Assembly (NCBI GenBank): GCA_017441705.1
Contig: JAFRWU010000039.1
Coordinates: 182-64,181, forward strand
Direction: 5' to 3'
Source of the DNA: Clostridia bacterium
GTDB lineage: Bacteria > Bacillota > Clostridia > Oscillospirales > QAMX01
DNA length: 64,000 nt
The notes under the pieces are model-generated. The model was not told the DNA's origin and searched no databases. It was given only the letters and a program-made list of their open reading frames with translations. Each line of letters starts with the position of its first letter. Position 1 is the first letter of the stretch. Positions 1 through 64,000 of this stretch are shown here, piece by piece. A program made the position numbers and the translations under genes.

Positions 1-2
1 TG

Positions 3-239
3 GCGAAGCACGTGAACGGTCTGCGGGAAAAGCGTCTGATCATCACGGAGAACACCGAGATCGTCACCAGGCGCGGCGAGAAGAGAAACGGGACTCTCCT
101 CTATACGATCCGCCCGGTGGAGGAAGCGCTGCGGCACTTCTACGAGCAGCAGATGCAACAGCTCGAAGCAGTCAAAGACCAGGAGATGATCCGAAAAAAG
201 CTCGCCGAGCTCGACCGCAAACGGGAGCGAGCGGGCTAG
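3..239 (+). CDS. Hypothetical protein, 3' fragment (5' end upstream of window)
   Basis: The frame is open from the window edge to TAG at 237-239. The C-terminus is charged and coiled-coil-like (…QQMQQLEAVKDQEMIRKKLAELDRKRERAG). No family recognised. Confidence 0.4.
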   Translation, partial: AKHVNGLREKRLIITENTEIVTRRGEKRNGTLLYTIRPVEEALRHFYEQQMQQLEAVKDQEMIRKKLAELDRKRERAG

Positions 240-267
240 GGTCGAAAATCAAGCAGGTGAAAGAGGC

Positions 268-409
268 GGTGCCGTAAACCGGCACCGGCCTCGGTTCACA
301 GCGGACGGCAACGCCGACCGCACAAGGCTTTCCGGCACTTTCAGACACGATGATTTTACGGTGCCGTATTTGCGGAGATGGTGCCGCAATACGGTGCCGT
401 AAACGCCGG
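268..409. repeat. Cluster of GGTGCCG / CGGCACC heptamer-core repeats upstream of integrase 1
   Basis: GGTGCCG occurs at 268-274, 360-366, 380-386 and 393-399. Its reverse complement is at 280-286, with a partial copy at 333-338. TACGGTGCCGTA is at 357-368 and 390-401, and GGTGCCGTAAAC at 268-279 and 393-404. 268-286 forms the hairpin GGTGCCG-TAAAC-CGGCACC. Confidence 0.6.
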
Positions 410-545
410 AATCGCCCGTGAATCAAGGAAAAACACGGCGCCATATACCGACGCCTACCATCTTTTTCGGAGACAAGGCGATTCTCGCTGGATATTTTGA
501 AAGTGTTGTGGTATGTGTTTGTGTTGCGAAAAGAGGTGAAACGCT

Positions 546-1751
546 ATGGCAAGAAAAAGACCGGACGGCGACGGGCTTGTTCGCAAAAGAAAAGACGGAC
601 GATGGGAAGGCCGCATCATCATCGGACACAAGGAGGATGGCGCGCCGATCTACAAATCCGTCTTCGCCAAAACGCAAAAAGAATTGATGCCGAAACTCCA
701 CGGCGCCATCGACTGTTACCGCGACGCGGATCTGAGCGAGCAGGGCAACATGACGCTGAGCGATTGGATCGAGCAGTGGCTCACAAGCTACGCCGAGCCG
801 ACGCTGCGCGAGAGTACCGTCCGGGGGTATCGCAGTGACGTGCGTCATCACATCAAGCCTGCGCTGGGAAATAAAATGCTGCGCTCCATCACGCAGCGGG
901 ACATACAGAAATTCTATAACGCGCTGGGTCGGAAGACGTACAAAGCAAGTGACGGAAGCGAGCGTTGCCTTGCCGACGCCACGGTGCGCGGCGTTCACAT
1001 GCTGCTCCACGAGATCATGGAAGCGGCGGTGCACTCCCGGCTGATTGTGCAGAACCCGACGGATGGAACGGTGATCCCCAAGCTCAACCGTCCGCCCATG
1101 AAAATTCTCAATGAAGAGCAGCTCGACAAGTTCATGGAAGCGATCCGCGCCGAGCCGCTGTGGTACGATTTCTTCTACACGGAGATCACGACAGGACTGC
1201 GCCGCGGCGAGATCTGCGGGCTCAAGTGGTGCGACCTCGATGAGACAAATGGGACGCTGAAGATATGCCGCTCCATTCATTCGGCTCCCGGCGGCGCGCT
1301 GGAGGTTGGCAATCCGAAAACTGAAAAAGGGACTCGCACGATCCTGCTACCGGCAAGCACGCTCCATGTGCTAAAGGAGCGGCGCAAGACGGCGCTGACC
1401 GAATGGATCTTCCCCAGTCTGCTGGAGCCGGAGAAACCGACGGCGCCCAGCGCGGCGTATCATCGGCTGAAAGTGATCCTCAATGGCGCGGGGCTGCCGG
1501 ACATTCGCTTTCACGATCTGCGTCACACCTTCGCCACCCACGCCATGCGCAGCGGCGTGGACGCCAAGACGCTTTCCGGCATCCTCGGTCACACCAACGC
1601 CAGTTTCACGCTGGACACCTACACCCACGTCACCACGGACATGCAGAAGAACGCCTCGGTCATCGTGGGAGATTTCATGGAAGAACTATTTGGGAAGGAG
1701 TTGAAACCGTGGGAAAGAAACGAAAGTCCGGAGAAGGAACGCTCCGATTGA
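546..1751 (+). CDS. Tyrosine-type site-specific recombinase/integrase (paralog 1)
   Basis: Catalytic motifs are present: TGLRRGEICGLKW (Arg), HDLRHTFATHAM (H-x-x-R) and LGHTNASFTLDTYTHV (His/Tyr). The N-terminus has an arm-type/AP2-like motif, RKDGRWEGRIIIG. RBS AGAGGTGAAA lies upstream of the ATG. Confidence 0.92.
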   Translation: MARKRPDGDGLVRKRKDGRWEGRIIIGHKEDGAPIYKSVFAKTQKELMPKLHGAIDCYRDADLSEQGNMTLSDWIEQWLTSYAEPTLRESTVRGYRSDVRHHIKPALGNKMLRSITQRDIQKFYNALGRKTYKASDGSERCLADATVRGVHMLLHEIMEAAVHSRLIVQNPTDGTVIPKLNRPPMKILNEEQLDKFMEAIRAEPLWYDFFYTEITTGLRRGEICGLKWCDLDETNGTLKICRSIHSAPGGALEVGNPKTEKGTRTILLPASTLHVLKERRKTALTEWIFPSLLEPEKPTAPSAAYHRLKVILNGAGLPDIRFHDLRHTFATHAMRSGVDAKTLSGILGHTNASFTLDTYTHVTTDMQKNASVIVGDFMEELFGKELKPWERNESPEKERSD

Positions 1752-3163
1752 GAAAGGATGGCCGCTGGGAAGGCCGCATCGTCGTCGGCTACGACGAGAA
1801 GGGCGCACCCATCACGAAAAGCGTCACCGCCGTGTCTAAAGCTGTCTGCCAGGAGAAGCTGAAAGAACTCAAAGTAAAGTGCGGCGTCGTCACCGGCAAA
1901 GCAAAGCCGGACATGCCCTTCGGCGACTGGATCGACCTGTGGTATCAGACCTGGTCCAAGCCCGGCCTGCGGATCACGACACAGCAGTGCTACGAAGATC
2001 GGATCTACAATCACATCATCCCACACGTCGGTGAAATCCCTCTGAACAAGCTGACACAGAGCGACCTACAGCAGTTCTACGCGGAGCTGAAGCGGAACGG
2101 ACGGCGTATCCGCCGCGATCTCTACGGTCCCGGCCTGTCCGACCGCATGGTGCGCTCCTGTCACACCACCTGCCGGATCGCACTGGAGAAGGCGAAAACC
2201 GAGGGTCTGATCCGCGTGAATCCCGCCATCGGCTGCAAGCTGCCGCCGAAGAAGGCACGGGAGATGCAGGTGCTCTCCCATGATGAAATGCAGCGGTTTC
2301 TGATCCAGGCGAAGGAGGATGGCTTCTATGAGATAATGCTCCTGGAACTGGCGACCGGCATGCGGCGCGGCGAGATCTGCGCGCTGCAGTGGGACGATCT
2401 GAATCTGCGCACCGGTGAGCTCCATATTCAGCGGCAGGTGATTCACGTCGCAGGCGCATTGCACGAGTCAGCGCCGAAGACGAAAAGCTCGGACCGGGTG
2501 GTGATCCTGCCTCCGGCGGTGCTGGCCGTGCTGCGGGAGCTGAAGGAGCGAACGGACTCACGCTGGATGTTCCCCTCACCGGTAAAAGAAGACGCTCCGC
2601 TGGATCCGCAGAGCGTCTATCGGAAGATGAAAAAGGTGCTGGTGCGGGCGCAGTGCAAGGATATCCGCTTCCACGACCTGCGCCATACCTTCGCTACGAC
2701 AGCCTTGGAGCACGGCATGGACGTGAAAACGCTCTCCGCCATCATCGGCCACATCTCGTCGGCGACCACCATTGACATATACAGCCATATCACCGGCGCC
2801 ATGCAGCAGCAGGCCGCGCAGAAAATCGAGCGCGGGATCGGCCACAGCGAGGCGTATGAGCCCCACGAAACGCTGGACAACCAACTTCCCACCGAAGGCG
2901 GAAAACCGCCCGTAAGCCCACCGTTCGCCCCGTACAAGGGCAAGGTGCGCAAACCCGGCACCGGCGGGATCTACGAACTGAACGATCACCTCTTTGGGGG
3001 CCGCTATTCGCCCACCAACGCCCAAGGCAAGCGCGAGGTGCATACGGTCTATGCCAAGACAAAGGAGGAATGCGAGGAACTGCTGAAGAAAATGATTGTA
3101 GAGGTGCGGGAGAGAATCAAGAAAGAGAAAAGCGCATGGCATGAGAAGGTACATAGCGGCTAA
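1709..3163 (+). CDS. Tyrosine-type site-specific recombinase/integrase (paralog 2) with a long C-terminal extension
   Basis: Motifs TGMRRGEICALQW, HDLRHTFATTAL and IGHISSATTIDIYSHI are present. I chose the GTG at 1709 as the start: it follows GGAAGGAG, and the N-terminus VGKKRKSGEGTLRLRKDGRWEG parallels MARKRPDGDGLVRKRKDGRWEG of paralog 1. The track ORF start at 1403 lies inside integrase 1. Confidence 0.88.
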   Translation: MGKKRKSGEGTLRLRKDGRWEGRIVVGYDEKGAPITKSVTAVSKAVCQEKLKELKVKCGVVTGKAKPDMPFGDWIDLWYQTWSKPGLRITTQQCYEDRIYNHIIPHVGEIPLNKLTQSDLQQFYAELKRNGRRIRRDLYGPGLSDRMVRSCHTTCRIALEKAKTEGLIRVNPAIGCKLPPKKAREMQVLSHDEMQRFLIQAKEDGFYEIMLLELATGMRRGEICALQWDDLNLRTGELHIQRQVIHVAGALHESAPKTKSSDRVVILPPAVLAVLRELKERTDSRWMFPSPVKEDAPLDPQSVYRKMKKVLVRAQCKDIRFHDLRHTFATTALEHGMDVKTLSAIIGHISSATTIDIYSHITGAMQQQAAQKIERGIGHSEAYEPHETLDNQLPTEGGKPPVSPPFAPYKGKVRKPGTGGIYELNDHLFGGRYSPTNAQGKREVHTVYAKTKEECEELLKKMIVEVRERIKKEKSAWHEKVHSG

Positions 3164-3206
3164 GATCCATATAAATGGCTTTGCGTATCTATTGTTATCT
3201 ATATGC

Positions 3207-3235
3207 TTGACAAACGCGCGTACATTTGCTATAAT
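3207..3235 (+). promoter_or_regulatory. Consensus sigma-A-type promoter of the TIR-like gene
   Basis: TTGACA (3207-3212), exactly 17 nt, then TATAAT (3230-3235). It lies 34 nt upstream of the proposed ATG at 3269. Confidence 0.75.
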
Positions 3236-3268
3236 CATTTCATCAAAAACACGGAGGAAATGACGAAT

Positions 3269-4441
3269 ATGGCAAAAAAAGTTGTGCCTGATGATGCAAA
3301 CAATGAGACTGTTGTTCGGGAAAAGAAAGTGAACACGCAAAGATTGCCAAAGATAATGCAAACCAATGTGCCTTCCCACTCATTGAAAGATGCGTTGACC
3401 GTCCCTCAAGCAATTTGGGATAATCTTGCTGGCAAGCCAAGTTCACCGCTCCAAGTTTGTTCTGCTCTTGATTTATCTCCCTCCAGTTCTAAATGGCGTG
3501 ATCTTGCTGGAGCATCGATTGCATATGGTCTTACCTCGGGTGGGTGGAACGCAAAGCAGATTTCAATAGAACCTATTGGAAAGAGAGCAATTGCACCAAC
3601 CCAAGATGGAGATGATTCAAAGGCAATTCGAGAGGCGACATTAAAACCGAGTATTCTTAAGCGCTTTTATGAATACTATGATGGGAAGAAGTTTCCCAAA
3701 GATAATATTGCTGAAAATATTCTTGTTGAGTGGGGAGTTCCAAAGGAACGTGCACCTAAAGTGTTAGCGCTTATAAAAGAAAACGGCTATTTTGCAGGTA
3801 TGCTTACTGAGGTTAAGGGTAGCCAATATATTTCAATTGGTAGCACCACAACTATAATCGATGCTGATCAAGACATTGATTCCACCAGCGAAGAAACGCA
3901 AGAGGAGGATTCGGTGTTGCCGACCGAACTGCTTGAGCGACTTGACCTATCTAAAAAGACTGAAGATTTGAATGCTCCTCCCACAAGTAGACCAGTTGAT
4001 AAGCCTTATAGCAACAACAAAGTCTTTATCTCGCACGGAAAAAATCGATCGATGGTCGAAAATCTTAAAGAGCTTCTCATTTTCGGATCGTTTGAGCCTG
4101 TTGTATCCACTGAACGAGAAACGACTGCTATACCAGTTCCAGAAAAAGTTTTCTCTGATATGCGAGAGTGCCACGCTGGTATTATCCATATAGAAGAGGA
4201 AAGATCATTTATTGACACTGAAGGCAATCCGCATAAGATGCTGAACGAAAATGTGCTGATTGAAATTGGAGCTGCAATTGCACTTTATGGCGACCGGATT
4301 ATTTTGCTTTGCCAAAGGGATATTACCTTGCCATCTAATCTTCAGGGACTTTATCGTTGTAATTATGATGGTGATAAGCTGGATTATGATGCGACGATGA
4401 AGCTCCTAAAAACATTTAACAGTTTCAAGACTGCAAAATAA
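3269..4441 (+). CDS. TIR-like (CAP12/PycTIR-type, PF10137-like) domain protein with an unrecognised N-terminal region; candidate single-gene defence effector
   Basis: C-terminal aa ~251-367 read KVFISHGKN…IPVPEKVFSDM…HAGIIHI…NENVLIEIGAAIALYGDRIILLCQRDITLPSNLQGLY. This matches the remembered pattern of 'predicted nucleotide-binding protein containing TIR-like domain' (VFIVHG…IEKFE…NVIFELGYFIGKLGR…LPSDLSG). GGAGG at 3253-3257 favours ATG 3269; the track start 3203 sits inside the promoter. The gene is AT-rich: two hand-counted 60-nt lines gave 32% and 47% G+C, against 58% in the integrase. Confidence 0.7.
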   Translation: MAKKVVPDDANNETVVREKKVNTQRLPKIMQTNVPSHSLKDALTVPQAIWDNLAGKPSSPLQVCSALDLSPSSSKWRDLAGASIAYGLTSGGWNAKQISIEPIGKRAIAPTQDGDDSKAIREATLKPSILKRFYEYYDGKKFPKDNIAENILVEWGVPKERAPKVLALIKENGYFAGMLTEVKGSQYISIGSTTTIIDADQDIDSTSEETQEEDSVLPTELLERLDLSKKTEDLNAPPTSRPVDKPYSNNKVFISHGKNRSMVENLKELLIFGSFEPVVSTERETTAIPVPEKVFSDMRECHAGIIHIEEERSFIDTEGNPHKMLNENVLIEIGAAIALYGDRIILLCQRDITLPSNLQGLYRCNYDGDKLDYDATMKLLKTFNSFKTAK

Positions 4442-4483
4442 TATCCGTTTTGATAATTTGCGCCGCAGTAAACAAAGAAATAG

Positions 4484-4521
4484 AAAAAATCCTCTGAGAT
4501 CATTGATCCCAGAGGATTTTT
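4484..4521. terminator. Bidirectional intrinsic terminator between the TIR-like gene and tRNA-Pro
   Basis: AATCCTCTG (4488-4496) pairs with CAGAGGATT (4510-4518), with an inner GATC/GATC pairing. An A-run lies 5' and a T-run 3', so it can work on both strands. Confidence 0.75.
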
Positions 4522-4596
4522 GGTCCGAGTGACTGGTTTCGAACCAGCGGCCTCGTGGTCCCAAACCACGCGCTCTACCATCTGAGCTACACCCGG
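4521..4596 (-). tRNA. tRNA-Pro (anticodon UGG), CCA encoded
   Basis: Folded by hand. Acceptor CCGGGTG/CACTCGG with one G-U pair; D stem GCTC/GAGC; anticodon stem CGTGG/CCACG with loop TTTGGGA; T arm GCTGG-TTCGAAA-CCAGT; discriminator A plus CCA. Confidence 0.9.
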
Positions 4597-4663
4597 ATAT
4601 GAAATTGACTTACGGACGGGGAAGACGGCTCTGCGGCAAAGCGGCCTGCCCCGGAGCGATACT

Positions 4664-4692
4664 ATTGTAGCATAATCGGACGCGGGTTTCAA
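4664..4692 (-). promoter_or_regulatory. Promoter of tRNA-Pro
   Basis: On the minus strand: TTGAAA (4692-4687), 17 nt, TACAAT (4669-4664). It lies about 70 nt upstream of the tRNA 5' end. Confidence 0.6.
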
Positions 4693-4817
4693 GCGCTTTC
4701 CCCGGCGTTCCGCGGCAATCCGGCAAAGAGGCGTGCCGTCCGGCTCTGACACAGGGTGGAAAGAGGGAGGAAGACCGGGAGGGATCTCCGTTTTCCCTCG
4801 ATTGTCGAAGGTTTTTC

Positions 4818-4847
4818 TTGACAAGCAAACGCCCGATGCGATAAAAT
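4818..4847 (+). promoter_or_regulatory. Candidate glyQS promoter
   Basis: TTGACA (4818-4823), 18 nt, TAAAAT (4842-4847). It lies about 70 nt upstream of ATG 4918. Confidence 0.55.
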
Positions 4848-4917
4848 AAACAAGATAGGGGCAAAGCGCTCCGGCGCGGCTCCCGAAAGGTTCAGACAAG
4901 AATACGGAGGACAAACC

Positions 4918-6327
4918 ATGCTGAAAAACAACGAAAAAACGATGGACGCCATCGTCACGCTGTGTAAAAACCGCGGCTTTATATACAGTGGCAGCGAGAT
5001 CTACGGAGGGCTTGCCAACACCTGGGATTACGGCCCGCTCGGCGTGGAATTCAAGAACAACATCAAAAAAGCCTGGTGGAAGAAATTCGTGCAGGAAAAT
5101 CCGCTGAACGTCGGACTGGACGCGGCGATCCTGATGAACCCGCAGGTTTGGGTCGCCTCCGGCCACGTGGCGACCTTCAACGATCCTCTGATCGACTGCA
5201 AAAACTGTAAAACGCGTCACCGCGCCGATAAGCTGATCGAGGAATGGCAGAAAGAAAACGGGATCACCGGTGTGATCGTGGAAGCCATGACCAACGAGCA
5301 GATGGTGGCCTACATCAAGGAAAACGGCATCCCCTGCCCCGACTGCGGAAAGAGCGATTTCACCGACATCCGCAAGTTCAACCTGATGTTCAAGACCTTC
5401 CAGGGCGTCAACGAAGACACCGCCTCCACGGTCTACCTCCGCCCCGAAACGGCGCAGGGCATTTTCGTCAACTTCAAAAACGTCGCCAGGACCACGCGCA
5501 AAAAGCTGCCCTTCGGCGTCTGCCAGATCGGCAAATCCTTCCGCAACGAGATCACCCCGGGCAACTTCACCTTCCGCACCCGCGAATTCGAGCAGATGGA
5601 GCTGGAATTCTTCTGCAAGCCGGGCACCGAGCTGGAATGGTTCGATTACTGGAGAAAGTTCTGCAGGGAGTGGCTCCTGTCGCTGGGCATGAAGGAGGAA
5701 AACCTCCGGCTGCGCGACCACGAAAAAGAGGAGCTCAGCTTTTACTCCAACGCCACCACGGACTTCGAATTCGTCTTCCCGTTCGGCTGGGGCGAGCTCT
5801 GGGGCGTCGCCTCCCGCACCAACTACGACCTGACGGCGCATCAGAACACGTCCGGTCAGGATATGACCTATTTCGATCAGGAGACGAGCGAGCATTATAT
5901 CCCCTACGTGGTGGAGCCCTCCCTCGGCGCCGACCGCGTGGCGCTGGCCTTCCTCTGCGACGCCTACGACGTGGAGGAGATCACCGACGCGAAGGGCAAA
6001 ACCGATTCCCGTACGGTCCTGCGCCTGCATCCGGCGCTGGCTCCCTTCAAAGCGGCGGTCCTGCCCCTTTCCAAGAAGCTCTCCGACCCTGCCATGGAGA
6101 TCTACCGGAACCTCTCGAAGAAGTTTATGGTGGACTTTGACAACGCCGGCGGCATCGGAAAGCTCTACCGGAGACAGGATGAGATCGGTACCCCTTACTG
6201 CATCGTTTACGACTTTGACAGCGTAGAAGATCACTGCGTCACTGTCCGTGACAGAGATACGACCGAGCAGGTCAGGATCCCCATCGACAGCCTGGAAAAC
6301 TACATCGCCGGGAAGATCGATTTCTGA
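4918..6327 (+). CDS. glyQS: Glycine--tRNA ligase (homodimeric class II GlyRS)
   Basis: N-terminus [45 protein letters not shown], plus [25 protein letters not shown] and GADRV motifs. RBS GGAGGA lies upstream. Confidence 0.95.
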
Positions 6328-6794
6328 GAAACACAAGCGATATAAGCCCAAGGGCGCAAGCTCTTGGGCTATTCGCGTAAGCAAAAACGGCCGCTTTTTC
6401 CGGGATAAGGCGAGAGAACGACCGTTTGTCCGGCGGCGTTTGCATCAAGCCGGAGGTCATATACGGACCGTTCTGACAGCGAAAAGATCAGGGCGGAAAC
6501 CGGTCCGCACCGGATCCCCGGAAAGCCGGGAAGCAAAAAAGTGCCGCCGGGGCGGGATCGCAGACGGATACGGCGTCAAATACGCGATATTACAGTGCGT
6601 ATAGACAGAACCCCCGGGAAGAAGCAAACGATGCGGGGGATTTCGCAGAAGCGCAGGGAGCCGCGAAAGAATAATAAATAGCTATATAAGAATACATAAA
6701 TATGCATATATGAAGGAATAAGAACAAAATTATAGAAAAATAGCGAAAAGAAATATTAATAATATCTGATAGTAATAGAATGGAGAGGCTTATT

Positions 6795-7556
6795 ATGTCG
6801 CTGGAAGAGATTTTCAGGCTTCTGGAGAGGAAAAAAGAGGAGAAAAGACCGGCGCCGCCGACGTGGATCGTCTGTGGCCTCGGAAATCCCGGCGCCAAAT
6901 ACGAGACGTCTCGTCATAACGTGGGATTCGAAACACTGCGCTTTTTTGAGGAGCGCTTCGGCTTCAGAACCACGCGACTGGAATTCAAGGCGCTGACGGC
7001 GCGCGTAATCCTGAAGCTTCCCGACGGCAAAGAAGAAAGCGTGCTTTTCATGCGCCCGCAAACCTTCATGAACAACTCCGGCGAAGCGGTGGGGGAGGCC
7101 GCGCGCTTTTACAAGATCCCCCCGGAGCACGTCCTGATCATCTACGACGACGTGTCTCTGGAGGAAGGACATCTCCGGATACGCGCGAAAGGAAGCGACG
7201 GAGGACACAACGGGATCAAAAGCATCATCTGGCATCTCGGGACCGACGTCTTCCCGCGCATCAAGCTGGGCGTCGGATCGCCTCCGACCAAGGAGTACGA
7301 TATGGTGGGCTGGGTGCTGGGACAGCCCGACGAGGAAGCGAGAAAAAAGATCGCCGCAGCGGCGGCGAAAGCGCCCGATGCGGCTCTGGAGATCATGGCC
7401 TGCGGCGTACCGGCGGCCGCGTCCCGCTTCAACGGCCCGGCGATCCGGCCGGCAGGATCCGGCAAGAAACCGGCCGGGGACAAAGAGCGGAGCGAAGACG
7501 GCGCCGTTCAGGAAGAAGCACAGGAAACGGAAAGCCGGGAGGAAAGCTTGTCATGA
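6795..7556 (+). CDS. pth: Peptidyl-tRNA hydrolase with N- and C-terminal extensions
   Basis: Motifs GLGNPGAKYETSRHNVGF, FMNNSGEAV and DGGHNGIKSI are present. ATG 6795 follows GGAGAGG; the track start 6780 overlaps that RBS. The stop overlaps the mfd start (ATGA). Confidence 0.9.
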   Translation: MSLEEIFRLLERKKEEKRPAPPTWIVCGLGNPGAKYETSRHNVGFETLRFFEERFGFRTTRLEFKALTARVILKLPDGKEESVLFMRPQTFMNNSGEAVGEAARFYKIPPEHVLIIYDDVSLEEGHLRIRAKGSDGGHNGIKSIIWHLGTDVFPRIKLGVGSPPTKEYDMVGWVLGQPDEEARKKIAAAAAKAPDAALEIMACGVPAAASRFNGPAIRPAGSGKKPAGDKERSEDGAVQEEAQETESREESLS

Positions 7557-10500
7557 GAGCGCTTTTGGACAGGCTGACCTCTCTCCCGGAGATCGGCGAG
7601 ATCTTCCGGAGACTGGAAACGGGAAAAACGCCGGTGCTTTTGACCGGGCTTTCCCCGATCCACAAGGCGCACGTGATCGCCGCGATCCGGCGAAAGACGG
7701 GGCGGTGCGTGGCGGTTATCGGCGCGGACGACCGGGCTCTGTCGCGCATCGCGCTGGACGCCGAGGTCTTCGCGGGGGAGGAAAGCGCCGTTCTCGTCCC
7801 CAAGGAACAGATTTTTTATCAGGCGGACAGCGCCTCCCGGGAAAGCGAGCAGAGGCGCATCGCCTTCTTTTACGAGTGGGAGCGGACGCCGCTTGCCTTC
7901 CTGTCCGCGGAAGCGGCGGCGGCGCGCACGCTGCCGCCGGAGATCCTGAAGAAGGCGGTGATCCGGCTGCGGGTGGGGGATATCCTGGAACCCGCGGAGC
8001 TTTCCCGCCGCCTGGTGGACGCCGGATATCGCCGGGTGGAGGCCATCGACGCGCGCTCCGGCGGAGAATTCGCGGTGCGCGGCAGTATTTTCGATATCTA
8101 TCCGGTCAATGCGGAGCTGCCCTACCGCATCGACTTTTTCGACGACGAGGTCGATTCCATCGCCCGGTTTTCCACCGAGACCCAGCGCCGCGTCGATCAG
8201 ACGGGCGAAGCGGTGATCCTCCCGGCGGCTGAGGCGCTGCCCCGGCATGCCGAGGGCGGGATCGAAGGCTGTGCGGAACGCATCCGTCTTCTGGAGGAAA
8301 GGCTGAAAAGGCGGAAAAAGCTCTCGGATAAGCTGCGGGAAACGCTGGAAGGCGACAGAGAAGCGCTTCTGGAAAACGGGACCTTTGCCGCGATCGACCG
8401 GATCTATCCCCAGATTTACGGAGAATTTGCTTCGGCTCTGGATCATCTGCCTCCTGACGCGATCGTGGTCCTGGACGATCCCGGAAGGATCGCCGAAAGC
8501 ATGAAAAACGCCGACTGGCGGCGGGGGGAAGAGGCGGTTTCGCTGATGGAAGCCGGTCTGATCTCCGATGAACAGACCGACTGGATGATGGACCACGCGG
8601 CCTTTGTCCAGACGCTCGCGGGGAAGAGCGTCGTGATGCTGGACACCTTTACGGCAGGCGGCTACGAGCCCGCGCCGCGCGCGGTGACCTCGATCCTGAC
8701 CAAGGAGCTGAGCGGCATCACCGGCGGTTTCGAAGGCGCGGCGGAGGAGATCGGGACCTATCTCGCCGCGGGTTACGCGGTGCTTTTCTGCGCCGGAAAC
8801 GCGCATCGCGCCGAGGTGGCGGTGGACGCCTTCCGGGAGGAAGGGATCAAAGCCCGCTATATGACCGCGGAAAGCGCCGAACCGGAAAAGGGAAGCCTCG
8901 TCGTGACCGATGCCGCGCTTTCCGCGGGCGCGGAGTATCCCGCCCTGAAGCTTGCGATCCTGACCGAAGGGATCCGTACCCGCACCTCTTCCCGCAGGGC
9001 CAAAAAAAGCGCCCGCAAAGAGGGCGGAGAGGCGATCCGCTCCTTCGCAGACCTCCATCCCGGGGATCTTGTGGTGCACGACGCTTACGGCATCGGAAGA
9101 TTCGCAGGGATCGCCCCGATCGAGACCGACGGTCTGCAAAAGGACTATATCAAGATCCAGTATTTCGGAAGCGACGTCCTTTACGTCCCGGTGACCCAGC
9201 TCGACCTGATCGCCAAGTACATCGGAGCCGGGGACGAAGGCACGGTGAAACTGAACCGGATGGGCGGCGGCGACTGGGTGCGCGCCAAATCCCGCGCCAA
9301 GGCGGCGGCGAAGGAGCTGGCGGGCAAGCTGATCGCGCTTTACGCCGCGCGCGCAAAGCTCAAGGGTTTCGCTTTCCCGAAAGACAGCGAATGGCAGAAG
9401 GAATTTGAGGAAGGCTTCGAATACGAGGAGACCGAGGACCAGCTCCGCACCACGCAGGAAATCAAGCGCGATATGGAAAGCGAAGTGCCCATGGACAGGC
9501 TTTTGTGCGGCGACGTGGGCTTCGGCAAGACCGAGGTCGCCTTCCGTGCGGTGATGAAATGCGTGATGGGCGGGAAGCAGGCGGCGATCCTGGTGCCCAC
9601 CACGGTGCTCGCGCGTCAGCATTATCAGACCGCGCTGCACCGGTTCCGCGGCTATCCGCTCCGGATCGGGGTCCTTTCCCGCTTCACGCCCGCGGCCAAG
9701 TCGGCGGAATACCTGCGCCAGATGAGATCCGGCATGCTGGACCTGGTGGTGGGGACTCACAAGCTTCTGGGGAAAAACGTGGCGTTCCGGGATCTCGGCC
9801 TTCTGGTGGTGGACGAGGAGCAGCGCTTCGGCGTCAGCCATAAAGAGCGGCTGAAGGAGCTTGCGCGGACGGTGGACGTCCTGACTCTGACCGCGACGCC
9901 GATCCCCCGCACGCTGAACATGGCGCTTTCGGGAATCCGGGACATGTCGATTCTGGAGGAAGCGCCGCATAACCGGCATCCGGTGCAGACCTACGTGCTC
10001 GAACACGACGAAAGCGTCCTCCGGGACGCGATTTCCAGGGAGCTTTCCCGCGGCGGGCAGGTCTATTATCTCCACAACAAGATCGAAACCATCACCCGCA
10101 CCGCGTCGCGGCTGCAGCAGGCTTTCCCCGACGCCCGGATCGCTGTGGGGCACGGACAGATGAAGCCCGAGGAGCTTTCCGAGGTCATGCGGGAAGTGGT
10201 GGAGGGCGAAGTGCAGATCCTGGTCTGCACCACCATCATCGAAACCGGCATCGACATCCCCAACGTGAACACCCTGATCGTGGAGGACGCAGACCGGATG
10301 GGCCTTGCCCAGCTTCATCAGATCCGCGGCCGCGTCGGCCGGTCCAACCGCCGGGCGTACGCCTATCTGACCTATCATCGGGGAAAGGTGCTTACGGAGG
10401 TGGCCTCCAAACGGCTTTCCGCCATCCGGGAATTCGCCGAATTCGGCGCGGGCTTCCACATCGCCATGCGCGATCTGGAGATCCGCGGCGCGGGCAACGT

Positions 10501-11053
10501 CCTCGGCGCCGAGCAGTCGGGACATATGGTGTCGGTGGGCTACGACATGTATCTGCGCCTCCTGGATGAAGCCGTGGTGGAGGCCAAGGGTGAAACGCCG
10601 GCCAAAAAGGCGGAATGCACCGTGGATCTGGAGATCGACGCCCGCATCCGCGAATCGTATATTCCCAATGCGCCGGAAAGACTCGACATTTACCGGCGGA
10701 TCGCCTACATCCGCACGAAGGAAGACGCGGAGGATATGACCGACGAGCTTCTGGATCGCTACGGAGAATTCGGAGGGGAGGTCCGGAATCTGATGCGGAT
10801 CGCCCTTCTCCGGAACGAGGCGGCCGAAGCGGGGATCTGCGAGATCTCCGAAAAGAAAGGAACGCTCACTCTGCGCCTCGCTTCCCCCGACTTCATGAAG
10901 ATCTCCGCGCTCTGCGTCATGCCCGCTTTCAAGGGAAGGATCTTCCTGAACGCCGGGTCGGAACCCTATCTGTCTCTCCGGGTCAAAACGGGCGAAGATC
11001 CGCTTTCCCTGGCGGACGCGGTGGTGAAAGGCCTGCAGAGTACTGAAAAATAA
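7553..11053 (+). CDS. mfd: Transcription-repair coupling factor
   Basis: 1166 aa with superfamily-2 helicase motifs (GDVGFGKTEVA, DEEQRFG, TATPIPRT, QIRGRVGR). The pth-mfd arrangement is conserved. Confidence 0.95.
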   Translation: MRALLDRLTSLPEIGEIFRRLETGKTPVLLTGLSPIHKAHVIAAIRRKTGRCVAVIGADDRALSRIALDAEVFAGEESAVLVPKEQIFYQADSASRESEQRRIAFFYEWERTPLAFLSAEAAAARTLPPEILKKAVIRLRVGDILEPAELSRRLVDAGYRRVEAIDARSGGEFAVRGSIFDIYPVNAELPYRIDFFDDEVDSIARFSTETQRRVDQTGEAVILPAAEALPRHAEGGIEGCAERIRLLEERLKRRKKLSDKLRETLEGDREALLENGTFAAIDRIYPQIYGEFASALDHLPPDAIVVLDDPGRIAESMKNADWRRGEEAVSLMEAGLISDEQTDWMMDHAAFVQTLAGKSVVMLDTFTAGGYEPAPRAVTSILTKELSGITGGFEGAAEEIGTYLAAGYAVLFCAGNAHRAEVAVDAFREEGIKARYMTAESAEPEKGSLVVTDAALSAGAEYPALKLAILTEGIRTRTSSRRAKKSARKEGGEAIRSFADLHPGDLVVHDAYGIGRFAGIAPIETDGLQKDYIKIQYFGSDVLYVPVTQLDLIAKYIGAGDEGTVKLNRMGGGDWVRAKSRAKAAAKELAGKLIALYAARAKLKGFAFPKDSEWQKEFEEGFEYEETEDQLRTTQEIKRDMESEVPMDRLLCGDVGFGKTEVAFRAVMKCVMGGKQAAILVPTTVLARQHYQTALHRFRGYPLRIGVLSRFTPAAKSAEYLRQMRSGMLDLVVGTHKLLGKNVAFRDLGLLVVDEEQRFGVSHKERLKELARTVDVLTLTATPIPRTLNMALSGIRDMSILEEAPHNRHPVQTYVLEHDESVLRDAISRELSRGGQVYYLHNKIETITRTASRLQQAFPDARIAVGHGQMKPEELSEVMREVVEGEVQILVCTTIIETGIDIPNVNTLIVEDADRMGLAQLHQIRGRVGRSNRRAYAYLTYHRGKVLTEVASKRLSAIREFAEFGAGFHIAMRDLEIRGAGNVLGAEQSGHMVSVGYDMYLRLLDEAVVEAKGETPAKKAECTVDLEIDARIRESYIPNAPERLDIYRRIAYIRTKEDAEDMTDELLDRYGEFGGEVRNLMRIALLRNEAAEAGICEISEKKGTLTLRLASPDFMKISALCVMPAFKGRIFLNAGSEPYLSLRVKTGEDPLSLADAVVKGLQSTEK

Positions 11054-11100
11054 TGTAAATTTTATAATGAAATAAAGATATATAGCGAAAGGATATGACT

Positions 11101-11736
11101 ATGGAAGCTTTGCGGGACGAAAAGGGAAGGACGGAGGAGGAATTCCTTCTGGCCTACGACGATTCCCGGTATCCGCATCCGTCCCTGACGGCGGACAATC
11201 TGATCTTTTCCTTCGGGGAGACAACCGAGCTGCTTCTGATCCGGAGAAAGGGTCATCCGTATCTCGGCTTCCGGGCGCTGCCCGGCGGCTTCGCCGAACC
11301 CGGAGAAAGCGTGGAGGAAACCGCGGCGCGGGAGCTGGCAGAGGAGACCGGGCTTTGCGGTCTGGAGAGCGAAAGCGCAGGCTTTTTCTCCGCTCCCGGA
11401 CGGGACCCCCGCGGCTGGGTGGTGACCCGCAGCTTCATGGCCGACGTCGGCAGCCGGAAGGAAGAGGTCCGGGCAGGCGACGACGCAAAGGACGCCCGGT
11501 GGTTCCGCCTGACGGCCCTCCGGGAAAAGAATGCGCTTCGCATCAGCCTGACAGACGGGGGAGAGAAGCTTTCGGCATTGGTCCGCGCGGAAGAGGAGCC
11601 GGGTGTGAGCGGCAGACCCAACCGGCGTTTGAAGCTTCTGGAAAGCCGGGGGCTTGCCTTTGATCACGGACTGGTGATCGCGGACGCGCTTCTGCGGCTT
11701 GCGGACGGGGGGAAAATCAGGATCGATGAGGCTTGA
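11101..11736 (+). CDS. NUDIX hydrolase
   Basis: Nudix box LPGGFAEPGESVEETAARELAEETGL. ATG 11101 is better spaced from GAAAGGA than the track start 11095. Confidence 0.85.
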   Translation: MEALRDEKGRTEEEFLLAYDDSRYPHPSLTADNLIFSFGETTELLLIRRKGHPYLGFRALPGGFAEPGESVEETAARELAEETGLCGLESESAGFFSAPGRDPRGWVVTRSFMADVGSRKEEVRAGDDAKDARWFRLTALREKNALRISLTDGGEKLSALVRAEEEPGVSGRPNRRLKLLESRGLAFDHGLVIADALLRLADGGKIRIDEA

Positions 11737-12607
11737 TCGATGCGAGCTCTGCCCGCGGCGCTGTGCGGTCGACCGCACCCGGGGAGAGCGCGGCTTCTGC
11801 GGCGCGGGCGATGCGATCCGGGTTGCCCGCGCGGCGCCGCATTTCTGGGAAGAACCGTGCATTTCAGGAACGCGCGGCTCGGGCACGGTGTTTTTCTCCC
11901 ATTGTACGCTTCGCTGCGTTTACTGCCAGAACGGGGAGATCTCTCACGGCGGCGCGGGGTGGGATATCACGCCCGAAAGGCTGCGAGAGATCTATTTTGA
12001 ACTGATCGAAAAGGGCGTCCACAATATCAATCTCGTGACGCCGACCCATTTTCTGCCCCTGATCCTTCCGACGCTCGAGGGGCTTCCGGTTCCGGCAGTG
12101 ATGAACTGCGGCGGGTACGAACGGGTCGAAACGATCCGCGAGCTGAAGGGCCGGATCCAGATCTATCTGCCCGATTTCAAATATGCGGTCCCGGAGACGG
12201 CCGGGACCTATTCGATGGCACAGGATTATCCGGAGAGAGCGCTGGAAGCGATCGGGGAGATGATCGATCAGGCCGGAAAGCCGCGCTTTGACGGGGACGG
12301 GATGATGATAAGCGGCGTGATCGTCCGGCATATGATCCTTCCGAACGAGATCCGAAACAGCCTTCGCGTCCTGGAGCTTCTCGCCGCCTCCTTCCCGAAG
12401 GAGAGTTTCCTTCTCAGCCTGATGAGCCAGTATACCCCGGCGGGCCGCGGAAAGGAGATCAAGCGGATCTCCCGGCGCATCACCCCGTCGGAATACGGGC
12501 GGGTCCTCCGGAAAATGGAGGAGCTCGGTTTTGAAAGAGGGTATACGCAGGAGCTTTCCTCCGCCAGGGAGGAATACGTTCCTCCCTTCGACGGCACGGG
12601 AGTATAA
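11726..12607 (+). CDS. Radical SAM protein, PflX-like (pyruvate formate-lyase activase-related)
   Basis: The N-terminal Cys cluster MRLDRCELCPRRCAVDR…FCG precedes the radical-SAM motif CTLRCVYCQN. It overlaps the end of the Nudix gene by 11 nt. Confidence 0.8.
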   Translation: MRLDRCELCPRRCAVDRTRGERGFCGAGDAIRVARAAPHFWEEPCISGTRGSGTVFFSHCTLRCVYCQNGEISHGGAGWDITPERLREIYFELIEKGVHNINLVTPTHFLPLILPTLEGLPVPAVMNCGGYERVETIRELKGRIQIYLPDFKYAVPETAGTYSMAQDYPERALEAIGEMIDQAGKPRFDGDGMMISGVIVRHMILPNEIRNSLRVLELLAASFPKESFLLSLMSQYTPAGRGKEIKRISRRITPSEYGRVLRKMEELGFERGYTQELSSAREEYVPPFDGTGV

Positions 12608-12862
12608 AAATGATATGGATTATAGAATAATATTATCAATAATAGCAGAAAACTATATTGCAGCGCGCAGACCTGTTGAGGGCTCTGTGCGGACGGAGAA
12701 GAGAGGGAGAGCTGAGAACGCAACTTGACATTTGCCGGCCGACGGCAGAAAACTGCTTTTCAGTTGTTCTGCAGGATCTGGTTTTGAAAAGACGGGAAAA
12801 CCTTCTGAGGCCGGGGAAAATGCAGCACGAGTCTTTTGACGGAAAAGGGGAGTATTGCCATC

Positions 12863-13624
12863 ATGAGAAAACGTATCTTTCAAGTCATCGAAACAGCAAG
12901 AGAGGATGATCGTCTGAGTAACGTCTATGACGTTTTTATGATGGCGGTCATCGTTATGAGTCTGCTGCCCTTGGCTTTCAAGGAAGAAACGGTTTTCTTT
13001 CTTATCGTTGACAAAGCTGCGGCAGTTATATTTGTCATAGACTATTTCCTTCGTTTACTGACGGCCGACTTCAAACTGGGCAAAAACGGTTGGTCTTTTC
13101 TTCTGTATCCAATCACACCGATGGCGATTCTGGATCTTCTTTGCATCCTTCCCTCGCTTAGTATAATCGATAGCGGTTTTCGCATTTTAAAAGTTTTTCG
13201 TCTATTCAGGACCCTTCGGGTATTTCGCGTTTTCAAGGCAGTGCGATACTCCAAAAGCATCCATATGATCAAGGGCGTATTCAAAGCGCAGAAGAAACCG
13301 CTTATGACGGTCGGCATGCTCGCGTTGGTCTATATTCTGATTTCCGCGTTGGTGATCTTTAACGTTGAACCGGATTCTTTTGATACTTTCTTCGATGCCG
13401 TTTACTGGGCGACGGTTTCTTTGACGACGATGGGATACGGCGATATTTATCCCGTCACAACGGTCGGCCGAATCGTAACGATGGTTTCCTCTGTGTTTGG
13501 TATTGCTATCATTGCTCTTCCCTCCGGTATCATCACCGCAGGATTCATGGAGGAACTGGATAGAAGCATTCAGAGTCCCAAAGAACTCGTCTGCAAAGGG
13601 ACGGAAGAAAAAGAGGATCAATAA
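12863..13624 (+). CDS. Voltage-gated-type potassium channel (ion transport family)
   Basis: Selectivity filter TTMGYGD. An S4-like arginine ladder reads RILKVFRLFRTLRVFRVFKAVR. ATG 12863 follows AAAGGGGAG. Confidence 0.85.
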   Translation: MRKRIFQVIETAREDDRLSNVYDVFMMAVIVMSLLPLAFKEETVFFLIVDKAAAVIFVIDYFLRLLTADFKLGKNGWSFLLYPITPMAILDLLCILPSLSIIDSGFRILKVFRLFRTLRVFRVFKAVRYSKSIHMIKGVFKAQKKPLMTVGMLALVYILISALVIFNVEPDSFDTFFDAVYWATVSLTTMGYGDIYPVTTVGRIVTMVSSVFGIAIIALPSGIITAGFMEELDRSIQSPKELVCKGTEEKEDQ

Positions 13625-13921
13625 ATAGTTGCCTCCTGCCGAAGAAGCGCTTTGCTTCACGATGGAACGCGTGGGTTTGGCAGAGGCTTTCAGAGCCTGC
13701 AGCAGTTGAAAAACAGGCGAAGCGGCGGCAAAAACGCAATGGAATAATATAGTAAAAAATAATAAAATATTATGAAATATAGCTGATAGCGAACAAGACA
13801 GGCAAGAATCCTGAAAAGAATATCGAATAGCTATATTCAACGGGCGGAGAGACCGGAATTCGGTTTTCGAGGGGCAGAAGACGGGCAAGGCATAACGACA
13901 GGGGAAAAAGAAGAGAGAAAA

Positions 13922-13956
13922 AGCGGAGCGCCGGGATTTCCGGCGCTCCGCTTTTT
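13922..13956. terminator. Bidirectional intrinsic terminator downstream of obg
   Basis: A 13-bp GC-rich stem pairs 13922-13934 with 13940-13952 around loop GATTT. A-run on the 5' side and T-run on the 3' side. Confidence 0.8.
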
Positions 13957-13991
13957 CTCTGATGCGTTTCATTTTGTGAAAGAGGGATGCG

Positions 13992-15260
13992 TCACTTGAT
14001 ATACTCGAATTCCAGATCGTAGAGGATAACGGTGTCGCCCTCCCTGACGCCGTCGGCCTCCAGACGGTCGAAGACGCCGACGTCGCGCAGGATCTTCTGC
14101 ATGTGAGAAAGCGATTCGTAATCCGAAAAGTTGGTGGATTCCACCAGATGCGCAAGGCCGGCGCCTTCCACCACGAAATCGCCCCGGTCGTTCCGGGTGA
14201 CCGTAAAGCCCTCGCGGGATATGCCGGCGGGAAGCTCGACGGGGATGTCCTCCGGCTCGTAGACCGTGACCGGGGGAAGAGAAGCGAGCGTGTTCCACAC
14301 CTCGCTGACCAGTTCCTTCACCCCTTCTCCGGTGGCGGCGCTGATCTTCATGACGGGGAAGCCCGCGTCGTGAGCCGCGGCCGCAAGAGACGCCCAACGG
14401 CTTTCGTCCACGTCGGCCTTGTTGGCCACGACGATCTGCGGGCGGGAGGAAAGGGTGGAATACCGGGCGAGCTCAGCCTGGATCTTGTGGAAATCGTCGA
14501 CGGGATCGCGGCCTTCGGAACCGGATACGTCCACCAGATGCAGAAGGAGCCTGCACCGGTCGATGTGCCGGAGAAACTCGAACCCGAGCCCCGCGCCTTC
14601 GCTGGCGCCCTCGATGATGCCGGGGATGTCGGCGGCGACGAAGCTCGCTCCTTCGCCCACGTAGACCACGCCGAGGTTGGGGGTCAGGGTGGTGAAATGG
14701 TAATTTGCGATCTTGGGCCTGGCGGCGGAGATCACCGAAAGCAGGGTGGATTTCCCGACGTTCGGGAAGCCCACGAGGCCCACGTCGGCAAGAAGCTTCA
14801 GCTCGAGCTGGACGTCGAACTCCTCGCCGGGGAGCCCCGCCTTGGCAAATCGCGGCGTCTGGCGGGTAGGGGTGGCGAAATGCTGATTGCCCCATCCCCC
14901 CTTGCCGCCGCGGGCGGCCACGAAGGGCTCGTCGCCGGAGATATCCTTGATCAGATAACCGTTTTCGGCCGATTTGATCAGGGTGCCGCGGGGTACGCGG
15001 ATGATGAGATCTTCGCCCTTCTTTCCGGCGCAGCGCTTGCCGGCGCCGTCCTCTCCGTTGGAGGCGGCGTATTTTTTCTTGTACCGGAAATCCATCAGGG
15101 TGGAAAGGTTGTCGTCGGCCACGAAGATCACGCTGCCGCCTCTGCCGCCGTCGCCGCCGTCGGGACCGCCGGAGGGCACGTATTTTTCGCGGTGAAAGGC
15201 CACGGCGCCGTTGCCGCCCTTTCCCGCCTTGATGTGGATCCTGGCGGAGTCGATGAACAT
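13992..15260 (-). CDS. obg: GTPase Obg/CgtA
   Basis: N-terminus MFIDSARIHIKAGKGGNGAVAFHREKYVPSGGPDGGDGGRGGSV, G-domain motif GFPNVGKST, and a C-terminal OCT-like domain. Confidence 0.95.
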   Translation of the reverse strand: MFIDSARIHIKAGKGGNGAVAFHREKYVPSGGPDGGDGGRGGSVIFVADDNLSTLMDFRYKKKYAASNGEDGAGKRCAGKKGEDLIIRVPRGTLIKSAENGYLIKDISGDEPFVAARGGKGGWGNQHFATPTRQTPRFAKAGLPGEEFDVQLELKLLADVGLVGFPNVGKSTLLSVISAARPKIANYHFTTLTPNLGVVYVGEGASFVAADIPGIIEGASEGAGLGFEFLRHIDRCRLLLHLVDVSGSEGRDPVDDFHKIQAELARYSTLSSRPQIVVANKADVDESRWASLAAAAHDAGFPVMKISAATGEGVKELVSEVWNTLASLPPVTVYEPEDIPVELPAGISREGFTVTRNDRGDFVVEGAGLAHLVESTNFSDYESLSHMQKILRDVGVFDRLEADGVREGDTVILYDLEFEYIK

Positions 15261-15349
15261 GAAAAGACCTCGATTCTCAAAGATAGAAAAACGGGACGGG
15301 AAAAAGACCCGCCCCGCGTTCTTTTGGCTTCTGCAAGAGAGATCCGGAC

Positions 15350-15628
15350 TTACGCTTCGTAAACCGAGACCTGCTTGCGATCCTTGTCCTTGCGCTCGAA
15401 ATGCACCTTGCCGGAAGTAAGGGCAAAGAGAGTGTCGTCGCTTCCGATACCGACGTTGAGGCCGGGATGGATCTTGGTGCCTCTCTGTCTGACCAGGATG
15501 TTGCCGGCTTTCACGAACTGACCGTCGGCGCGCTTGACGCCCAGACGCTTGGATTCGCTGTCGCGGCCGTTCTTGGTGGAGCCGACGCCCTTTTTATGAG
15601 CAAAGAACTGTAAACCGATTTTCAGCAT
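15350..15628 (-). CDS. rpmA: 50S ribosomal protein L27 (with Prp-cleaved N-terminal propeptide)
   Basis: [32 protein letters not shown]…; the propeptide ends with the FF-AHKKG cleavage motif. Confidence 0.95.
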
Positions 15629-15646
15629 TGTCGTTTCCTCCTCTGT

Positions 15647-15964
15647 TTAGTCGTGTTCCCGAAGGGTGAGGTACTTCGGATTTTCGCGGGAAAGCTCCCT
15701 GAGATAAAGGCGCAGCGCTTCCAGAGCCTGAAAGGCGCCTTCCGGAGCCCGCTCCGGAAGCGTGAGGGAAATCGCCGCGGGGACAGGTTCGACCGAGACC
15801 GCCGCGCCCGAAGAGAGCACGTCGTTCACGTGCGCTTCGGTCAGGCGGACGGCGCTGGTCACCGCCGCGCACACCAGATCTTCCCCTGCGGGAGCCGATC
15901 CGCTGTGACCCGAAATCCGGAAGCCTTTGGGAGGGGTTCCTCCGAAAAACTCCGCCCTGATCAT
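15647..15964 (-). CDS. prp: Ribosomal-processing cysteine protease Prp
   Basis: Motifs GHSG…DLVCAAVT(S)A and its position between rplU and rpmA. Confidence 0.88.
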   Translation of the reverse strand: MIRAEFFGGTPPKGFRISGHSGSAPAGEDLVCAAVTSAVRLTEAHVNDVLSSGAAVSVEPVPAAISLTLPERAPEGAFQALEALRLYLRELSRENPKYLTLREHD

Positions 15965-15970
15965 GAGAAC

Positions 15971-16282
15971 TCAGCGGGCGATCGAGACGATCTCGATTTT
16001 CGCATAGGGCTGACGATGGCCCTGACGTCTGCGGTAGTTCTTCTTGGCCTTGAACTTGAAGACCATGATCTTCTTGGACTTGCCTTCCTTCACGACCTTC
16101 GCCGTGACCTTCGCGCCTTCCACGTAGGGGGCGCCGATGGCGGAGGAAGCGTCGTCGCCGATATAGAGGACCTTGTCGAAAACGACCTCGTCACCGGCGG
16201 CCTGTTCCAGCTTTTCCAGGAAGAGGGTGTCTCCCTCGGAAGCCTTGTACTGCTTGCCGCATGCTTCAAAGATTGCGTACAC
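15971..16282 (-). CDS. rplU: 50S ribosomal protein L21
   Basis: [18 protein letters not shown]… begins at the GTG at 16282, preceded by GAGGTG plus 9 nt. The track ORF extends spuriously into the leader. Confidence 0.9.
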
Positions 16283-16415
16283 TGTTTTTTTCACCTCGTT
16301 CGTATGTTGAGTCACGCTGTTGCGGGCGGAACGCCGGGGCGTTCTCTTGCTCAAATCAAATTGGCCGGCACCACGCGGTAAAACCTATTATAGCAAGCCG
16401 TGACCGGGAAGTCAA
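16283..16415 (-). promoter_or_regulatory. rplU operon promoter plus ~100-nt leader (candidate L21 leader)
   Basis: On the minus strand: TTGACT (16415-16410), 17 nt, TATAAT (16392-16387). The leader contains the hairpin GAACGCC-CC-GGCGTTC. Confidence 0.6.
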
Positions 16416-16478
16416 GCATTATTTTTTCACTTTTTGCCCAACGATCGCGGGGAAACCGGGGAGAAGGAGGGAAGGTTT

Positions 16479-17816
16479 TCACGAAAGCGCTTTTTCCACC
16501 GCGCGCATCACCGCAAGCTTTCCGCTTTCGTAGGTCAGGCCGCCCTGCATGTAGAGAAGATAGGGCTCCCGGAGCGGAGCGTCGGCCGAAAGCTCGATGC
16601 TCGCCCCCTGCACGAAAGCGCCGGCGGCCATGATCACCGGATCTGCGTAACCCGGCATAGCCCACGGCTCGCATACGGCGAAGCTGTCCACCGGGGAGGC
16701 CGCCTGGATCCCGCGGCAGAAGGCGATCAGGGGCTCCGGTTTCCCGAAGCGCACCGTCTGAATGATATCCGAACGCATTTCGTCTCCCGCGGGCGCCGTT
16801 TCGAATCCCGCGAGCTTCAAAAGATTCGCCGCGAAGACCATCGTTTTCAGCGCTTGGGCCGTCACGTGCGGCGCGAGGAAAAAGCCCTGGTAGTAAAGCC
16901 GCCACCCCGCCGGGTTCGCGCCGGCTTCCCGTCCGATGCCGGGAACCGTCAGGACCTCCGCGATCCTTTCCACCTGCTCTTTTTTTCCTGCGACGTATCC
17001 GCCGCAGGGGGCGAGCCCGCCGCCCGGATTTTTGATGAGCGATCCCGCGGCGATATCGGCTTCGGCCTCCGGACCGGCCCGGAAATGCAGGGGACGCGGC
17101 CCGCCGCAGCTTTCGCAGCGCGCGCCGAAGGGTTCGTCTGCCTCGGTGAATTCGCCGTAGCAGTTGTCCACCGCCACGATCACGCCGGGCTTCGCGGTCT
17201 TCACCGCGGCTGCGAGGAGGCGGATATCACGCACGGACAGGGTGATCCGGTCGCCGTAGCCCTTGCTTCTCTGGATATAGACCACGTCGGGATCGAATTC
17301 CTTCACCTTCTTTGCGGCGAGAAGGGGGAAATCGGGATCGGGCGCGCCCTGAAAGGGGAGCTCGCCGTAAACGAGACCTTCCCTGCGGAAGGAATCGAGC
17401 GCCTCGGAAAGCGTGTCGTACGGCGCGCCCGTGAGCGAGAGCATCCGCCCGTCCCGGGAAGGCAGGATCCCCCGGAGCATCAGAAGGATGGCGTGGGTGC
17501 CGTTGATGATTTGCGGACGCACCAGGGCGTCTTCGCATCCGAAGGTTTCCGCATAGACCCGGTCCAGCGTGTCCCGGCCCAGGTCGTCGTAGCCGTAGCC
17601 GGTCGAAGGGGCGAAATGGGGAAGGCCCACCCGACAGCGGGCAAAGGCGTCCAGCACGCGTTCGGTATTGGAAAGCGCGATCCTGTCGATCGCGGCGAAA
17701 AGCGGCCGGGAAGCTTCTTCCGCCCGGAGGGCAAGGGTAGAAATCGTTTCGGAAAAAGGCACGGCAGATTCTCCTTTTCGATGAAGATCCGGAAAGAGGC
17801 GGATCGGTTTATACAT
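16479..17816 (-). CDS. Aluminium-resistance / YnbB-like PLP-dependent Cys/Met-metabolism family protein
   Basis: 445 aa. STGYGYDDLGRDTLDRVYAETFGCEDALVRPQIINGTHAI is typical of the Met_gamma_lyase (PF06838) family as I remember it. Confidence 0.7.
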   Translation of the reverse strand: MYKPIRLFPDLHRKGESAVPFSETISTLALRAEEASRPLFAAIDRIALSNTERVLDAFARCRVGLPHFAPSTGYGYDDLGRDTLDRVYAETFGCEDALVRPQIINGTHAILLMLRGILPSRDGRMLSLTGAPYDTLSEALDSFRREGLVYGELPFQGAPDPDFPLLAAKKVKEFDPDVVYIQRSKGYGDRITLSVRDIRLLAAAVKTAKPGVIVAVDNCYGEFTEADEPFGARCESCGGPRPLHFRAGPEAEADIAAGSLIKNPGGGLAPCGGYVAGKKEQVERIAEVLTVPGIGREAGANPAGWRLYYQGFFLAPHVTAQALKTMVFAANLLKLAGFETAPAGDEMRSDIIQTVRFGKPEPLIAFCRGIQAASPVDSFAVCEPWAMPGYADPVIMAAGAFVQGASIELSADAPLREPYLLYMQGGLTYESGKLAVMRAVEKALS

Positions 17817-17870
17817 GGGGAACCGCCTTTCCCGCGCCGCGGGAAAGGCGGGTGATCCCGGGAGGGAAAC

Positions 17871-18452
17871 TCAGTTTTTCCCGGCCTCCTCCAGACCGAG
17901 AGCAAAGGCGCGGAGGTTGACGTCCACGAACTTCGGCGGGACGGTGGCGCGGATGACCGCTTCCCATTCCTCCGGCGTGCCGCCGATGATGGGGGAGGCG
18001 GCGCCGAGCAGAGCCACGTTTGCCGCGCGGACGTTCCCGGCCTTTTCGGCGGCCGATTCGGCGTCGAAGGCGAGGACCTTCAGGTCGTATGCCGCGAGGC
18101 GGGAGGCGATATCGTCCGGATAGACCGCGGCGCCGGTGATCACCGGCATGGGCATGATTCTCTGGGTGGAATATACCAGGGTACCGCCCTTTTTCAGGGT
18201 GTGTGCGTACCGGAGCGCCTCCAGCGCTTCAAAGGAGATCACCAGGTCGGCCTCGCCGTCCGAGACCATGGGGGAGGAGATCTCGTCGCCCGCGCGCACG
18301 TACGTGACCACGCTTCCGCCCCGCTGGGACATGCCGTGCACCTCCGAAAGCTTGCAGTCGAGTCCCTGGGAGAGGAAGAGCGCGCCGAGGATCCGGCTGG
18401 CCAGGAGCGAGCCCTGCCCGCCGACGCCGACGATCAGAATGTCCTTTTTCAT
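17871..18452 (-). CDS. iorB: Indolepyruvate:ferredoxin oxidoreductase subunit beta
   Basis: MKKDILIVGVGGQGSLLASRILG…. There is an ATGA start/stop overlap with iorA, and GGAGGA upstream. The track ORF start 18647 lies inside iorA. Confidence 0.85.
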   Translation of the reverse strand: MKKDILIVGVGGQGSLLASRILGALFLSQGLDCKLSEVHGMSQRGGSVVTYVRAGDEISSPMVSDGEADLVISFEALEALRYAHTLKKGGTLVYSTQRIMPMPVITGAAVYPDDIASRLAAYDLKVLAFDAESAAEKAGNVRAANVALLGAASPIIGGTPEEWEAVIRATVPPKFVDVNLRAFALGLEEAGKN

Positions 18453-20185
18453 GCGTTCTGTCCTCCTTCGATGGCGCCGAAGGGGCAAAGCTTTTCGCAG
18501 AGCCCGCATCCGACGCAGAGCGTGCGGTCGATGGATGCGCCGGTCTCTTTGGAGAAGAGGACCGCAGGGCAGCCGATCGACATGCATTTCCGGCATTTCC
18601 GGCACTTGTCCGGATCGACCGTGAGCGGCGGCAGCCGCTTGACCCATTTGAGAAGGGCGCAGGGACGCTTCACGATGACGACCGAGGGTTCTCCGGCGGA
18701 AAGCTCTTCCCGCAGGATCGCTTCGGCCTTGTCGAGATCGTAGGGATCCACGGTGGAGACGCGCCTGACGCCGACGGCGTGACAGAGCGCTTCCAGATCC
18801 AGAGCGTGGGTCGGCTGATTCTGCAGGGTCAGGCCGGTGCAGGGGTTCTGCTGGTGCCCGGTCATGCCGGTGATGGAGTTGTCAAGGATCAGGACCGTGA
18901 CGTTGGAACGGTTGTAGACCGCGTTGATCAAGCCCGTGATGCCGGAATGGACGAAGGTGGAATCGCCGATCACCGCCACCGTCTTGTCTTCCATGGAAGG
19001 ATCGGCGGTCAGGAAGCCGTGCAGACCGCTGACCGATTCGCCCATGTCGATGGTGGAATCGACCGAAGCGAGGGGAGCCTGAGCGCCCAGGGTGTAACAC
19101 CCGATGTCGCCCGAAACGGTCAGCTTCATTTTGTGCAGGACGTAGAAGATCCCGCGGTGCGGGCATCCGGGGCAGAGCACCGGCGGCCGGACCGGGATCG
19201 CGGCGGGAGACGGAACGGGAGGATCCTCGCCGAGGATCGCCTTCCGGATCATGGCGGGGGTGTATTCGCCGCAGAGGGAGAAGAGCGCCTTGCCCTCGCA
19301 GGCGATGCCCGCGGCGCGGCAGAAATCCTCGATAAAGGGATCCAGCTCCTCGATCACGTAGAGCTTTTCCACCGTGGCGGCAAAGGCGCGGATCTCTTCG
19401 GCGTTGAGGGGATAGACCATGCCGAGCTTCAGGTAGCTCGCCCTGTCGCCCAGCGCCTCGCGGGCGTACTGGAAGGCGATGCCGGCGGCGATCACGCCGA
19501 TCCTTCCGGATCCGGGGATCACCCGGTTCAGTCCGGAGGAGGCCGCGTATGCCGCAAGCTTCTTCGTCCGTTCCTCCACGATCCGGTGGCGCGGACGGGC
19601 CATGGCGGGCATCATCACGTATTTCGCGACGTTCTTTTCGTAGGGCTTTTTGGGGGGAAGGACGCGTTCCTCCTCCTCCACAAGGCTCTGGGAATGGGCC
19701 ACGCGGGTGCTGGTGCGCAGAAAGACCGGCGTGTCGAACGTCTCGCTGATCTCGTAGGCAAGCTTCGCATAATCCCGGCATTCGGCCGAGTCGGAAGGCT
19801 CCAGCATGGGGATCTTCGCGCCCTTGGCGTGGTTGCGGCTGTCCTGCTCGTTCTGGGAGGAATGCATCCCCTGGTCGTCGGCCACCGCCACCACCATGCC
19901 GCCGTTGACGCCGGTGTAGGAGACCGAATAGAGAAGATCGGCCGCCACGTTCAGCCCCACGTGCTTCATGGCGCTGAAGGAACGCGCGCCGGCCAGGCTC
20001 GCGCCGAAGGCCGCTTCGCAGGCCACCTTTTCGTTGGGGGCCCATTCGGCGTGAACGCCCTCGTATCCCGAGAAATACTCGGTGATTTCCGTGGAAGGAG
20101 TGCCCGGGTAACTGGAGGCGAAGGTCACGCCGGCCTCATACAGACCGCGTGCCGCCGCTTCGTTGCCCAGCATCAGTTTTTTCAT
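18449..20185 (-). CDS. iorA: Indolepyruvate:ferredoxin oxidoreductase subunit alpha
   Basis: MKKLMLGNEAAARGLYEAGVTFASSYPGTPSTEI, a TPP-binding region, and C-terminal 2x[4Fe-4S] motifs (CRKCRKCMSIGCP, CVGCGLCEKLCP). The start could instead be at 20197. Confidence 0.88.
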   Translation of the reverse strand: MKKLMLGNEAAARGLYEAGVTFASSYPGTPSTEITEYFSGYEGVHAEWAPNEKVACEAAFGASLAGARSFSAMKHVGLNVAADLLYSVSYTGVNGGMVVAVADDQGMHSSQNEQDSRNHAKGAKIPMLEPSDSAECRDYAKLAYEISETFDTPVFLRTSTRVAHSQSLVEEEERVLPPKKPYEKNVAKYVMMPAMARPRHRIVEERTKKLAAYAASSGLNRVIPGSGRIGVIAAGIAFQYAREALGDRASYLKLGMVYPLNAEEIRAFAATVEKLYVIEELDPFIEDFCRAAGIACEGKALFSLCGEYTPAMIRKAILGEDPPVPSPAAIPVRPPVLCPGCPHRGIFYVLHKMKLTVSGDIGCYTLGAQAPLASVDSTIDMGESVSGLHGFLTADPSMEDKTVAVIGDSTFVHSGITGLINAVYNRSNVTVLILDNSITGMTGHQQNPCTGLTLQNQPTHALDLEALCHAVGVRRVSTVDPYDLDKAEAILREELSAGEPSVVIVKRPCALLKWVKRLPPLTVDPDKCRKCRKCMSIGCPAVLFSKETGASIDRTLCVGCGLCEKLCPFGAIEGGQNA

Positions 20186-20244
20186 AGTCAAGACCATGCC
20201 TTTCCGGGGCGGGAATCCGCCGCAATACAAAACGTCCGCGCCGG

Positions 20245-20275
20245 AAAAAGAGAGTCCCGGGAATGATCCCGGGAC
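20245..20275 (-). promoter_or_regulatory. Terminator-like hairpin within the iorAB leader (candidate attenuator)
   Basis: On the minus strand GTCCCGGGA-TCAT-TCCCGGGAC (9-bp stem) is followed by TCTCTTTTT. It lies about 60 nt upstream of the iorA start. Confidence 0.5.
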
Positions 20276-20354
20276 GAAGAATCGCGGCGCGTGGATGCGG
20301 AGGGAAAAGAAACGCATTTCCCTTCCGCGGTTGGATCGGGGATCGCTTTTTCTG

Positions 20355-20383
20355 AGTATAGCACAAACCGGAGACGGTGTAAA
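20355..20383 (-). promoter_or_regulatory. iorAB promoter
   Basis: On the minus strand: TTTACA (20383-20378), 17 nt, TATACT (20360-20355). Confidence 0.6.
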
Positions 20384-20403
20384 GAGAAAATGTCTTCCGC
20401 CGG

Positions 20404-20442
20404 GAAAAAGAAACGCGCCGGAGGGACCCTCCCTCCGGCGCG
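20404..20442 (-). terminator. Intrinsic terminator of the DUF3810 gene
   Basis: A 12-bp stem pairs 20414-20425 with 20431-20442. On the minus strand it is followed by TTTCTTTTTC. Confidence 0.8.
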
Positions 20443-20453
20443 CCGAAACGAAC

Positions 20454-21545
20454 TCATCCGGCCTTTTTCTCCCGGTAGGCAAGCAGCCAGTCCACCACCT
20501 TGCCGTAGGATTTCACCCCGTCGTTTTCGCCGTTGATCACGAGATAGGCGTTGTTGATCGAATCGGCCACGTCGGCGGTTTTCCCCTCGTACTGCTTCCA
20601 GTGATCGTAATAGGCGTTGATATCCGCCCGGACCTTTTTCGAAAGGCCGGCGGTCACCCGGTCGTAGGCTTCGCGATCGGCGCTCCGGAGCTTGGGAAGC
20701 GTGTAAAGAAGCCCCATATAGACCGAGGAATACCGGTAAAAGGGATCCTTGCATTCGTAAAGGATCATGAAGGCGTAGGCGTTCGCCTCGTCTTCGGCGG
20801 TCACGCCCCAGCGGTGCATCAGCTCGTGAGCCATGGTGAAGGGAAGAGCGACGGTCAGGTCGTTTTTGTTGACGTTGGCCTCCCCGGTGAAGGGGGAGAA
20901 GAAGCCGGTGATGTTGGTATAGGACATGGGCTTCGAGGCCAGCACGTATTTGGGCGGCGCCTGCTCGACGCCGGTGTAGGCGGAAACGATCGAGGCGACG
21001 TTGTCCGCCGTTTCGACGAACCACTTTTCATCGGGCGGCGCGACGTCGTATTGGAGCTCCGCGGAGAGCGCGTTCGCCTCCTCCCCCAGGGAAGCGCACA
21101 GAGCTTCCAGCTCGGAAACCGGCCGCTTTTTGACCGTCAGGCCGAGAGAGGAGATGCGGGGCTCGGCGGCGTACAGTCCGCCGAAAAGCGCCTCGAACAT
21201 CAGGAACAGCACCGACGCGAAGAGCGCGATCGAGGTGAACCACGCGAAAAGGCGGCGGAGCCGCCCCTCTTCGGTGATCATCCGGAACACCAGCCCGACG
21301 ATCCCGATCAGGATCGTCATGACCAGCACGTAGAGCAGGACCTCCGCGGCCGAAAAAGGCAGGAGAGCGAAAAAGGAGGAAAGCGTGCCGAGAATATGAC
21401 CGGCCAGAGGCCGGAGCTTTCCGGCGCCGAAGTCCGCCGGGCTCCAGCGGCAGGCCCAGAGAATCAGGAGCGCCGCCCCCGCGAAAAAGAGAGCGAGGAA
21501 GAGCTTGTAAAAGCTGTATTTCAACGCGTGTCGTTTGTGCTGCAT
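20454..21545 (-). CDS. DUF3810-like membrane metalloprotease-fold protein
   Basis: N-terminal TM helices and the motif HELMHRWGVTAEDEANAYAF (HExxH). The ATG at 21545 (MQHKRHALKYSFYKLF…) was chosen over the upstream GTG. Confidence 0.65.
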   Translation of the reverse strand: MQHKRHALKYSFYKLFLALFFAGAALLILWACRWSPADFGAGKLRPLAGHILGTLSSFFALLPFSAAEVLLYVLVMTILIGIVGLVFRMITEEGRLRRLFAWFTSIALFASVLFLMFEALFGGLYAAEPRISSLGLTVKKRPVSELEALCASLGEEANALSAELQYDVAPPDEKWFVETADNVASIVSAYTGVEQAPPKYVLASKPMSYTNITGFFSPFTGEANVNKNDLTVALPFTMAHELMHRWGVTAEDEANAYAFMILYECKDPFYRYSSVYMGLLYTLPKLRSADREAYDRVTAGLSKKVRADINAYYDHWKQYEGKTADVADSINNAYLVINGENDGVKSYGKVVDWLLAYREKKAG

Positions 21546-21724
21546 GTCGGATCCTTTCGGAAAGGGACGGACGGTCCGCGGCGAAACGGAACGCCCGTCC
21601 GCGTAGTTTTCACTTCTTCTGTATTGTAGCACGGAACGGAGAATTATGCAAGCGACAAGCGGGAACGGCGCATAAACGGAGGGGAAAACGCCAAAGATAA
21701 GGAAAAACGGAGAGGAGACGAACC

Positions 21725-23119
21725 GTGACCGAACACACGATGGCGGCGGCCGCCTTTGAAAAGAGGGTCAATTACGGAAGATCCTACGACGTTTTCCGGC
21801 GGGAATTCCTGGCGGGAGGCAGAGAGTGCGTGCTCTACATGATCGACGGGAACACCGATCAAGACGAGATCGCTCTGCTTCTCACACGCCTGATGGCCTG
21901 CCCCGCGCCGGAAGGAGGAGGCAAAAGGGAGGTCCGGGAGATCCTCGGGAGCTTTATGCCGTTCGGGGAGATCAAGCCGCTTCCGGATCCGGATCAGGCG
22001 GTCGCGTCCTTCCTTTCGGGGGTTCCGGTGCTCTTTCTGGAGGGATACGGCGCTCTGATGGTGGACGCACGGAACATCCCGCAAAGGAAAAGCACCGAGC
22101 CCGACAAGGAACGCACCCTGCGTGGCTCCCACGACGGATTCGTGGAGATCCTTTCGATCAACAGCGCGCTGCTGCGCCGCCGGATTCACAGCGAGGATCT
22201 GGTGATCGAGGACCTGAAGGCGGGGAAGACCTTCAAAAGCGACGTTCTGGTCTGCTATATGCGGGGAAGAGCCGACGAAGCGTACGTGGAAAGCCTCCGG
22301 AAAAGGATCGCCGCCTGCGGTTCGGAGGGGCTGGTGATGAATCAGGAATCGCTTGCGGAGTATCTGGTGAAGCAGCGCTTCTGGAACCCTTTTCCCAAGG
22401 TGCGCCAGACCGAAAGGCCCGATATGGCGGCGGCGGCGATCCTGGAGGGTCACGTGGTGGTGCTGGCGGACAACGCCTCCACCGGGATGATCCTGCCCGC
22501 CCGGTTCATCGACTTTTTCAAGGAAGCCAACGATTACTGCTTCCCGCCGTTCATCGGCTCGTATTACCGCTGGATCCGTCTCCTGATGATTTTCACGGCG
22601 GTGTTCCTGACGCCGCTTGCGCTTCTGGCGAATTACAACCGGGAGGCTCTTTCCCCTGCGTGGGATTTCATTCTCGTCGACAAGGCGGCGGAGATCCCGC
22701 TGTATCTGCAGTTCCTGCTTTACGAGTTCATGCTCGGCGTGCTCCGGCTCAGCGCCCTGAACACGCCGCACAACGTGGGAACGGTCATGTCGATCGTCAT
22801 CGGCGCGGTGGTGGGGGAATTCGCGGTCAGCGCGGGCTGGGCGTCCCCGGAGGTCGTCTATCTGATGTCCTTTGTGTCGGTCAGCGTCTACGCACAGCAG
22901 AATCTGGAGCTGGGGTACGCTCTGAAATTCATGCGGATCCTTCTTCTGACCTCCGTCGCTCTGGGCGGACTCGGGGGTTTTCTTTTCTCCGCGTCCCTGC
23001 TGTTTCTCGGAACGGCGCGGATGAAGACCGACGACGGGAAACCCTATCTCGCCCCGCTCTTCCCCTTCCGGCCGAAAGAGCTTTCGCCGCTTTTCAAAAG
23101 AAGCCGCATCAAAAGATGA
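21725..23119 (+). CDS. Spore germination protein, GerA / SpoVAF family
   Basis: FLSGVPVLFLEGYGALMVDARNIPQRKSTEPDKERTLRGSHDGFVE…, followed by a C-terminal multi-TM region. No adjacent GerB/GerC genes. Confidence 0.8.
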   Translation: MTEHTMAAAAFEKRVNYGRSYDVFRREFLAGGRECVLYMIDGNTDQDEIALLLTRLMACPAPEGGGKREVREILGSFMPFGEIKPLPDPDQAVASFLSGVPVLFLEGYGALMVDARNIPQRKSTEPDKERTLRGSHDGFVEILSINSALLRRRIHSEDLVIEDLKAGKTFKSDVLVCYMRGRADEAYVESLRKRIAACGSEGLVMNQESLAEYLVKQRFWNPFPKVRQTERPDMAAAAILEGHVVVLADNASTGMILPARFIDFFKEANDYCFPPFIGSYYRWIRLLMIFTAVFLTPLALLANYNREALSPAWDFILVDKAAEIPLYLQFLLYEFMLGVLRLSALNTPHNVGTVMSIVIGAVVGEFAVSAGWASPEVVYLMSFVSVSVYAQQNLELGYALKFMRILLLTSVALGGLGGFLFSASLLFLGTARMKTDDGKPYLAPLFPFRPKELSPLFKRSRIKR

Positions 23120-23195
23120 GAACCGCCGGCCCGGCGACCTCCCCGCGGAGGACGACCGGGCCGGCGGCATCGTCTTTGAAAAAGGAACGGAACAT

Positions 23196-24443
23196 TCAGC
23201 CGAGGAACGCGCCGTTTTCTTTCAGGATCCGCTGGATTTCGGCGGTGTCCGCTTCGTAAACGGGTTTCCCGCTCTTGAAGGACACCGCGGCGCCGACGCC
23301 CGCGGCTTCGCCGGTGGAGGCGCAGATCGGCATGATGCGGATCGAAGCCTGCGCTTCGTGAGTGGCCGAAAGGCATCGCCCGGCCACCAGCAGGTTCTCG
23401 ACGCCCCGGGGCACGAGGCACCGGTAGGGGATGGTGTAATAGGTCCCGGCGGGGAAGTAATAATGGCTGGTGCCGGACCCCTCCGGATTGTGGATGTCGA
23501 TGTCGTAATTGCCCGCGGCGATCGCGTCGGGGAAGCGGGTGCAGGCCTTCAGCTCTTCGGCGGTGAGGACGTGCAGACCGTCGATCATGCGGCTTTCCCG
23601 CACGCCGATGGCGGGAGCGGAGAAGGCGATCTCGGCGTTTTCAAAGCCGGGGATGTTTTCCTTCAGGAAGCGGAACAGCTCGAACATCTGCTCCCTGGCG
23701 TCGGTTTCGGCCCGGGAAAGATCGAAGGGATCGGTGGGATTGAGCTTCACCACCCGCGTGGAGTTGAAATGCAGGACGCCGGGGACCAGATTGTCGAAGA
23801 TCAGAACGTTTTCCCGGATGTTTTTGATTTTGCCCTCGGCCTGGAAGCGGTTGTAGAGCGGATTGATCTCGCTCCTGTGCTGCCTGAAGGCCTCTTTGTC
23901 GACGCCGGCGACCCGGAAGCAGAGGGTCATGGGCTGGCAGAGTGAATCGGCCTCCCGCCCCAGGCGGAAGGGACAGCCGGCAAGAAACGCCAGATCCGCG
24001 TCTCCGGTGGCATCGACGTACCGGTCGGCCTCCAGCGCGAAGGAGCCGGATTTGCCGGAGAAGGTGAGGGAAAGGATCTTTCCGCCCTCCCGCCGGACGC
24101 CGGTGAGGAGCGCGTGGAAAAGGACGTCCACCCCGGCCTCGCGCGTCATGCGGTCCAGGATCAGCTTCAGGTACTCCTCGTGAAAAACGTCTCCGCGGAT
24201 GGCGCCTTCGGCTTTCAGACGCTCCACGATGGTTTTGAAAAGACCGCGGGTCAATTCCAGCCTTTCACCGTTCACCGCGGTGGAGTAGGGCATGAAGGGG
24301 TTGACGAGATTGCAGGCGGCCGCGCCGCCGAGACAGCCGCCCGCTTCGACGAGCAGTACCGAAAGCCCCTCCCGCGCCGCGGCGATGGCCGCCGTCACGC
24401 CGGTGAAGCCGCCTCCGGTCACCAGAAGATCGTATCGCTTCAT
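23196..24443 (-). CDS. FAD-dependent oxidoreductase (PF12831-like)
   Basis: N-terminal Rossmann motif MKRYDLLVTGGGFTGVTAAIAAAREG. Confidence 0.8.
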   Translation of the reverse strand: MKRYDLLVTGGGFTGVTAAIAAAREGLSVLLVEAGGCLGGAAACNLVNPFMPYSTAVNGERLELTRGLFKTIVERLKAEGAIRGDVFHEEYLKLILDRMTREAGVDVLFHALLTGVRREGGKILSLTFSGKSGSFALEADRYVDATGDADLAFLAGCPFRLGREADSLCQPMTLCFRVAGVDKEAFRQHRSEINPLYNRFQAEGKIKNIRENVLIFDNLVPGVLHFNSTRVVKLNPTDPFDLSRAETDAREQMFELFRFLKENIPGFENAEIAFSAPAIGVRESRMIDGLHVLTAEELKACTRFPDAIAAGNYDIDIHNPEGSGTSHYYFPAGTYYTIPYRCLVPRGVENLLVAGRCLSATHEAQASIRIMPICASTGEAAGVGAAVSFKSGKPVYEADTAEIQRILKENGAFLG

Positions 24444-24647
24444 CTTGAAATCCTCCCTTCCCGGCGCCTTGCGCCGGGAAAACTTGACGGATCCAGTATA
24501 CCACGTTTTTCCGGATTTGTCACGGCCTCCGCGGCGCTTTCCGGCCCGGACGGCGCCGGCTCCGGCGCGGGGGGAGGACGGGCGGGGGAAGGCCTGCGCA
24601 GACCGGGTCCCGGGAAAAACTTCCGCCCCGGAAACGCGAAAAAAGGC

Positions 24648-24676
24648 TTGTATTTCTTTCTGCTTTATATTATAAT
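24648..24676 (+). promoter_or_regulatory. Candidate hydrogenase operon promoter
   Basis: TTGTAT (24648-24653), 17 nt, TATAAT (24671-24676). It lies about 58 nt upstream of hydC. Confidence 0.55.
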
Positions 24677-24734
24677 GAATAAAGTACCCCGCGAAAGAAT
24701 CAACCCCATCGACAAAGAGTTAGGAGGAACAAAC

Positions 24735-25211
24735 ATGACTCTCACCGAAGAAGAAAAGCAGCAGAAATACGCAGAGCTTGCCGCTTACATCGATGAGCAC
24801 AAAAACGAGAAGGGCCCCCTGATGCCCATCATGCAGAAGGCGCAGGAGCTTTTCACCTATCTGTCTCTGGAGACCCAGGTCTTTATCGCCGACCGCGTCG
24901 GCGTTCCGGTCACCGACGTTTACGGCGTCGCGACCTTCTATTCGCAGTTCTCCCTGAAACCGAAGGGCGATTACATCATCAGCGTCTGCCTCGGCACCGC
25001 CTGCTACGTCAAGGGCTCCCAGGACGTTCTGAACGAAGTGAAAAAGATCCTCGGCATCGAAGCCGGCGAAACCACCGACGACGGGAAATTCACCATTCAG
25101 GACACCCGCTGCCTCGGCTGCTGCGGTCTGGCCCCGGTCATGACCATCAACGATAAAGTATACGGCAGACTGGTCCCCGCCGACGTGAAGGGCATTCTCG
25201 CCTCCTATTGA
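24735..25211 (+). CDS. hydC: NuoE-like [2Fe-2S] subunit of NADH-dependent [FeFe] hydrogenase
   Basis: CLGTACYVKG … CLGCCGLAPV thioredoxin-like 2Fe-2S motif. AGGAGG lies 8 nt upstream of ATG 24735. The track ORF start 24114 is antisense to the FAD oxidoreductase gene. Confidence 0.9.
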   Translation: MTLTEEEKQQKYAELAAYIDEHKNEKGPLMPIMQKAQELFTYLSLETQVFIADRVGVPVTDVYGVATFYSQFSLKPKGDYIISVCLGTACYVKGSQDVLNEVKKILGIEAGETTDDGKFTIQDTRCLGCCGLAPVMTINDKVYGRLVPADVKGILASY

Positions 25212-25232
25212 CCGGACGTCCGGTTTGAACCT

Positions 25233-25580
25233 ATGAAGATTTCTGAAGTCAAAGAGCTTCTCGACGCAGAGGTCCTCTGCTGCGAAGAGGATCTGGAGAC
25301 CGAGCTGTGCTCAGCTTGCGGCTGCGACATGATGAGCGACGTCCTGGCTTACGTGAAGAATCAGGCCGTACTCCTGACCGGGCTTGTGAACCCCCAGGTG
25401 ATCAAGACCGCGGAGATGATGGACATGCGGTGCATCGTCTTCGTGCGGAGCAAGCGCCCCACCGAAGACATGCTCCGTCTTGCCGCGGAAACCGATCTGG
25501 TCCTGCTCGCTACCCGGTTCACTCTGTTTGAAGCCTGCGGAAGACTGTATCTCAACGGACTGCGCGGCGAAGTGAACTGA
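25233..25580 (+). CDS. DRTGG domain protein (copy 1)
   Basis: 115 aa: …SDVLAYVKNQAVLLTGLVNPQVIKTAEMMDMRCIVFVRSKRP…. This resembles the small DRTGG proteins found in hydrogenase loci. Confidence 0.65.
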   Translation: MKISEVKELLDAEVLCCEEDLETELCSACGCDMMSDVLAYVKNQAVLLTGLVNPQVIKTAEMMDMRCIVFVRSKRPTEDMLRLAAETDLVLLATRFTLFEACGRLYLNGLRGEVN

Positions 25581-25594
25581 AAGGGGGAGAAGAC

Positions 25595-26020
25595 GTGGCA
25601 GAAGCGATAACTTTCCACTACGACGTCGACGGAGAAAACTTCACCTCCGCCGGAAACGCCTCGGTGCAGGTGAAGAGAAAGCTCCGCCAACTCGGATTTC
25701 CCCCGGAGATCATCAAGCGCGTGTCCATCGCCATGTACGAAGGCGAGATCAACATGGTCATCCACGCCAGCGGCGGGAGCGCCGACGTCACCGTGACGCC
25801 CGAGGAGGTCAGGATCGTCCTGACCGACCACGGCCCCGGCATCGCCGACGTGGCGCTTGCGATGCGGGAAGGGTATTCCACCGCCCCGGACAACATCCGT
25901 TCGCTCGGATTCGGCGCGGGCATGGGGCTTCCCAATATGAAGCGGTATACCGACACCATGGAGATCGACACCGAAGTGGGGCGCGGCACGACCATTACCA
26001 TGACCGTGAAGGTCGCCTGA
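25595..26020 (+). CDS. RsbW/SpoIIAB-like serine kinase / anti-sigma-type HATPase protein
   Basis: 141 aa. The motifs DHGPGI and LGFGAGMGLPNMKRYTD (G-boxes) are typical of a GHKL ATPase. GTG start follows GGGGGAG. Confidence 0.7.
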   Translation: MAEAITFHYDVDGENFTSAGNASVQVKRKLRQLGFPPEIIKRVSIAMYEGEINMVIHASGGSADVTVTPEEVRIVLTDHGPGIADVALAMREGYSTAPDNIRSLGFGAGMGLPNMKRYTDTMEIDTEVGRGTTITMTVKVA

Positions 26021-26035
26021 CGGAGCGGTAACGAT

Positions 26036-27331
26036 ATGACGAACGAATACAGACACTCGGTTTCCCTGGACCGCGACAAGTGCAAGGGATGCACCCATTG
26101 CCTGAAGCGCTGTCCCGTGGAGGCCATCCGTATCCGCGACGGAAAGGCGCAGATCAACGCCAACCGCTGCATCGACTGCGGCGTGTGCATCGACGTTTGT
26201 CCGAACAAGGCGAAAAAGGCCACCAGCGACAAGCTCGAGGATCTGAAGAAATTCAAATACACGGTGGCGCTTCCCGCCCCGTCGCTTTACGGCCAGTTCG
26301 ACAACCTCGACGACATCGATTACATCCTGCAGGGCCTTCTGGACCTGGGATTCGACGAGATCTACGAGGTGGCGCGCGCGGCCGAGGTGGTCAGCGGCAT
26401 GACCCGTCTCTACCTCAACCGCAAGGATATCGAAAAACCGGTGATCAGCTCGGCCTGTCCGGTGATCGTCCGTCTGATTTCCCTTCGATATCCCTATCTG
26501 TGTGAAAACATCCTGCCGATCCAGCCGCCCATCGATCTGGCGGCGGCCAGAGCGCGGGAACGCGCCCTGGAAAAGAACCCGGGTCTCAGGCCCGAGGACG
26601 TCGGCGTGGTTTTCATTTCTCCCTGCCCGGCCAAGGTGAGCTACATCAAAAACGGCCTGGGCGGCAAAAAATCGGACATCGATCTGGTGCTTTCCATGAG
26701 CGACGTCTATTTCGATCTGATCGGCGTGATGAAAAAACAGCTCACGCCCGAACCCATCTCCCGCACCGGCATGATCGGCGTCAGCTGGGCTTCGACGGGA
26801 GGAGAAGCGACCGCCATCTTCAACGACAAGTATCTGGCGGCCGACGGCATCGAAAACGTGATCCGCGTCCTGGAACAGATCGACAACGGCAATTTCCCTT
26901 ATCTGGAATTCATCGAGCTCAACGCCTGCAGCGGCGGGTGCGTGGGCGGCATGATGACGGTGGAGAATCCCTACATCGCCAAGGCGCGTCTCCAGACCCT
27001 GAAACGGTATCTGCCGGTTTCGGAAAACTGGGACTTCCGGGACGACGGGGAAAACTCCGATATCCCCGAAAAGTATTTCTCCGATCCGGTGAAATACGCG
27101 CCGGTGTCGGCGCTTTCGAGCAACATGTCGGAGGCCATGGAAAAAATGGCCCGGATCCAGGAGATCCACAAAACGCTTCCCGATATCGACTGCGGCTTCT
27201 GCGGATCGCCCACGTGCTACTGCTTCGCGGAGGACGTGGTGAAGGGCAACGCCGATATCTCGGAATGCGTGGTCATGATGCGCGAAAAGAAACAGAAGGC
27301 GGCAAAGGAAAAAAACCATGAAGATTCGTGA
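26036..27331 (+). CDS. HydS-like putative sensory [FeFe]-hydrogenase-domain protein (2x[4Fe-4S] + H-cluster-like domain + C-terminal Cys motif)
   Basis: Ferredoxin motifs CKGCTHCLKRCP and CIDCGVCIDVCP. H-cluster-like motifs SSACPVIV, SPCPAKVSY and ELNACSGGCVGG. C-terminal CGFCGSPTCYCF…C. Confidence 0.75.
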   Translation: MTNEYRHSVSLDRDKCKGCTHCLKRCPVEAIRIRDGKAQINANRCIDCGVCIDVCPNKAKKATSDKLEDLKKFKYTVALPAPSLYGQFDNLDDIDYILQGLLDLGFDEIYEVARAAEVVSGMTRLYLNRKDIEKPVISSACPVIVRLISLRYPYLCENILPIQPPIDLAAARARERALEKNPGLRPEDVGVVFISPCPAKVSYIKNGLGGKKSDIDLVLSMSDVYFDLIGVMKKQLTPEPISRTGMIGVSWASTGGEATAIFNDKYLAADGIENVIRVLEQIDNGNFPYLEFIELNACSGGCVGGMMTVENPYIAKARLQTLKRYLPVSENWDFRDDGENSDIPEKYFSDPVKYAPVSALSSNMSEAMEKMARIQEIHKTLPDIDCGFCGSPTCYCFAEDVVKGNADISECVVMMREKKQKAAKEKNHEDS

Positions 27332-27647
27332 ACTGGCGGAAAAAATGGACCTTGCGCCTCTCTCGCTCCCCGACGGGGACCGGGAGGTCGAAGGCTTCTA
27401 CGCGGGCGATCTTTTGAGCTGGGTCATGGGCCGCGCGAACGCGGGAAACGTCTGGTTTACCATCATGAGCAACGTCAACGTTCTGGCGGTGGCTTCTCTG
27501 GTGGATCTTTCGGCGGTGGTCCTCGCCGAGGGGGTGACCCTTTCGGACAAGGACGCCGCGTCGGCTCTGGAAAAGGGGATCAACGTCTTTACCAGCGAAA
27601 AGAGCACCTTTGAGCTCTGCGCTCTGGCCGGAGAACTCGCGAAATGA
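27318..27647 (+). CDS. DRTGG domain protein (copy 2)
   Basis: 109 aa: …GDLLSWVMGRANAGNVWFTIMSNVNVLAVASLVDLSAVVLAEG…. It overlaps both neighbouring genes. Confidence 0.65.
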   Translation: MKIRELAEKMDLAPLSLPDGDREVEGFYAGDLLSWVMGRANAGNVWFTIMSNVNVLAVASLVDLSAVVLAEGVTLSDKDAASALEKGINVFTSEKSTFELCALAGELAK

Positions 27648-28369
27648 ACGTCGCGTGCGACCTGCATCTGCACTCCTGTCTCTCGCCCTGCGGCGACAAC
27701 GACATGACCCCCGCGAACATCGCAGGCATGGCGTCTCTCAAAGGGCTGGGGATCGCGGCGCTGACTGATCACAACACGTCGAAGAACTGCCCCGCTTTTT
27801 TCAGGGCCTGCGAAAGGCTCGGGATCCTTCCCGTCGCGGGGATGGAGATGACCACGGCGGAGGATATCCACGTGATCGCGCTGTTTCCCGACCTGGCTTC
27901 GGCCATGGACTTCGACCGGTACGTGGACACCCGCAGGATCCGCATCAAAAACCGCCCCGGGATCTTCGGGGAGCAGCGGATCATGGATGAAGACGACAAC
28001 GTCGTGGGGGAGGAAGAGGACCTTCTGATCAACGCCCTCTCGATGGATCTGGAGGAGACCGTCGGAAAGGCGCGGGCTTACGGCGCGCTGGCTTACCCGG
28101 CGCACATCGACAAGGAAGCGAACGGGATCCTGGCGACCCTGGGATTTATTCCGGAGGAGCCGAAATTCTCCTGCTACGAATTCCACGACCGGAAAAACGC
28201 GGAACCCTACCGGGAAAAATACCGTCTCGGCAGCGCGAAATTCATCTTTTCCTCCGACGCCCACTATCTGTGGGATATCGCGGAAGGGGAGGACGCCATG
28301 CGCGCGGAGTGCCCGGAGACGGGCGGCGCGGACGAAAGACGCCGCGCGGTTCTGGAGGCGTTTTTATGA
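27644..28369 (+). CDS. PHP-domain phosphoesterase
   Basis: N-terminus CDLHLHSCLSPCGDNDM, then TDHN and an HID motif. ATGA overlaps on both sides. Confidence 0.75.
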   Translation: MNVACDLHLHSCLSPCGDNDMTPANIAGMASLKGLGIAALTDHNTSKNCPAFFRACERLGILPVAGMEMTTAEDIHVIALFPDLASAMDFDRYVDTRRIRIKNRPGIFGEQRIMDEDDNVVGEEEDLLINALSMDLEETVGKARAYGALAYPAHIDKEANGILATLGFIPEEPKFSCYEFHDRKNAEPYREKYRLGSAKFIFSSDAHYLWDIAEGEDAMRAECPETGGADERRRAVLEAFL

Positions 28370-28929
28370 AAGAGCTTTCCCTGAACATTCTGGATATCGC
28401 GCAGAACTCGGTGAAGGCCGGGGCGCGCCATATCGGGATCCACGTCAAGGAGGAAGGCCCGGAACTCAGCTTTGAAATCGTGGACGACGGCTGCGGCATG
28501 AAGCCGGAGCAGGTCGAAAAGCTGGTGGATCCGTTCTTTACCACGCGCACCACCCGCAAGGTGGGCCTCGGCATTCCCTTTCTGAAGCTGGCGGCGGAGC
28601 AGTCCGGCGGCCGGATCGAGGTGGAAAGCCGGAGCCGGGAGGATTTCCCGGACGACCCCGGGACGCGGGTCTTCGCTCTGTTTTACAAAGACAGCATCGA
28701 TTATACTCCCATGGGCGATATCGCCTCGACCCTCGTTTCCCTGATCCAGGGAGCCGACGGGATCGATTACGACTTCACCTGGGAAAACGAATCCGGCTCC
28801 GCGGGGCTCTCGACCGCTGAAATGCGGGAGCTTCTGGGAGACGACGTAGCGCTCTCCTCGCCCGAGGTCCTTGCCTGGGCGGGTGAATATATCAGCGAGC
28901 AACTGGAAGAAATCAACGCAAATCAGTAA
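28366..28929 (+). CDS. HATPase_c (GHKL) ATP-binding protein, histidine-kinase-like
   Basis: MKELSLNILDIAQNSVKAGA…DDGCGM…FFTTRTTRKVGLGIPFLK (N, G1 and G2 boxes). Start chosen at the ATGA overlap with the PHP gene. Confidence 0.75.
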   Translation: MKELSLNILDIAQNSVKAGARHIGIHVKEEGPELSFEIVDDGCGMKPEQVEKLVDPFFTTRTTRKVGLGIPFLKLAAEQSGGRIEVESRSREDFPDDPGTRVFALFYKDSIDYTPMGDIASTLVSLIQGADGIDYDFTWENESGSAGLSTAEMRELLGDDVALSSPEVLAWAGEYISEQLEEINANQ

Positions 28930-28950
28930 GAAAAAGGAAGGAACGAAGCT

Positions 28951-29316
28951 ATGAAATCTTTGGAAGAACTTGCCGCGATCAGAGACAGAATGAAAAACCG
29001 CGTGGTTCTCAGGGAAGGCAGCGGGGAGACCCGCGTCGTGGTCGGCATGGCCACCTGCGGCATCGCCGCCGGCGCCCGTCCGGTCCTGAACGCCTTTGTG
29101 GAGCAGGTCGCGAACGAAAACCTCTCCGACCGCGTCACCGTCACCCAGACCGGCTGCATCGGCATCTGCCAGTACGAGCCGGTGGTGGAGGTCTTCGAGG
29201 CCGGCAAGGAAAAGGTGACCTACGTCAAGATGACCGCTGAAAAAGCGAAGCGCGTTGTCGAAGAGCATCTTAAGGGCGGCAAGCCCGTTGCTGAATATAC
29301 CATCGGCAACAACTAA
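28951..29316 (+). CDS. Thioredoxin-like [2Fe-2S] ferredoxin (HydD-like small subunit)
   Basis: VVGMATCGIAAGA … QTGCIGICQYEPVV. Confidence 0.8.
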   Translation: MKSLEELAAIRDRMKNRVVLREGSGETRVVVGMATCGIAAGARPVLNAFVEQVANENLSDRVTVTQTGCIGICQYEPVVEVFEAGKEKVTYVKMTAEKAKRVVEEHLKGGKPVAEYTIGNN

Positions 29317-29338
29317 GGAAAGGGTTGGGTAAAAACTT

Positions 29339-31138
29339 ATGATTCGTACACACGTACTGGTTTGCGGCGGTACCGGCTGTACCTCCTCTGATTCTCCGGC
29401 GATCCGCGCGGCAATGGAGAAGGAGATCGAGGCCAGAGGACTTGCTGAAGAAGTAAAGGTCGTCCAGACCGGCTGCTTCGGCCTCTGCGCGCTCGGCCCC
29501 ATCATGATCATCTATCCCGACGGCACCTTCTACAGCCGCGTCACCGTGGCCGACGTCCCCGAAATCGTCGAAGAGCATCTGCTCAAGGGCCGCCCGGTGC
29601 AGAGACTCGTCTACAACGATACCGGCGACGGTCAGAAGGCCGAAGGCCCGGTTTCCCTCAATGAAACCGGATTCTACAAGAAGCAGCTTCGCCTGGCGCT
29701 TCGCAACTGCGGCGTCATCAACCCCGAAGTCATCGACGAGTACATCGCCATGGACGGCTACGCCGCTCTGGGCAAGGTCCTCACCGAAATGACCCCGAAG
29801 GAAGTCATCGACCTGGTGCTGGCCAGCGGTCTGCGCGGCAGAGGCGGCGCGGGCTTCCCGACCGGCCGGAAATGGCTCTTCGCCGCCGGCGGCGAACCGG
29901 GCACCAAGAAATACGTGGTCTGCAACGCCGACGAGGGCGACCCGGGCGCGTTCATGGACCGTTCGGTTCTGGAAGGCGACCCCCACGCCGTGATCGAGGC
30001 CATGGCCATCGCCGCTTACGCCATCGGCGCCGACGAGGGTTACGTTTACGTCCGCGCCGAATATCCCATCGCGGTCAAGCGTCTCTCCATCGCCATCGCT
30101 CAGGCGCGTGAATACGGCCTGCTCGGCAAGAACATCTTCGGGACCGATTTCAACTTCGATATCACGATCCGTCTCGGCGCCGGCGCTTTCGTCTGCGGCG
30201 AAGAGACCGCTCTTCTGACCTCCATCGAAGGCAACCGCGGCGAACCGCGTCCGCGTCCTCCGTTCCCGGCGGTCAAGGGCCTGTTCGGACAGCCGACCAT
30301 CATCAACAACGTGGAAACCTACGCCAACATCCCGCAGATCATCCTCAAGGGCGCCGAATGGTTCAGCAGCATCGGCAGCGAGAAATCCAAGGGCACCAAG
30401 GTCTTCGCGCTGGGCGGCAAGATCAATCACACCGGCCTGGTGGAAGTTCCCATGGGCACCCCGCTCTCCACGATCATTTACGACATCGGCGGCGGCATCC
30501 CCAACGGCAAGAAGTTCAAGGCTGCGCAGACCGGCGGTCCTTCCGGCGGCTGCATCCCCGCATCCCTGATCGACACCCCCGTGGATTACGAATCCCTCAC
30601 CGCCATCGGCTCCATGATGGGATCGGGCGGACTGATCGTCATGGACGAAGACAACTGCATGGTGGATATCGCCAAGTTCTTCCTGACCTTTACGGTGGAC
30701 GAATCCTGCGGCAAGTGCACCCCCTGCCGTGAAGGCACCAGAAGGATGCTGGAGATCCTGGAACGGATCACCGACGGCAGAGGCGAGGAAGGCGACATCG
30801 AGCGTCTGGAAGCTCTGGCCAAGACCATCAAGGCCACCGCTCTCTGCGGCCTCGGTCAGACCGCTCCGAACCCGGTGCTTTCCACCATCCGTTACTTCCG
30901 CGACGAATACGAAGCCCACATCCGCGAGAAGAGATGCCCGGCGCACGTGTGCCAGAAGCTCGCCCGCTACGAGATCGATCCCGAAAAGTGCAAGGGCTGC
31001 TCCGCCTGCTCCAGAAAGTGCCCGGTCGGCGCTATCAGCGGCCAGCTCAAGTCTCCCTTCGTCATCGATCAGACCAAGTGCATCAAGTGCGGGACCTGCA
31101 TCGACACCTGCAAGTTCGGCGCCATCTCGAAAAACTAA
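29339..31138 (+). CDS. hydB: NuoF-like NADH/FMN-binding subunit of [FeFe] hydrogenase
   Basis: GRGGAGFPTGRKW, an FMN/NADH-binding region, ESCGKCTPCREG, and C-terminal 2x[4Fe-4S] motifs (CKGCSACSRKCP, CIKCGTCIDTC). Confidence 0.93.
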   Translation: MIRTHVLVCGGTGCTSSDSPAIRAAMEKEIEARGLAEEVKVVQTGCFGLCALGPIMIIYPDGTFYSRVTVADVPEIVEEHLLKGRPVQRLVYNDTGDGQKAEGPVSLNETGFYKKQLRLALRNCGVINPEVIDEYIAMDGYAALGKVLTEMTPKEVIDLVLASGLRGRGGAGFPTGRKWLFAAGGEPGTKKYVVCNADEGDPGAFMDRSVLEGDPHAVIEAMAIAAYAIGADEGYVYVRAEYPIAVKRLSIAIAQAREYGLLGKNIFGTDFNFDITIRLGAGAFVCGEETALLTSIEGNRGEPRPRPPFPAVKGLFGQPTIINNVETYANIPQIILKGAEWFSSIGSEKSKGTKVFALGGKINHTGLVEVPMGTPLSTIIYDIGGGIPNGKKFKAAQTGGPSGGCIPASLIDTPVDYESLTAIGSMMGSGGLIVMDEDNCMVDIAKFFLTFTVDESCGKCTPCREGTRRMLEILERITDGRGEEGDIERLEALAKTIKATALCGLGQTAPNPVLSTIRYFRDEYEAHIREKRCPAHVCQKLARYEIDPEKCKGCSACSRKCPVGAISGQLKSPFVIDQTKCIKCGTCIDTCKFGAISKN

Positions 31139-31155
31139 AGAGGGGAAATGAAAGA

Positions 31156-32910
31156 ATGGATATGATCACTCTTACCATCGACGGCATTCAGGTAAGCGTC
31201 CCCGCCGGCTCGACCGTTCTCGAGGCTGCGAGAGCTGCCAACGTCAATATACCCACGCTCTGTTATCTGCCCGAAGTGCAGCAGATCGGCGCCTGCCGTC
31301 TGTGCCTGGTGGAAGCCACCGGCACCAGAGGCTTCGGCGCGGCCTGCGTGCTGCCCGCCACTGACGGCATGGTCGTCAAGACCAACACGCCGGAGATCCG
31401 GGAGCAGAGAAAGATCAACCTGGAGCTGCTGCTCGCCAACCACAACCGCGAATGCACCTCCTGCATCCGCAGCGAGAACTGCGAATTCCAGGCGCTCTGC
31501 CGCGAATACGGCGTGGACGGCTATCCCTTCGACGGCGTGAAGACCCCGACGACCATCGACGAGGTCTCCTACTCCATCGTCCGCGACAACTCCAAGTGCA
31601 TCAAGTGCCGCCGCTGCGTCGCCACCTGCAACAAGATCCAGAAGATCGGCGCCATCGGCGCTTCGAAGCGCGGCTTCAACACCACCATCGGTTCGGTCTT
31701 CGGCAGAAGCCTTGCCGACAGCCCCTGCGTCAACTGCGGACAGTGCATCCTGGCCTGCCCCACCGGTGCTCTGCATGAAAAAGAGAGCATCCAGGAAGTC
31801 TGGGAAGCCATCGGCGATCCCGCGAAGCACGTGGTCGTGCAGCCGGCTCCGGCCGTCCGCGCCACCCTGGGCGAAGAGTTCGGCCTTCCCATGGGCACTC
31901 CGGTCACCGGAAAGCTTGCCGCCGCTCTCAAGAGACTCGGCTTCGACAAGGTGTTCGACACCAACTACGGCGCCGACCTCACCATCATCGAAGAGGGCAA
32001 CGAATTCATCTCCCGCCTGAAGGATCCGAACGCGGTCCTGCCGATGATCACCTCCTGCTCGCCGGGCTGGATCAAGTACTGCGAAACCTTCTTCCCCGAA
32101 TTCATCCCGAATCTTTCCTCCTGCAAGTCGCCTCACGAAATGCTGGGCGCCATGATCAAGAGCTACTACGCCGAAAAGGCGGGCATCGATCCGAAGGATA
32201 TCTTCGTGGTCTCGGTCATGCCCTGCACGGCCAAGAAGTTCGAGGCCAAGAGAGCCGAGCTTGCCAACGTCGACGGACTTCCCGACGTGGACGCCGTCCT
32301 TACGGTCCGTGAGCTCGCCCGCATGATCAAGCAGGCCGGCATCGATTTCGCCCGTCTCCCGGACGAGGACTTCGATTCCTTCTTCGGCGCCTCCTCCGGC
32401 GCGGCCGATATCTTCGGCGCGACCGGCGGCGTTATGGAAGCGGCTCTCCGGACGGTGTACGAGATCGTCACCGGCAAGACCCTCGAGGACGTGAACTTCA
32501 CCGCGGTGCGCGGTATCGAAGGCGTCAAAGAGGCTGAGGTCGACGTGGACGGCACCATCGTGAAGGTCGCCGTGGCCAACGGCACCGGCAACGCGGAGAA
32601 GCTCCTCAACGCGGTCAAGAGCGGCGAGAAGCAGTATCACTTCATCGAGGTCATGGGCTGCCCGGGCGGATGCGTCTGCGGCGGCGGCACCCCGATCGTC
32701 TCCTCCAAGGATCGCGCCTATCTCAACGTCAAGGCGGAAAGAGCGAAGGCCCTTTACCGGATCGACGCCGACAAGGCGGTCCGCAAATCCCACGAGAACT
32801 CCTCGGTCATGGCGCTTTACGGCGAAGGCTCCTACCTCGGCGAGCCCAACGGCCACAGAGCGCATGAGCTTCTGCATACCCACTACGCTCCGCGCAAGAA
32901 GTACGAATAA
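31156..32910 (+). CDS. hydA: [FeFe] hydrogenase catalytic subunit (group A3-like architecture)
   Basis: N-terminal 2Fe-2S plus His-ligated and 2x[4Fe-4S] domains. H-cluster motifs MPCTAKKFE and EVMGCPGGCVCGGG, but L1 reads TSCSPGW. ATG 31156 follows AGGGGAAA. Confidence 0.9.
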   Translation: MDMITLTIDGIQVSVPAGSTVLEAARAANVNIPTLCYLPEVQQIGACRLCLVEATGTRGFGAACVLPATDGMVVKTNTPEIREQRKINLELLLANHNRECTSCIRSENCEFQALCREYGVDGYPFDGVKTPTTIDEVSYSIVRDNSKCIKCRRCVATCNKIQKIGAIGASKRGFNTTIGSVFGRSLADSPCVNCGQCILACPTGALHEKESIQEVWEAIGDPAKHVVVQPAPAVRATLGEEFGLPMGTPVTGKLAAALKRLGFDKVFDTNYGADLTIIEEGNEFISRLKDPNAVLPMITSCSPGWIKYCETFFPEFIPNLSSCKSPHEMLGAMIKSYYAEKAGIDPKDIFVVSVMPCTAKKFEAKRAELANVDGLPDVDAVLTVRELARMIKQAGIDFARLPDEDFDSFFGASSGAADIFGATGGVMEAALRTVYEIVTGKTLEDVNFTAVRGIEGVKEAEVDVDGTIVKVAVANGTGNAEKLLNAVKSGEKQYHFIEVMGCPGGCVCGGGTPIVSSKDRAYLNVKAERAKALYRIDADKAVRKSHENSSVMALYGEGSYLGEPNGHRAHELLHTHYAPRKKYE

Positions 32911-32925
32911 GTTCCTTCCTTCCAG

Positions 32926-32969
32926 AATACCCCCCCGGCCGGATCGAAACCGATCCGGCCGGGGGTTTT
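32926..32969. repeat. Direct repeat copy 1 (hairpin terminator after hydA)
   Basis: CCCCCGGCCGGATCGAAACCGATCCGGCCGGGGGTTTT at 32932-32969 is identical to 34283-34320. It is preceded by AATAC in both copies; copy 1 has two extra C. Confidence 0.9.
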
Positions 32970-32988
32970 CATGTGTTTCGTATGAGAA

Positions 32989-33525
32989 TCAGTCGGTGAT
33001 TTTGAAGATCTTCGTCACGGACTTTTTGTTGAGACTGATGAATTCCTTTACTTCGATCTCCACGTCGCTTTCGGCATCGTTCAATTCATAAGCGACCTCG
33101 ACATCGAGAGTTACGCCGGTACGGATTTCTTTCGTTTGATTATCTGAACTGTATTTTGCGGCGTCGTCGACAAAATAGGATTTATTCAGTCCGACTCCGT
33201 TTTGATATGCTTCATCGTCCAAAGCAATCATAAAGCTGATGGCGTTTTCCCCGTTGTTGGTGAAGCCATAGGTTACGATTATAACAGGTTTGCCTTCGAA
33301 ATCCTCAGCAAGGCGGGAACTCTTGATTTCCACCTTGTAATTCCCGAGAATGCCAACACCCTCTTCATCAGGCGCTTCTGGCTTGGATGCTTTATCCTGG
33401 GAAGATGAGTTGTTGTTTGAAGAAGCGGAATTGTCTGAGGTATCGCTTGAATTACTGGCGACAGCCATCAGGGTGAACAGAGCGACGATCAGGATCGTCA
33501 AAATGACCCGAACGGTTTTCTTCAT
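32989..33525 (-). CDS. Secreted/anchored DUF5067/DUF4352-like protein
   Basis: Signal-anchor MKKTVRVILTILIVALFTLMAVA, a Ser/Asn-rich linker, then a beta-rich domain (…GKPVIIVTYGFTNNGENAISF…). GGAGGA lies 9 nt upstream. No lipobox Cys. Confidence 0.6.
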   Translation of the reverse strand: MKKTVRVILTILIVALFTLMAVASNSSDTSDNSASSNNNSSSQDKASKPEAPDEEGVGILGNYKVEIKSSRLAEDFEGKPVIIVTYGFTNNGENAISFMIALDDEAYQNGVGLNKSYFVDDAAKYSSDNQTKEIRTGVTLDVEVAYELNDAESDVEIEVKEFISLNKKSVTKIFKITD

Positions 33526-33919
33526 GACGTGTTTTCCTCCAAACGTATAATATCAATACGGCGATCAATCCCGCCGCGGGATACATGATGATGTCCCCGA
33601 AATCAAAAGTTCCGGGTATTATACCGAGCCGCTGAAAGACTTCGTAAGCAAAACCAATGCCCGACGATAACAAGAAAGACACGGAAACAAGTTTCCAAAG
33701 AAGATACAGAGAGAAGAACATGGCATATGCCCAAAGAAAATCTGCCATATAGTACCGAATCACCCGGGCAATATGGGAGGATCCCGGGAGCAGGAAGGGA
33801 AACGCAAGGGACATATGAAGCTTCATGGGATCATCCTGATACAGGAAAACGTACAAACATCCACCCGCAAACAGAGAGACAAAGCACTGATACAAACAGA
33901 AAAGGTTCGTTTTCTTCAT
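33452..33919 (-). CDS. Small multi-pass membrane protein (VanZ/DUF2809-like, tentative)
   Basis: About four hydrophobic segments. The C-terminal motif GTFDFGDIIMYPAAGLIAVLI resembles VanZ-like proteins. Its 3' end overlaps the downstream gene by 74 nt. Confidence 0.45.
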   Translation of the reverse strand: MKKTNLFCLYQCFVSLFAGGCLYVFLYQDDPMKLHMSLAFPFLLPGSSHIARVIRYYMADFLWAYAMFFSLYLLWKLVSVSFLLSSGIGFAYEVFQRLGIIPGTFDFGDIIMYPAAGLIAVLILYVWRKTRHEENRSGHFDDPDRRSVHPDGCRQ

Positions 33920-34037
33920 AAGCAGCCCGTTTCCTTGAGAATAGAAACATAATAACACAAATGTGTTCGTATGTCAACATATGTATTCAATCAACGACGG
34001 GGAATAAAATACAATATCTCCATGGGAGGGGATATGT

Positions 34038-34277
34038 ATGGCGATGATCTATTTGGACCCTGTCGTTGTCGGCGATGTAATTGCAGAATTCCGGAAGAGC
34101 AAAGGCTTGTCACAGGAAGTTGTCAGCGGCTTTGCCGATATTGGAAGAACGCATTTGAGCGCGATCGAAAGAGGAGAACGGAAACCGACGCTGGAAACGC
34201 TTTTCAGGATCAGCCGTGCGATAAGGGTGCCTATGGCGGATATCGTGCGGGAGATTGAAAAAAGAATACAAGATTGA
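34038..34277 (+). CDS. XRE-family helix-turn-helix transcriptional regulator
   Basis: 79 aa with the HTH_3 pattern FRKSKGLSQEVVSGFADIGRTHLSAIERGERKPTLETLFRISRAI. It is divergent from the membrane-protein gene. Confidence 0.85.
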   Translation: MAMIYLDPVVVGDVIAEFRKSKGLSQEVVSGFADIGRTHLSAIERGERKPTLETLFRISRAIRVPMADIVREIEKRIQD

Positions 34278-34278
34278 A

Positions 34279-34320
34279 AATACCCCCGGCCGGATCGAAA
34301 CCGATCCGGCCGGGGGTTTT
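34279..34320. repeat. Direct repeat copy 2 (hairpin terminator after the XRE gene)
   Basis: 34283-34320 is identical to 32932-32969. Confidence 0.9.
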
Positions 34321-34399
34321 GCGGAGGCCTTCCGAAACGCTGCGGGAGCCTCTCCGCGGGCTTTGCCGCCGCTCATGCAGCGGATATGCCGCTGTTGTC

Positions 34400-34917
34400 A
34401 AAAACGGAGATCCCCCGGAAGGGAGGCGCTTCGTATGGAAGTGCCTCCTTCTCATTTGAACGGGAGATACTTGAAAGCGCCGCATGTGCATGGTATCTTC
34501 ATATCAACAGATCACATTATTGAAGAAGTATGAGAAGACACCTTATCAGTCAGCCCTGTAAAGCCTTCCCCTCGGAGGGGAAGGCTTGAATAGTATCGTC
34601 AACCGAAGGCTTCCCTTATGAGGGCTTCCCCTCGGAGGGGAAGCTGTCAGCGTTAGCTGACTGATGAGGTGATAAGGCCTTCCCCTTTGAGGGGAAGGTG
34701 GGCCGCGAAGCGGCTCGGATGAGGTGTTCCCCGCGGATGAGGTGGAGACGCACCTCTGTCTGCGGTCTTGGCGAGCATCGGATTCTGCCTCACAGAATCC
34801 AAGAAACAAAACCGGCGCGGCCGTTACGGTCACGCCGGTTTCCTGTTCTTTTGAGCCGATCATTGCCTCCTCGAAGCAGCTTCTTTATGGAGCACGCCCG
34901 AAGGGATCTCCGTTTTT
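34400..34917. repeat. Modular palindromic intergenic repeat, copy A (MITE/BIME-like), with 15-bp perfect terminal inverted repeats
   Basis: AAAAACGGAGATCCC at 34400-34414 has its exact reverse complement at 34903-34917. Internal modules are shared with 54.7-55.0 kb and 61.0-61.6 kb, including a 126-nt block (34734-34859) with about 9 mismatches to 61399-61524. Confidence 0.75.
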
Positions 34918-34928
34918 CAGAGTACGCT

Positions 34929-35888
34929 TTACATCTCCAGGATGTACTTCATGATGTCGTCGTCGGAGTCGGGAAGTCCCTCGTGTCCGAAATCGGGATA
35001 GAGGACGATCTCCTTGTCGCTTTCGATGCGGTTGTAGGCGGCGAACTGGCTGGAAGGAGGACAGATGGTGTCCATCAGGCCGGTATACATCCGCACGCGG
35101 CAGCGGATCCGGTGGGCCAGATTGTGGTTGTCCACGTAACCGAGCTTGGTAAAAGTCTCCTTTTCGTGCGCGTGAGTGGGATCGGTGTGGCGGAAGAACT
35201 GGGTGATATCCTCGTAGGCAGCCTTCGCCAGATCCATTTCCCACACCCGCCGGTAGTCGGAAAGGAACGGATAGACCGGCGCCGCCCGGTTCAGGGTCGG
35301 GGTCAGGGCCGCGCAGGCGAGGGTCAGTCCGCCGCCCTGGCTGCCGCCTGTGGCGGCCACGCGGGTCTCATCCACGTAGGGAAGCGCCATCACGATGCGC
35401 GCAAGCTGAGCGCAGTCGAGGAAGACGTTGCGGAAATACAGCTTTTCGGGCTCGTCCTCCAGTCCGCGGATGATGTGTCCGTTCAGGGTGTTGCCTTTGA
35501 CCGGAATGATATCCTCCGAAAGGCCGCCCTGCCCGCGGCAGTCGAGGGCCGCCACCACGTAGCCGGCACCCACGTAGCCGAGCTTGGAGGAGAAGGAGCC
35601 GCAGTCGCCGGTGTACCCGTGGAACATCAGGACGGCGGGGAGCTTTCCCTCCCGCGCCTTCGGACGCAGGAGCTTGCCGTGGATTCGTGCGCCGCCCATC
35701 CCGGTGAACCAGAGATGGTAGCATTCGGCGCCCGGCGCCTGGAATGCGGCGGGCTCCAGCTCGTAGTCGGTGCCGAGGGCTTCCATATCGGCGATCGAGC
35801 GGTCCCAGAATTCGTCCAGGTCGGCGGGACATTCGTTGATCCCGCGGTATTTGCGCAGTTCCTCCAGAGGCATGTCGATCAAAGACAT
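34929..35888 (-). CDS. Acetyl xylan esterase / cephalosporin-C deacetylase (CE7)
   Basis: The AXE1 pattern: …LLRPKAREGKLPAVLMFHGY…, nucleophile motif GGSQGG, and a C-terminal HE. ATG 35888 follows AAGGAG plus 9 nt. Confidence 0.88.
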   Translation of the reverse strand: MSLIDMPLEELRKYRGINECPADLDEFWDRSIADMEALGTDYELEPAAFQAPGAECYHLWFTGMGGARIHGKLLRPKAREGKLPAVLMFHGYTGDCGSFSSKLGYVGAGYVVAALDCRGQGGLSEDIIPVKGNTLNGHIIRGLEDEPEKLYFRNVFLDCAQLARIVMALPYVDETRVAATGGSQGGGLTLACAALTPTLNRAAPVYPFLSDYRRVWEMDLAKAAYEDITQFFRHTDPTHAHEKETFTKLGYVDNHNLAHRIRCRVRMYTGLMDTICPPSSQFAAYNRIESDKEIVLYPDFGHEGLPDSDDDIMKYILEM

Positions 35889-35900
35889 AATCGTCACTCC

Positions 35901-37559
35901 TTATTTTTGATGATCCCGTTCACGGATCTCATTGCGTTTGATTTTGCCGGAGATGGTTTTCGGAAGCTCGTCGACGAACTCCACCGCACGGGGGTATTTG
36001 TAAGGCGCGGTATGGTTCTTGACGTAATTCTGCAGCTCTTTTTTGAGCTCCTCCGAGGGCTCGTAGCCGCGGGCCAGGACGATGGTGGCCTTGACGATCT
36101 GGCCGCGGACCGGATCGGGGACGCCGGTGACGGCGCATTCCAGAACCGAGGGGTGCTCCATCAGGACGCTTTCCACCTCGAAGGGCCCGATGCGGTAGCC
36201 GGAGGATTTGATGATGTCGTCGGTGCGGCCTACGTACCAGAGGAATCCGTCCTCGTCCACCCAGGCGGTGTCGCCGGTGTGGTAATACCCGTCGCGGATC
36301 ACGCTGTCGAGAAGTCCCGCCGTATCTTTATAATAGCCGGAGAACATGCCGCAGGGCTTGCCGTTCCGGATGTCGATCACGATCTCGCCCACGACGCCGG
36401 GGGCGCAGGGCTTGTGATCGGCGTCCACGACCTTCAGACTGTAGACGGGGGAGGGCTTGCCCATGGAGCCGGGACGGTTTTTCATCCAGTAGAAGTTGGC
36501 CACGGTCAGGGTGGTTTCGGTCTGACCGAACCCCTCCATCAGGGAAAGTCCGGTGGCCTCCTTGAATTTGTCGTGCACCTCGGGATTCAGGGCTTCGCCC
36601 GCGGTGGTGGCGTGCTTCAGGGAGGAAAGGTCGTATTTCGAAAGATCCTCCTTGATGAAGAAGCGGTAAATGGTGGGCGGCGCGCAGAAGGTGGTGATTT
36701 TGTAATCGCCGATCTTCCGGAGCAGGTCGTCTGCGTGGAAACGGTCCATGTCGTAGACGAATACCGCCGCTTCCATGAACCACTGACCGTAGAGCTTGCC
36801 CCACATGGCCTTCATCCATCCGGTTTCGGACACGGTCAGATGCAGTCCCTCGGGATCCACCCTGTGCCAGTATTTGGCGGTGGTGATGTGGGCGATGGGA
36901 TAATAGAAATCGTGCATCACCATTTTCGGCATGCCGGTGGTGCCGGAGGTGAAATAGAGGAGCATCGTGTCGCCGTTCTCCGCGCGCTCTGCGGGGGGAA
37001 CGAAGGGCGGCGCCTTCTCCGCGATCTCGTCGTAGAAGAGCCAGCCGTCGTGCTTTTTGCCCACGGTGATGTGGGTGATCGGGCGGTCGATCCGGGCGAA
37101 CGCGGCCTCGCATTCGCCGATCAGATGCTCGTCGGGGATCGCGATCAGGGCCGAAACGTCGGCGGCCGCGATCCGGTATTCGATGTCCTTCGCGGCAAGC
37201 TGATTGGTGGCGGGGATGCCGATGACGCCCAGCTTGTGCAGCGCGATGATGGTGTACCAGAATTCATACCGGCGTTTCAGGATCAGAAGCGCTTTGTCGC
37301 CCTTTTTGAGACCCTCCGCCGCCAGAGCCGAGGCGATCCGGTCGCTTTCCCGGGACACGTCGCCGAAGGTGATGCGCTTCTTTTCGCCGGTTTCGCCGAT
37401 CCAGAGCATGGCGAGCTTGTCCGGCTCCTTTTTGGCGAGCGCGTCCACCACGTCGTAGGCGAAATTGAAATGCTCGGGAACGGCGAAGGAGAGAGAGGTG
37501 AGGACGCCGTTCTCGTCGAATACCTCCCGGACGTATTTTTTATGGAAATCATATGCCAT
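35901..37559 (-). CDS. AMP-forming acyl-CoA synthetase/ligase
   Basis: AMP-binding motif YFTSGTTGMPKMV, plus YHTGD and SGKIKR motifs. 552 aa. Confidence 0.88.
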   Translation of the reverse strand: MAYDFHKKYVREVFDENGVLTSLSFAVPEHFNFAYDVVDALAKKEPDKLAMLWIGETGEKKRITFGDVSRESDRIASALAAEGLKKGDKALLILKRRYEFWYTIIALHKLGVIGIPATNQLAAKDIEYRIAAADVSALIAIPDEHLIGECEAAFARIDRPITHITVGKKHDGWLFYDEIAEKAPPFVPPAERAENGDTMLLYFTSGTTGMPKMVMHDFYYPIAHITTAKYWHRVDPEGLHLTVSETGWMKAMWGKLYGQWFMEAAVFVYDMDRFHADDLLRKIGDYKITTFCAPPTIYRFFIKEDLSKYDLSSLKHATTAGEALNPEVHDKFKEATGLSLMEGFGQTETTLTVANFYWMKNRPGSMGKPSPVYSLKVVDADHKPCAPGVVGEIVIDIRNGKPCGMFSGYYKDTAGLLDSVIRDGYYHTGDTAWVDEDGFLWYVGRTDDIIKSSGYRIGPFEVESVLMEHPSVLECAVTGVPDPVRGQIVKATIVLARGYEPSEELKKELQNYVKNHTAPYKYPRAVEFVDELPKTISGKIKRNEIRERDHQK

Positions 37560-37583
37560 TTGGAATTTGCCTTCTTTCAGAGA

Positions 37584-38147
37584 TCAGGTGTTTTTGATGA
37601 TGACGGCCAGAAACTTGCAGTCGGCGCCGCCTGCGGCGGCCATACCGTGACGGGAAGAGGCGTTGTAAATCACCGAGTCGCCCTTTTTCATCAGGAACTC
37701 GTGATCCTCCACCTTCATCCGCATTTCCCCTTCCAGAACGTAGTCGAATTCCTGCCCTTCGTGGGTGGAATAGGGGATGGGGACGTCGTCGCCTTCGAAG
37801 CGGGCGACAACGACAAAGGGCTCCGCGCCTTTGTTTTTGAAGAGGTAGGCCATGTGCTGGTAATGAAAGCCCTTCCGGCGTTCGATGGGCAGACCTTCGC
37901 CCGCGGGAACGTACTGATACAGGGAAAGCTTCGGCATCTCGCCGGTCAGAAGCTCGGTGATGTCGATGCCGAGCCGGCCGGCCGCCCGGAAGAGGAACGT
38001 GAAGGAATAATCCCGCTCGCCTTTCTCGTACTCTCTGTATTCCTCCAGGGAAACGTCGGTGGCGCGCGCCATTTCTTCCTCGCTGATATCCAGAAGATCG
38101 CGAAGCCCGCGAAGCCGCTCCGCAATGAAGGTAATTCGATCATCCAT
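37584..38147 (-). CDS. XRE-family transcriptional regulator with C-terminal cupin domain
   Basis: An HTH (…ISEEEMARATDVSLEEYREYEKGERDYSFTFLFRAAGRLGIDITELL) plus a cupin (…HEGQEFDYVLEGEMRMKV…H). Start chosen at ATG 38147. Confidence 0.8.
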   Translation of the reverse strand: MDDRITFIAERLRGLRDLLDISEEEMARATDVSLEEYREYEKGERDYSFTFLFRAAGRLGIDITELLTGEMPKLSLYQYVPAGEGLPIERRKGFHYQHMAYLFKNKGAEPFVVVARFEGDDVPIPYSTHEGQEFDYVLEGEMRMKVEDHEFLMKKGDSVIYNASSRHGMAAAGGADCKFLAVIIKNT

Positions 38148-38458
38148 AGCTGACCATCCTTTCGCCGAAAAAGAAGAAAACGGCGGGGAAGACCGCGGTT
38201 TGCCGTCCCGTTCCGGCCCCGGCGCGGGATCTGCGAAGGACGGCAGAATGCGCTTTTTCCCCTTTTGAATTACGTTGATTCTACCAAACTGCAGAGAAGA
38301 AGTCAAGCGGCAACTGCCGGGCGGGGCAAGGATTGGACGAATCCACAAAAAGCGGGGAAATAAAGGGTTGAAAAAGTGAAAATATGCGCTATAATGAAAG
38401 AAGACGGAAGGCGCTATGCCGCCGGTCTGATTATTGTTACAGAGAAAGGATATGGATC

Positions 38459-39547
38459 ATGGCAAAATTGAAGCTCGGTATCATCGGCTGCGGCGGCATC
38501 GCCAACGGCAAGCATCTTCCCTCGCTGAAAAAGGTCCCCGAGGTGTCGCTTGTGGCCTTCTGCGACATCATCGTGGAGCGGGCTGAAAAGGCGGCGAAGG
38601 AATACGGCGCGAAAGGCGCGCGCGTTTACAGGGACTACAAGGAAATGCTCGAAAAAGAGAAGCTGGACGTGGTCAACGTCCTGACCCCGAACCGCGAGCA
38701 CAGCGAGATTTCCATCGCCGCCATGGAAGCGGGCTGCCACGTCATGTGCGAAAAGCCTATGGCTTACAACGCAGCCGAGGCGCTGAAAATGCTGGAAACC
38801 TCCAGAAAGACCGGGAAAAAGCTCACCATCGGCTATCAGAACCGCTTCCGCCCCGATTCCCTGTTCCTGAAGGAAATGGCTTTGAACGGCGAATTCGGCG
38901 ACATCTACTACACCAAGGCCCATGCCGTCAGGCGCCGCGCCGTCCCCACCTGGGGCGTGTTCCTCAACGAGCATGAGCAGGGCGGCGGTCCGCTGATCGA
39001 CATCGGCACCCACGCTCTGGACCTGGCGCTCTGGATCGGCGACAACTACAAACCGAAATACTGCGTCGGCACCACCTATCACAAGCTGAACAACGATACC
39101 AACCAGGGCAACGCCTGGGGCAACTGGGATCCCGCGAAGTTCACCGTGGAAGACAGCGCCTTCGGCTTCATCGTCATGGAAAACGGCGCCACCATCAATC
39201 TGGAGGCTTCCTGGGCTCTGAATACGCTGGACGTGATCGAAGCCAGCGTTTCGCTCTCCGGCACCAAGCTCGGCGCCGATATGCGCGACGGCCTCCGGAT
39301 CAACGGCATCACCCACAACCGCCAGTATCAGTATTCCCCGAACCTCGAAGCCGGCGGCGCCGCCTTCTTTGAAGGCGTCGGCAACGAAGCGCCCGCCGTG
39401 GTGGAGGCGAAGCAGTGGATCAAGGCCGTGATCGACGACGGCACCCCGGTGGTCCTGCCTGAGCAGGCCTACGTGGTTTCCTGCATCCTGGAGGGCATCT
39501 ACAAATCCGCCGCCAGCGGCAAGCCCTTCTACTTCGAAAATCTCTGA
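38459..39547 (+). CDS. Gfo/Idh/MocA-family NAD(P)-dependent oxidoreductase
   Basis: MAKLKLGIIGCGGIANGKHLPSL Rossmann motif and an EKP motif. A TTGAAA-16-TATAAT promoter lies at 38368-38395. Confidence 0.85.
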   Translation: MAKLKLGIIGCGGIANGKHLPSLKKVPEVSLVAFCDIIVERAEKAAKEYGAKGARVYRDYKEMLEKEKLDVVNVLTPNREHSEISIAAMEAGCHVMCEKPMAYNAAEALKMLETSRKTGKKLTIGYQNRFRPDSLFLKEMALNGEFGDIYYTKAHAVRRRAVPTWGVFLNEHEQGGGPLIDIGTHALDLALWIGDNYKPKYCVGTTYHKLNNDTNQGNAWGNWDPAKFTVEDSAFGFIVMENGATINLEASWALNTLDVIEASVSLSGTKLGADMRDGLRINGITHNRQYQYSPNLEAGGAAFFEGVGNEAPAVVEAKQWIKAVIDDGTPVVLPEQAYVVSCILEGIYKSAASGKPFYFENL

Positions 39548-39606
39548 TCGAAAGACAGACGAAAAGAACTCCGGCGAAGCTTCGCCGGAGTTCTTTTTGC
39601 CGTTTA

Positions 39607-41817
39607 TTACCCCACGTGCCGGGCGCGGGCGATAAAGTCGTCCTGCTCCTCCTCGGGAAGATCGACAAACCGCGCGTTCCAGCCGCAGACCCGGATCTGC
39701 AGATTCCGGTAATTTTCCGGCTCCGCCTTGGCTTTCCGGAGGGTCGCCTCGTCCAGAACATTGATCTGGATCGCCATCCCGCCCCGGTCGAAATAGGTGT
39801 CGATCAGCCGCCGGACGTCCGCAAGCCCCTCCGCGCCTGAAAAGACGGAGGCGTGCAGCGAAAGGTCCAGCACCGTCCCGTCGGGGATCAGGGCGTGATC
39901 GAAGGCGGTGGCCGACAGGATCAGGGACGTCGCGCCTGCCCGGTCCTGCCCCGTGGCGGCGCACAGGTTTTTTGCCAGCGGCTCCCCGGCCTTCCTGCCG
40001 TCGGCGCCCGCGCCGGTCTTTTCTCCGAAGGCGAAGCGCCAGTCGATGGAGAACCCGCCGAGACGGAAGACGCCGCCCCGGCCGTTCGGCCTGCCGTTGA
40101 CCGCCGAGGCAAGCGTTTCGACGATCCTCCGGGAGAGAAAATCGGTCTCGGGGAGGCCGTTGCCGTATTTCCGGGGATCCTTGCGGATCCGGAGGCGGAA
40201 GATCTCCGCTCCCCGCCAGTCGTTTTTCAAAAGTGTGAGAAGAGAAGGGATCGTCAGGGCTTTTTCCTCATAAACGATCCGCTTGATCTGGCAGAGCGCA
40301 TCCGCCGCGTCGGCAAGGCCGAAAGCGGAAATCGAGGAATTGTTGTATTTCGCGCCGCCGGAGTAGACGTCCGCGCCGTTCCGGAGGCAGTCGAGATAGG
40401 TGGCGGAAAGAAGCGGCGCGGGATTGAGGGAGGGATAAAACCGTTCGTAGGCGGAAATCTGATCCGCGGCCTTTTCCGCGACCGCCGCGAGCGTTTCCAG
40501 ATACGCGTCGAAAAGCGAATCGAAAGAGCTTTCGTCAAAAGACGCCGCGGGGAAGAGAAGCCGCCCGGACAGCAGAGAATACCCGCCGGTGAGGGTGATC
40601 TCCAGGACCTTCGCCAGATTGATCCGTCCGTTGCAGGTGCACGGCACCTCCCGCCCGGCGCTGGCCGGCTCGTAACAGCCGATGATCACGTAATCGCGGG
40701 CGTCCCCGGGCGTTTCGCCAAGGGAGATCAGCGCCTTTTCCACCGCCCGGTCGTTCATGAAGACGAAGGAATTCTTGCCCGCACGGATCATCCGGAGGAC
40801 CGTTTCGATGAGGTCGGCGGGCGTGTCTCCCGTGACGCGGATGTGGATCTTGGGATCGTAAAGGCCGAGCTTCTCGTATTCCCGGAGGAAAAGACGGGTC
40901 AGGGCGTTGGATTTGTCGCGGCCGTCCCGGTCGGAGCCCGCGAGGTACAGGGGGATGTTGGCCTGGATCTTCATGGAGGACCATTTCGCGAGGTACCGGT
41001 CGACCAGATTCGCCGCGTCCTCCCCGGTCAGGGTCCCCTCTTCCAGATCCTTCCTGTAATAGGGGAACAACAGACCGTCGGGATTCCCGAGGGAACGCAG
41101 GTTTTCCCCCTCCACCGTGTGCTGCACGAGATAGTAGAGGAAAGAGAGCTCCATGGCCTCGTAAAGCGTTCCGGGAGCGCCGGCCCTGAGAGAGGCGAGA
41201 CAGTCGGCAAGCGCCTCCCGCCCCTTTTCGCGCGCAAGGACTTCAAAGCGTCCGATCAGGGCGAGAAAAGCGAGGAGCACGGTTTCGGCGGAACGATACA
41301 GGAGGTTTTCCGGGTCGCTTTCCCGGAAATCGCGCACCCGACGGAGAAGTCCCGGCACCCCGAGAGTGATAACCGCCGGCCAGTCGGGGCAGGTGTGGCC
41401 GAAATCGGTGTCTCCGGTGAACAGAAGCTCCGAGAGGGCGGGCTCGTTTTCCGAAAGGATCGCCCGCATCTCTCCTTCGCGGAGAGCCTGAAGCCGCTCC
41501 TCCCGGAGCGTCACCAGGATCGACTGGCGCGCCCGGTCGTCCTCCTCCACGGTTTTCGCGGGAACGGCGGAAGCAAAGGCGCAGTTGAGACGGTCGGCAA
41601 AGATATCCTCGTCATAAAGCGCAAGCTGCCCTTCGGTGAGGATCACGCGCATGGCCTCCGCCTTGCGGAGAGGAAGCGGAATCGATTCGTCGGCGAAGAT
41701 CCCGCGGCACTTTTTCATCAGCGCATCGTAGGAAAGCCCGGATCCTTCCAGGAACACGGGCGAGGTATACTGGGTTTCCAGAGCTTTGCTTTCGCGGGGC
41801 AGGGGAGGAATACGCAT
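39607..41817 (-). CDS. Glycyl-radical enzyme (PFL2/glycerol-dehydratase-like family)
   Basis: C-terminal glycyl-radical core …LQIRVCGWNARF… and a catalytic-loop-like IIGCYEP. 736 aa. Confidence 0.75.
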   Translation of the reverse strand: MRIPPLPRESKALETQYTSPVFLEGSGLSYDALMKKCRGIFADESIPLPLRKAEAMRVILTEGQLALYDEDIFADRLNCAFASAVPAKTVEEDDRARQSILVTLREERLQALREGEMRAILSENEPALSELLFTGDTDFGHTCPDWPAVITLGVPGLLRRVRDFRESDPENLLYRSAETVLLAFLALIGRFEVLAREKGREALADCLASLRAGAPGTLYEAMELSFLYYLVQHTVEGENLRSLGNPDGLLFPYYRKDLEEGTLTGEDAANLVDRYLAKWSSMKIQANIPLYLAGSDRDGRDKSNALTRLFLREYEKLGLYDPKIHIRVTGDTPADLIETVLRMIRAGKNSFVFMNDRAVEKALISLGETPGDARDYVIIGCYEPASAGREVPCTCNGRINLAKVLEITLTGGYSLLSGRLLFPAASFDESSFDSLFDAYLETLAAVAEKAADQISAYERFYPSLNPAPLLSATYLDCLRNGADVYSGGAKYNNSSISAFGLADAADALCQIKRIVYEEKALTIPSLLTLLKNDWRGAEIFRLRIRKDPRKYGNGLPETDFLSRRIVETLASAVNGRPNGRGGVFRLGGFSIDWRFAFGEKTGAGADGRKAGEPLAKNLCAATGQDRAGATSLILSATAFDHALIPDGTVLDLSLHASVFSGAEGLADVRRLIDTYFDRGGMAIQINVLDEATLRKAKAEPENYRNLQIRVCGWNARFVDLPEEEQDDFIARARHVG

Positions 41818-41893
41818 CGAAGCACCCTCTTTTCCGGGACGTCTGTCTGCTTTTCCTCATTATATGCCCTGAAAAGAGAGAAGTCAAGAAGCG

Positions 41894-41931
41894 AAAAAGA
41901 AAGGCGGAACGCGCTTTCGGCGCGTTCCGCC
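41894..41931 (-). terminator. Intrinsic terminator of the ABC exporter operon
   Basis: A 12-bp stem pairs 41903-41914 with 41920-41931. On the minus strand it is followed by TTTCTTTTT. Confidence 0.8.
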
Positions 41932-41947
41932 TGCGGGACAGGGGGAA

Positions 41948-43720
41948 TCATTTCTTGATCAGCTGGGACATGTAAAGCTCGTAATACTTGCCCTTCTTCG
42001 CCATCAGCTCGTCGTGGGTGCCGCTTTCCGCGATGCCTTTATCCGCGATATACATGATCCTGTCGCAGGATTTGATGGTGGAAAGGCGGTGGGCGATGAT
42101 GAAGGAGGTGCGGCCCTTGAGCATGTTGTTGATGCCGATCTGCAGCATCTTTTCGGTCTGCGTGTCGATGGAAGAGGTGGCCTCGTCCAGGATCAGGATC
42201 CGGGGATCCGAAAGGATGGTGCGCGCGAAGGAGATCAGCTGCTTCTGTCCCTGGGAAAGACGGCCGCCGCGCTCGTAAAGCTCGGTGTGATATCCGTCCT
42301 CCATGGCCTCGATAAATTCGGAGGCGCGCACGATGTCGCAGGCCTTCTTCATATCCTCCTCGGTGGCGTCGAGCCGGCCGTAGGAAAGGTTGTCGGCGAT
42401 GGTGCCGGAGAAGATGATGCTGTCCTGCAGCATGATGCCCATCTGCGCCCGGAGCGAGTGGATGGTGACCTTGGAGATGTCGTGCCCGTCGATCAGCACC
42501 CGTCCGCCCGTCAGATCGTAGAACCGGGAAATCAGATTCACGATGGTGGACTTGCCCGCGCCGGTAGGCCCGACCAGAGCCACCCGTTCGCCGGGATTCA
42601 CGTCGAAGGACACGTGCTCCAGAACGTTGTGTCCCTTTTCGTAGGCAAAGGTGACGTCCTCGAAGGTGACGCGGCCCTGGATATCGGGAAGCTCTTCAGC
42701 GTTTGTCTCGTCGTGGATGGTGATGGGCTCGTCGATGGTTTCGAAGATGCGTTCCAGATAGGCGATGGAGTTGATGAAGCTGTTGTAGATGTTGGCCAGG
42801 TTGGAGATCGGCCCCCAGAATCTGCCCGCGTAGCTGGTCATGGCGACCAGGGTGCCGTAGGAGACCGCGGGCACCATCCAGCGGATGCCGGTCAGATAGA
42901 TCGCCGCGGTGATCAGGATCGAGATGCATTCCACCGAAAGCCACACGCCGTTGGAGGGATAGACCTGCATCATCCAGACCTTGCGGTATTCTTCGGACAG
43001 GCGGCGGAAGATGCCGGCGTTCAGCTCTTCGCGGGCGAAGATCTGGGTGACCTTCATGCCGTTGATGCTTTCGGCCACGTAGGCGTTGATGTTGGAATTC
43101 TTGTTGGACACCTTCTGCCAGGCCTTGCGGGTCGCGGGGGTCAGGAAGACCACGATGCCGATGAAGAAGGGCAGGCCCGCCACGATCACGAAGGACAGGG
43201 TCACGTCGGTGAGGAACATGAACACCGCGATAAAGACGATGTTGATGATATCTATGAAGAAATTCAGGATGCCGTTGGAAAGGATATCCGAGACGTTGTT
43301 GACGTACTGCACCACGCGGACCAGGATCTTGCCGTGCGGGCGGCTGTCGTAGTAGTCGAAGCTCAGATACTGCAGATGCTTGAAAAGGTCGGTACGGATC
43401 TCGTAGATGATGGTCTGCGCCACCCGTGCCATGATCCGGGACCGCAGGACGTTCAGCCAGATGGTGGCCGACATGGAAACGAGCAGGAGCACCGAGACGA
43501 TGACAAGCATCTTGATATCCTTGCCCGGGATGGCGACGTCGACCGCGTATTTGGTCAGGCGGGGGTTGATCAGGGAAGCGATGCTGGCCAGAGCCGAAAG
43601 GGCAAGGGCCAGAAGCATCCTCCACTTGTGCTTGAGGATATACGCCGAAGCGCGGACGAGATGCTTCAGACTGAACGGGGTTTCCAGCGTTTCGTCGATA
43701 TCGAACTTGTTCCGTGCCAT
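41948..43720 (-). CDS. ABC transporter permease/ATP-binding protein (exporter half, heterodimer partner B)
   Basis: Six-TM domain plus an NBD: Walker A GPTGAGKST, signature LSQGQKQ, Walker B ILILDEATS. Confidence 0.9.
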   Translation of the reverse strand: MARNKFDIDETLETPFSLKHLVRASAYILKHKWRMLLALALSALASIASLINPRLTKYAVDVAIPGKDIKMLVIVSVLLLVSMSATIWLNVLRSRIMARVAQTIIYEIRTDLFKHLQYLSFDYYDSRPHGKILVRVVQYVNNVSDILSNGILNFFIDIINIVFIAVFMFLTDVTLSFVIVAGLPFFIGIVVFLTPATRKAWQKVSNKNSNINAYVAESINGMKVTQIFAREELNAGIFRRLSEEYRKVWMMQVYPSNGVWLSVECISILITAAIYLTGIRWMVPAVSYGTLVAMTSYAGRFWGPISNLANIYNSFINSIAYLERIFETIDEPITIHDETNAEELPDIQGRVTFEDVTFAYEKGHNVLEHVSFDVNPGERVALVGPTGAGKSTIVNLISRFYDLTGGRVLIDGHDISKVTIHSLRAQMGIMLQDSIIFSGTIADNLSYGRLDATEEDMKKACDIVRASEFIEAMEDGYHTELYERGGRLSQGQKQLISFARTILSDPRILILDEATSSIDTQTEKMLQIGINNMLKGRTSFIIAHRLSTIKSCDRIMYIADKGIAESGTHDELMAKKGKYYELYMSQLIKK

Positions 43721-45516
43721 CAGTCTGCACCTCCTTCGCTTGCTGCTTCGGTGACGCCGGACATGATGCCCTCGTTCTGCAGCATGAAGGTTTCGTAGTA
43801 GTAGCCTTTCTTTTCCATCAGCTCGTCGTGGCTGCCGGTCTCACGGATGCTTCCGTCGGCGTTCAGGATCAGGATCTGATCGGCGTCGCGGACCGAGCTG
43901 ACGCGGTTGGCGATGACGATGCGGGTGCATTTGAACTCGTCTTTCGCGAGCTGATTCCAGATATACTGTTCGGTTTCCACGTCGACGGCGCTGGTGGTGT
44001 CGTCCAGGATCAGGATGGAGGGCCGGACCGCAAGCGCGCGGGCCAGGGCGATCCTCTGACGCTGGCCGCCGGAAAGGCCGATGCCGCGTTCGCCCACGAT
44101 GGTGGAGTAGCCATCGGGCATTTTCCGGATGAAGCTGTCGGCGTCGGCGGCCACGGCGAATTTCTTGACGTCCTCTTCGGGCAGATCCTCGTCGCCGTAG
44201 GCGATATTGGAGTCCACGGTTTCGGAGAAGAGGAAAACGTCCTGAGTCGCCATGCCGATGTTGCTTCGGAGATAGGCGAGATCGTATTTCCGCACGTCTA
44301 CCCCGTCGATCTTGACCGAGCCCTCCTTCACGTCGAAGAAACGCCCGATGAGGCTGGCGATGGTGGTTTTGCCGGAGCCGGTCGGTCCCATGATCGCCAG
44401 CGTCTCGCCCGGCTTCAGATGGAAATCGATATCCCGGAGCACCACGTTGGAATCGTAGGCGAAGGTCACGTGGTCGAAATCGATCCGGCCCGCAGGCTTT
44501 TCATCCTTCTTGTAGGGATCCTTGGGATTCACGATGGAGGAATTGGCGTAGTAAAGCTCCATGACCTTGTTGGCCGAGGTCAGGAAGCGCTCGAAGTCGT
44601 TCAGGAGCATGCCGATGGTGCTCATCGGATTGGAGATCGCCCAGGAAAGCGAAAGATAGATCGCGAGCTGTCCGATGGAAAGGTCGCCCCAGATGCAGAA
44701 GAGACCGCCGAAGAAGGTGATCAGGATGCCCAGCGACTGGGAGAAGGTCTCCATCAGGGGGTAAAATTTCAGCCAGGTGAAGGTCGCCTTCAGATTGGCG
44801 TCGCGGAAGGCGACGTTGAACTTGTCAAACCGTTCGCACTCGTATTCTTCCTTGGCGAAGGCCTTGACCACGCGGTTGGATTCGATGTTTTCCTGCGCGA
44901 AGCCGTTCAGCTCGGTCAGTCTGTCGCGCGTGGCGCGGAAAAGGGGACGCGCGGTCTTGGAGAAGCGGTTCCTGGCGATCATGAAAAGCGGGCTGGTCAG
45001 GACCAGGATCAGCGTGAATTTCCAGTTGATGGTGAAAAGATAGATGATCGCGGCCACGTAGATCACGACGGCGTTGGTCAGCATGCGGATCACGTTGGTG
45101 GAGAAGTGGCGGACCATATCGAGGTCGCCGGTCAGCCGGGTCATCAGGTCGCCCGAGCGGCTCTTGCTGTAATAGCTCATATCCAGGCTCTGCAGCTTTT
45201 CATAAAGATACGTGCGCAGCGACACCTTCATGCCCTGCGCCGCCTGCTCGAACAGGACGATCATCAGGTAGCTTGCGCCCATCCGGAAATAATGGACGGC
45301 GATCATCAGGAGGATCAGGGTGACGAGCTCTTCCGGATGGCGTTCGATCACGCCGGATCCGTTGTCCACGCCCACCACGACGCGGTCGATGATGCGTCCG
45401 GTGATCGACGGGGTGACGACCACCATCGCCGAAATGACGATCTGCATCACGAGAGCCGTGATATATCGCCCGTGATATCCTTTGAAGTTCTGCCAGACCC
45501 ATTTGTACGTATACAT
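43720..45516 (-). CDS. ABC transporter permease/ATP-binding protein (exporter half, heterodimer partner A)
   Basis: Walker A GPTGSGKTT, signature LSGGQRQ, Walker B ILILDDTTS. ATG 45516 follows AAGGAAGG. A TTGCCA-17-TATACT promoter lies at 45619-45591 on the minus strand. Confidence 0.9.
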   Translation of the reverse strand: MYTYKWVWQNFKGYHGRYITALVMQIVISAMVVVTPSITGRIIDRVVVGVDNGSGVIERHPEELVTLILLMIAVHYFRMGASYLMIVLFEQAAQGMKVSLRTYLYEKLQSLDMSYYSKSRSGDLMTRLTGDLDMVRHFSTNVIRMLTNAVVIYVAAIIYLFTINWKFTLILVLTSPLFMIARNRFSKTARPLFRATRDRLTELNGFAQENIESNRVVKAFAKEEYECERFDKFNVAFRDANLKATFTWLKFYPLMETFSQSLGILITFFGGLFCIWGDLSIGQLAIYLSLSWAISNPMSTIGMLLNDFERFLTSANKVMELYYANSSIVNPKDPYKKDEKPAGRIDFDHVTFAYDSNVVLRDIDFHLKPGETLAIMGPTGSGKTTIASLIGRFFDVKEGSVKIDGVDVRKYDLAYLRSNIGMATQDVFLFSETVDSNIAYGDEDLPEEDVKKFAVAADADSFIRKMPDGYSTIVGERGIGLSGGQRQRIALARALAVRPSILILDDTTSAVDVETEQYIWNQLAKDEFKCTRIVIANRVSSVRDADQILILNADGSIRETGSHDELMEKKGYYYETFMLQNEGIMSGVTEAASEGGAD

Positions 45517-45950
45517 CCGGCACCTTCCTTTCACGGCGCTTCGGAGGTTCGGAAAAGTTTCCCGCGCGCCGCAGTTTTTTATCTCTATGCAGTATAAAGG
45601 AAAGCGGTGTGGATGGCAAGCCTTTTTTCAAAAAAGTATGACAAAATGTCTTGAAGGGAAAACCGTTCATTTGTCCAAATTTGCCCCTTGCTTTTTGTGC
45701 AAAATAGAAAAGAGCGCTTTTTTCGCGAAAAAGGCGAAAAACCGGGAAACGGCTTTCCCCGGGAGCCCTCCCGGCGGCGTCTTCGCCTTCCGGAGAAGAC
45801 TTGCTTCTTCACCCGGAGGAAGCCCGGCGGTCCCCGGGCTCCCGGCGCGAAAGCGCAGGGTGTCGAAGCCGCTGAGGATCTTATGCGCGGGCTTGTCGGG
45901 CGCCGCCTTCCGCCCTTTTCGCACGACGCCGAAATTTTGCACAAAGCCCC

Positions 45951-45979
45951 TTGCATTGGCGCAGCTTTTATGGTACAAT
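45951..45979 (+). promoter_or_regulatory. hpf promoter (extended -10)
   Basis: TTGCAT (45951-45956), 17 nt, TGgTACAAT (45971-45979). Confidence 0.6.
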
Positions 45980-46010
45980 CAATACAAACAAGACGAAAGG
46001 AAGCGATCGG

Positions 46011-46535
46011 ATGAAAATCACCGTCAACGACAAGAAGTTATCGGTCAACGAATGGACCCGGAACCGGATCGACAACAAGCTCTCCAAGCTTGACCGTTAC
46101 TTCAGGGCGGACGCCGAAGCCTTCGTGAAGCTTTCGGAAGAACGCGGGATCTACAAGGCGGAGGTCACCGTCAATGCCGACAGAATGGTCTACCGCGCCC
46201 AGGAAAAGAGCGGCGACGTGACGGCCTCCTTCGACGCGGCGGTGGACGCCATCGACCGGCAGATCCGGAAGAACAAGACCCATCTGGAAAAGAGACTGCG
46301 CTCCGGCGCCTTCGACAAGTTCACTCCGATGGAGCCCGAACCGGAACCGGAAAAGTACGACGTCATCCGCGTCAAGAGATTCGATATCCGTCCGATGACC
46401 GTGGACGAGGCGATCCTGCAGATGAATATGCTGAACCACAAATTCTACGCCTTCCGCAACAGCGCCGACGACGAACGCTTCTGCGTGGTTTACAAACGCG
46501 AAGACGGCGGGTACGGCCTGATCGAAAGCGACTGA
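46011..46535 (+). CDS. hpf: Ribosome hibernation-promoting factor, long form
   Basis: MKITVNDKKLSVNEWTRNRIDNKLSKLDRYF…, with a C-terminal dimerisation domain …VKRFDIRPMTVDEAILQMNMLNHKFYAFRN…. Confidence 0.92.
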   Translation: MKITVNDKKLSVNEWTRNRIDNKLSKLDRYFRADAEAFVKLSEERGIYKAEVTVNADRMVYRAQEKSGDVTASFDAAVDAIDRQIRKNKTHLEKRLRSGAFDKFTPMEPEPEPEKYDVIRVKRFDIRPMTVDEAILQMNMLNHKFYAFRNSADDERFCVVYKREDGGYGLIESD

Positions 46536-46551
46536 CGGTCACAGATGCGAC

Positions 46552-46590
46552 GCGTCCCGCGGCATACCGCCGCGGGACGCTTTTCGTCTT
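46552..46590 (+). terminator. Intrinsic terminator of hpf
   Basis: An 11-bp stem pairs 46552-46562 with 46570-46580, followed by TTTTCGTCTT. Confidence 0.8.
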
Positions 46591-46665
46591 CCGGGGGGAG
46601 TGCGGAACGGGGAAGATTGGACAAGGGAAGGACGAAAAAAACGCGGGCTTCTGTCATTCTGTCGA

Positions 46666-46694
46666 TTGCGCGGAAGAAGAGAGAGTGGTACAAT
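46666..46694 (+). promoter_or_regulatory. MATE gene promoter (extended -10)
   Basis: TTGCGC (46666-46671), 17 nt, TGgTACAAT (46686-46694). Confidence 0.55.
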
Positions 46695-46739
46695 GAAAAA
46701 AAGCGATTTTTTCGGGAAGACGAAAGGAAGACGGAACGC

Positions 46740-48113
46740 GTGAAAGCCACAGACCTGACCAACGGGAACCCGTTGAAGCTGATTTTTCTTTATTCGCTGC
46801 CCATTATTCTGGGCAATATCTTCCAGACCTTCTACAGCGCCGCCGACACCGCCATCGTGGGACGGTTCGCGGGACTGGAACGGCTGGCGGCGGTAGGCGC
46901 CACCGGTTCCCTGAGCTTTTTCATTTTCGGATTTCTCTACGGGCTGACCGGGGGGTTCTCCATCACCATCGCCCAGCGCCGCGGCGCGAAGGACTGGGAA
47001 GGCCTCCGCAAGGCCGAAGCGCACGCCGTCATGCTGACGGCGGGACTGGTGATCCTGGTCACTGCGGTCTCGATCCCTCTGGCCCGGCCGATGCTCCGGC
47101 TGATGAACACGCCGGAGGACATCATGAGCCTTTCGGTTTCCTACCTTTCGATCATTTTCGCGGGCACCGCCTTTTCGGCGACCTACAATCTTGTGGCCAG
47201 CATCCTGCGCGCGGTCGGAGACAGCCGGACCCCGCTCTATTTCCTGATTTTTTCCAGCCTTCTGAACATCGGCCTGGATATCCTCTTTATCGTGCCGCTG
47301 CAGATGGACGTAGCCGGCGCGGCCATCGCCACCATCCTGTCGCAGGGGGTCTCGGGGCTTCTGTGCGTGGTCTACGCCTTTAAACGCTATCCGGAGCTGC
47401 GCCTCCGGAAGAGCGATTTCCGCCTCGATCGGAAGCTGATCGGCGCGATGCTCCGCCTCGGCCTTCCTATGGCCCTGCAGTCCTCCATCACTGCGGCGGG
47501 CATGATCATCCTGCAATCGGCCCTGAACGGCTTCGGCTCCACCACCGTGGCGGGCTACACCGCGGCCAACAAGGTGGAAAGCTTCGTCACCATGCCGGGC
47601 TTCGCCCTGTCCACCGCCATGGCGAACTTCGCCGGACAGAACTTCGGCGCGAAGAAGTACGGCCGCGTCCGCGCCGGGATACGGTGCGGCTGCGGGATCA
47701 TTCTGGTGTGGTCGACGGTATCGGCGATCTTCTGTCTGTTCCTTGCGATGCCGGTCATGCGGCTTTTCGTCACGGGCGATCCGGTTTCGGTCTGGAAAAC
47801 GCTCCAGGCAGGCCAGACCTTCCTCACCATCCTCGCCTGGTTCTTCCTGCCCTTCAACGCCCTGTTCATTTTCCGCAGCACCCTGCAGGGCATCGGCAAG
47901 AGCATCTATACCCTGATCGGCGGCACCATCGAGATGGTGATGCGCGTGGCGGTGGCGTTTTTCCTGCCCGGCGTCCTGGGCTTCGCCGGGGTGTGCCTTG
48001 CGGGTCCCGCCGCGTGGATCGGGGCCGATATCGTCCTGATCATCGCCTATTTCCGCGAGATACGGAAATTCCCGAAGGAGGACCAGCCCGATCCGGTCCC
48101 GGCGGAGGCCTGA
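46740..48113 (+). CDS. MATE-family efflux transporter
   Basis: GNPLKLIFLYSLPIILGNIFQTFYSAADTAIVGRF and a 12-TM pattern. The GTG at 46740 lies 9 nt after GAAAGGAAG. Confidence 0.88.
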   Translation: MKATDLTNGNPLKLIFLYSLPIILGNIFQTFYSAADTAIVGRFAGLERLAAVGATGSLSFFIFGFLYGLTGGFSITIAQRRGAKDWEGLRKAEAHAVMLTAGLVILVTAVSIPLARPMLRLMNTPEDIMSLSVSYLSIIFAGTAFSATYNLVASILRAVGDSRTPLYFLIFSSLLNIGLDILFIVPLQMDVAGAAIATILSQGVSGLLCVVYAFKRYPELRLRKSDFRLDRKLIGAMLRLGLPMALQSSITAAGMIILQSALNGFGSTTVAGYTAANKVESFVTMPGFALSTAMANFAGQNFGAKKYGRVRAGIRCGCGIILVWSTVSAIFCLFLAMPVMRLFVTGDPVSVWKTLQAGQTFLTILAWFFLPFNALFIFRSTLQGIGKSIYTLIGGTIEMVMRVAVAFFLPGVLGFAGVCLAGPAAWIGADIVLIIAYFREIRKFPKEDQPDPVPAEA

Positions 48114-48177
48114 ACCGGAAAGAGAGAGTCAGCGAAAGGAAGCATATGGTACCGGTATATGGAAAGGACCGTGTGAT

Positions 48178-49173
48178 ATGACAAGACGTGAACGGGTGAT
48201 CGCCGCGCTTCGGTTTGAGAAACCCGACTTTATTCCGTACCAGATTAATTTCACAGGCCGGATGAGAGACAGAATGAAGGAGTATGCCGGAGAAGAGTTC
48301 TTTTCAAAGATCGACAATCATCTGTATCAGATCGATCTTTCCAAACCTCAACGGGATCTCGGCAATGAGCGGTCGGTGGACGAATACGGCGTCATCTGGA
48401 ACAAGTCCGGCGTTGACAAGGATATCGGCGTCGTGGAGCGTTATCTGATAGAGGATCCGGAAGACCCGGTCACGCTCCCTCCCATAGACGAAGGATACAT
48501 CCACGGCCGGATGCTGCAGCTCGGGAAGGAAGCCGGCGACCGCTTCAGGATCGCGGGAATCGGCTTTTCCCTGTTTGAACGGGCATGGACTCTCCGGGGA
48601 ATGGAGAATCTTCTCTGTGATATGATCGCCGAACCGGAGTTCGTCCATGAGCTTCTCGGAAAGATCACCGAGAGGAATCTCGCCCTGATCGATATCGCGC
48701 TGCAGCACGATTTCGACGGCTTCTATTTTGGTGACGACTGGGGTCAGCAGAAAGGCCTGATCATGGGGCCGCAGTGCTGGCGGGAGTTTATCCGGCCATG
48801 CCTTGAAAGAATGTACGGAAAGGTGCGCAGGGCCGGCAAATTCGTTCTGCAGCATTCCTGCGGCGATATCCGGGAAATCATGGATGATCTCTATGACATC
48901 GGCCTGAACGCCTACAATACCTTCCAGCCTGAGATCTACGGATACAGTTACGCCCCGAAAATCTTCGGGAAGATAGCCATATGGGGCGGGCTCAGCACTC
49001 AGCGGGATCTTCCTTTCGACACACCGGAAGAGATCCGGCGCGTCACCGGCGAGCTCCTCGCCGCATTCCCGCACGGGGGACTGATCGCCGCACCGACCCA
49101 TGATATCCCGGGAGACGCGATCCCTGAAAACGTGATCGCCATGTGGGAAGTGTTCGAAGCGCAGAAAGTGTGA
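48178..49173 (+). CDS. Uroporphyrinogen-decarboxylase (URO-D/MtaA-like) family protein
   Basis: …FGDDWGQQKGLIMGPQCWREFIRPCLERMY…QHSCGDI… is typical of URO-D-like methyltransferase/decarboxylase folds. Confidence 0.7.
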   Translation: MTRRERVIAALRFEKPDFIPYQINFTGRMRDRMKEYAGEEFFSKIDNHLYQIDLSKPQRDLGNERSVDEYGVIWNKSGVDKDIGVVERYLIEDPEDPVTLPPIDEGYIHGRMLQLGKEAGDRFRIAGIGFSLFERAWTLRGMENLLCDMIAEPEFVHELLGKITERNLALIDIALQHDFDGFYFGDDWGQQKGLIMGPQCWREFIRPCLERMYGKVRRAGKFVLQHSCGDIREIMDDLYDIGLNAYNTFQPEIYGYSYAPKIFGKIAIWGGLSTQRDLPFDTPEEIRRVTGELLAAFPHGGLIAAPTHDIPGDAIPENVIAMWEVFEAQKV

Positions 49174-49276
49174 AGAAGCCCCTCCCCGCCCGTAGCAGAC
49201 ACAAACTAAGAACTGAAAACACGATAAGGCACACGGCGGAGTTTTCCGCAGTGTGCCTTTCTCAGAACGGTCATGA

Positions 49277-49305
49277 TTGACTTCCCGACTGCAGGATGCT
49301 AAAAT
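49277..49305 (+). promoter_or_regulatory. Promoter of the isomerase-kinase-aldolase operon (extended -10)
   Basis: TTGACT (49277-49282), 17 nt, TGcTAAAAT (49297-49305). Confidence 0.6.
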
Positions 49306-49333
49306 GAGTCAGAACGTTGGAAAAGGAGTTGTT

Positions 49334-50740
49334 ATGATGGGAAAGCAGACCTTTGCCCTGTACTTCGGCAACCGCGGCTTTATGCCCGCGGAACTGATCA
49401 AGGACGCCCGGGCCGATATGGTCAAGGCGGTCACCGACGCGGGGTACGATTACCTGATGATGGATGAAAATTCCACCCGCTACGGCGCGGTGGAGACCCG
49501 GGAGGAGGGACGGATCTACGCCTCCTGGCTCAAATCCCACGAAGGGGAATTCGACGGCGTGATCCTCTGCATGCCGATCTTCGTGGATGAAAACGGCGCG
49601 GCCGCCGCGCTGCAGGACGCGAACGTCCCCATTCTGATGCAGGCCTATCCCGATGAGATCGGCAAAATGGATTTCAAATACAGGCGCGACGCCTTCTGCG
49701 GAAAATTCTCGGTCACCGACGTGTTTTCCCAGTATAAGATCCCCTTCACGGTGATGAAGCCCCACGTGGTCCATCCGCTGACCCCCGCCTTCCGGCGGAA
49801 CCTCGACGATTTCGCGGCCGTGTGCCGGGTGGTCAGAGGGATGCGGCGGATGAACCTCGGCTGCATCGGCGCGCGCACCACCGCCTTCAAGACGGTCCGC
49901 TTCGACGAGATCACCCTGCAGCGCCACGGGATCAACGTGGAATCCTTTGACCTTTCGGAGCTTTTCGCCTTTGTGGAAAGAAAAGTCGACGACGATCCGG
50001 CGGTCCTCCGGAAGATCGCCGATCTGGAGGCTTACACCGATTTTTCCGGCGTGCCGCACGACAAGAAGCTGACGCTTGCGAAGATCGCCGTGGTCATCGA
50101 CGGATACATCGAGGAATACAAGCTGGACGCCCTGGCGCTTCGCTGCTGGAACGAGATGGAGACCTATCTCCGGGTCTGCCCCTGCGTTCTGCTTTCGGAG
50201 CTGAACGACCGGGGGATCGTCGCCTCCTGCGAAATCGACATGTGCTCGGCGGTCACCATGCGCGCCATGGCGCTGGCCACCGAGGGGAGCGCGGCCTGCC
50301 TCGACTGGAACAACAACTACGGCGACGATCCCGACAAGGTGATCCTGTTCCACTGCGGCTCTACGGCGCAGTCTCTGATGGCGGGGAAGGGAAGGGTCAC
50401 CTCCCATAAAATGTTTGACAAGACCGATCCGGGCAGCGGCTGGGGCACCAACGAGGGACGCATCGCGGCCTTCCCGATGACCTTCTCCAACTGCAAGACC
50501 GAGGACGGCAGGATCACGATCTATTTCAGCGAAGGCGAATTCACCGGCGAACCCATCGAGGACGGGTATTTCGGCTGCGCGGGCGTGGCGAAGATCGCGG
50601 GTCTGCAGGATAAGCTGATCCGCCTGGCCCGCGGCGGCTTCAAGCATCACACCACCGTCGCCCGCGGACACGTGAAGAACGTCCTGGAAGAGGCCTTCGG
50701 CACCTATCTCGGCTACGACGTGACGTCGATCGAGGGCTGA
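49334..50740 (+). CDS. L-fucose-isomerase-family sugar isomerase (FucI-like)
   Basis: About 468 aa: …FALYFGNRGFMPAELIKDARADM…DGVILCMPIF…ASCEIDMCSAVTM…. AAGGAG lies upstream. Confidence 0.7.
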   Translation: MMGKQTFALYFGNRGFMPAELIKDARADMVKAVTDAGYDYLMMDENSTRYGAVETREEGRIYASWLKSHEGEFDGVILCMPIFVDENGAAAALQDANVPILMQAYPDEIGKMDFKYRRDAFCGKFSVTDVFSQYKIPFTVMKPHVVHPLTPAFRRNLDDFAAVCRVVRGMRRMNLGCIGARTTAFKTVRFDEITLQRHGINVESFDLSELFAFVERKVDDDPAVLRKIADLEAYTDFSGVPHDKKLTLAKIAVVIDGYIEEYKLDALALRCWNEMETYLRVCPCVLLSELNDRGIVASCEIDMCSAVTMRAMALATEGSAACLDWNNNYGDDPDKVILFHCGSTAQSLMAGKGRVTSHKMFDKTDPGSGWGTNEGRIAAFPMTFSNCKTEDGRITIYFSEGEFTGEPIEDGYFGCAGVAKIAGLQDKLIRLARGGFKHHTTVARGHVKNVLEEAFGTYLGYDVTSIEG

Positions 50741-50744
50741 GACC

Positions 50745-52235
50745 ATGAGGATCGGCGGACTGGACGTAGGGACCACCGGGGTAAAGCTCGCCGTTTACGA
50801 CGGGACCGGAAGACCCAAAGGCGTCTTTTATCGGGAATACGCCGCACGGGAAGATCTCGGACGGCATGAAATGGATTTCGGCGCCCTCAGGACCGAGGTC
50901 TTCTCGCTTCTGCGGGAGGCGCGGGCGGCGGGCGAGCTGGACGCCCTCGGCGTCACCAGCTTCGGCGAGACCTTCGCGCTTCTCGACCGGGACGATGAGA
51001 TCCTGTTCCCCTCGCTTCTCTACACCGACCCGCGGGGAGAGGAAGAGACGAAAAGGATCGGAGAAAAGATCGGAAGAGAGCGCTATATGGCGATCACGGG
51101 CGTCGCGCCCCAGTCGATGTATTCCATCGGCAAGCTCCTTTACCGGAAGGAAGAGGATCCGGACCGCTTTGCAAGAGCCGAAAAGATCCTTCTCGGCCAG
51201 GATTACGTGGTCTATCTTCTCACCGGGGAGAGGAAGATCGATTATACGCTCGCGGCCCGCACCGGCGCCTTCGACGTCGAAAAAAAGACGTGGAGCCGGG
51301 AGATCCTCGGGGCCGCCGGGATCGACGAAGCGCTCTTTTCGACGCCGGTGGAGACCGGCAGCGTGGCGGGGGTCCTGCTCCCCGCCGTCCGGGAGGAGCT
51401 CGGCGCGAAAAAGAGCTTCCCCGTGATTTCCGCCGCCCACGATCAGGTGGCGGCCATGATCGGCTCCGGCGTCTTCGACGACGGGCGCGTGATGGACGGC
51501 ACCGGAACGGTGGAATGTATCCCCCTGGTTTTGAAGGAAAAGCCTCTGGATCCGGCGTTTTATGAGAAGGGATACTCGGCCGTGCCCTATCTCGGGATCG
51601 GTTACGCCTGCTACGCCTTTTCCTTTACGGGAGGGGCGATGCTCAAATGGTTCCGCGACAACTTCGCCGAAAAGGAGCGGGAGGAGGCGGAGGAGCGGGG
51701 TGAAAGCGTTTACGCCCTTCTGGACCGAAAGGTCTCCCGGGAGCCGTCCGGCCTTCTGGTCCTGCCGCATTTCGCGGGCGCGGCGACGCCGTATATGGAC
51801 ATCGCGGCCCGCGCGGCGGTGGTGGGCATGACGCTGGAGACCACGAAAACCGACCTGTACCGCGCTTTGATGGAGGGGACATCCTATGAGATGCGGCTGA
51901 ATTTCGACGCGCTCCGCCCCTACGTGCACGGCGTGCGGGAACTGCGCGCCACCGGCGGCGGCGCGAAAAGCGACCTGTGGCTTTCCATCAAGGCCGACGT
52001 GCTCGGCGTCCGGATCGCGGCTCTTGCCTGCGACGAGGTGGGCGCCGCCGGAACGGCGGCTCTGGCCGGGACGGCCCTCGGGATCTATTCCTCGCTTCGG
52101 GAGATCACCGCGGCGATGGCGCCGGTCAGAAAGCTCTTCCTTCCCGACGGGGAAAGAAAGAAAACCTACGACGCGCTCTATGCCCGGTACGCCGGTCTTT
52201 ACAAGGCGGTCAAGGGGCTGGAGCAGGAACGATAA
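50745..52235 (+). CDS. FGGY-family carbohydrate kinase
   Basis: MRIGGLDVGTTGVKLAVYD… and …RATGGGAKSDLW…. Confidence 0.88.
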   Translation: MRIGGLDVGTTGVKLAVYDGTGRPKGVFYREYAAREDLGRHEMDFGALRTEVFSLLREARAAGELDALGVTSFGETFALLDRDDEILFPSLLYTDPRGEEETKRIGEKIGRERYMAITGVAPQSMYSIGKLLYRKEEDPDRFARAEKILLGQDYVVYLLTGERKIDYTLAARTGAFDVEKKTWSREILGAAGIDEALFSTPVETGSVAGVLLPAVREELGAKKSFPVISAAHDQVAAMIGSGVFDDGRVMDGTGTVECIPLVLKEKPLDPAFYEKGYSAVPYLGIGYACYAFSFTGGAMLKWFRDNFAEKEREEAEERGESVYALLDRKVSREPSGLLVLPHFAGAATPYMDIAARAAVVGMTLETTKTDLYRALMEGTSYEMRLNFDALRPYVHGVRELRATGGGAKSDLWLSIKADVLGVRIAALACDEVGAAGTAALAGTALGIYSSLREITAAMAPVRKLFLPDGERKKTYDALYARYAGLYKAVKGLEQER

Positions 52236-52253
52236 TCGATAAGGAGAAAAGAC

Positions 52254-53084
52254 ATGCTCGCAACCATGAAGGACGTCCTTCTGGACGCCGAAAAGAGGCA
52301 GATTGCCGTCGGCGCGTTCAACGCCCCGAATCTTCAGACCCTGCACGCCATCCTGCGCGCCGCCGAATCGCTTGCGGAGCCGGTGATCCTGATGCACGCG
52401 GAGGTTCATGAGGAGATGGGACTCTGCACCATGGAGGAGATCGCGCCGATCCTTCTCCGCGCCGCCGAAAGGTCGGCGGTGCCGGTGTGCGTCCATCTGG
52501 ACCACGGCACCGATCTCGATTATGTGAAGCGCGGGCTGGCGCTGGGCTTTACCTCGGTGATGTACGACGGGTCGGCCCTTTCGCCCGCGGAGAACACGAA
52601 AAACACCCGGATCGCCGTGGAAGCGGCGAAGAAGACCGGCGCTTCGGTGGAGGCGGAGATCGGTTCCATGGGCGCGCGGGAGGGCGGCGTGCAGGACGAC
52701 GAGTCGATCTATACCGATCCGGAGCTCGCGAAGAAATTCGTGGAGGAAACCGGGATCGACGCCCTGGCCTGCGCCTTCGGAACGGTGCACGGCTTTTACC
52801 GGAGGGAGCCGAAGCTGGATATGGCCCGCCTTTCGAGGATCCGGGAGCTGACCGGCGGATTCCCGTTGGTGATGCACGGCGGCAGCGGCGTCAGCCACGC
52901 CGATTACCGGGAGGTCATCCGCCGCGGCGTCCGCAAGATCAATTATTACACCTATATGTCCCGCGCGGGTGCGGCGGCCATCTCCGGCAAGGAGTACAAG
53001 CAGTTCCAGGATGCGCTTTTCGACGCGGAAAACGCCATGATGGAGGACGTGAAGACGGCCATGTCGGTTTTCACCGGGAAATAA
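52254..53084 (+). CDS. Class II fructose/tagatose-bisphosphate-type aldolase family protein
   Basis: …IAVGAFNAPNLQTL…HLDHG…MYDGS…HGGSG…. Confidence 0.85.
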   Translation: MLATMKDVLLDAEKRQIAVGAFNAPNLQTLHAILRAAESLAEPVILMHAEVHEEMGLCTMEEIAPILLRAAERSAVPVCVHLDHGTDLDYVKRGLALGFTSVMYDGSALSPAENTKNTRIAVEAAKKTGASVEAEIGSMGAREGGVQDDESIYTDPELAKKFVEETGIDALACAFGTVHGFYRREPKLDMARLSRIRELTGGFPLVMHGGSGVSHADYREVIRRGVRKINYYTYMSRAGAAAISGKEYKQFQDALFDAENAMMEDVKTAMSVFTGK

Positions 53085-53097
53085 GGAGGAGAAGGCC

Positions 53098-54600
53098 GTG
53101 TTTCTTACGCTGGAAATCGACCCCCGCCGGGTAAAGGGCGTACGCGACCCTATGCTCTACGGCCATTTCCTGGAGCATTTTCACCGCCAGGTCTACGGCG
53201 GCGTCTTCGATCCCGGAAATCCTCTTTCGGACGAGGACGGCTTCCGCACCGACGTGATCGAGGCTATGAAGAAGATCCGGGTCCCTGTGATCCGGTGGCC
53301 GGGCGGATGCTTCGTTTCCACGTATCACTGGACCGACGGCGTCGGGAAAGAGCGGACTCCGGTTTTTGACAAGACCTGGCGGGTGGAGGATCCCAACACC
53401 TTCGGCACCGATGAATTCGTGAAGCTTTGCCGGAAGATCGGATGCGAGCCCTATATCTGCACCAACGCCGGCACCGGATCCATCGAAGAGATGAGCGATT
53501 GGGTGGAATACTGCAATCTGCCTTCCGAAGGCCGGTTTGCGCGGATGCGGATCGCGAACGGCGCGCTGGAGCCCTATCGAGTGAAATACTGGAGCGTCGG
53601 CAACGAGAATTACGGCCATTGGGAGCTCGGCGCGAAAAGCGCCGGCGAGTGGGCGAGGCTCGTGGGCGAGGCGGCGAAGCTCATGCTTCATGTGGATCCC
53701 GCGATCGAGCTCTCGGCCGCGGCGCTGGCCGATCTCGACTGGACCTACGGGCTTCTCAAAAACTGCGGACAGTATCTGAAATGGATCTCTCTGCACCAGT
53801 ACTGGGACATGATGCCCGAAAAGCACGAGCCCGCGGATTACGAGGCGGCGATGGCCTATACCGACCGGATCGACCGGTCGGTGGAGATCGCCCGGGGGAT
53901 GCTGACCTCCCTCGGTCTGGAAAACAAGATCTCCATCGCCTTCGACGAGTGGAATCTTCGAAGCTGGCACCATCCCCGCGTGCACTCCTTCCCCTACGGC
54001 ACGGAAAAGGAATCGTATCTTTCTCCCCGGGACAAAAACGACGACAACCGCACCTATACCATGGCTGACGCGGTGTTTTCCGCCTGCTTCCTGAACGCCA
54101 TGAACCGGAACTGCGATCTGGTGCGGATGGCGAATTTCTCGCCGCTCGTGAATACCCGCGGCGCGATCATGACTTACCGGGACGGGATCGTGCTGCGCAG
54201 CACCTATCACGTGTTCGATCTCTTCGCGAATAAGCTGGGCGATAAGGTGGTGGACCTTTTCCACCCGGAACCGGCCCCCACGTGGCGCGTGAAGGGAAAG
54301 GATGGCGGAGAAAAGAAGGTCGGGACCCTCGACCTTCTGGCCACGGCCTGGAGCGACCGGAAGGGGATCGCCCTATCTGCGGTGAACAAGCATGCGCAGG
54401 AGGCGGCGGAGATCGTCCTCGCGCTTCCGGAGGAAGGCCGGCGCGCGACCCTTTACACGCTGAACGGTCCCGACAAGGATTCCTGCAACGATATCGGAAG
54501 GAACGAGGTGGGGATCACCGAAACCGATCTCGGCCTTTACCGGAAGGGTATGAAGATCACCCTTCCGCCTCACAGCGTCAACGTCCTGCAGATCGTCTGA
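53098..54600 (+). CDS. Alpha-L-arabinofuranosidase (GH51)
   Basis: …IRWPGGCFVSTYHW…YWSVGNENYG…. GTG start follows AAGGAGGAG. Confidence 0.88.
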   Translation: MFLTLEIDPRRVKGVRDPMLYGHFLEHFHRQVYGGVFDPGNPLSDEDGFRTDVIEAMKKIRVPVIRWPGGCFVSTYHWTDGVGKERTPVFDKTWRVEDPNTFGTDEFVKLCRKIGCEPYICTNAGTGSIEEMSDWVEYCNLPSEGRFARMRIANGALEPYRVKYWSVGNENYGHWELGAKSAGEWARLVGEAAKLMLHVDPAIELSAAALADLDWTYGLLKNCGQYLKWISLHQYWDMMPEKHEPADYEAAMAYTDRIDRSVEIARGMLTSLGLENKISIAFDEWNLRSWHHPRVHSFPYGTEKESYLSPRDKNDDNRTYTMADAVFSACFLNAMNRNCDLVRMANFSPLVNTRGAIMTYRDGIVLRSTYHVFDLFANKLGDKVVDLFHPEPAPTWRVKGKDGGEKKVGTLDLLATAWSDRKGIALSAVNKHAQEAAEIVLALPEEGRRATLYTLNGPDKDSCNDIGRNEVGITETDLGLYRKGMKITLPPHSVNVLQIV

Positions 54601-54614
54601 TCAGTGAAAGCTTC

Positions 54615-54656
54615 GGGAAGGCCGGGCGGATCGCCCGGCCTTCCCGTGTTGTGTTT
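54615..54656 (+). terminator. Intrinsic terminator of the GH51 gene
   Basis: A 14-bp stem GGGAAGGCCGGGCG-GAT-CGCCCGGCCTTCCC, followed by GTGTTGTGTTT. Confidence 0.75.
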
Positions 54657-54689
54657 CATGCCGGAAACGCAGGCGGACGTCAGGCGCCG

Positions 54690-55040
54690 CCTTCTCAAGG
54701 AGCCTTCCCCTCGGAGAGGCGCAGCACCCCAATGCCTTCCCCTCGAGGGGCGCGGGTCTCCGGTGGAGACCTTTGAGCGCAAGCTCAAAAGCGCCGACCG
54801 AGCCGACAGGCGAGACAGGTGGGTCCGAAGGACCCGGATGAGGTGGAAACGAGCGCTTTCTGCGATTTCAGCGAACCCTTGCCTGCGGTTTCAGCAGGCG
54901 TGGATCCTGTGTCCCCAAATCCGCAGCAGACAGACAAAACCGGCGCGGCCGCCATGGTCGTGCCGGTTTTGCGTTCTGCTGAACGGAAGCGGTCCTCTCG
55001 GGCGCCTTCCTTGCGGAGGAAGGGCGTCCTTTGTTTTTTG
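54690..55040. repeat. Modular palindromic intergenic repeat, copy B
   Basis: It contains GCCTTCCCCTCG(A/G)… units at ~54702 and ~54734. The 30-mer AGGTGGGTCCGAAGGACCCGGATGAGGTGG (54817-54846) is identical to 61120-61149. Hairpin terminators lie at ~54936-54975 and ~55001-55040. Confidence 0.7.
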
Positions 55041-55060
55041 ACGGGAGGATCTCCCGCCGC

Positions 55061-56770
55061 TCACCCGATCTTTTTGTAAACCGGGATATTCCCGGTGGTG
55101 ACGGTGAATCTTCCGGCGGGAACGCTCTCGCCGGTGAAGAAATCGACCCATTTTCCCGCGGGGAGATAAACCTCGCGCGTGTCGCTCTCGGTCCCGATGA
55201 TCGGCGCCACCAGAAGATCGTCCGTGAAATAGTATTCGTCGTCGATCGCGTAGGTCTCGGGATCGTCGGTGTGTTCCATCACCAGCGCCCGGATCGGCGG
55301 TACGCCGGTCGCGCGGTAACGGTCGAAGGCCGATTTGATCTTCGGGATCAGCTTTTCGCGGAGCGTCAGGATCTCCCGGACCTCTTCCACGCAGTCGAAG
55401 TCCACCCAGGGGATCTTCGGGCAGCTCCAGGCGTTGATCAGACACTGCGGGGAAAACACCACGGTCTGCAGTCTCCGGATAAGCTCCTTTTTGCTCCCGA
55501 CGCCGCGCATCTCCGGCGCCCAGAGAAGCCCGGAAAAGCCGGAATTCACCAGCGCCCGCACGAATCCCCTGTGATCGTAAAGATCGGAATACAGGACGAA
55601 GGGGTAAGGGGCTGCCAGGGCGCCCATGCTCCGGATCTCCGACAGGGTGGGCTGATAATCCAGCGCCTCGTGCATGGCTTTCGCGTAAAGGACGCCGAAA
55701 AGGTTGTGATACTGCTCGCCGTCAAGGCCGGAGGGGAAGGAGGCGTGGTTCGGGAAGGACCATCCGCCGGTGTTGTCGCTGCCGTCGCATTCGTCGGCCT
55801 TGAAGCCGTCGACGCCGATCCTCGTCAGGTTCTTCTGGAAATCGGCGAAGATGCGCCGCGCTTCCGGCAGGGCGAAGTCGGGCACGAGGCCGCGGAAGGT
55901 GGTATAATCGCCGGAGAGCGGCTTCAGCTCGTCGTAGATCGGGCAGGTGGGGTAGACGTAGGCGTGCTCCCAGAGATTCACGTGGAAATTCATTTCCTTC
56001 AGCCGCGCGACGAATCCCGCGGGATCGGGGAATTTCTCGGGATCCCACACGTAGGTGCAGGCGTAGGCGTGGGTCTGCCATCCCGGCTCCACGCCGATGA
56101 TGTCGCAGGGGATCTCGTTTTCCCGCATGTATCCCGCCACTTCCAGGATCTGTTCCGCGGAGTACCGGCCGTTGCACCGGTAGAGCACGCCGAGCGCCCA
56201 GGAGGGCACCTCCGGACCGCCGCCGGAGGCCATGTTGTACTGGGCGACGATGTCGCGGATGCTTTCGCCCTCGATCACGTAGAGGTCGACGCCCTCTGTG
56301 TGCGGGATGAAGATCGAGACGTAGGTGTTTTCCGCGGCCATACGGGCGGCGTAAAGATCGTCGGTGGAAAGCTTCACGGTGTAATTCTCGTCCGGCGCGA
56401 AGCTGTCTCCGGGCTTCTGGGCGCCGAAATAGATCTCCGCGTACCGTGCGGTGTCCAGGAAAACGCCGTACCCCTTGTTCGTGACGAAGAAGGGCACCGG
56501 AGCGTGGCTCTCGCCGTTCGGAGTCTTGGGATCGGCGTTCGTGCGCAGGGTCAGCTTGTGCCCCGCGTGGTCGAATTCCCAGATCTGCAGACCGCACCCG
56601 TAAAAATGCGTGTCCGGCTCCGCGGGGTACTCGAGAAGCACGCCGCCGCGGATCTTTTTGAAGACGATCTTTGTTTCATCGAAGGAGACCGGCGTCTCTT
56701 CAAAGGAAAACTTATCCGAAAAACGCGTGGGGACCAGGGGCTCCGGGGTGCCGAAGGTGATCTTTTTCAT
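55061..56770 (-). CDS. GH31 glycoside hydrolase (alpha-xylosidase/alpha-glucosidase-like)
   Basis: …GVDGFKADECDG…, WEHAYVYP and similar motifs. Start at ATG 56770 (MKKITFGTPEP…). Confidence 0.8.
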   Translation of the reverse strand: MKKITFGTPEPLVPTRFSDKFSFEETPVSFDETKIVFKKIRGGVLLEYPAEPDTHFYGCGLQIWEFDHAGHKLTLRTNADPKTPNGESHAPVPFFVTNKGYGVFLDTARYAEIYFGAQKPGDSFAPDENYTVKLSTDDLYAARMAAENTYVSIFIPHTEGVDLYVIEGESIRDIVAQYNMASGGGPEVPSWALGVLYRCNGRYSAEQILEVAGYMRENEIPCDIIGVEPGWQTHAYACTYVWDPEKFPDPAGFVARLKEMNFHVNLWEHAYVYPTCPIYDELKPLSGDYTTFRGLVPDFALPEARRIFADFQKNLTRIGVDGFKADECDGSDNTGGWSFPNHASFPSGLDGEQYHNLFGVLYAKAMHEALDYQPTLSEIRSMGALAAPYPFVLYSDLYDHRGFVRALVNSGFSGLLWAPEMRGVGSKKELIRRLQTVVFSPQCLINAWSCPKIPWVDFDCVEEVREILTLREKLIPKIKSAFDRYRATGVPPIRALVMEHTDDPETYAIDDEYYFTDDLLVAPIIGTESDTREVYLPAGKWVDFFTGESVPAGRFTVTTGNIPVYKKIG

Positions 56771-56856
56771 AAAACGAACTCCTTTTCCGCTGAATCGGTC
56801 AAAAGCGCACGAGCGGTGAGGGAACCGGCTGCGGCCGGTTCCCTCACCGCTCTTTT

Positions 56857-58821
56857 TCAAATCTCTTTGCCGAGGATCCTCGCGCCTTTTACGAGGCGCC
56901 TGGAAGATACGTATTCGTTTTTGCCGGGGCAGAGGGGATAGAAGCCGAGCACGGCGAAGATGAACCACGCGGAAGTAGTGCCGTTGTCCTCATCGCCCGG
57001 ATATCCGCCATCGTCGGGGCCAAAGCCCTCACGCGCGAGCTTTTCCACCCAGAAATCGGTCTTTTCCTGCGCGCCGAGCGCCGCGAACAGCCAGGGCAGA
57101 TGGAAGGAGGGCTGATTGGAAATGGCGCACTGGCCGAAGTCGGCCGCCGCCATCTCGGTCATCTCGTGGATCTCGTTCCGGTAACCGAAGACGCGGTAAC
57201 GGGGAGGAGTCGCGAAAAGCTCGTCCAGCTTCCGGATCAGCCTGTCCTTCCCGCCGTGAAGAGCGGCGAGCCCTTCCACGTCGTGCGGCACGGCGAAGGA
57301 ATTCTGCCAGGCGGAGCCTTCGGTATATTCGCCGCCCCAGGAGACGGGATCGAAGAAATCGGCCGTCTTGCCTTTCCGGTCGCGCCCGCGCATGAAGCCC
57401 GAGGCGGGATCGAAGATGTTTTTGTGGTTTTTTGCGCGGCGCAGGTATTCCGGGACCAGCTCGTCTTTGCCGAGCACGCGCGCGACCTGGGCGATGCACC
57501 AGTCGCCGTAGGCGGCGTCCTGGGTCAGGTTGACCGATTCCCGCTCCTCGTCCCGGGGCACATAACCGAGCTCCTTGTACGCAAGGACGCCGTTCCGGCC
57601 GTAGCGCGGATCCCCGGCGGCGCAGTTCGCGTGATGCAGCATGCCGGCAAGCGCCCGTTCCCAGAGGGCGGGGGTGCCGATCCCCTTGACCGCGGCATCG
57701 GCGATCACCGCGTCGATCAGGGTGCTGGGCATGCATCCCACCTCGCCCAGCGACGGCCAGCGCGGAAGCCACCCGCATTCCTCGTAATCGTTGACGAAGC
57801 CCTCGAGCATTTCGGCGTATTCGTTCCGGGCGATCAGGGCGAAAAGCGGATAGACCGTGCGGTAAGTATCCCAGAAGCCGTTGTCGGTATACCGGACCCC
57901 CGGCCCGGTTTTGCCGGTGGCCGGTATGTAATGGACCGGATTTCCGGCCGCGTCCCGCTCGTAGGCCTTGTGGGGGAACAGGAAGACGCGGTAGAGGCAG
58001 GAATAGAAGGTGCGCATCTGCCGCTCGTCCTCCGGCTCGATCTCGATCCTGTGAAGTCTTTCCTCCCAGATCTCTTCGGCGGCAGATCTCGCCTCGTCGA
58101 AGGTCAGGGAACCGGTCTCCCTCTCCAGAGTCCGGAGCGCCGTTTCCTCGTCGATATAGGAGATTGCAAGGCGGAATTCCACGCGCTTTTCGGCGAGGGC
58201 AAGATGGAAGATCCCGTCTTTTCCCTCGTTTGCCGCCCGGGTGCGCGCGTGATCCACGCTCCCGCGCGGGAATCGGAGGACGAAATGCATCCGGAAATCC
58301 ACGGCGATGTCCTGGGAATGACCGTCGGTCGTGCCGAAGAGCGTGTCGCTTTCCTCATCGAACCGGTAGGTATACTTCCCCAGCGTGGGGAAGAAGGAGA
58401 GAAAAGACGGCCGGTCGTCGTGGAAGGTCAGACGCAGAAGACCGCCCCGCTCGACGGGAGTTACTTCAAAGTCGGAATCGGAGCGCAGGAAGGTGACCTT
58501 CAGATAATCGGGGCGCAGGATCGAATTCTGCGTCCGGCAGCCGGACCACGCATCCTTCGGATCGTCGGCGATCACGTCGTTCTGCGGGGTCATCAGGAAG
58601 GTGCCGTAGTCGGCGATCCAGGGACTCGGCTGATGGGTCAGGCGCACGCCCTCCAGGTAGGGATGATCGGGGTGATAAAACCAGGAATCGTTCCCCTCGG
58701 TCTGCGGCGCAAAGGCGGCCATGGCGAAGGGGAGCTGGGTCAGAGGAAGGGTGTTGCCTTTGGAAAAGCGCTTGACCGACCGGGTGCCCATCTTGATGTT
58801 GACGAAGGGAAGGTATTTCAT
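56857..58821 (-). CDS. GH92 alpha-mannosidase family protein
   Basis: MKYLPFVNIKMGTRS…TQLPFAMAAFAPQT…HQPSPWIADYG… is the typical GH92 N-terminus. Confidence 0.85.
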   Translation of the reverse strand: MKYLPFVNIKMGTRSVKRFSKGNTLPLTQLPFAMAAFAPQTEGNDSWFYHPDHPYLEGVRLTHQPSPWIADYGTFLMTPQNDVIADDPKDAWSGCRTQNSILRPDYLKVTFLRSDSDFEVTPVERGGLLRLTFHDDRPSFLSFFPTLGKYTYRFDEESDTLFGTTDGHSQDIAVDFRMHFVLRFPRGSVDHARTRAANEGKDGIFHLALAEKRVEFRLAISYIDEETALRTLERETGSLTFDEARSAAEEIWEERLHRIEIEPEDERQMRTFYSCLYRVFLFPHKAYERDAAGNPVHYIPATGKTGPGVRYTDNGFWDTYRTVYPLFALIARNEYAEMLEGFVNDYEECGWLPRWPSLGEVGCMPSTLIDAVIADAAVKGIGTPALWERALAGMLHHANCAAGDPRYGRNGVLAYKELGYVPRDEERESVNLTQDAAYGDWCIAQVARVLGKDELVPEYLRRAKNHKNIFDPASGFMRGRDRKGKTADFFDPVSWGGEYTEGSAWQNSFAVPHDVEGLAALHGGKDRLIRKLDELFATPPRYRVFGYRNEIHEMTEMAAADFGQCAISNQPSFHLPWLFAALGAQEKTDFWVEKLAREGFGPDDGGYPGDEDNGTTSAWFIFAVLGFYPLCPGKNEYVSSRRLVKGARILGKEI

Positions 58822-58855
58822 AGACGCCTCCTTGCGGATGCGGCTTCAGTCGCCG

Positions 58856-59713
58856 CTATTTCGCCGTTTTGACGGTATATTCGCTGACGCCGGGGACGGT
58901 CTCGCCGTCGATCTGGAGCGCGGTGGGGCGGTCAAAGGAAACGGTGATCTCCCTGCCCTCCGTCACGCTGACGAATTTTTCATGCTTTACGTGTTCGCCC
59001 TTGAAAAGCGAGGGAAAGATCATCAGGGTTTTGAGCTTTCCGCTTCCGTGCATCACCATCACGGAGACCTTCGGGTCGTCCGACAAGCGCATCTGACGGG
59101 GAGTCGGCATCATGCCGCCGCCGTAAAACCGCCCGTTCATCGTAGGGGCGAGCCAGGCCTTTTCGAAGACCTGCGTCTTCCCGTCCGCCGTGACGGTCGC
59201 ACGGGTCGGCTTGTAGTGGAAGAGCAGACCCTTGATGGCGATGGAGGCGTAATTGACCGGCTTGTCGCTGGTCTCGCGCAGTTTGTCGCCCACCTCGCAG
59301 CAGTATCCGTCGATGCCGTAGCCGACGCCGTTGAGGAACCGCCTGGTCTTCCCGAGGCAGGTGACGGTGGGCAAATTTTTGAGATAGCGGCTGATCTCCT
59401 GAGGTCCGGAGCCTTCGGGAAGCTCCAGATCGTGCCAGAAGTCGTTGCCGCTTCCGGTGGGATAGTAGCAGATCTTTTCGGGAAGAACGAGACCCTCGGT
59501 ATCGTTCACGAAGCGGTTCAGGGTGCCGTCGCCGCCTGTGAGGATCAGCTCGTCTTCGGGAGTGAGGGATGCGAAGAAATCGGCGTAGGAATCGATCTTT
59601 GCCATGTCCAGGAAAACCGTTTCGCCGTCGGTCCAGCGGGAACGAAGGCTTTCGGCCCGTTCCTTGCCGGCGCCGTTGCCGGCCAGAACGTTATAGAGCA
59701 CGGTCCGTTTCAT
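58856..59713 (-). CDS. Diacylglycerol/lipid kinase family protein (YegS-like)
   Basis: …ELILTGGDGTLNRFVN… (DAGK catalytic GGDGT motif). Confidence 0.82.
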   Translation of the reverse strand: MKRTVLYNVLAGNGAGKERAESLRSRWTDGETVFLDMAKIDSYADFFASLTPEDELILTGGDGTLNRFVNDTEGLVLPEKICYYPTGSGNDFWHDLELPEGSGPQEISRYLKNLPTVTCLGKTRRFLNGVGYGIDGYCCEVGDKLRETSDKPVNYASIAIKGLLFHYKPTRATVTADGKTQVFEKAWLAPTMNGRFYGGGMMPTPRQMRLSDDPKVSVMVMHGSGKLKTLMIFPSLFKGEHVKHEKFVSVTEGREITVSFDRPTALQIDGETVPGVSEYTVKTAK

Positions 59714-59944
59714 ATGCTACATCTTCTTTTCATCCGGTCGTCCGGCGCGCCTGAAAGAAGGAAGCGGCAAAGCCTTTTCCGCCTTTTCTTCACGGCCGGA
59801 AGCCGGTCTTTACCGGAAAATTCTACCACGGGTGCAGAAAAATGTCAAGAAACGTCGGAGACGGCAAGGAGAGAGGAACCATCCGGGGAAACCGCGCATA
59901 CAATAAAGAAAACGGAGCGATTCCGGGAAAAAGGAGAGATCGGT

Positions 59945-60991
59945 ATGCCGGAGCGCGCGATCGGCGCGGGAAGAGAAAAGGCGGAAAAAAAGGTCCGGAT
60001 CATGCTGGATGCGGGACACGCGGGGACCCGCTGGAACAAGGGCGCCGAGGAAGGATATTACGAATCGGCGGTCGTGTGGGCGCTTCAGGAAAAGCTGGCC
60101 GCGGAACTGGAACGGCGCGGCTTCGCCGTGGGAAAAACACGGAAAAGCATTGGGGAAAAGATGGACGTCGTGGCGCGGGGAAAGGCGGCGAAGGGATATG
60201 ATTTCCTCCTGTCGCTCCACACCAACAGCGCCTCCGACAAAAAGGTCCGCCGGGTGGCCTGCATCTATCAGGTGCCGGACGACCGCGGCGGATTTGCCGA
60301 GGTCTCGCGGGAAGCGGCCGACAATCTTTCGCCCGCCATCGCCGACGCCATGGGGATCCCGCCCGACCCGGGCTCGGCGCTCCGGTGGAAAAACTACGAC
60401 CGCCTCGCGTCGTCCGACCGGGACGGCGACGGCAGGAAAAACGACAACTATTACGGGATCCTGCACGGCGCGCGGCTGGTGGGCGTCCCGGCGGTGATCG
60501 CGGAGCACAGCTTCCATTCCAATCCCGAAACCTGCCGCTGGCTGATGGAGGAGGAGAATCTCGGAAAGCTTGCCGCGGCGGAGGCCGACGCCCTGACCGT
60601 GTTTTTCGGGGTGACGCCGCCGAAGGAGACGACCTACAGGGTCCGGAAGGGCGACACCCCCGAAAAGATCGCGCGCCTGTTCGGGATCACGCCGGAGGCC
60701 CTGATCGCGGCGAATATCCGGAAGCATCCCTCCATGACCATCGACTATATCCGCACCGGCTGGGTGCTTGTGATCCCGCCGGCGGCGGAATTCGTCCCCT
60801 TCAAGGTGCGCGTGACCGCCAGAGCCGGCCTGAACGTCCGGACCGGGCCGGGCCTTTCTTTTTCAAAACGCGGCGCGCTGTCCTGCGGGGCGAGGACCAC
60901 GGTCCGGGAGGAAAAGAACGGCTGGGGCAGGATCCTCTGGAAAAAGGAACCCGGATGGATCTCGCTGGAATACGTCAAAAGGATCGATTGA
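59945..60991 (+). CDS. N-acetylmuramoyl-L-alanine amidase (Amidase_3) with LysM and SH3b-like domains
   Basis: IMLDAGHAG…LSLHTNS…AEHSFHSN, then LysM (YRVRKGDTPEKIARLFGITPEALIAAN) and a C-terminal SH3-like region (…NVRTGPG…GWGRILW…GWISLEYV). ATG 59945 follows AAAGGAGAG. Confidence 0.85.
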   Translation: MPERAIGAGREKAEKKVRIMLDAGHAGTRWNKGAEEGYYESAVVWALQEKLAAELERRGFAVGKTRKSIGEKMDVVARGKAAKGYDFLLSLHTNSASDKKVRRVACIYQVPDDRGGFAEVSREAADNLSPAIADAMGIPPDPGSALRWKNYDRLASSDRDGDGRKNDNYYGILHGARLVGVPAVIAEHSFHSNPETCRWLMEEENLGKLAAAEADALTVFFGVTPPKETTYRVRKGDTPEKIARLFGITPEALIAANIRKHPSMTIDYIRTGWVLVIPPAAEFVPFKVRVTARAGLNVRTGPGLSFSKRGALSCGARTTVREEKNGWGRILWKKEPGWISLEYVKRID

Positions 60992-61002
60992 GCAAAAAGG
61001 CG

Positions 61003-61585
61003 CCGGAAGGGAGGCGCTTCGTAAGGAAGTTGCCTCTTTCTCATTTTGAGGGGCGCGGGTCTCCAAGGCCTTCCCCTTCGAGGGGCGCGGGTACCCCAAA
61101 GCCTTCCCCTTCGAGGGGAAGGTGGGTCCGAAGGACCCGGATGAGGTGGGACCCCGATGTCTGCTCCGTCCCCGGCGAACGCGGAAAACGCAATACCACC
61201 TCGTCAGTCAGCTTACGCTGACAGCTGTCTCGCTGCGGCTCGGTCACGACGCGGCTCTGACATGCCCCCGGCATGTCATTCACTCCCGCGTCGCCGCTTC
61301 GCGTCCCTCTAGGGGAAGCCCTCATTGGGGAAGCCCCCCATCCTCGTTCCCCAAAGCCTTCCCTCCTTGATGGGAAGGTGGCTCGGCGTCAGCCGAAACG
61401 GATGAGGTGGAGACGCACCTCTGTCCGCGGTCTTAACGAGCATCGGATTCTGCACCAAAGAATCCAAAAGACAAAACCGGCGTGGCCGTTACGGTCACGC
61501 CGGTTTCCTGTTCTTTTGAGCCGAGAATTGCTGCCTCAAAGTAGCTTCTTTACGGAGGACGCCCGAAATTCCTCCGGCGCCTGCG
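61003..61585. repeat. Modular palindromic intergenic repeat, copy C
   Basis: It shares with copy A the 5' module (61003-61049 vs 34415-34459) and the 126-nt 3' block (61399-61524 vs 34734-34859). It carries tandem GCCTTCCCCTTCGAGGGG units at 61049-61120. Terminal inverted 9-mer: GGCGCCGGA (60999-61007) and TCCGGCGCC (61573-61581). Confidence 0.75.
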
Positions 61586-61604
61586 GCTTCCCGCGGGAAG
61601 CCGC

Positions 61605-63629
61605 TCATTTTTTTTCGAGGAAAAGGAGCTTGCTGGTCCGGGGAGCGGAGAAGGAGAAGGAAATCTCCTCGCCGCCCCGGCGAAGGACGGTCTCTCCCGT
61701 GTCCGCGTCCCGCAGGGTATAGCTTTCGCCCGCAGGGATATAGGGAGGGGTGAAGCGGAAGACTTCTTCGTCGCACCGCTCCTGACGGAAGAGGAAGAGC
61801 ACGGCGCGTTTTCCGTCCCCGATCACGTAGCTGTAAGCCACAAAGCCGGACAGGTCCGCCGGCGCGCGCCAGGGCGTGTGCACGTAGAAATCGCCGAGGA
61901 GATACTCTCTGATCGATTTCCATTCTTCGAATCCCGCCCGGAGCACGTCGAAATCGATGGTCTCGTCGTGCAGATACTGGACCGACATGTTGAGAATCGG
62001 CAGGTAGCTCGCCCGCCAGACGTATTGATCGGTCCGTCCTTTCATATCCACCTGCCCGGCCTGTTCCCGCGTATTGGCGCCGCAGAAGGGGATCCACCGG
62101 TTGAAGGAGGTGGTCATCGAAAGGCGCATCCCGGTGGTGGTGCGGTCGAAATCGCTCCGAAGGAGCGGAACGCCCCGGCGCATGGACTCCAGATCGTTGC
62201 GTCCGCCGCCGCTGGCGCAGCTGTCGCAGAAGGAACAGCCGCCGTAGCTTTCGGTACACCGGAGGATTTCGTCCCACATGGCGTAATGCGCCGTGATCAG
62301 CTTCATTTCGGTGATGCCCTCGCGGTTCTCGCCCTCCTCGGCGTCCATGCCGCGCCACTGGGCGCCGGCGTCGATATTGTTGTCCTCCCGGTACATCTCC
62401 ACCCGGTTTTCCCGGAGAGTTTTTTTGATCCGGTCCACCGTCCACCGGTAGCAGGCGGGATCGCCGATGTTGTTGGCGTAGCGGTGGCGGCCGCCGGGAT
62501 CCTTCTGGATCTTGGCCCAGCCCGGGTCGTACCCGTGATTTTTCACGAGAGCGTCCACCATGGAGACCCGTTCCGGCTCGAACCACATGAGGGTCTTCAT
62601 CCCGTTGGCACGGGCATAGTCGGTCGACTGGCGGAAGGAATCGCCCGGCCATTTCTTCGGATCCAGCTCCCAGGTCCCGACGGTGGCGTACCAATCCTTT
62701 TCCCAGGAGGAGCCGTCCGGAGAGGTCCCGTCCGGCGCGGCGTACCATCCGGCGTCGAACCAGCGGAAATCGGCCTTCAGTCCCTCCGCGATCATCTTGT
62801 CCATGGAGGGCTTCCAGGAATCGTACGCTTCCGAAATGCTGCCGTCGGTGTTGTGCCGCCCGGTGTCGTAGGCGAGAAAGGCCGTGGAGAAGGGGCGGAG
62901 CGGATCGCCTGCGGCGTTTGCTTTCGGCATGTTGCAGCGAATGAACCAGCGCCGCCACAGATTGGCCGCGGCGTTTCCCTCTCTTTCGGGGTAGGGGAAG
63001 AGGAGCGAAAGGGCGCTCCGGATCGTTTCGCCGGGCTTGAGGAAGGTGTGGAGCCTTGCGGGGGTTTCGGCCTCGTATACGGTTTTTTGACCGTCGAACG
63101 TGAAATCCGCCCGCCAGGAACCCGCCCAGCCGATGGCCAGCATGGCGCCGCCCCTGCCGGCCTTCAGGTCGAAATAGGGGAAGGTCACGTGCGTCGCCCG
63201 GCCGCTGTCGTTGTAAAAATGGAGCGGCGCGCGCGTGAGGTCGTGGGTATAGGGCCGGTAGAAATTGTCGTGGTCGCCCATGATGCCATCCACCATCGGG
63301 AGCGCGCCTTCGAATTCCAGCCGGGTGCAGAGGCTTTCAAAGACGCCGCTGTCGGTCCCGGACCGGTTTTCAAAGAAAACGGTCCATTCGGTGGCGCCGA
63401 AGCCGGTCCAGAAGCCGAGCTTCAGGGTGACCCGCACGATCCCGTCCAGATCGAAATCGAAATACTTCGTCCGCCGCCCGTCGGCGGCTTCCTCCCGCGT
63501 TTCCAGAAGGGGCAGCCCGCCGAAGCCCCGGTATTTCTTCCCTTCGTAAACGAAGGAAAAGGGAAAGGATCCCAGATTGTTTTCCGCGTTATCGAAAGCG
63601 TCCGCGGCACGTCTGACGTATTCTTCCAT
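61605..63629 (-). CDS. GH36-family alpha-galactosidase-like glycoside hydrolase
   Basis: 674 aa: …FRWFDAGWY…MWFEPERV…YREDNN…CASGGGRNDLE…. Confidence 0.75.
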   Translation of the reverse strand: MEEYVRRAADAFDNAENNLGSFPFSFVYEGKKYRGFGGLPLLETREEAADGRRTKYFDFDLDGIVRVTLKLGFWTGFGATEWTVFFENRSGTDSGVFESLCTRLEFEGALPMVDGIMGDHDNFYRPYTHDLTRAPLHFYNDSGRATHVTFPYFDLKAGRGGAMLAIGWAGSWRADFTFDGQKTVYEAETPARLHTFLKPGETIRSALSLLFPYPEREGNAAANLWRRWFIRCNMPKANAAGDPLRPFSTAFLAYDTGRHNTDGSISEAYDSWKPSMDKMIAEGLKADFRWFDAGWYAAPDGTSPDGSSWEKDWYATVGTWELDPKKWPGDSFRQSTDYARANGMKTLMWFEPERVSMVDALVKNHGYDPGWAKIQKDPGGRHRYANNIGDPACYRWTVDRIKKTLRENRVEMYREDNNIDAGAQWRGMDAEEGENREGITEMKLITAHYAMWDEILRCTESYGGCSFCDSCASGGGRNDLESMRRGVPLLRSDFDRTTTGMRLSMTTSFNRWIPFCGANTREQAGQVDMKGRTDQYVWRASYLPILNMSVQYLHDETIDFDVLRAGFEEWKSIREYLLGDFYVHTPWRAPADLSGFVAYSYVIGDGKRAVLFLFRQERCDEEVFRFTPPYIPAGESYTLRDADTGETVLRRGGEEISFSFSAPRTSKLLFLEKK

Positions 63630-63709
63630 GATCGTCGCCTCCCGCCTGTGATTATAGGGAGCCCGGTGCCTTTTGTCAAGGCTGCGGCGCCGGAAGAGCC
63701 TCCGCGGGC

Positions 63710-64000
63710 TCAGATCTCCGGGGATTTCGTCATGGCGCGGCCGTCCGCGCTTTGAAATCCGAACTTCTCATAAAACCCGTGCGCATCCCGGGTCAGAAGC
63801 AGACCGCGCAGTCCTTTGTATTCCGGAAGAGCCAGGATATGAGAAAGCAGCGCTTTTCCCAGTCCCTGACGCTGATACGCGGGATCGACGATCACGTCGC
63901 ACAGATAAAAGGTGGTGGCGTGATCGCTGATCACCCGGGCGAAGCCGACCAGCTTTTTCCCGCCGTCGACGGCGACGCCGTAGCAGGAGGAATGGCGCAT
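63710..64000 (-). CDS. GNAT-family N-acetyltransferase, 3' fragment (5' end beyond window)
   Basis: Acetyl-CoA-binding motif …VIVDPAYQRQGLGKALLSHIL…FYEKFGF. Confidence 0.8.
   Translation of the reverse strand: MRHSSCYGVAVDGGKKLVGFARVISDHATTFYLCDVIVDPAYQRQGLGKALLSHILALPEYKGLRGLLLTRDAHGFYEKFGFQSADGRAMTKSPEI

What the first reader, a model, noticed from the sequence alone, without database searches (positions are those of the whole stretch)
3207..4521. Orphan TIR-like effector with an unrecognised sensor-sized N-terminus, carried as an AT-rich cargo gene between integrases and tRNA-Pro
- **Seen, domain layout:** the 390-aa ORF (3269-4441) ends in a ~115-aa domain (aa ~251-367, nt ~4019-4369). 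It reads KVFISHGKN…PVPEKVFSDM…GIIHI…NENVLIEIGAAIALYGDRIILLCQRDITLPSNLQGLY.
- **Seen, N-terminus:** aa 1-250 look like two loosely similar winged-helix-like modules followed by an acidic linker. I could not assign them to any family.
- **Seen, independent unit:** the gene has a textbook promoter (TTGACA-17-TATAAT) and a strong bidirectional terminator.
- **Seen, composition and position:** it is much more AT-rich than its flanks (32% and 47% G+C in two counted lines versus 58% in the integrase). It lies between two tyrosine recombinases and the 3' end of tRNA-Pro, where cargo genes typically sit.
- **Established knowledge:** the C-terminal pattern resembles the 'TIR-like domain' family (PF10137), used as the NAD+-degrading effector Cap12 in CBASS and PycTIR in Pycsar.
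- **Inference:** no cyclase, ThsA-type or other partner gene is present in the window. I therefore read it as a self-contained sensor-effector abortive-infection protein of an undescribed architecture.
Basis: partly seen in the sequence, partly recalled or inferred. Interest (0 to 1): 0.85.

Follow-up and report, generated by a model that had tools for sequence, protein, structure and literature searches.

The report
Stand-alone winged-helix–TIR immunity-like gene
A horizontally acquired gene at the edge of a tRNA-Pro integrative element encodes a single protein joining an unnamed tandem winged-helix domain to a CBASS/Pycsar-type TIR domain, and it belongs to a large, uncharacterised family that is probably anti-phage but has not been tested.

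Summary
ORF 3269-4441 (390 aa) has PF10137 (CAP12/PycTIR TIR) at aa 251-367 (E 4.8e-17). It also has a perfect sigma-70 promoter, a hairpin abutting tRNA-Pro, and 41% G+C against 58-60% in the flanks.

It is not an orphan. Full-length homologues (45-55% identity) occur in 532 of 185,579 species genomes across most phyla.

No partner gene is conserved in 86 loci, so it is not a CBASS, Pycsar or Thoeris effector.

The N-terminal domain folds confidently (pLDDT 92) as two winged-helix modules. It has no significant Pfam, NCBIfam, PDB or BFVD match.

That domain is portable. It also occurs fused to Ser/Thr kinases (PD-T4-6-like) and to an AAA_15 ATPase. Short forms are paired with DUF4145 or PF18165 genes.

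A 91%-identical copy sits in the same integrase-integrase-TIR module at tRNA-Pro in another genome. That 10.8-kb element also carries several PADLOC candidate defence genes.

Best reading: a self-contained sensor-effector NADase that causes abortive infection. The function and the trigger are inferred, not shown. I rate it a new variant of a known kind, of moderate interest.

The parts
546..1751 (+). Tyrosine recombinase 1 of the integrative element
   Evidence: PF00589 E 1e-26 and PF14659. PHROG integrase E 2e-78.
1748..3163 (+). Tyrosine recombinase 2. Its start overlaps the stop of recombinase 1 (ATGA).
   Evidence: PF00589 E 9.6e-28. The same gene pair precedes the TIR gene in L006 and L007.
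3207..3235 (+). Sigma-70-type promoter, TTGACA-17-TATAAT, with extended -10 TG
   Evidence: 12 of 12 match in the scan. This is a consensus match only; transcription has not been shown.
3253..3257 (+). GGAGG ribosome-binding site, 11 nt upstream of the ATG at 3269
   Evidence: Read from the sequence. An in-frame ATG at 3260 lies only 2 nt from the RBS. Database gene calls use 3269.
3269..4441 (+). CDS of the 390-aa winged-helix-TIR protein
3269..3358 (+). aa 1-30: basic disordered N-terminal tail. It leads into the invariant Q31..P35 motif.
   Evidence: pLDDT about 50. Median pI 10.0 across 51 homologues. Invariant columns.
3359..3844 (+). aa 31-192: tandem winged-helix-like domain, unnamed. 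This is the putative sensor or adaptor module.
   Evidence: pLDDT 92, pTM 0.85. Only weak winged-helix structural neighbours. 1,155 representative proteins at E<=1e-3, with alternative C-terminal domains.
3845..4015 (+). aa 193-249: disordered acidic linker
   Evidence: pLDDT 36-49. Net charge -10, family median -6. Poorly conserved.
4016..4438 (+). aa 250-390: PF10137 TIR domain. The putative catalytic Glu E332 is the codon at 4262-4264.
   Evidence: Pfam E 4.8e-17. Foldseek matches to TIR-STING and SPARTA TIR. E332 is invariant in 51 of 51 homologues and aligned to the PycTIR Glu.
4485..4521 (.). 17-bp-stem hairpin flanked by an A-run and a T-run. It is a terminator between the TIR gene and tRNA-Pro.
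   Evidence: called on the minus strand. Conserved with compensatory stem changes in L006.
4517..4532 (.). Element/chromosome junction (att core), TTTTTGGTCCGAGTGA, which includes the 3' end of tRNA-Pro
   Evidence: Element homology with L006 ends here, and the two tRNAs then diverge. A repeat with a ~48-nt tRNA-Pro 3' remnant lies 10.8 kb away in L006.
4521..4596 (-). tRNA-Pro(UGG), the integration target
   Evidence: ARAGORN. Rfam RF00005, 65 bits.

Best explanation
The gene encodes a self-contained, single-polypeptide sensor-effector immunity protein. It is carried as terminal cargo of an integrative element that targets tRNA-Pro (about 10.8 kb in the sister copy L006).

**Shown**
- The protein is built as a basic tail, a tandem winged-helix domain, a roughly 55-aa disordered acidic linker, and a PF10137 (CAP12/PycTIR-type) TIR domain.
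- The TIR domain keeps an invariant Glu (E332) at the position aligned to the PycTIR Glu.
- The gene has its own consensus promoter and a terminator hairpin.
- It is compositionally foreign to its host.
- It has no conserved partner gene.
- Its N-terminal domain is a portable module. That module also occurs with Ser/Thr kinase and AAA_15 ATPase domains in cis, and with DUF4145 or PF18165 proteins in adjacent genes.

**Inferred**
- By analogy with the characterised PF10137 proteins (TIR-STING/Cap12 and PycTIR), I infer that the TIR is held inactive as a monomer or low oligomer. In those proteins, ligand binding to an N-terminal sensor drives TIR oligomerisation and NAD+ hydrolysis.
- The winged-helix domain would recognise an infection cue. 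That cue could be a phage nucleic-acid structure or a phage protein.
- Recognition would cluster the protein, the TIR domains would assemble, and NAD+ would be cleaved. The infected cell would then arrest or die before phage release (abortive infection).
- The identity of the trigger is unknown. The folded N-domain is roughly neutral in charge, so non-specific DNA binding is not obviously favoured.
For: - **TIR identity:** PF10137 at aa 251-367, E 4.8e-17. The TIR fold's best PDB matches are TIR-STING and SPARTA TIR, both NADase effectors activated by oligomerisation.
- **Catalytic residue:** E332 is invariant in 51 of 51 homologues and aligned to the PycTIR Glu.
- **Independent unit:** the gene has a 12/12 consensus promoter and a terminator hairpin.
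- **No partner:** clustering of 1,155 neighbouring ORFs from 86 loci gave only tyrosine integrases (9 loci) and ABC-ATPase noise. Among the 150 nearest neighbours, no Pfam or PADLOC family occurs more than 3 times.
- **Distribution typical of a transferred accessory gene:** 532 of 185,579 species, most phyla and one archaeon, at 45-52% identity. G+C is 41% against about 59%, and GC3 is 0.35 against about 0.78.
- **Mobile, defence-type context:** the same HTH_17-HTH_36-int-int-TIR module sits at tRNA-Pro in a second genome. That element also carries PDC-M42A/B, PDC-S31, PDC-S01 and a type II methyltransferase. L043 repeats the int-TIR-tRNA-Pro order at 48% identity, and 12 of 86 loci have a tRNA or tmRNA within 1.5 kb. 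Other loci sit by Tn7-like genes, a serine recombinase or a PIN-DUF4411/M78 pair.
- **Effector swapping on one sensor domain:** kinase fusions have N-domains 40-45% identical to the window's, Pkinase E down to 2e-35, and best PADLOC hit PD-T4-6 at E 1e-47 to 1e-54. There is an AAA_15 fusion. Short-tail forms have an overlapping downstream gene with DUF4145 or PF18165 in 3 of 3 loci examined.
Against: - There are no functional data for any family member. I found no paper describing this architecture.
- The PADLOC PDC families are untested 'guilt-by-embedding' candidates.
- Immediate neighbours in many loci are housekeeping genes such as aconitase, aminotransferase, catalase and gyrase. I did not measure defence-island enrichment against a genomic background.
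- The tRNA association is modest, and several cases are phylogenetically redundant.
- The N-domain has no significant structural relative, so 'sensor' is an architectural inference.
- A short-tail N-domain protein (P0224) sits alone among housekeeping genes.
- NADase activity is not guaranteed, because some TIR-fold proteins act on other N-glycosidic substrates.
Confidence: 0.55

Rival explanations
1. The biochemistry is the same (a triggered TIR NADase), but the selected function is inter-element competition or stabilisation of the carrying integrative element. It would exclude rival MGEs or plasmids rather than defend the host against lytic phage.
For: - The gene is the terminal cargo next to att in two or three related elements.
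- It travels with the element's integrase pair.
- It is nearly absent from phage genomes.
Against: - Most homologues (about 75 of 86 loci) have no integrase within 7 kb, so the family persists without this element.
- A single protein with no antitoxin cannot act as a classical addiction module.
Confidence: 0.15
2. The TIR-fold domain is not an NADase. It is an N-glycosidase acting on another substrate, such as a nucleotide or a (modified) base in DNA or RNA, as in the related MilB/DNPH1/nucleoside deoxyribosyltransferase enzymes. The winged-helix domain would deliver it to nucleic acid.
For: - Foldseek also returns DNPH1, BcmB and MilB at E about 3e-3 to 1e-2.
- Two of 51 homologues touch PF05014 weakly.
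- TIR and MilB/DNPH share the catalytic Glu (paper 10.64898/2026.09.21.753143).
- The weak structural neighbours of the N-domain are nucleic-acid-binding winged-helix arrays, namely SelB and FokI/BpuJI.
Against: - The sequence family is PF10137, whose characterised members are NADases. TIR hits outrank DNPH/MilB hits by about two orders of magnitude in E-value.
- The folded N-domain is not basic, with median net charge about 0.
Confidence: 0.12
3. The TIR is a signal-producing enzyme, like Thoeris ThsB, that feeds an effector encoded elsewhere in the genome.
For: - Bacterial TIR domains can make cADPR-type signals (abstract of 10.64898/2025.12.03.692087).
Against: - No effector is linked in any of 86 loci.
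- The domain matches PF10137, the effector-type TIR, and not ThsB PF08937.
- Sporadic horizontal spread of a lone gene would not work if it needed an unlinked partner.
Confidence: 0.05
4. It is a non-immune regulator or housekeeping protein. The winged-helix domain would act as a transcription factor, and the TIR-like domain as a nucleotide-binding or protein-interaction module.
For: - Databases annotate it as 'nucleotide-binding protein'.
- Many neighbours are housekeeping genes.
- A short-tail N-domain protein sits alone by fur and PBP genes.
Against: - It is present in only about 0.3% of species and has no conserved synteny.
- Its composition is foreign and its location is mobile.
- The invariant catalytic-type Glu and the strongly conserved active-site motifs argue for an enzyme.
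- The alternative fusion partners (kinase, ATPase, nuclease-type) are typical of conflict systems.
Confidence: 0.05

Closest known systems
Cap12 / TIR-STING effectors of CBASS (e.g. SfSTING, PDB 7un8; 9lmq)
   Same: - Same Pfam TIR family (PF10137) and the best structural match.
- Two-part layout of a sensor domain plus a TIR.
- Expected activation by oligomerisation and NAD+ depletion.
   Different: - Here the sensor is a tandem winged-helix domain, not STING or SAVED.
- It is N-terminal, joined by a long acidic disordered linker.
- No CD-NTase cyclase lies nearby in any locus.
PycTIR of Pycsar (PDB 8jsj)
   Same: - PF10137 TIR at the C-terminus. It is the only PDB TIR-family hit by sequence, and the Glu motif aligns (NVLIEIG against NVHLEFG).
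   Different: - There is no cyclic-nucleotide-binding N-terminal domain.
- There is no PycC cyclase neighbour.
- The sequence relationship is very distant (E 0.19).
PADLOC candidate PDC-S35 (untested single-gene candidate)
   Same: - Five PDC-S35 HMMs match, with best E 7.2e-11. Both are single-gene and have a C-terminal TIR-like domain.
   Different: - The match covers only aa 190-369, against profile positions 57-240 of 264.
- The 190-aa winged-helix domain is not part of PDC-S35, and aa 1-250 alone hits no PADLOC model.
- PDC systems are predictions, not validated systems.
SPARTA (short pAgo + TIR-APAZ)
   Same: - The TIR is structurally similar (8spo, 8qlp).
- It illustrates the concept of a sensor of invading nucleic acid that triggers TIR oligomerisation and NAD+ loss.
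   Different: - There is no Argonaute or APAZ.
- Nucleic-acid sensing is only a hypothesis for this protein.
PD-T4-6-like Ser/Thr kinase defence proteins
   Same: - Sister proteins with the same N-terminal domain carry a kinase whose best PADLOC match is PD-T4-6. This suggests a shared sensor with alternative effectors.
   Different: - The window protein has no kinase domain.
- The PD-T4-6 models match only the kinase portion (aa ~240-525) of the fusion proteins, not the winged-helix N-domain.

Membership tests
PF10137 CAP12/PycTIR TIR domain family | Match to the Pfam HMM above the gathering threshold | tested here: met
   62.5 bits against a cut-off of 24.7, E 4.8e-17, aa 251-367, profile positions 1-118 of 119. 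All 51 aligned homologues match.
PF10137 CAP12/PycTIR TIR domain family | TIR (flavodoxin-like) fold | tested here: met
   AlphaFold2 C-terminal domain at pLDDT about 85-93. Foldseek top hits are TIR-STING and SPARTA TIR at probability 1.00.
PF10137 CAP12/PycTIR TIR domain family | Conserved catalytic glutamate of TIR/DNPH-type N-glycosidases | tested here: met
   E332 is invariant in 51 of 51 homologues and aligned to the Glu of the PycTIR NVHLEFG motif. Equivalence with the SARM1/DNPH1 Glu was not tested here: it rests on that alignment, on the shared-Glu statement in the paper read, and on my recollection of the DNPH1 'YELG' motif.
PF10137 CAP12/PycTIR TIR domain family | NAD+ hydrolase activity | not testable with these tools
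   This needs a biochemical assay.
CBASS (Cap12/TIR-STING or TIR-SAVED effector) | Adjacent CD-NTase cyclase and a cyclic-oligonucleotide sensor domain (STING/SAVED) in the effector | tested here: not met
   No cyclase in the window, in L001, in the complete sister element L006 or among the neighbours in 86 loci. The N-terminus has no STING or SAVED match.
Pycsar (PycTIR effector) | Adjacent PycC pyrimidine cyclase and a cNMP-binding domain in the effector | tested here: not met
   Same neighbour surveys. No cNMP-binding domain by Pfam.
Thoeris | ThsB-type TIR (PF08937) with a linked ThsA-type or other signal-responsive effector gene | tested here: not met
   No PF08937 hit. No conserved linked gene.
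SPARTA / short pAgo systems | TIR-APAZ protein with an adjacent short Argonaute | tested here: not met
   No Piwi/Ago family appears among the families listed for the neighbours (only the top 25 families are listed). There is structural similarity to the TIR part only.
PADLOC PDC-S35 (candidate) | Full-length match to the PDC-S35 HMMs | tested here: inconclusive
   Best E 7.2e-11, but only aa 190-369 against profile positions 57-240 of 264. The N-terminal 250 aa hit nothing in PADLOC.
Genomic-island cargo at a tRNA gene | Integrase(s), a junction at the tRNA 3' end, a direct repeat of the tRNA 3' segment at the far end, and foreign composition | tested here: met
   Integrases. Junction at the tRNA-Pro 3' end. 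Composition. The far-end repeat is seen only in the sister element L006 (432-480). The window's own far end lies beyond the assembled contig.

The most novel reading that the evidence does not exclude
The tandem winged-helix N-domain is a previously unnamed, portable invader-sensing module. It defines a new multi-effector family of prokaryotic immune proteins: one sensor wired to a TIR NADase, a Ser/Thr kinase, an AAA_15 ATPase, or a DUF4145/PF18165 partner in trans. It would recognise a conserved phage feature directly, without a second-messenger step.
Probability: 0.4. Interest if true: 0.7.

Novelty: new variant of a known kind. Interest (0 to 1): 0.55.

Why it matters
- TIR NADase effectors are well known, but what switches them on is the open question for each system. 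Here the TIR sits on an unnamed sensor-sized domain that is well folded and strongly conserved across phyla (45-50% identity).
- The same domain is reused with at least three other effector types. That makes the family a tractable way to find a new infection cue, and to test how one sensor couples to chemically different outputs.
- The family is moderately widespread: about 0.3% of species, and more than 1,100 clusters at 50% identity for the N-domain. Current defence finders miss it or only half-label it.
- The study also corrects which residue should be mutated for a catalytic-dead control (E332 rather than E292).

Tried and rejected
- **Conserved small downstream partner:** L008 and L013 each have a gene of about 126-130 aa just downstream, but the two are unrelated. 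The window has none.
- **Most frequent neighbour cluster:** this turned out to be ABC-transporter ATPases lying 1-6 kb away, which is paralogue noise.
- **Naming the N-domain:**
  - No Pfam or NCBIfam hit.
  - Only sub-threshold hits in some homologues: DUF7226 in 8 of 51 (best E 1e-4), MCM_WH_arc, AAA_assoc_C and YjcQ.
  - A PDB profile search gave nothing significant.
  - Foldseek best E was 0.06 against PDB and 0.01 against BFVD.
- **Internal duplication of the two winged-helix modules:** no sequence similarity.
- **Phage or plasmid carriage:**
  - No hit in 50,697 phage genomes.
  - One weak hit, to the C-terminus only, in 72,556 plasmids.
  - 3 of 2.9 million IMG/VR contigs.
- **The roughly 250-aa N-domain 'proteins' as a separate architecture:** most are truncated TIR fusions that end in VFI[ST]HGKN.
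- **Structured RNA:** no T-box or other Rfam family in 2900-7000 except the tRNA.
- **Literature:** searches for PF10137, PDC-S35, winged-helix plus TIR, and TIR-like/COG4271 found no description of this architecture.
- **Not attempted:**
  - Identifying the host organism.
  - A background-controlled defence score.
Full report
**1. What is there**

The ORF at 3269-4441 (+) encodes 390 aa. The mechanical ORF list extends it to 3203, but that start lies inside the promoter. Public gene calls use 3269, and the identical protein is on five metagenome contigs.

- **Promoter and RBS:** a TTGACA-17-TATAAT promoter with an extended -10 TG lies at 3207-3235 and matches 12 of 12 positions. GGAGG at 3253-3257 lies 11 nt upstream of the ATG.
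- **Terminator:** a hairpin with a 17-bp stem at 4485-4521 lies between the stop codon and the 3' end of tRNA-Pro(UGG), which is at 4521-4596 on the minus strand. The scan called the hairpin on the minus strand only. It has an A-run on one side and a T-run on the other, so use in both directions is plausible but not shown.
- **Composition:** the gene is 41.4% G+C with GC3 0.345. The two integrases and glyS are 57-60% G+C with GC3 0.74-0.82.

**2. Domain anatomy**

Pfam places PF10137 (CAP12/Pycsar effector TIR) at aa 251-367, E 4.8e-17, covering the profile end to end. NCBIfam has no model for the protein.

An AlphaFold2 model built from 51 homologues shows four parts:
- A disordered basic tail, aa 1-30.
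- A very confident domain, aa ~31-192 (pLDDT ~96).
- A disordered linker, aa 193-249. It is acidic, with net charge -10 and a family median of -6.
- A TIR fold, aa 250-390.

*C-terminal domain.* Foldseek against the PDB returns TIR-STING (7un8, 9lmq; E 1.6e-5 to 1e-4) first. SPARTA TIR-APAZ follows, and then DNPH1, BcmB, MilB and eukaryotic TIRs.

*N-terminal domain.* Modelled alone, it gives pLDDT 92 and pTM 0.85. It consists of two helix-plus-beta-hairpin modules.
- It has no significant structural relative. Best E is 0.06 against the PDB and 0.01 against BFVD.
- Almost every weak hit is a winged-helix protein: SelB WH2-4, the FokI/BpuJI recognition domains, DtxR, MarR and cullin WH.
- Some homologues give sub-threshold Pfam hits to winged-helix families and to DUF7226.
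- The two modules share no detectable sequence similarity.
- The folded domain is roughly neutral in charge.

**3. Catalytic residue**

In 51 homologues, E332 (in NENVLIEIGAA) and E311 are invariant.

The only PDB TIR-family hit by sequence is PycTIR (8jsj). It aligns its NVHLEFG to NVLIEIG. [quoted passage not shown] From memory, the DNPH1 catalytic Glu sits in a similar 'YELG' motif.

E332 is therefore the better catalytic-dead target.

**4. Not an orphan**

- A word-indexed search gave 4,637 hits at E<=1e-3. The top 120 are all about 360-400 aa, cover at least 92% of the query, and share 48-99% identity. They come from Bacillota, Pseudomonadota, Bacteroidota, Nitrospirota and other phyla. 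Where a source names them, it calls them 'nucleotide-binding protein' or 'TIR domain-containing protein'.
- A motif scan of one genome per species found 532 relatives in 185,579 species. They include Planctomycetota, Verrucomicrobiota, Acidobacteriota, Actinomycetota, Chloroflexota, Gastranaerophilales and one Methanomassiliicoccales archaeon. All are 44-52% identical over the full length.
- Such high conservation combined with a sparse, scattered distribution indicates frequent horizontal transfer.

**5. It stands alone**

- I called ORFs within 7 kb of the gene in 86 loci and clustered the 1,155 proteins. Apart from the family itself, only two clusters reach 9-10 loci: tyrosine integrases, and ABC-transporter ATPases lying kilobases away.
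- Among the 150 nearest neighbours, no Pfam or PADLOC family occurs more than three times.
- Small downstream ORFs in two loci are unrelated to each other.
- No cyclase, ThsA-like, SAVED, STING or Argonaute gene appeared in these surveys.

The gene is not an ordinary CBASS, Pycsar or Thoeris effector.

**6. Mobile context**

- *Upstream of the window.* Contig L001 extends the window 920 bp upstream and adds HTH_17 (excisionase-like) and HTH_36 (replication-initiator-like) genes. The contig then ends.
- *Sister element.* A 91%-identical homologue (P0002) lies in L006 in the same HTH_17-HTH_36-x-int-int-TIR order. It is also next to a tRNA-Pro(UGG), but in a different genome, flanked by recJ and relA instead of glyS and pth.
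- *Junction.* The DNA of the two copies aligns through the hairpin up to TTTTTGGTCCGAGTGA, which is the tRNA 3' end. The two tRNAs then diverge.
- *Element size and cargo.* In L006, a roughly 48-nt remnant of the tRNA-Pro 3' half, preceded by a similar hairpin, lies 10.8 kb to the left. That delimits the element. Its other cargo matches PADLOC candidates PDC-M42A/B, PDC-S31 and PDC-S01, plus a type II C5 methyltransferase. Those cargo genes are also AT-rich.
- *Third case.* L043 (Acutalibacteraceae, 48% identity) repeats integrase-TIR-tRNA-Pro.
- *Other loci.*
  - 12 of 86 loci have a tRNA or tmRNA within 1.5 kb, usually with its 3' end facing the gene. That is roughly 2-4 times a naive expectation, but several cases are related lineages.
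  - Others sit beside Tn7-like tniQ/tniB/rve genes, a serine recombinase near tmRNA, or a PIN-DUF4411/M78 pair.
  - Many loci show only housekeeping neighbours.
- *Phages and plasmids.* The family is absent from 50,697 phage genomes, nearly absent from plasmids, and present in only 3 of 2.9 million IMG/VR contigs.

**7. The N-domain is a portable module (the new point)**

An exhaustive phmmer search with aa 26-198 against 1.84 billion representative proteins gave 1,155 hits at E<=1e-3, 608 at E<=1e-10 and 143 at E<=1e-30.

| Architecture among the best 150 | Count | Evidence |
|---|---|---|
| Complete PF10137-type TIR | 51 | |
| Partial TIR (fragment) | 22 | |
| Truncated fragments ending at the start of the TIR | about 10 | |
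| Ser/Thr kinase fusion (P0143, P0196, P0209, P0269) | 4 | Pkinase E down to 2e-35; best PADLOC hit PD-T4-6, E 1e-47 to 1e-54 |
| AAA_15/SMC-type P-loop ATPase start (P0260) | 1 | |
| Short tail class A (about 260 aa) | about 7 | |
| Short tail class B (about 280 aa) | about 6 | |

- The N-domains of the kinase fusions are 40-45% identical to the window's. TIR-fused homologues from other phyla are about equally distant.
- All three class-A proteins I looked up have an overlapping downstream gene of 170-194 aa. It carries DUF4145 in L098 and L099 (these two are homologous to each other) and PF18165 'pPIWI-associating nuclease' in L097. L097 also sits among PIN, GIY-YIG and CoiA nuclease genes.
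- One class-B protein stands alone among housekeeping genes.
- One sensor-sized domain wired to interchangeable enzymatic outputs is the usual signature of prokaryotic conflict systems. That is established knowledge about such systems, applied here as an inference.

**8. Mechanism**

*Shown:* the architecture, the conserved catalytic-type Glu, the autonomy of the gene, its mobility, and the modularity of the N-domain.

*Inferred:*
- The characterised PF10137 proteins (TIR-STING and PycTIR) are NADases switched on when a ligand-bound sensor domain drives oligomerisation.
- By analogy, the winged-helix domain would recognise an infection cue and cluster the protein. The TIR domains would then assemble and deplete NAD+, giving abortive infection.
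- The cue is unknown. Winged-helix arrays bind DNA, RNA or proteins, and the neutral charge of this domain does not favour non-specific DNA binding.
- The basic tail, with its invariant Q31 and P35, and the acidic linker could take part in autoinhibition. That is speculation.

Confidence in the overall reading is about 0.55.

*Rivals:*
- The same chemistry used for competition between mobile elements (0.15).
- A different N-glycosidic substrate (0.12).
- A Thoeris-like signal generator with an unlinked effector (0.05).
- A non-immune regulator (0.05).

**9. Comparison with the known, and novelty**

- The protein is a member of the PF10137 TIR domain family.
- It fails the defining context features of CBASS, Pycsar, Thoeris and SPARTA.
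- PADLOC's PDC-S35 models overlap only aa 190-369. PDC systems are 145 untested 'guilt-by-embedding' candidates (10.1101/2024.01.29.577857).
- I found no paper describing the winged-helix-TIR architecture or its N-domain. The library does not cover subscription journals, so this is absence of evidence only.

I class it as a new variant of a known kind: a TIR effector on a new sensor. It is moderately interesting. The reuse of the N-domain with kinase, ATPase and nuclease-type partners is the part most worth following up.

Noticed in passing
window 546-3163; L006 5861-9907: Two overlapping tyrosine-recombinase genes (ATGA overlap) recur as a conserved pair. They are preceded by HTH_17 (excisionase-like) and HTH_36 (replication-initiator-like) genes. 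Together they form the backbone of an integrative element of about 10.8 kb that targets tRNA-Pro(UGG). I did not examine why two integrases are kept.
   Followed up: partly
window 4485-4521; L006 11219-11255 and 396-434: The hairpin next to the tRNA-Pro 3' end is conserved between the two elements with compensatory stem changes. A related hairpin precedes the tRNA remnant at the far end of the L006 element. The att region therefore seems to include a terminator-like hairpin.
   Followed up: partly
L006 818-5578: The sister element carries other AT-rich cargo that matches untested PADLOC candidates: PDC-M42A/B (DUF3990 plus HTH), PDC-S31 and PDC-S01 (AAA_14/DUF4143 ATPase, E 1.7e-106). It also carries a type II C5 DNA methyltransferase with no obvious restriction partner.
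   Followed up: partly
P0143, P0196, P0209, P0269 (L096 for P0143): These proteins join the same N-terminal winged-helix domain to a Ser/Thr kinase whose best PADLOC match is PD-T4-6. This looks like an effector-swapped sister family.
   Followed up: partly
L097 6001-7417; L098 4006-5320; L099 5001-6312: Short N-domain-only proteins of about 260-280 aa end in a conserved tail (..NIxIxIhI..IFxSM..). Each is followed by an overlapping gene of 170-194 aa. That gene carries DUF4145 in two loci and PF18165 (pPIWI-associating nuclease) in one. This may be a two-gene version of the system.
   Followed up: partly
L010 1423-6115 and tRNA-Ile 7373-7465; L008 tmRNA 2449-2800 and recombinase 10298-11062: Distant homologues sit beside a Tn7-like tniQ/tniB/rve module next to tRNA-Ile (Stenotrophomonas), and in an islet between tmRNA and a serine recombinase (Clostridium estertheticum).
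   Followed up: no
window 4597-4917: The leader upstream of the glycyl-tRNA synthetase gene has a near-consensus promoter (4818-4847). No T-box or other Rfam family reaches the gathering score there.
   Followed up: yes
window ~6400-7000: An AT-rich stretch (45-47% G+C) with strong positive GC and AT skew lies between glyS and the peptidyl-tRNA hydrolase gene. I did not examine it.
   Followed up: no
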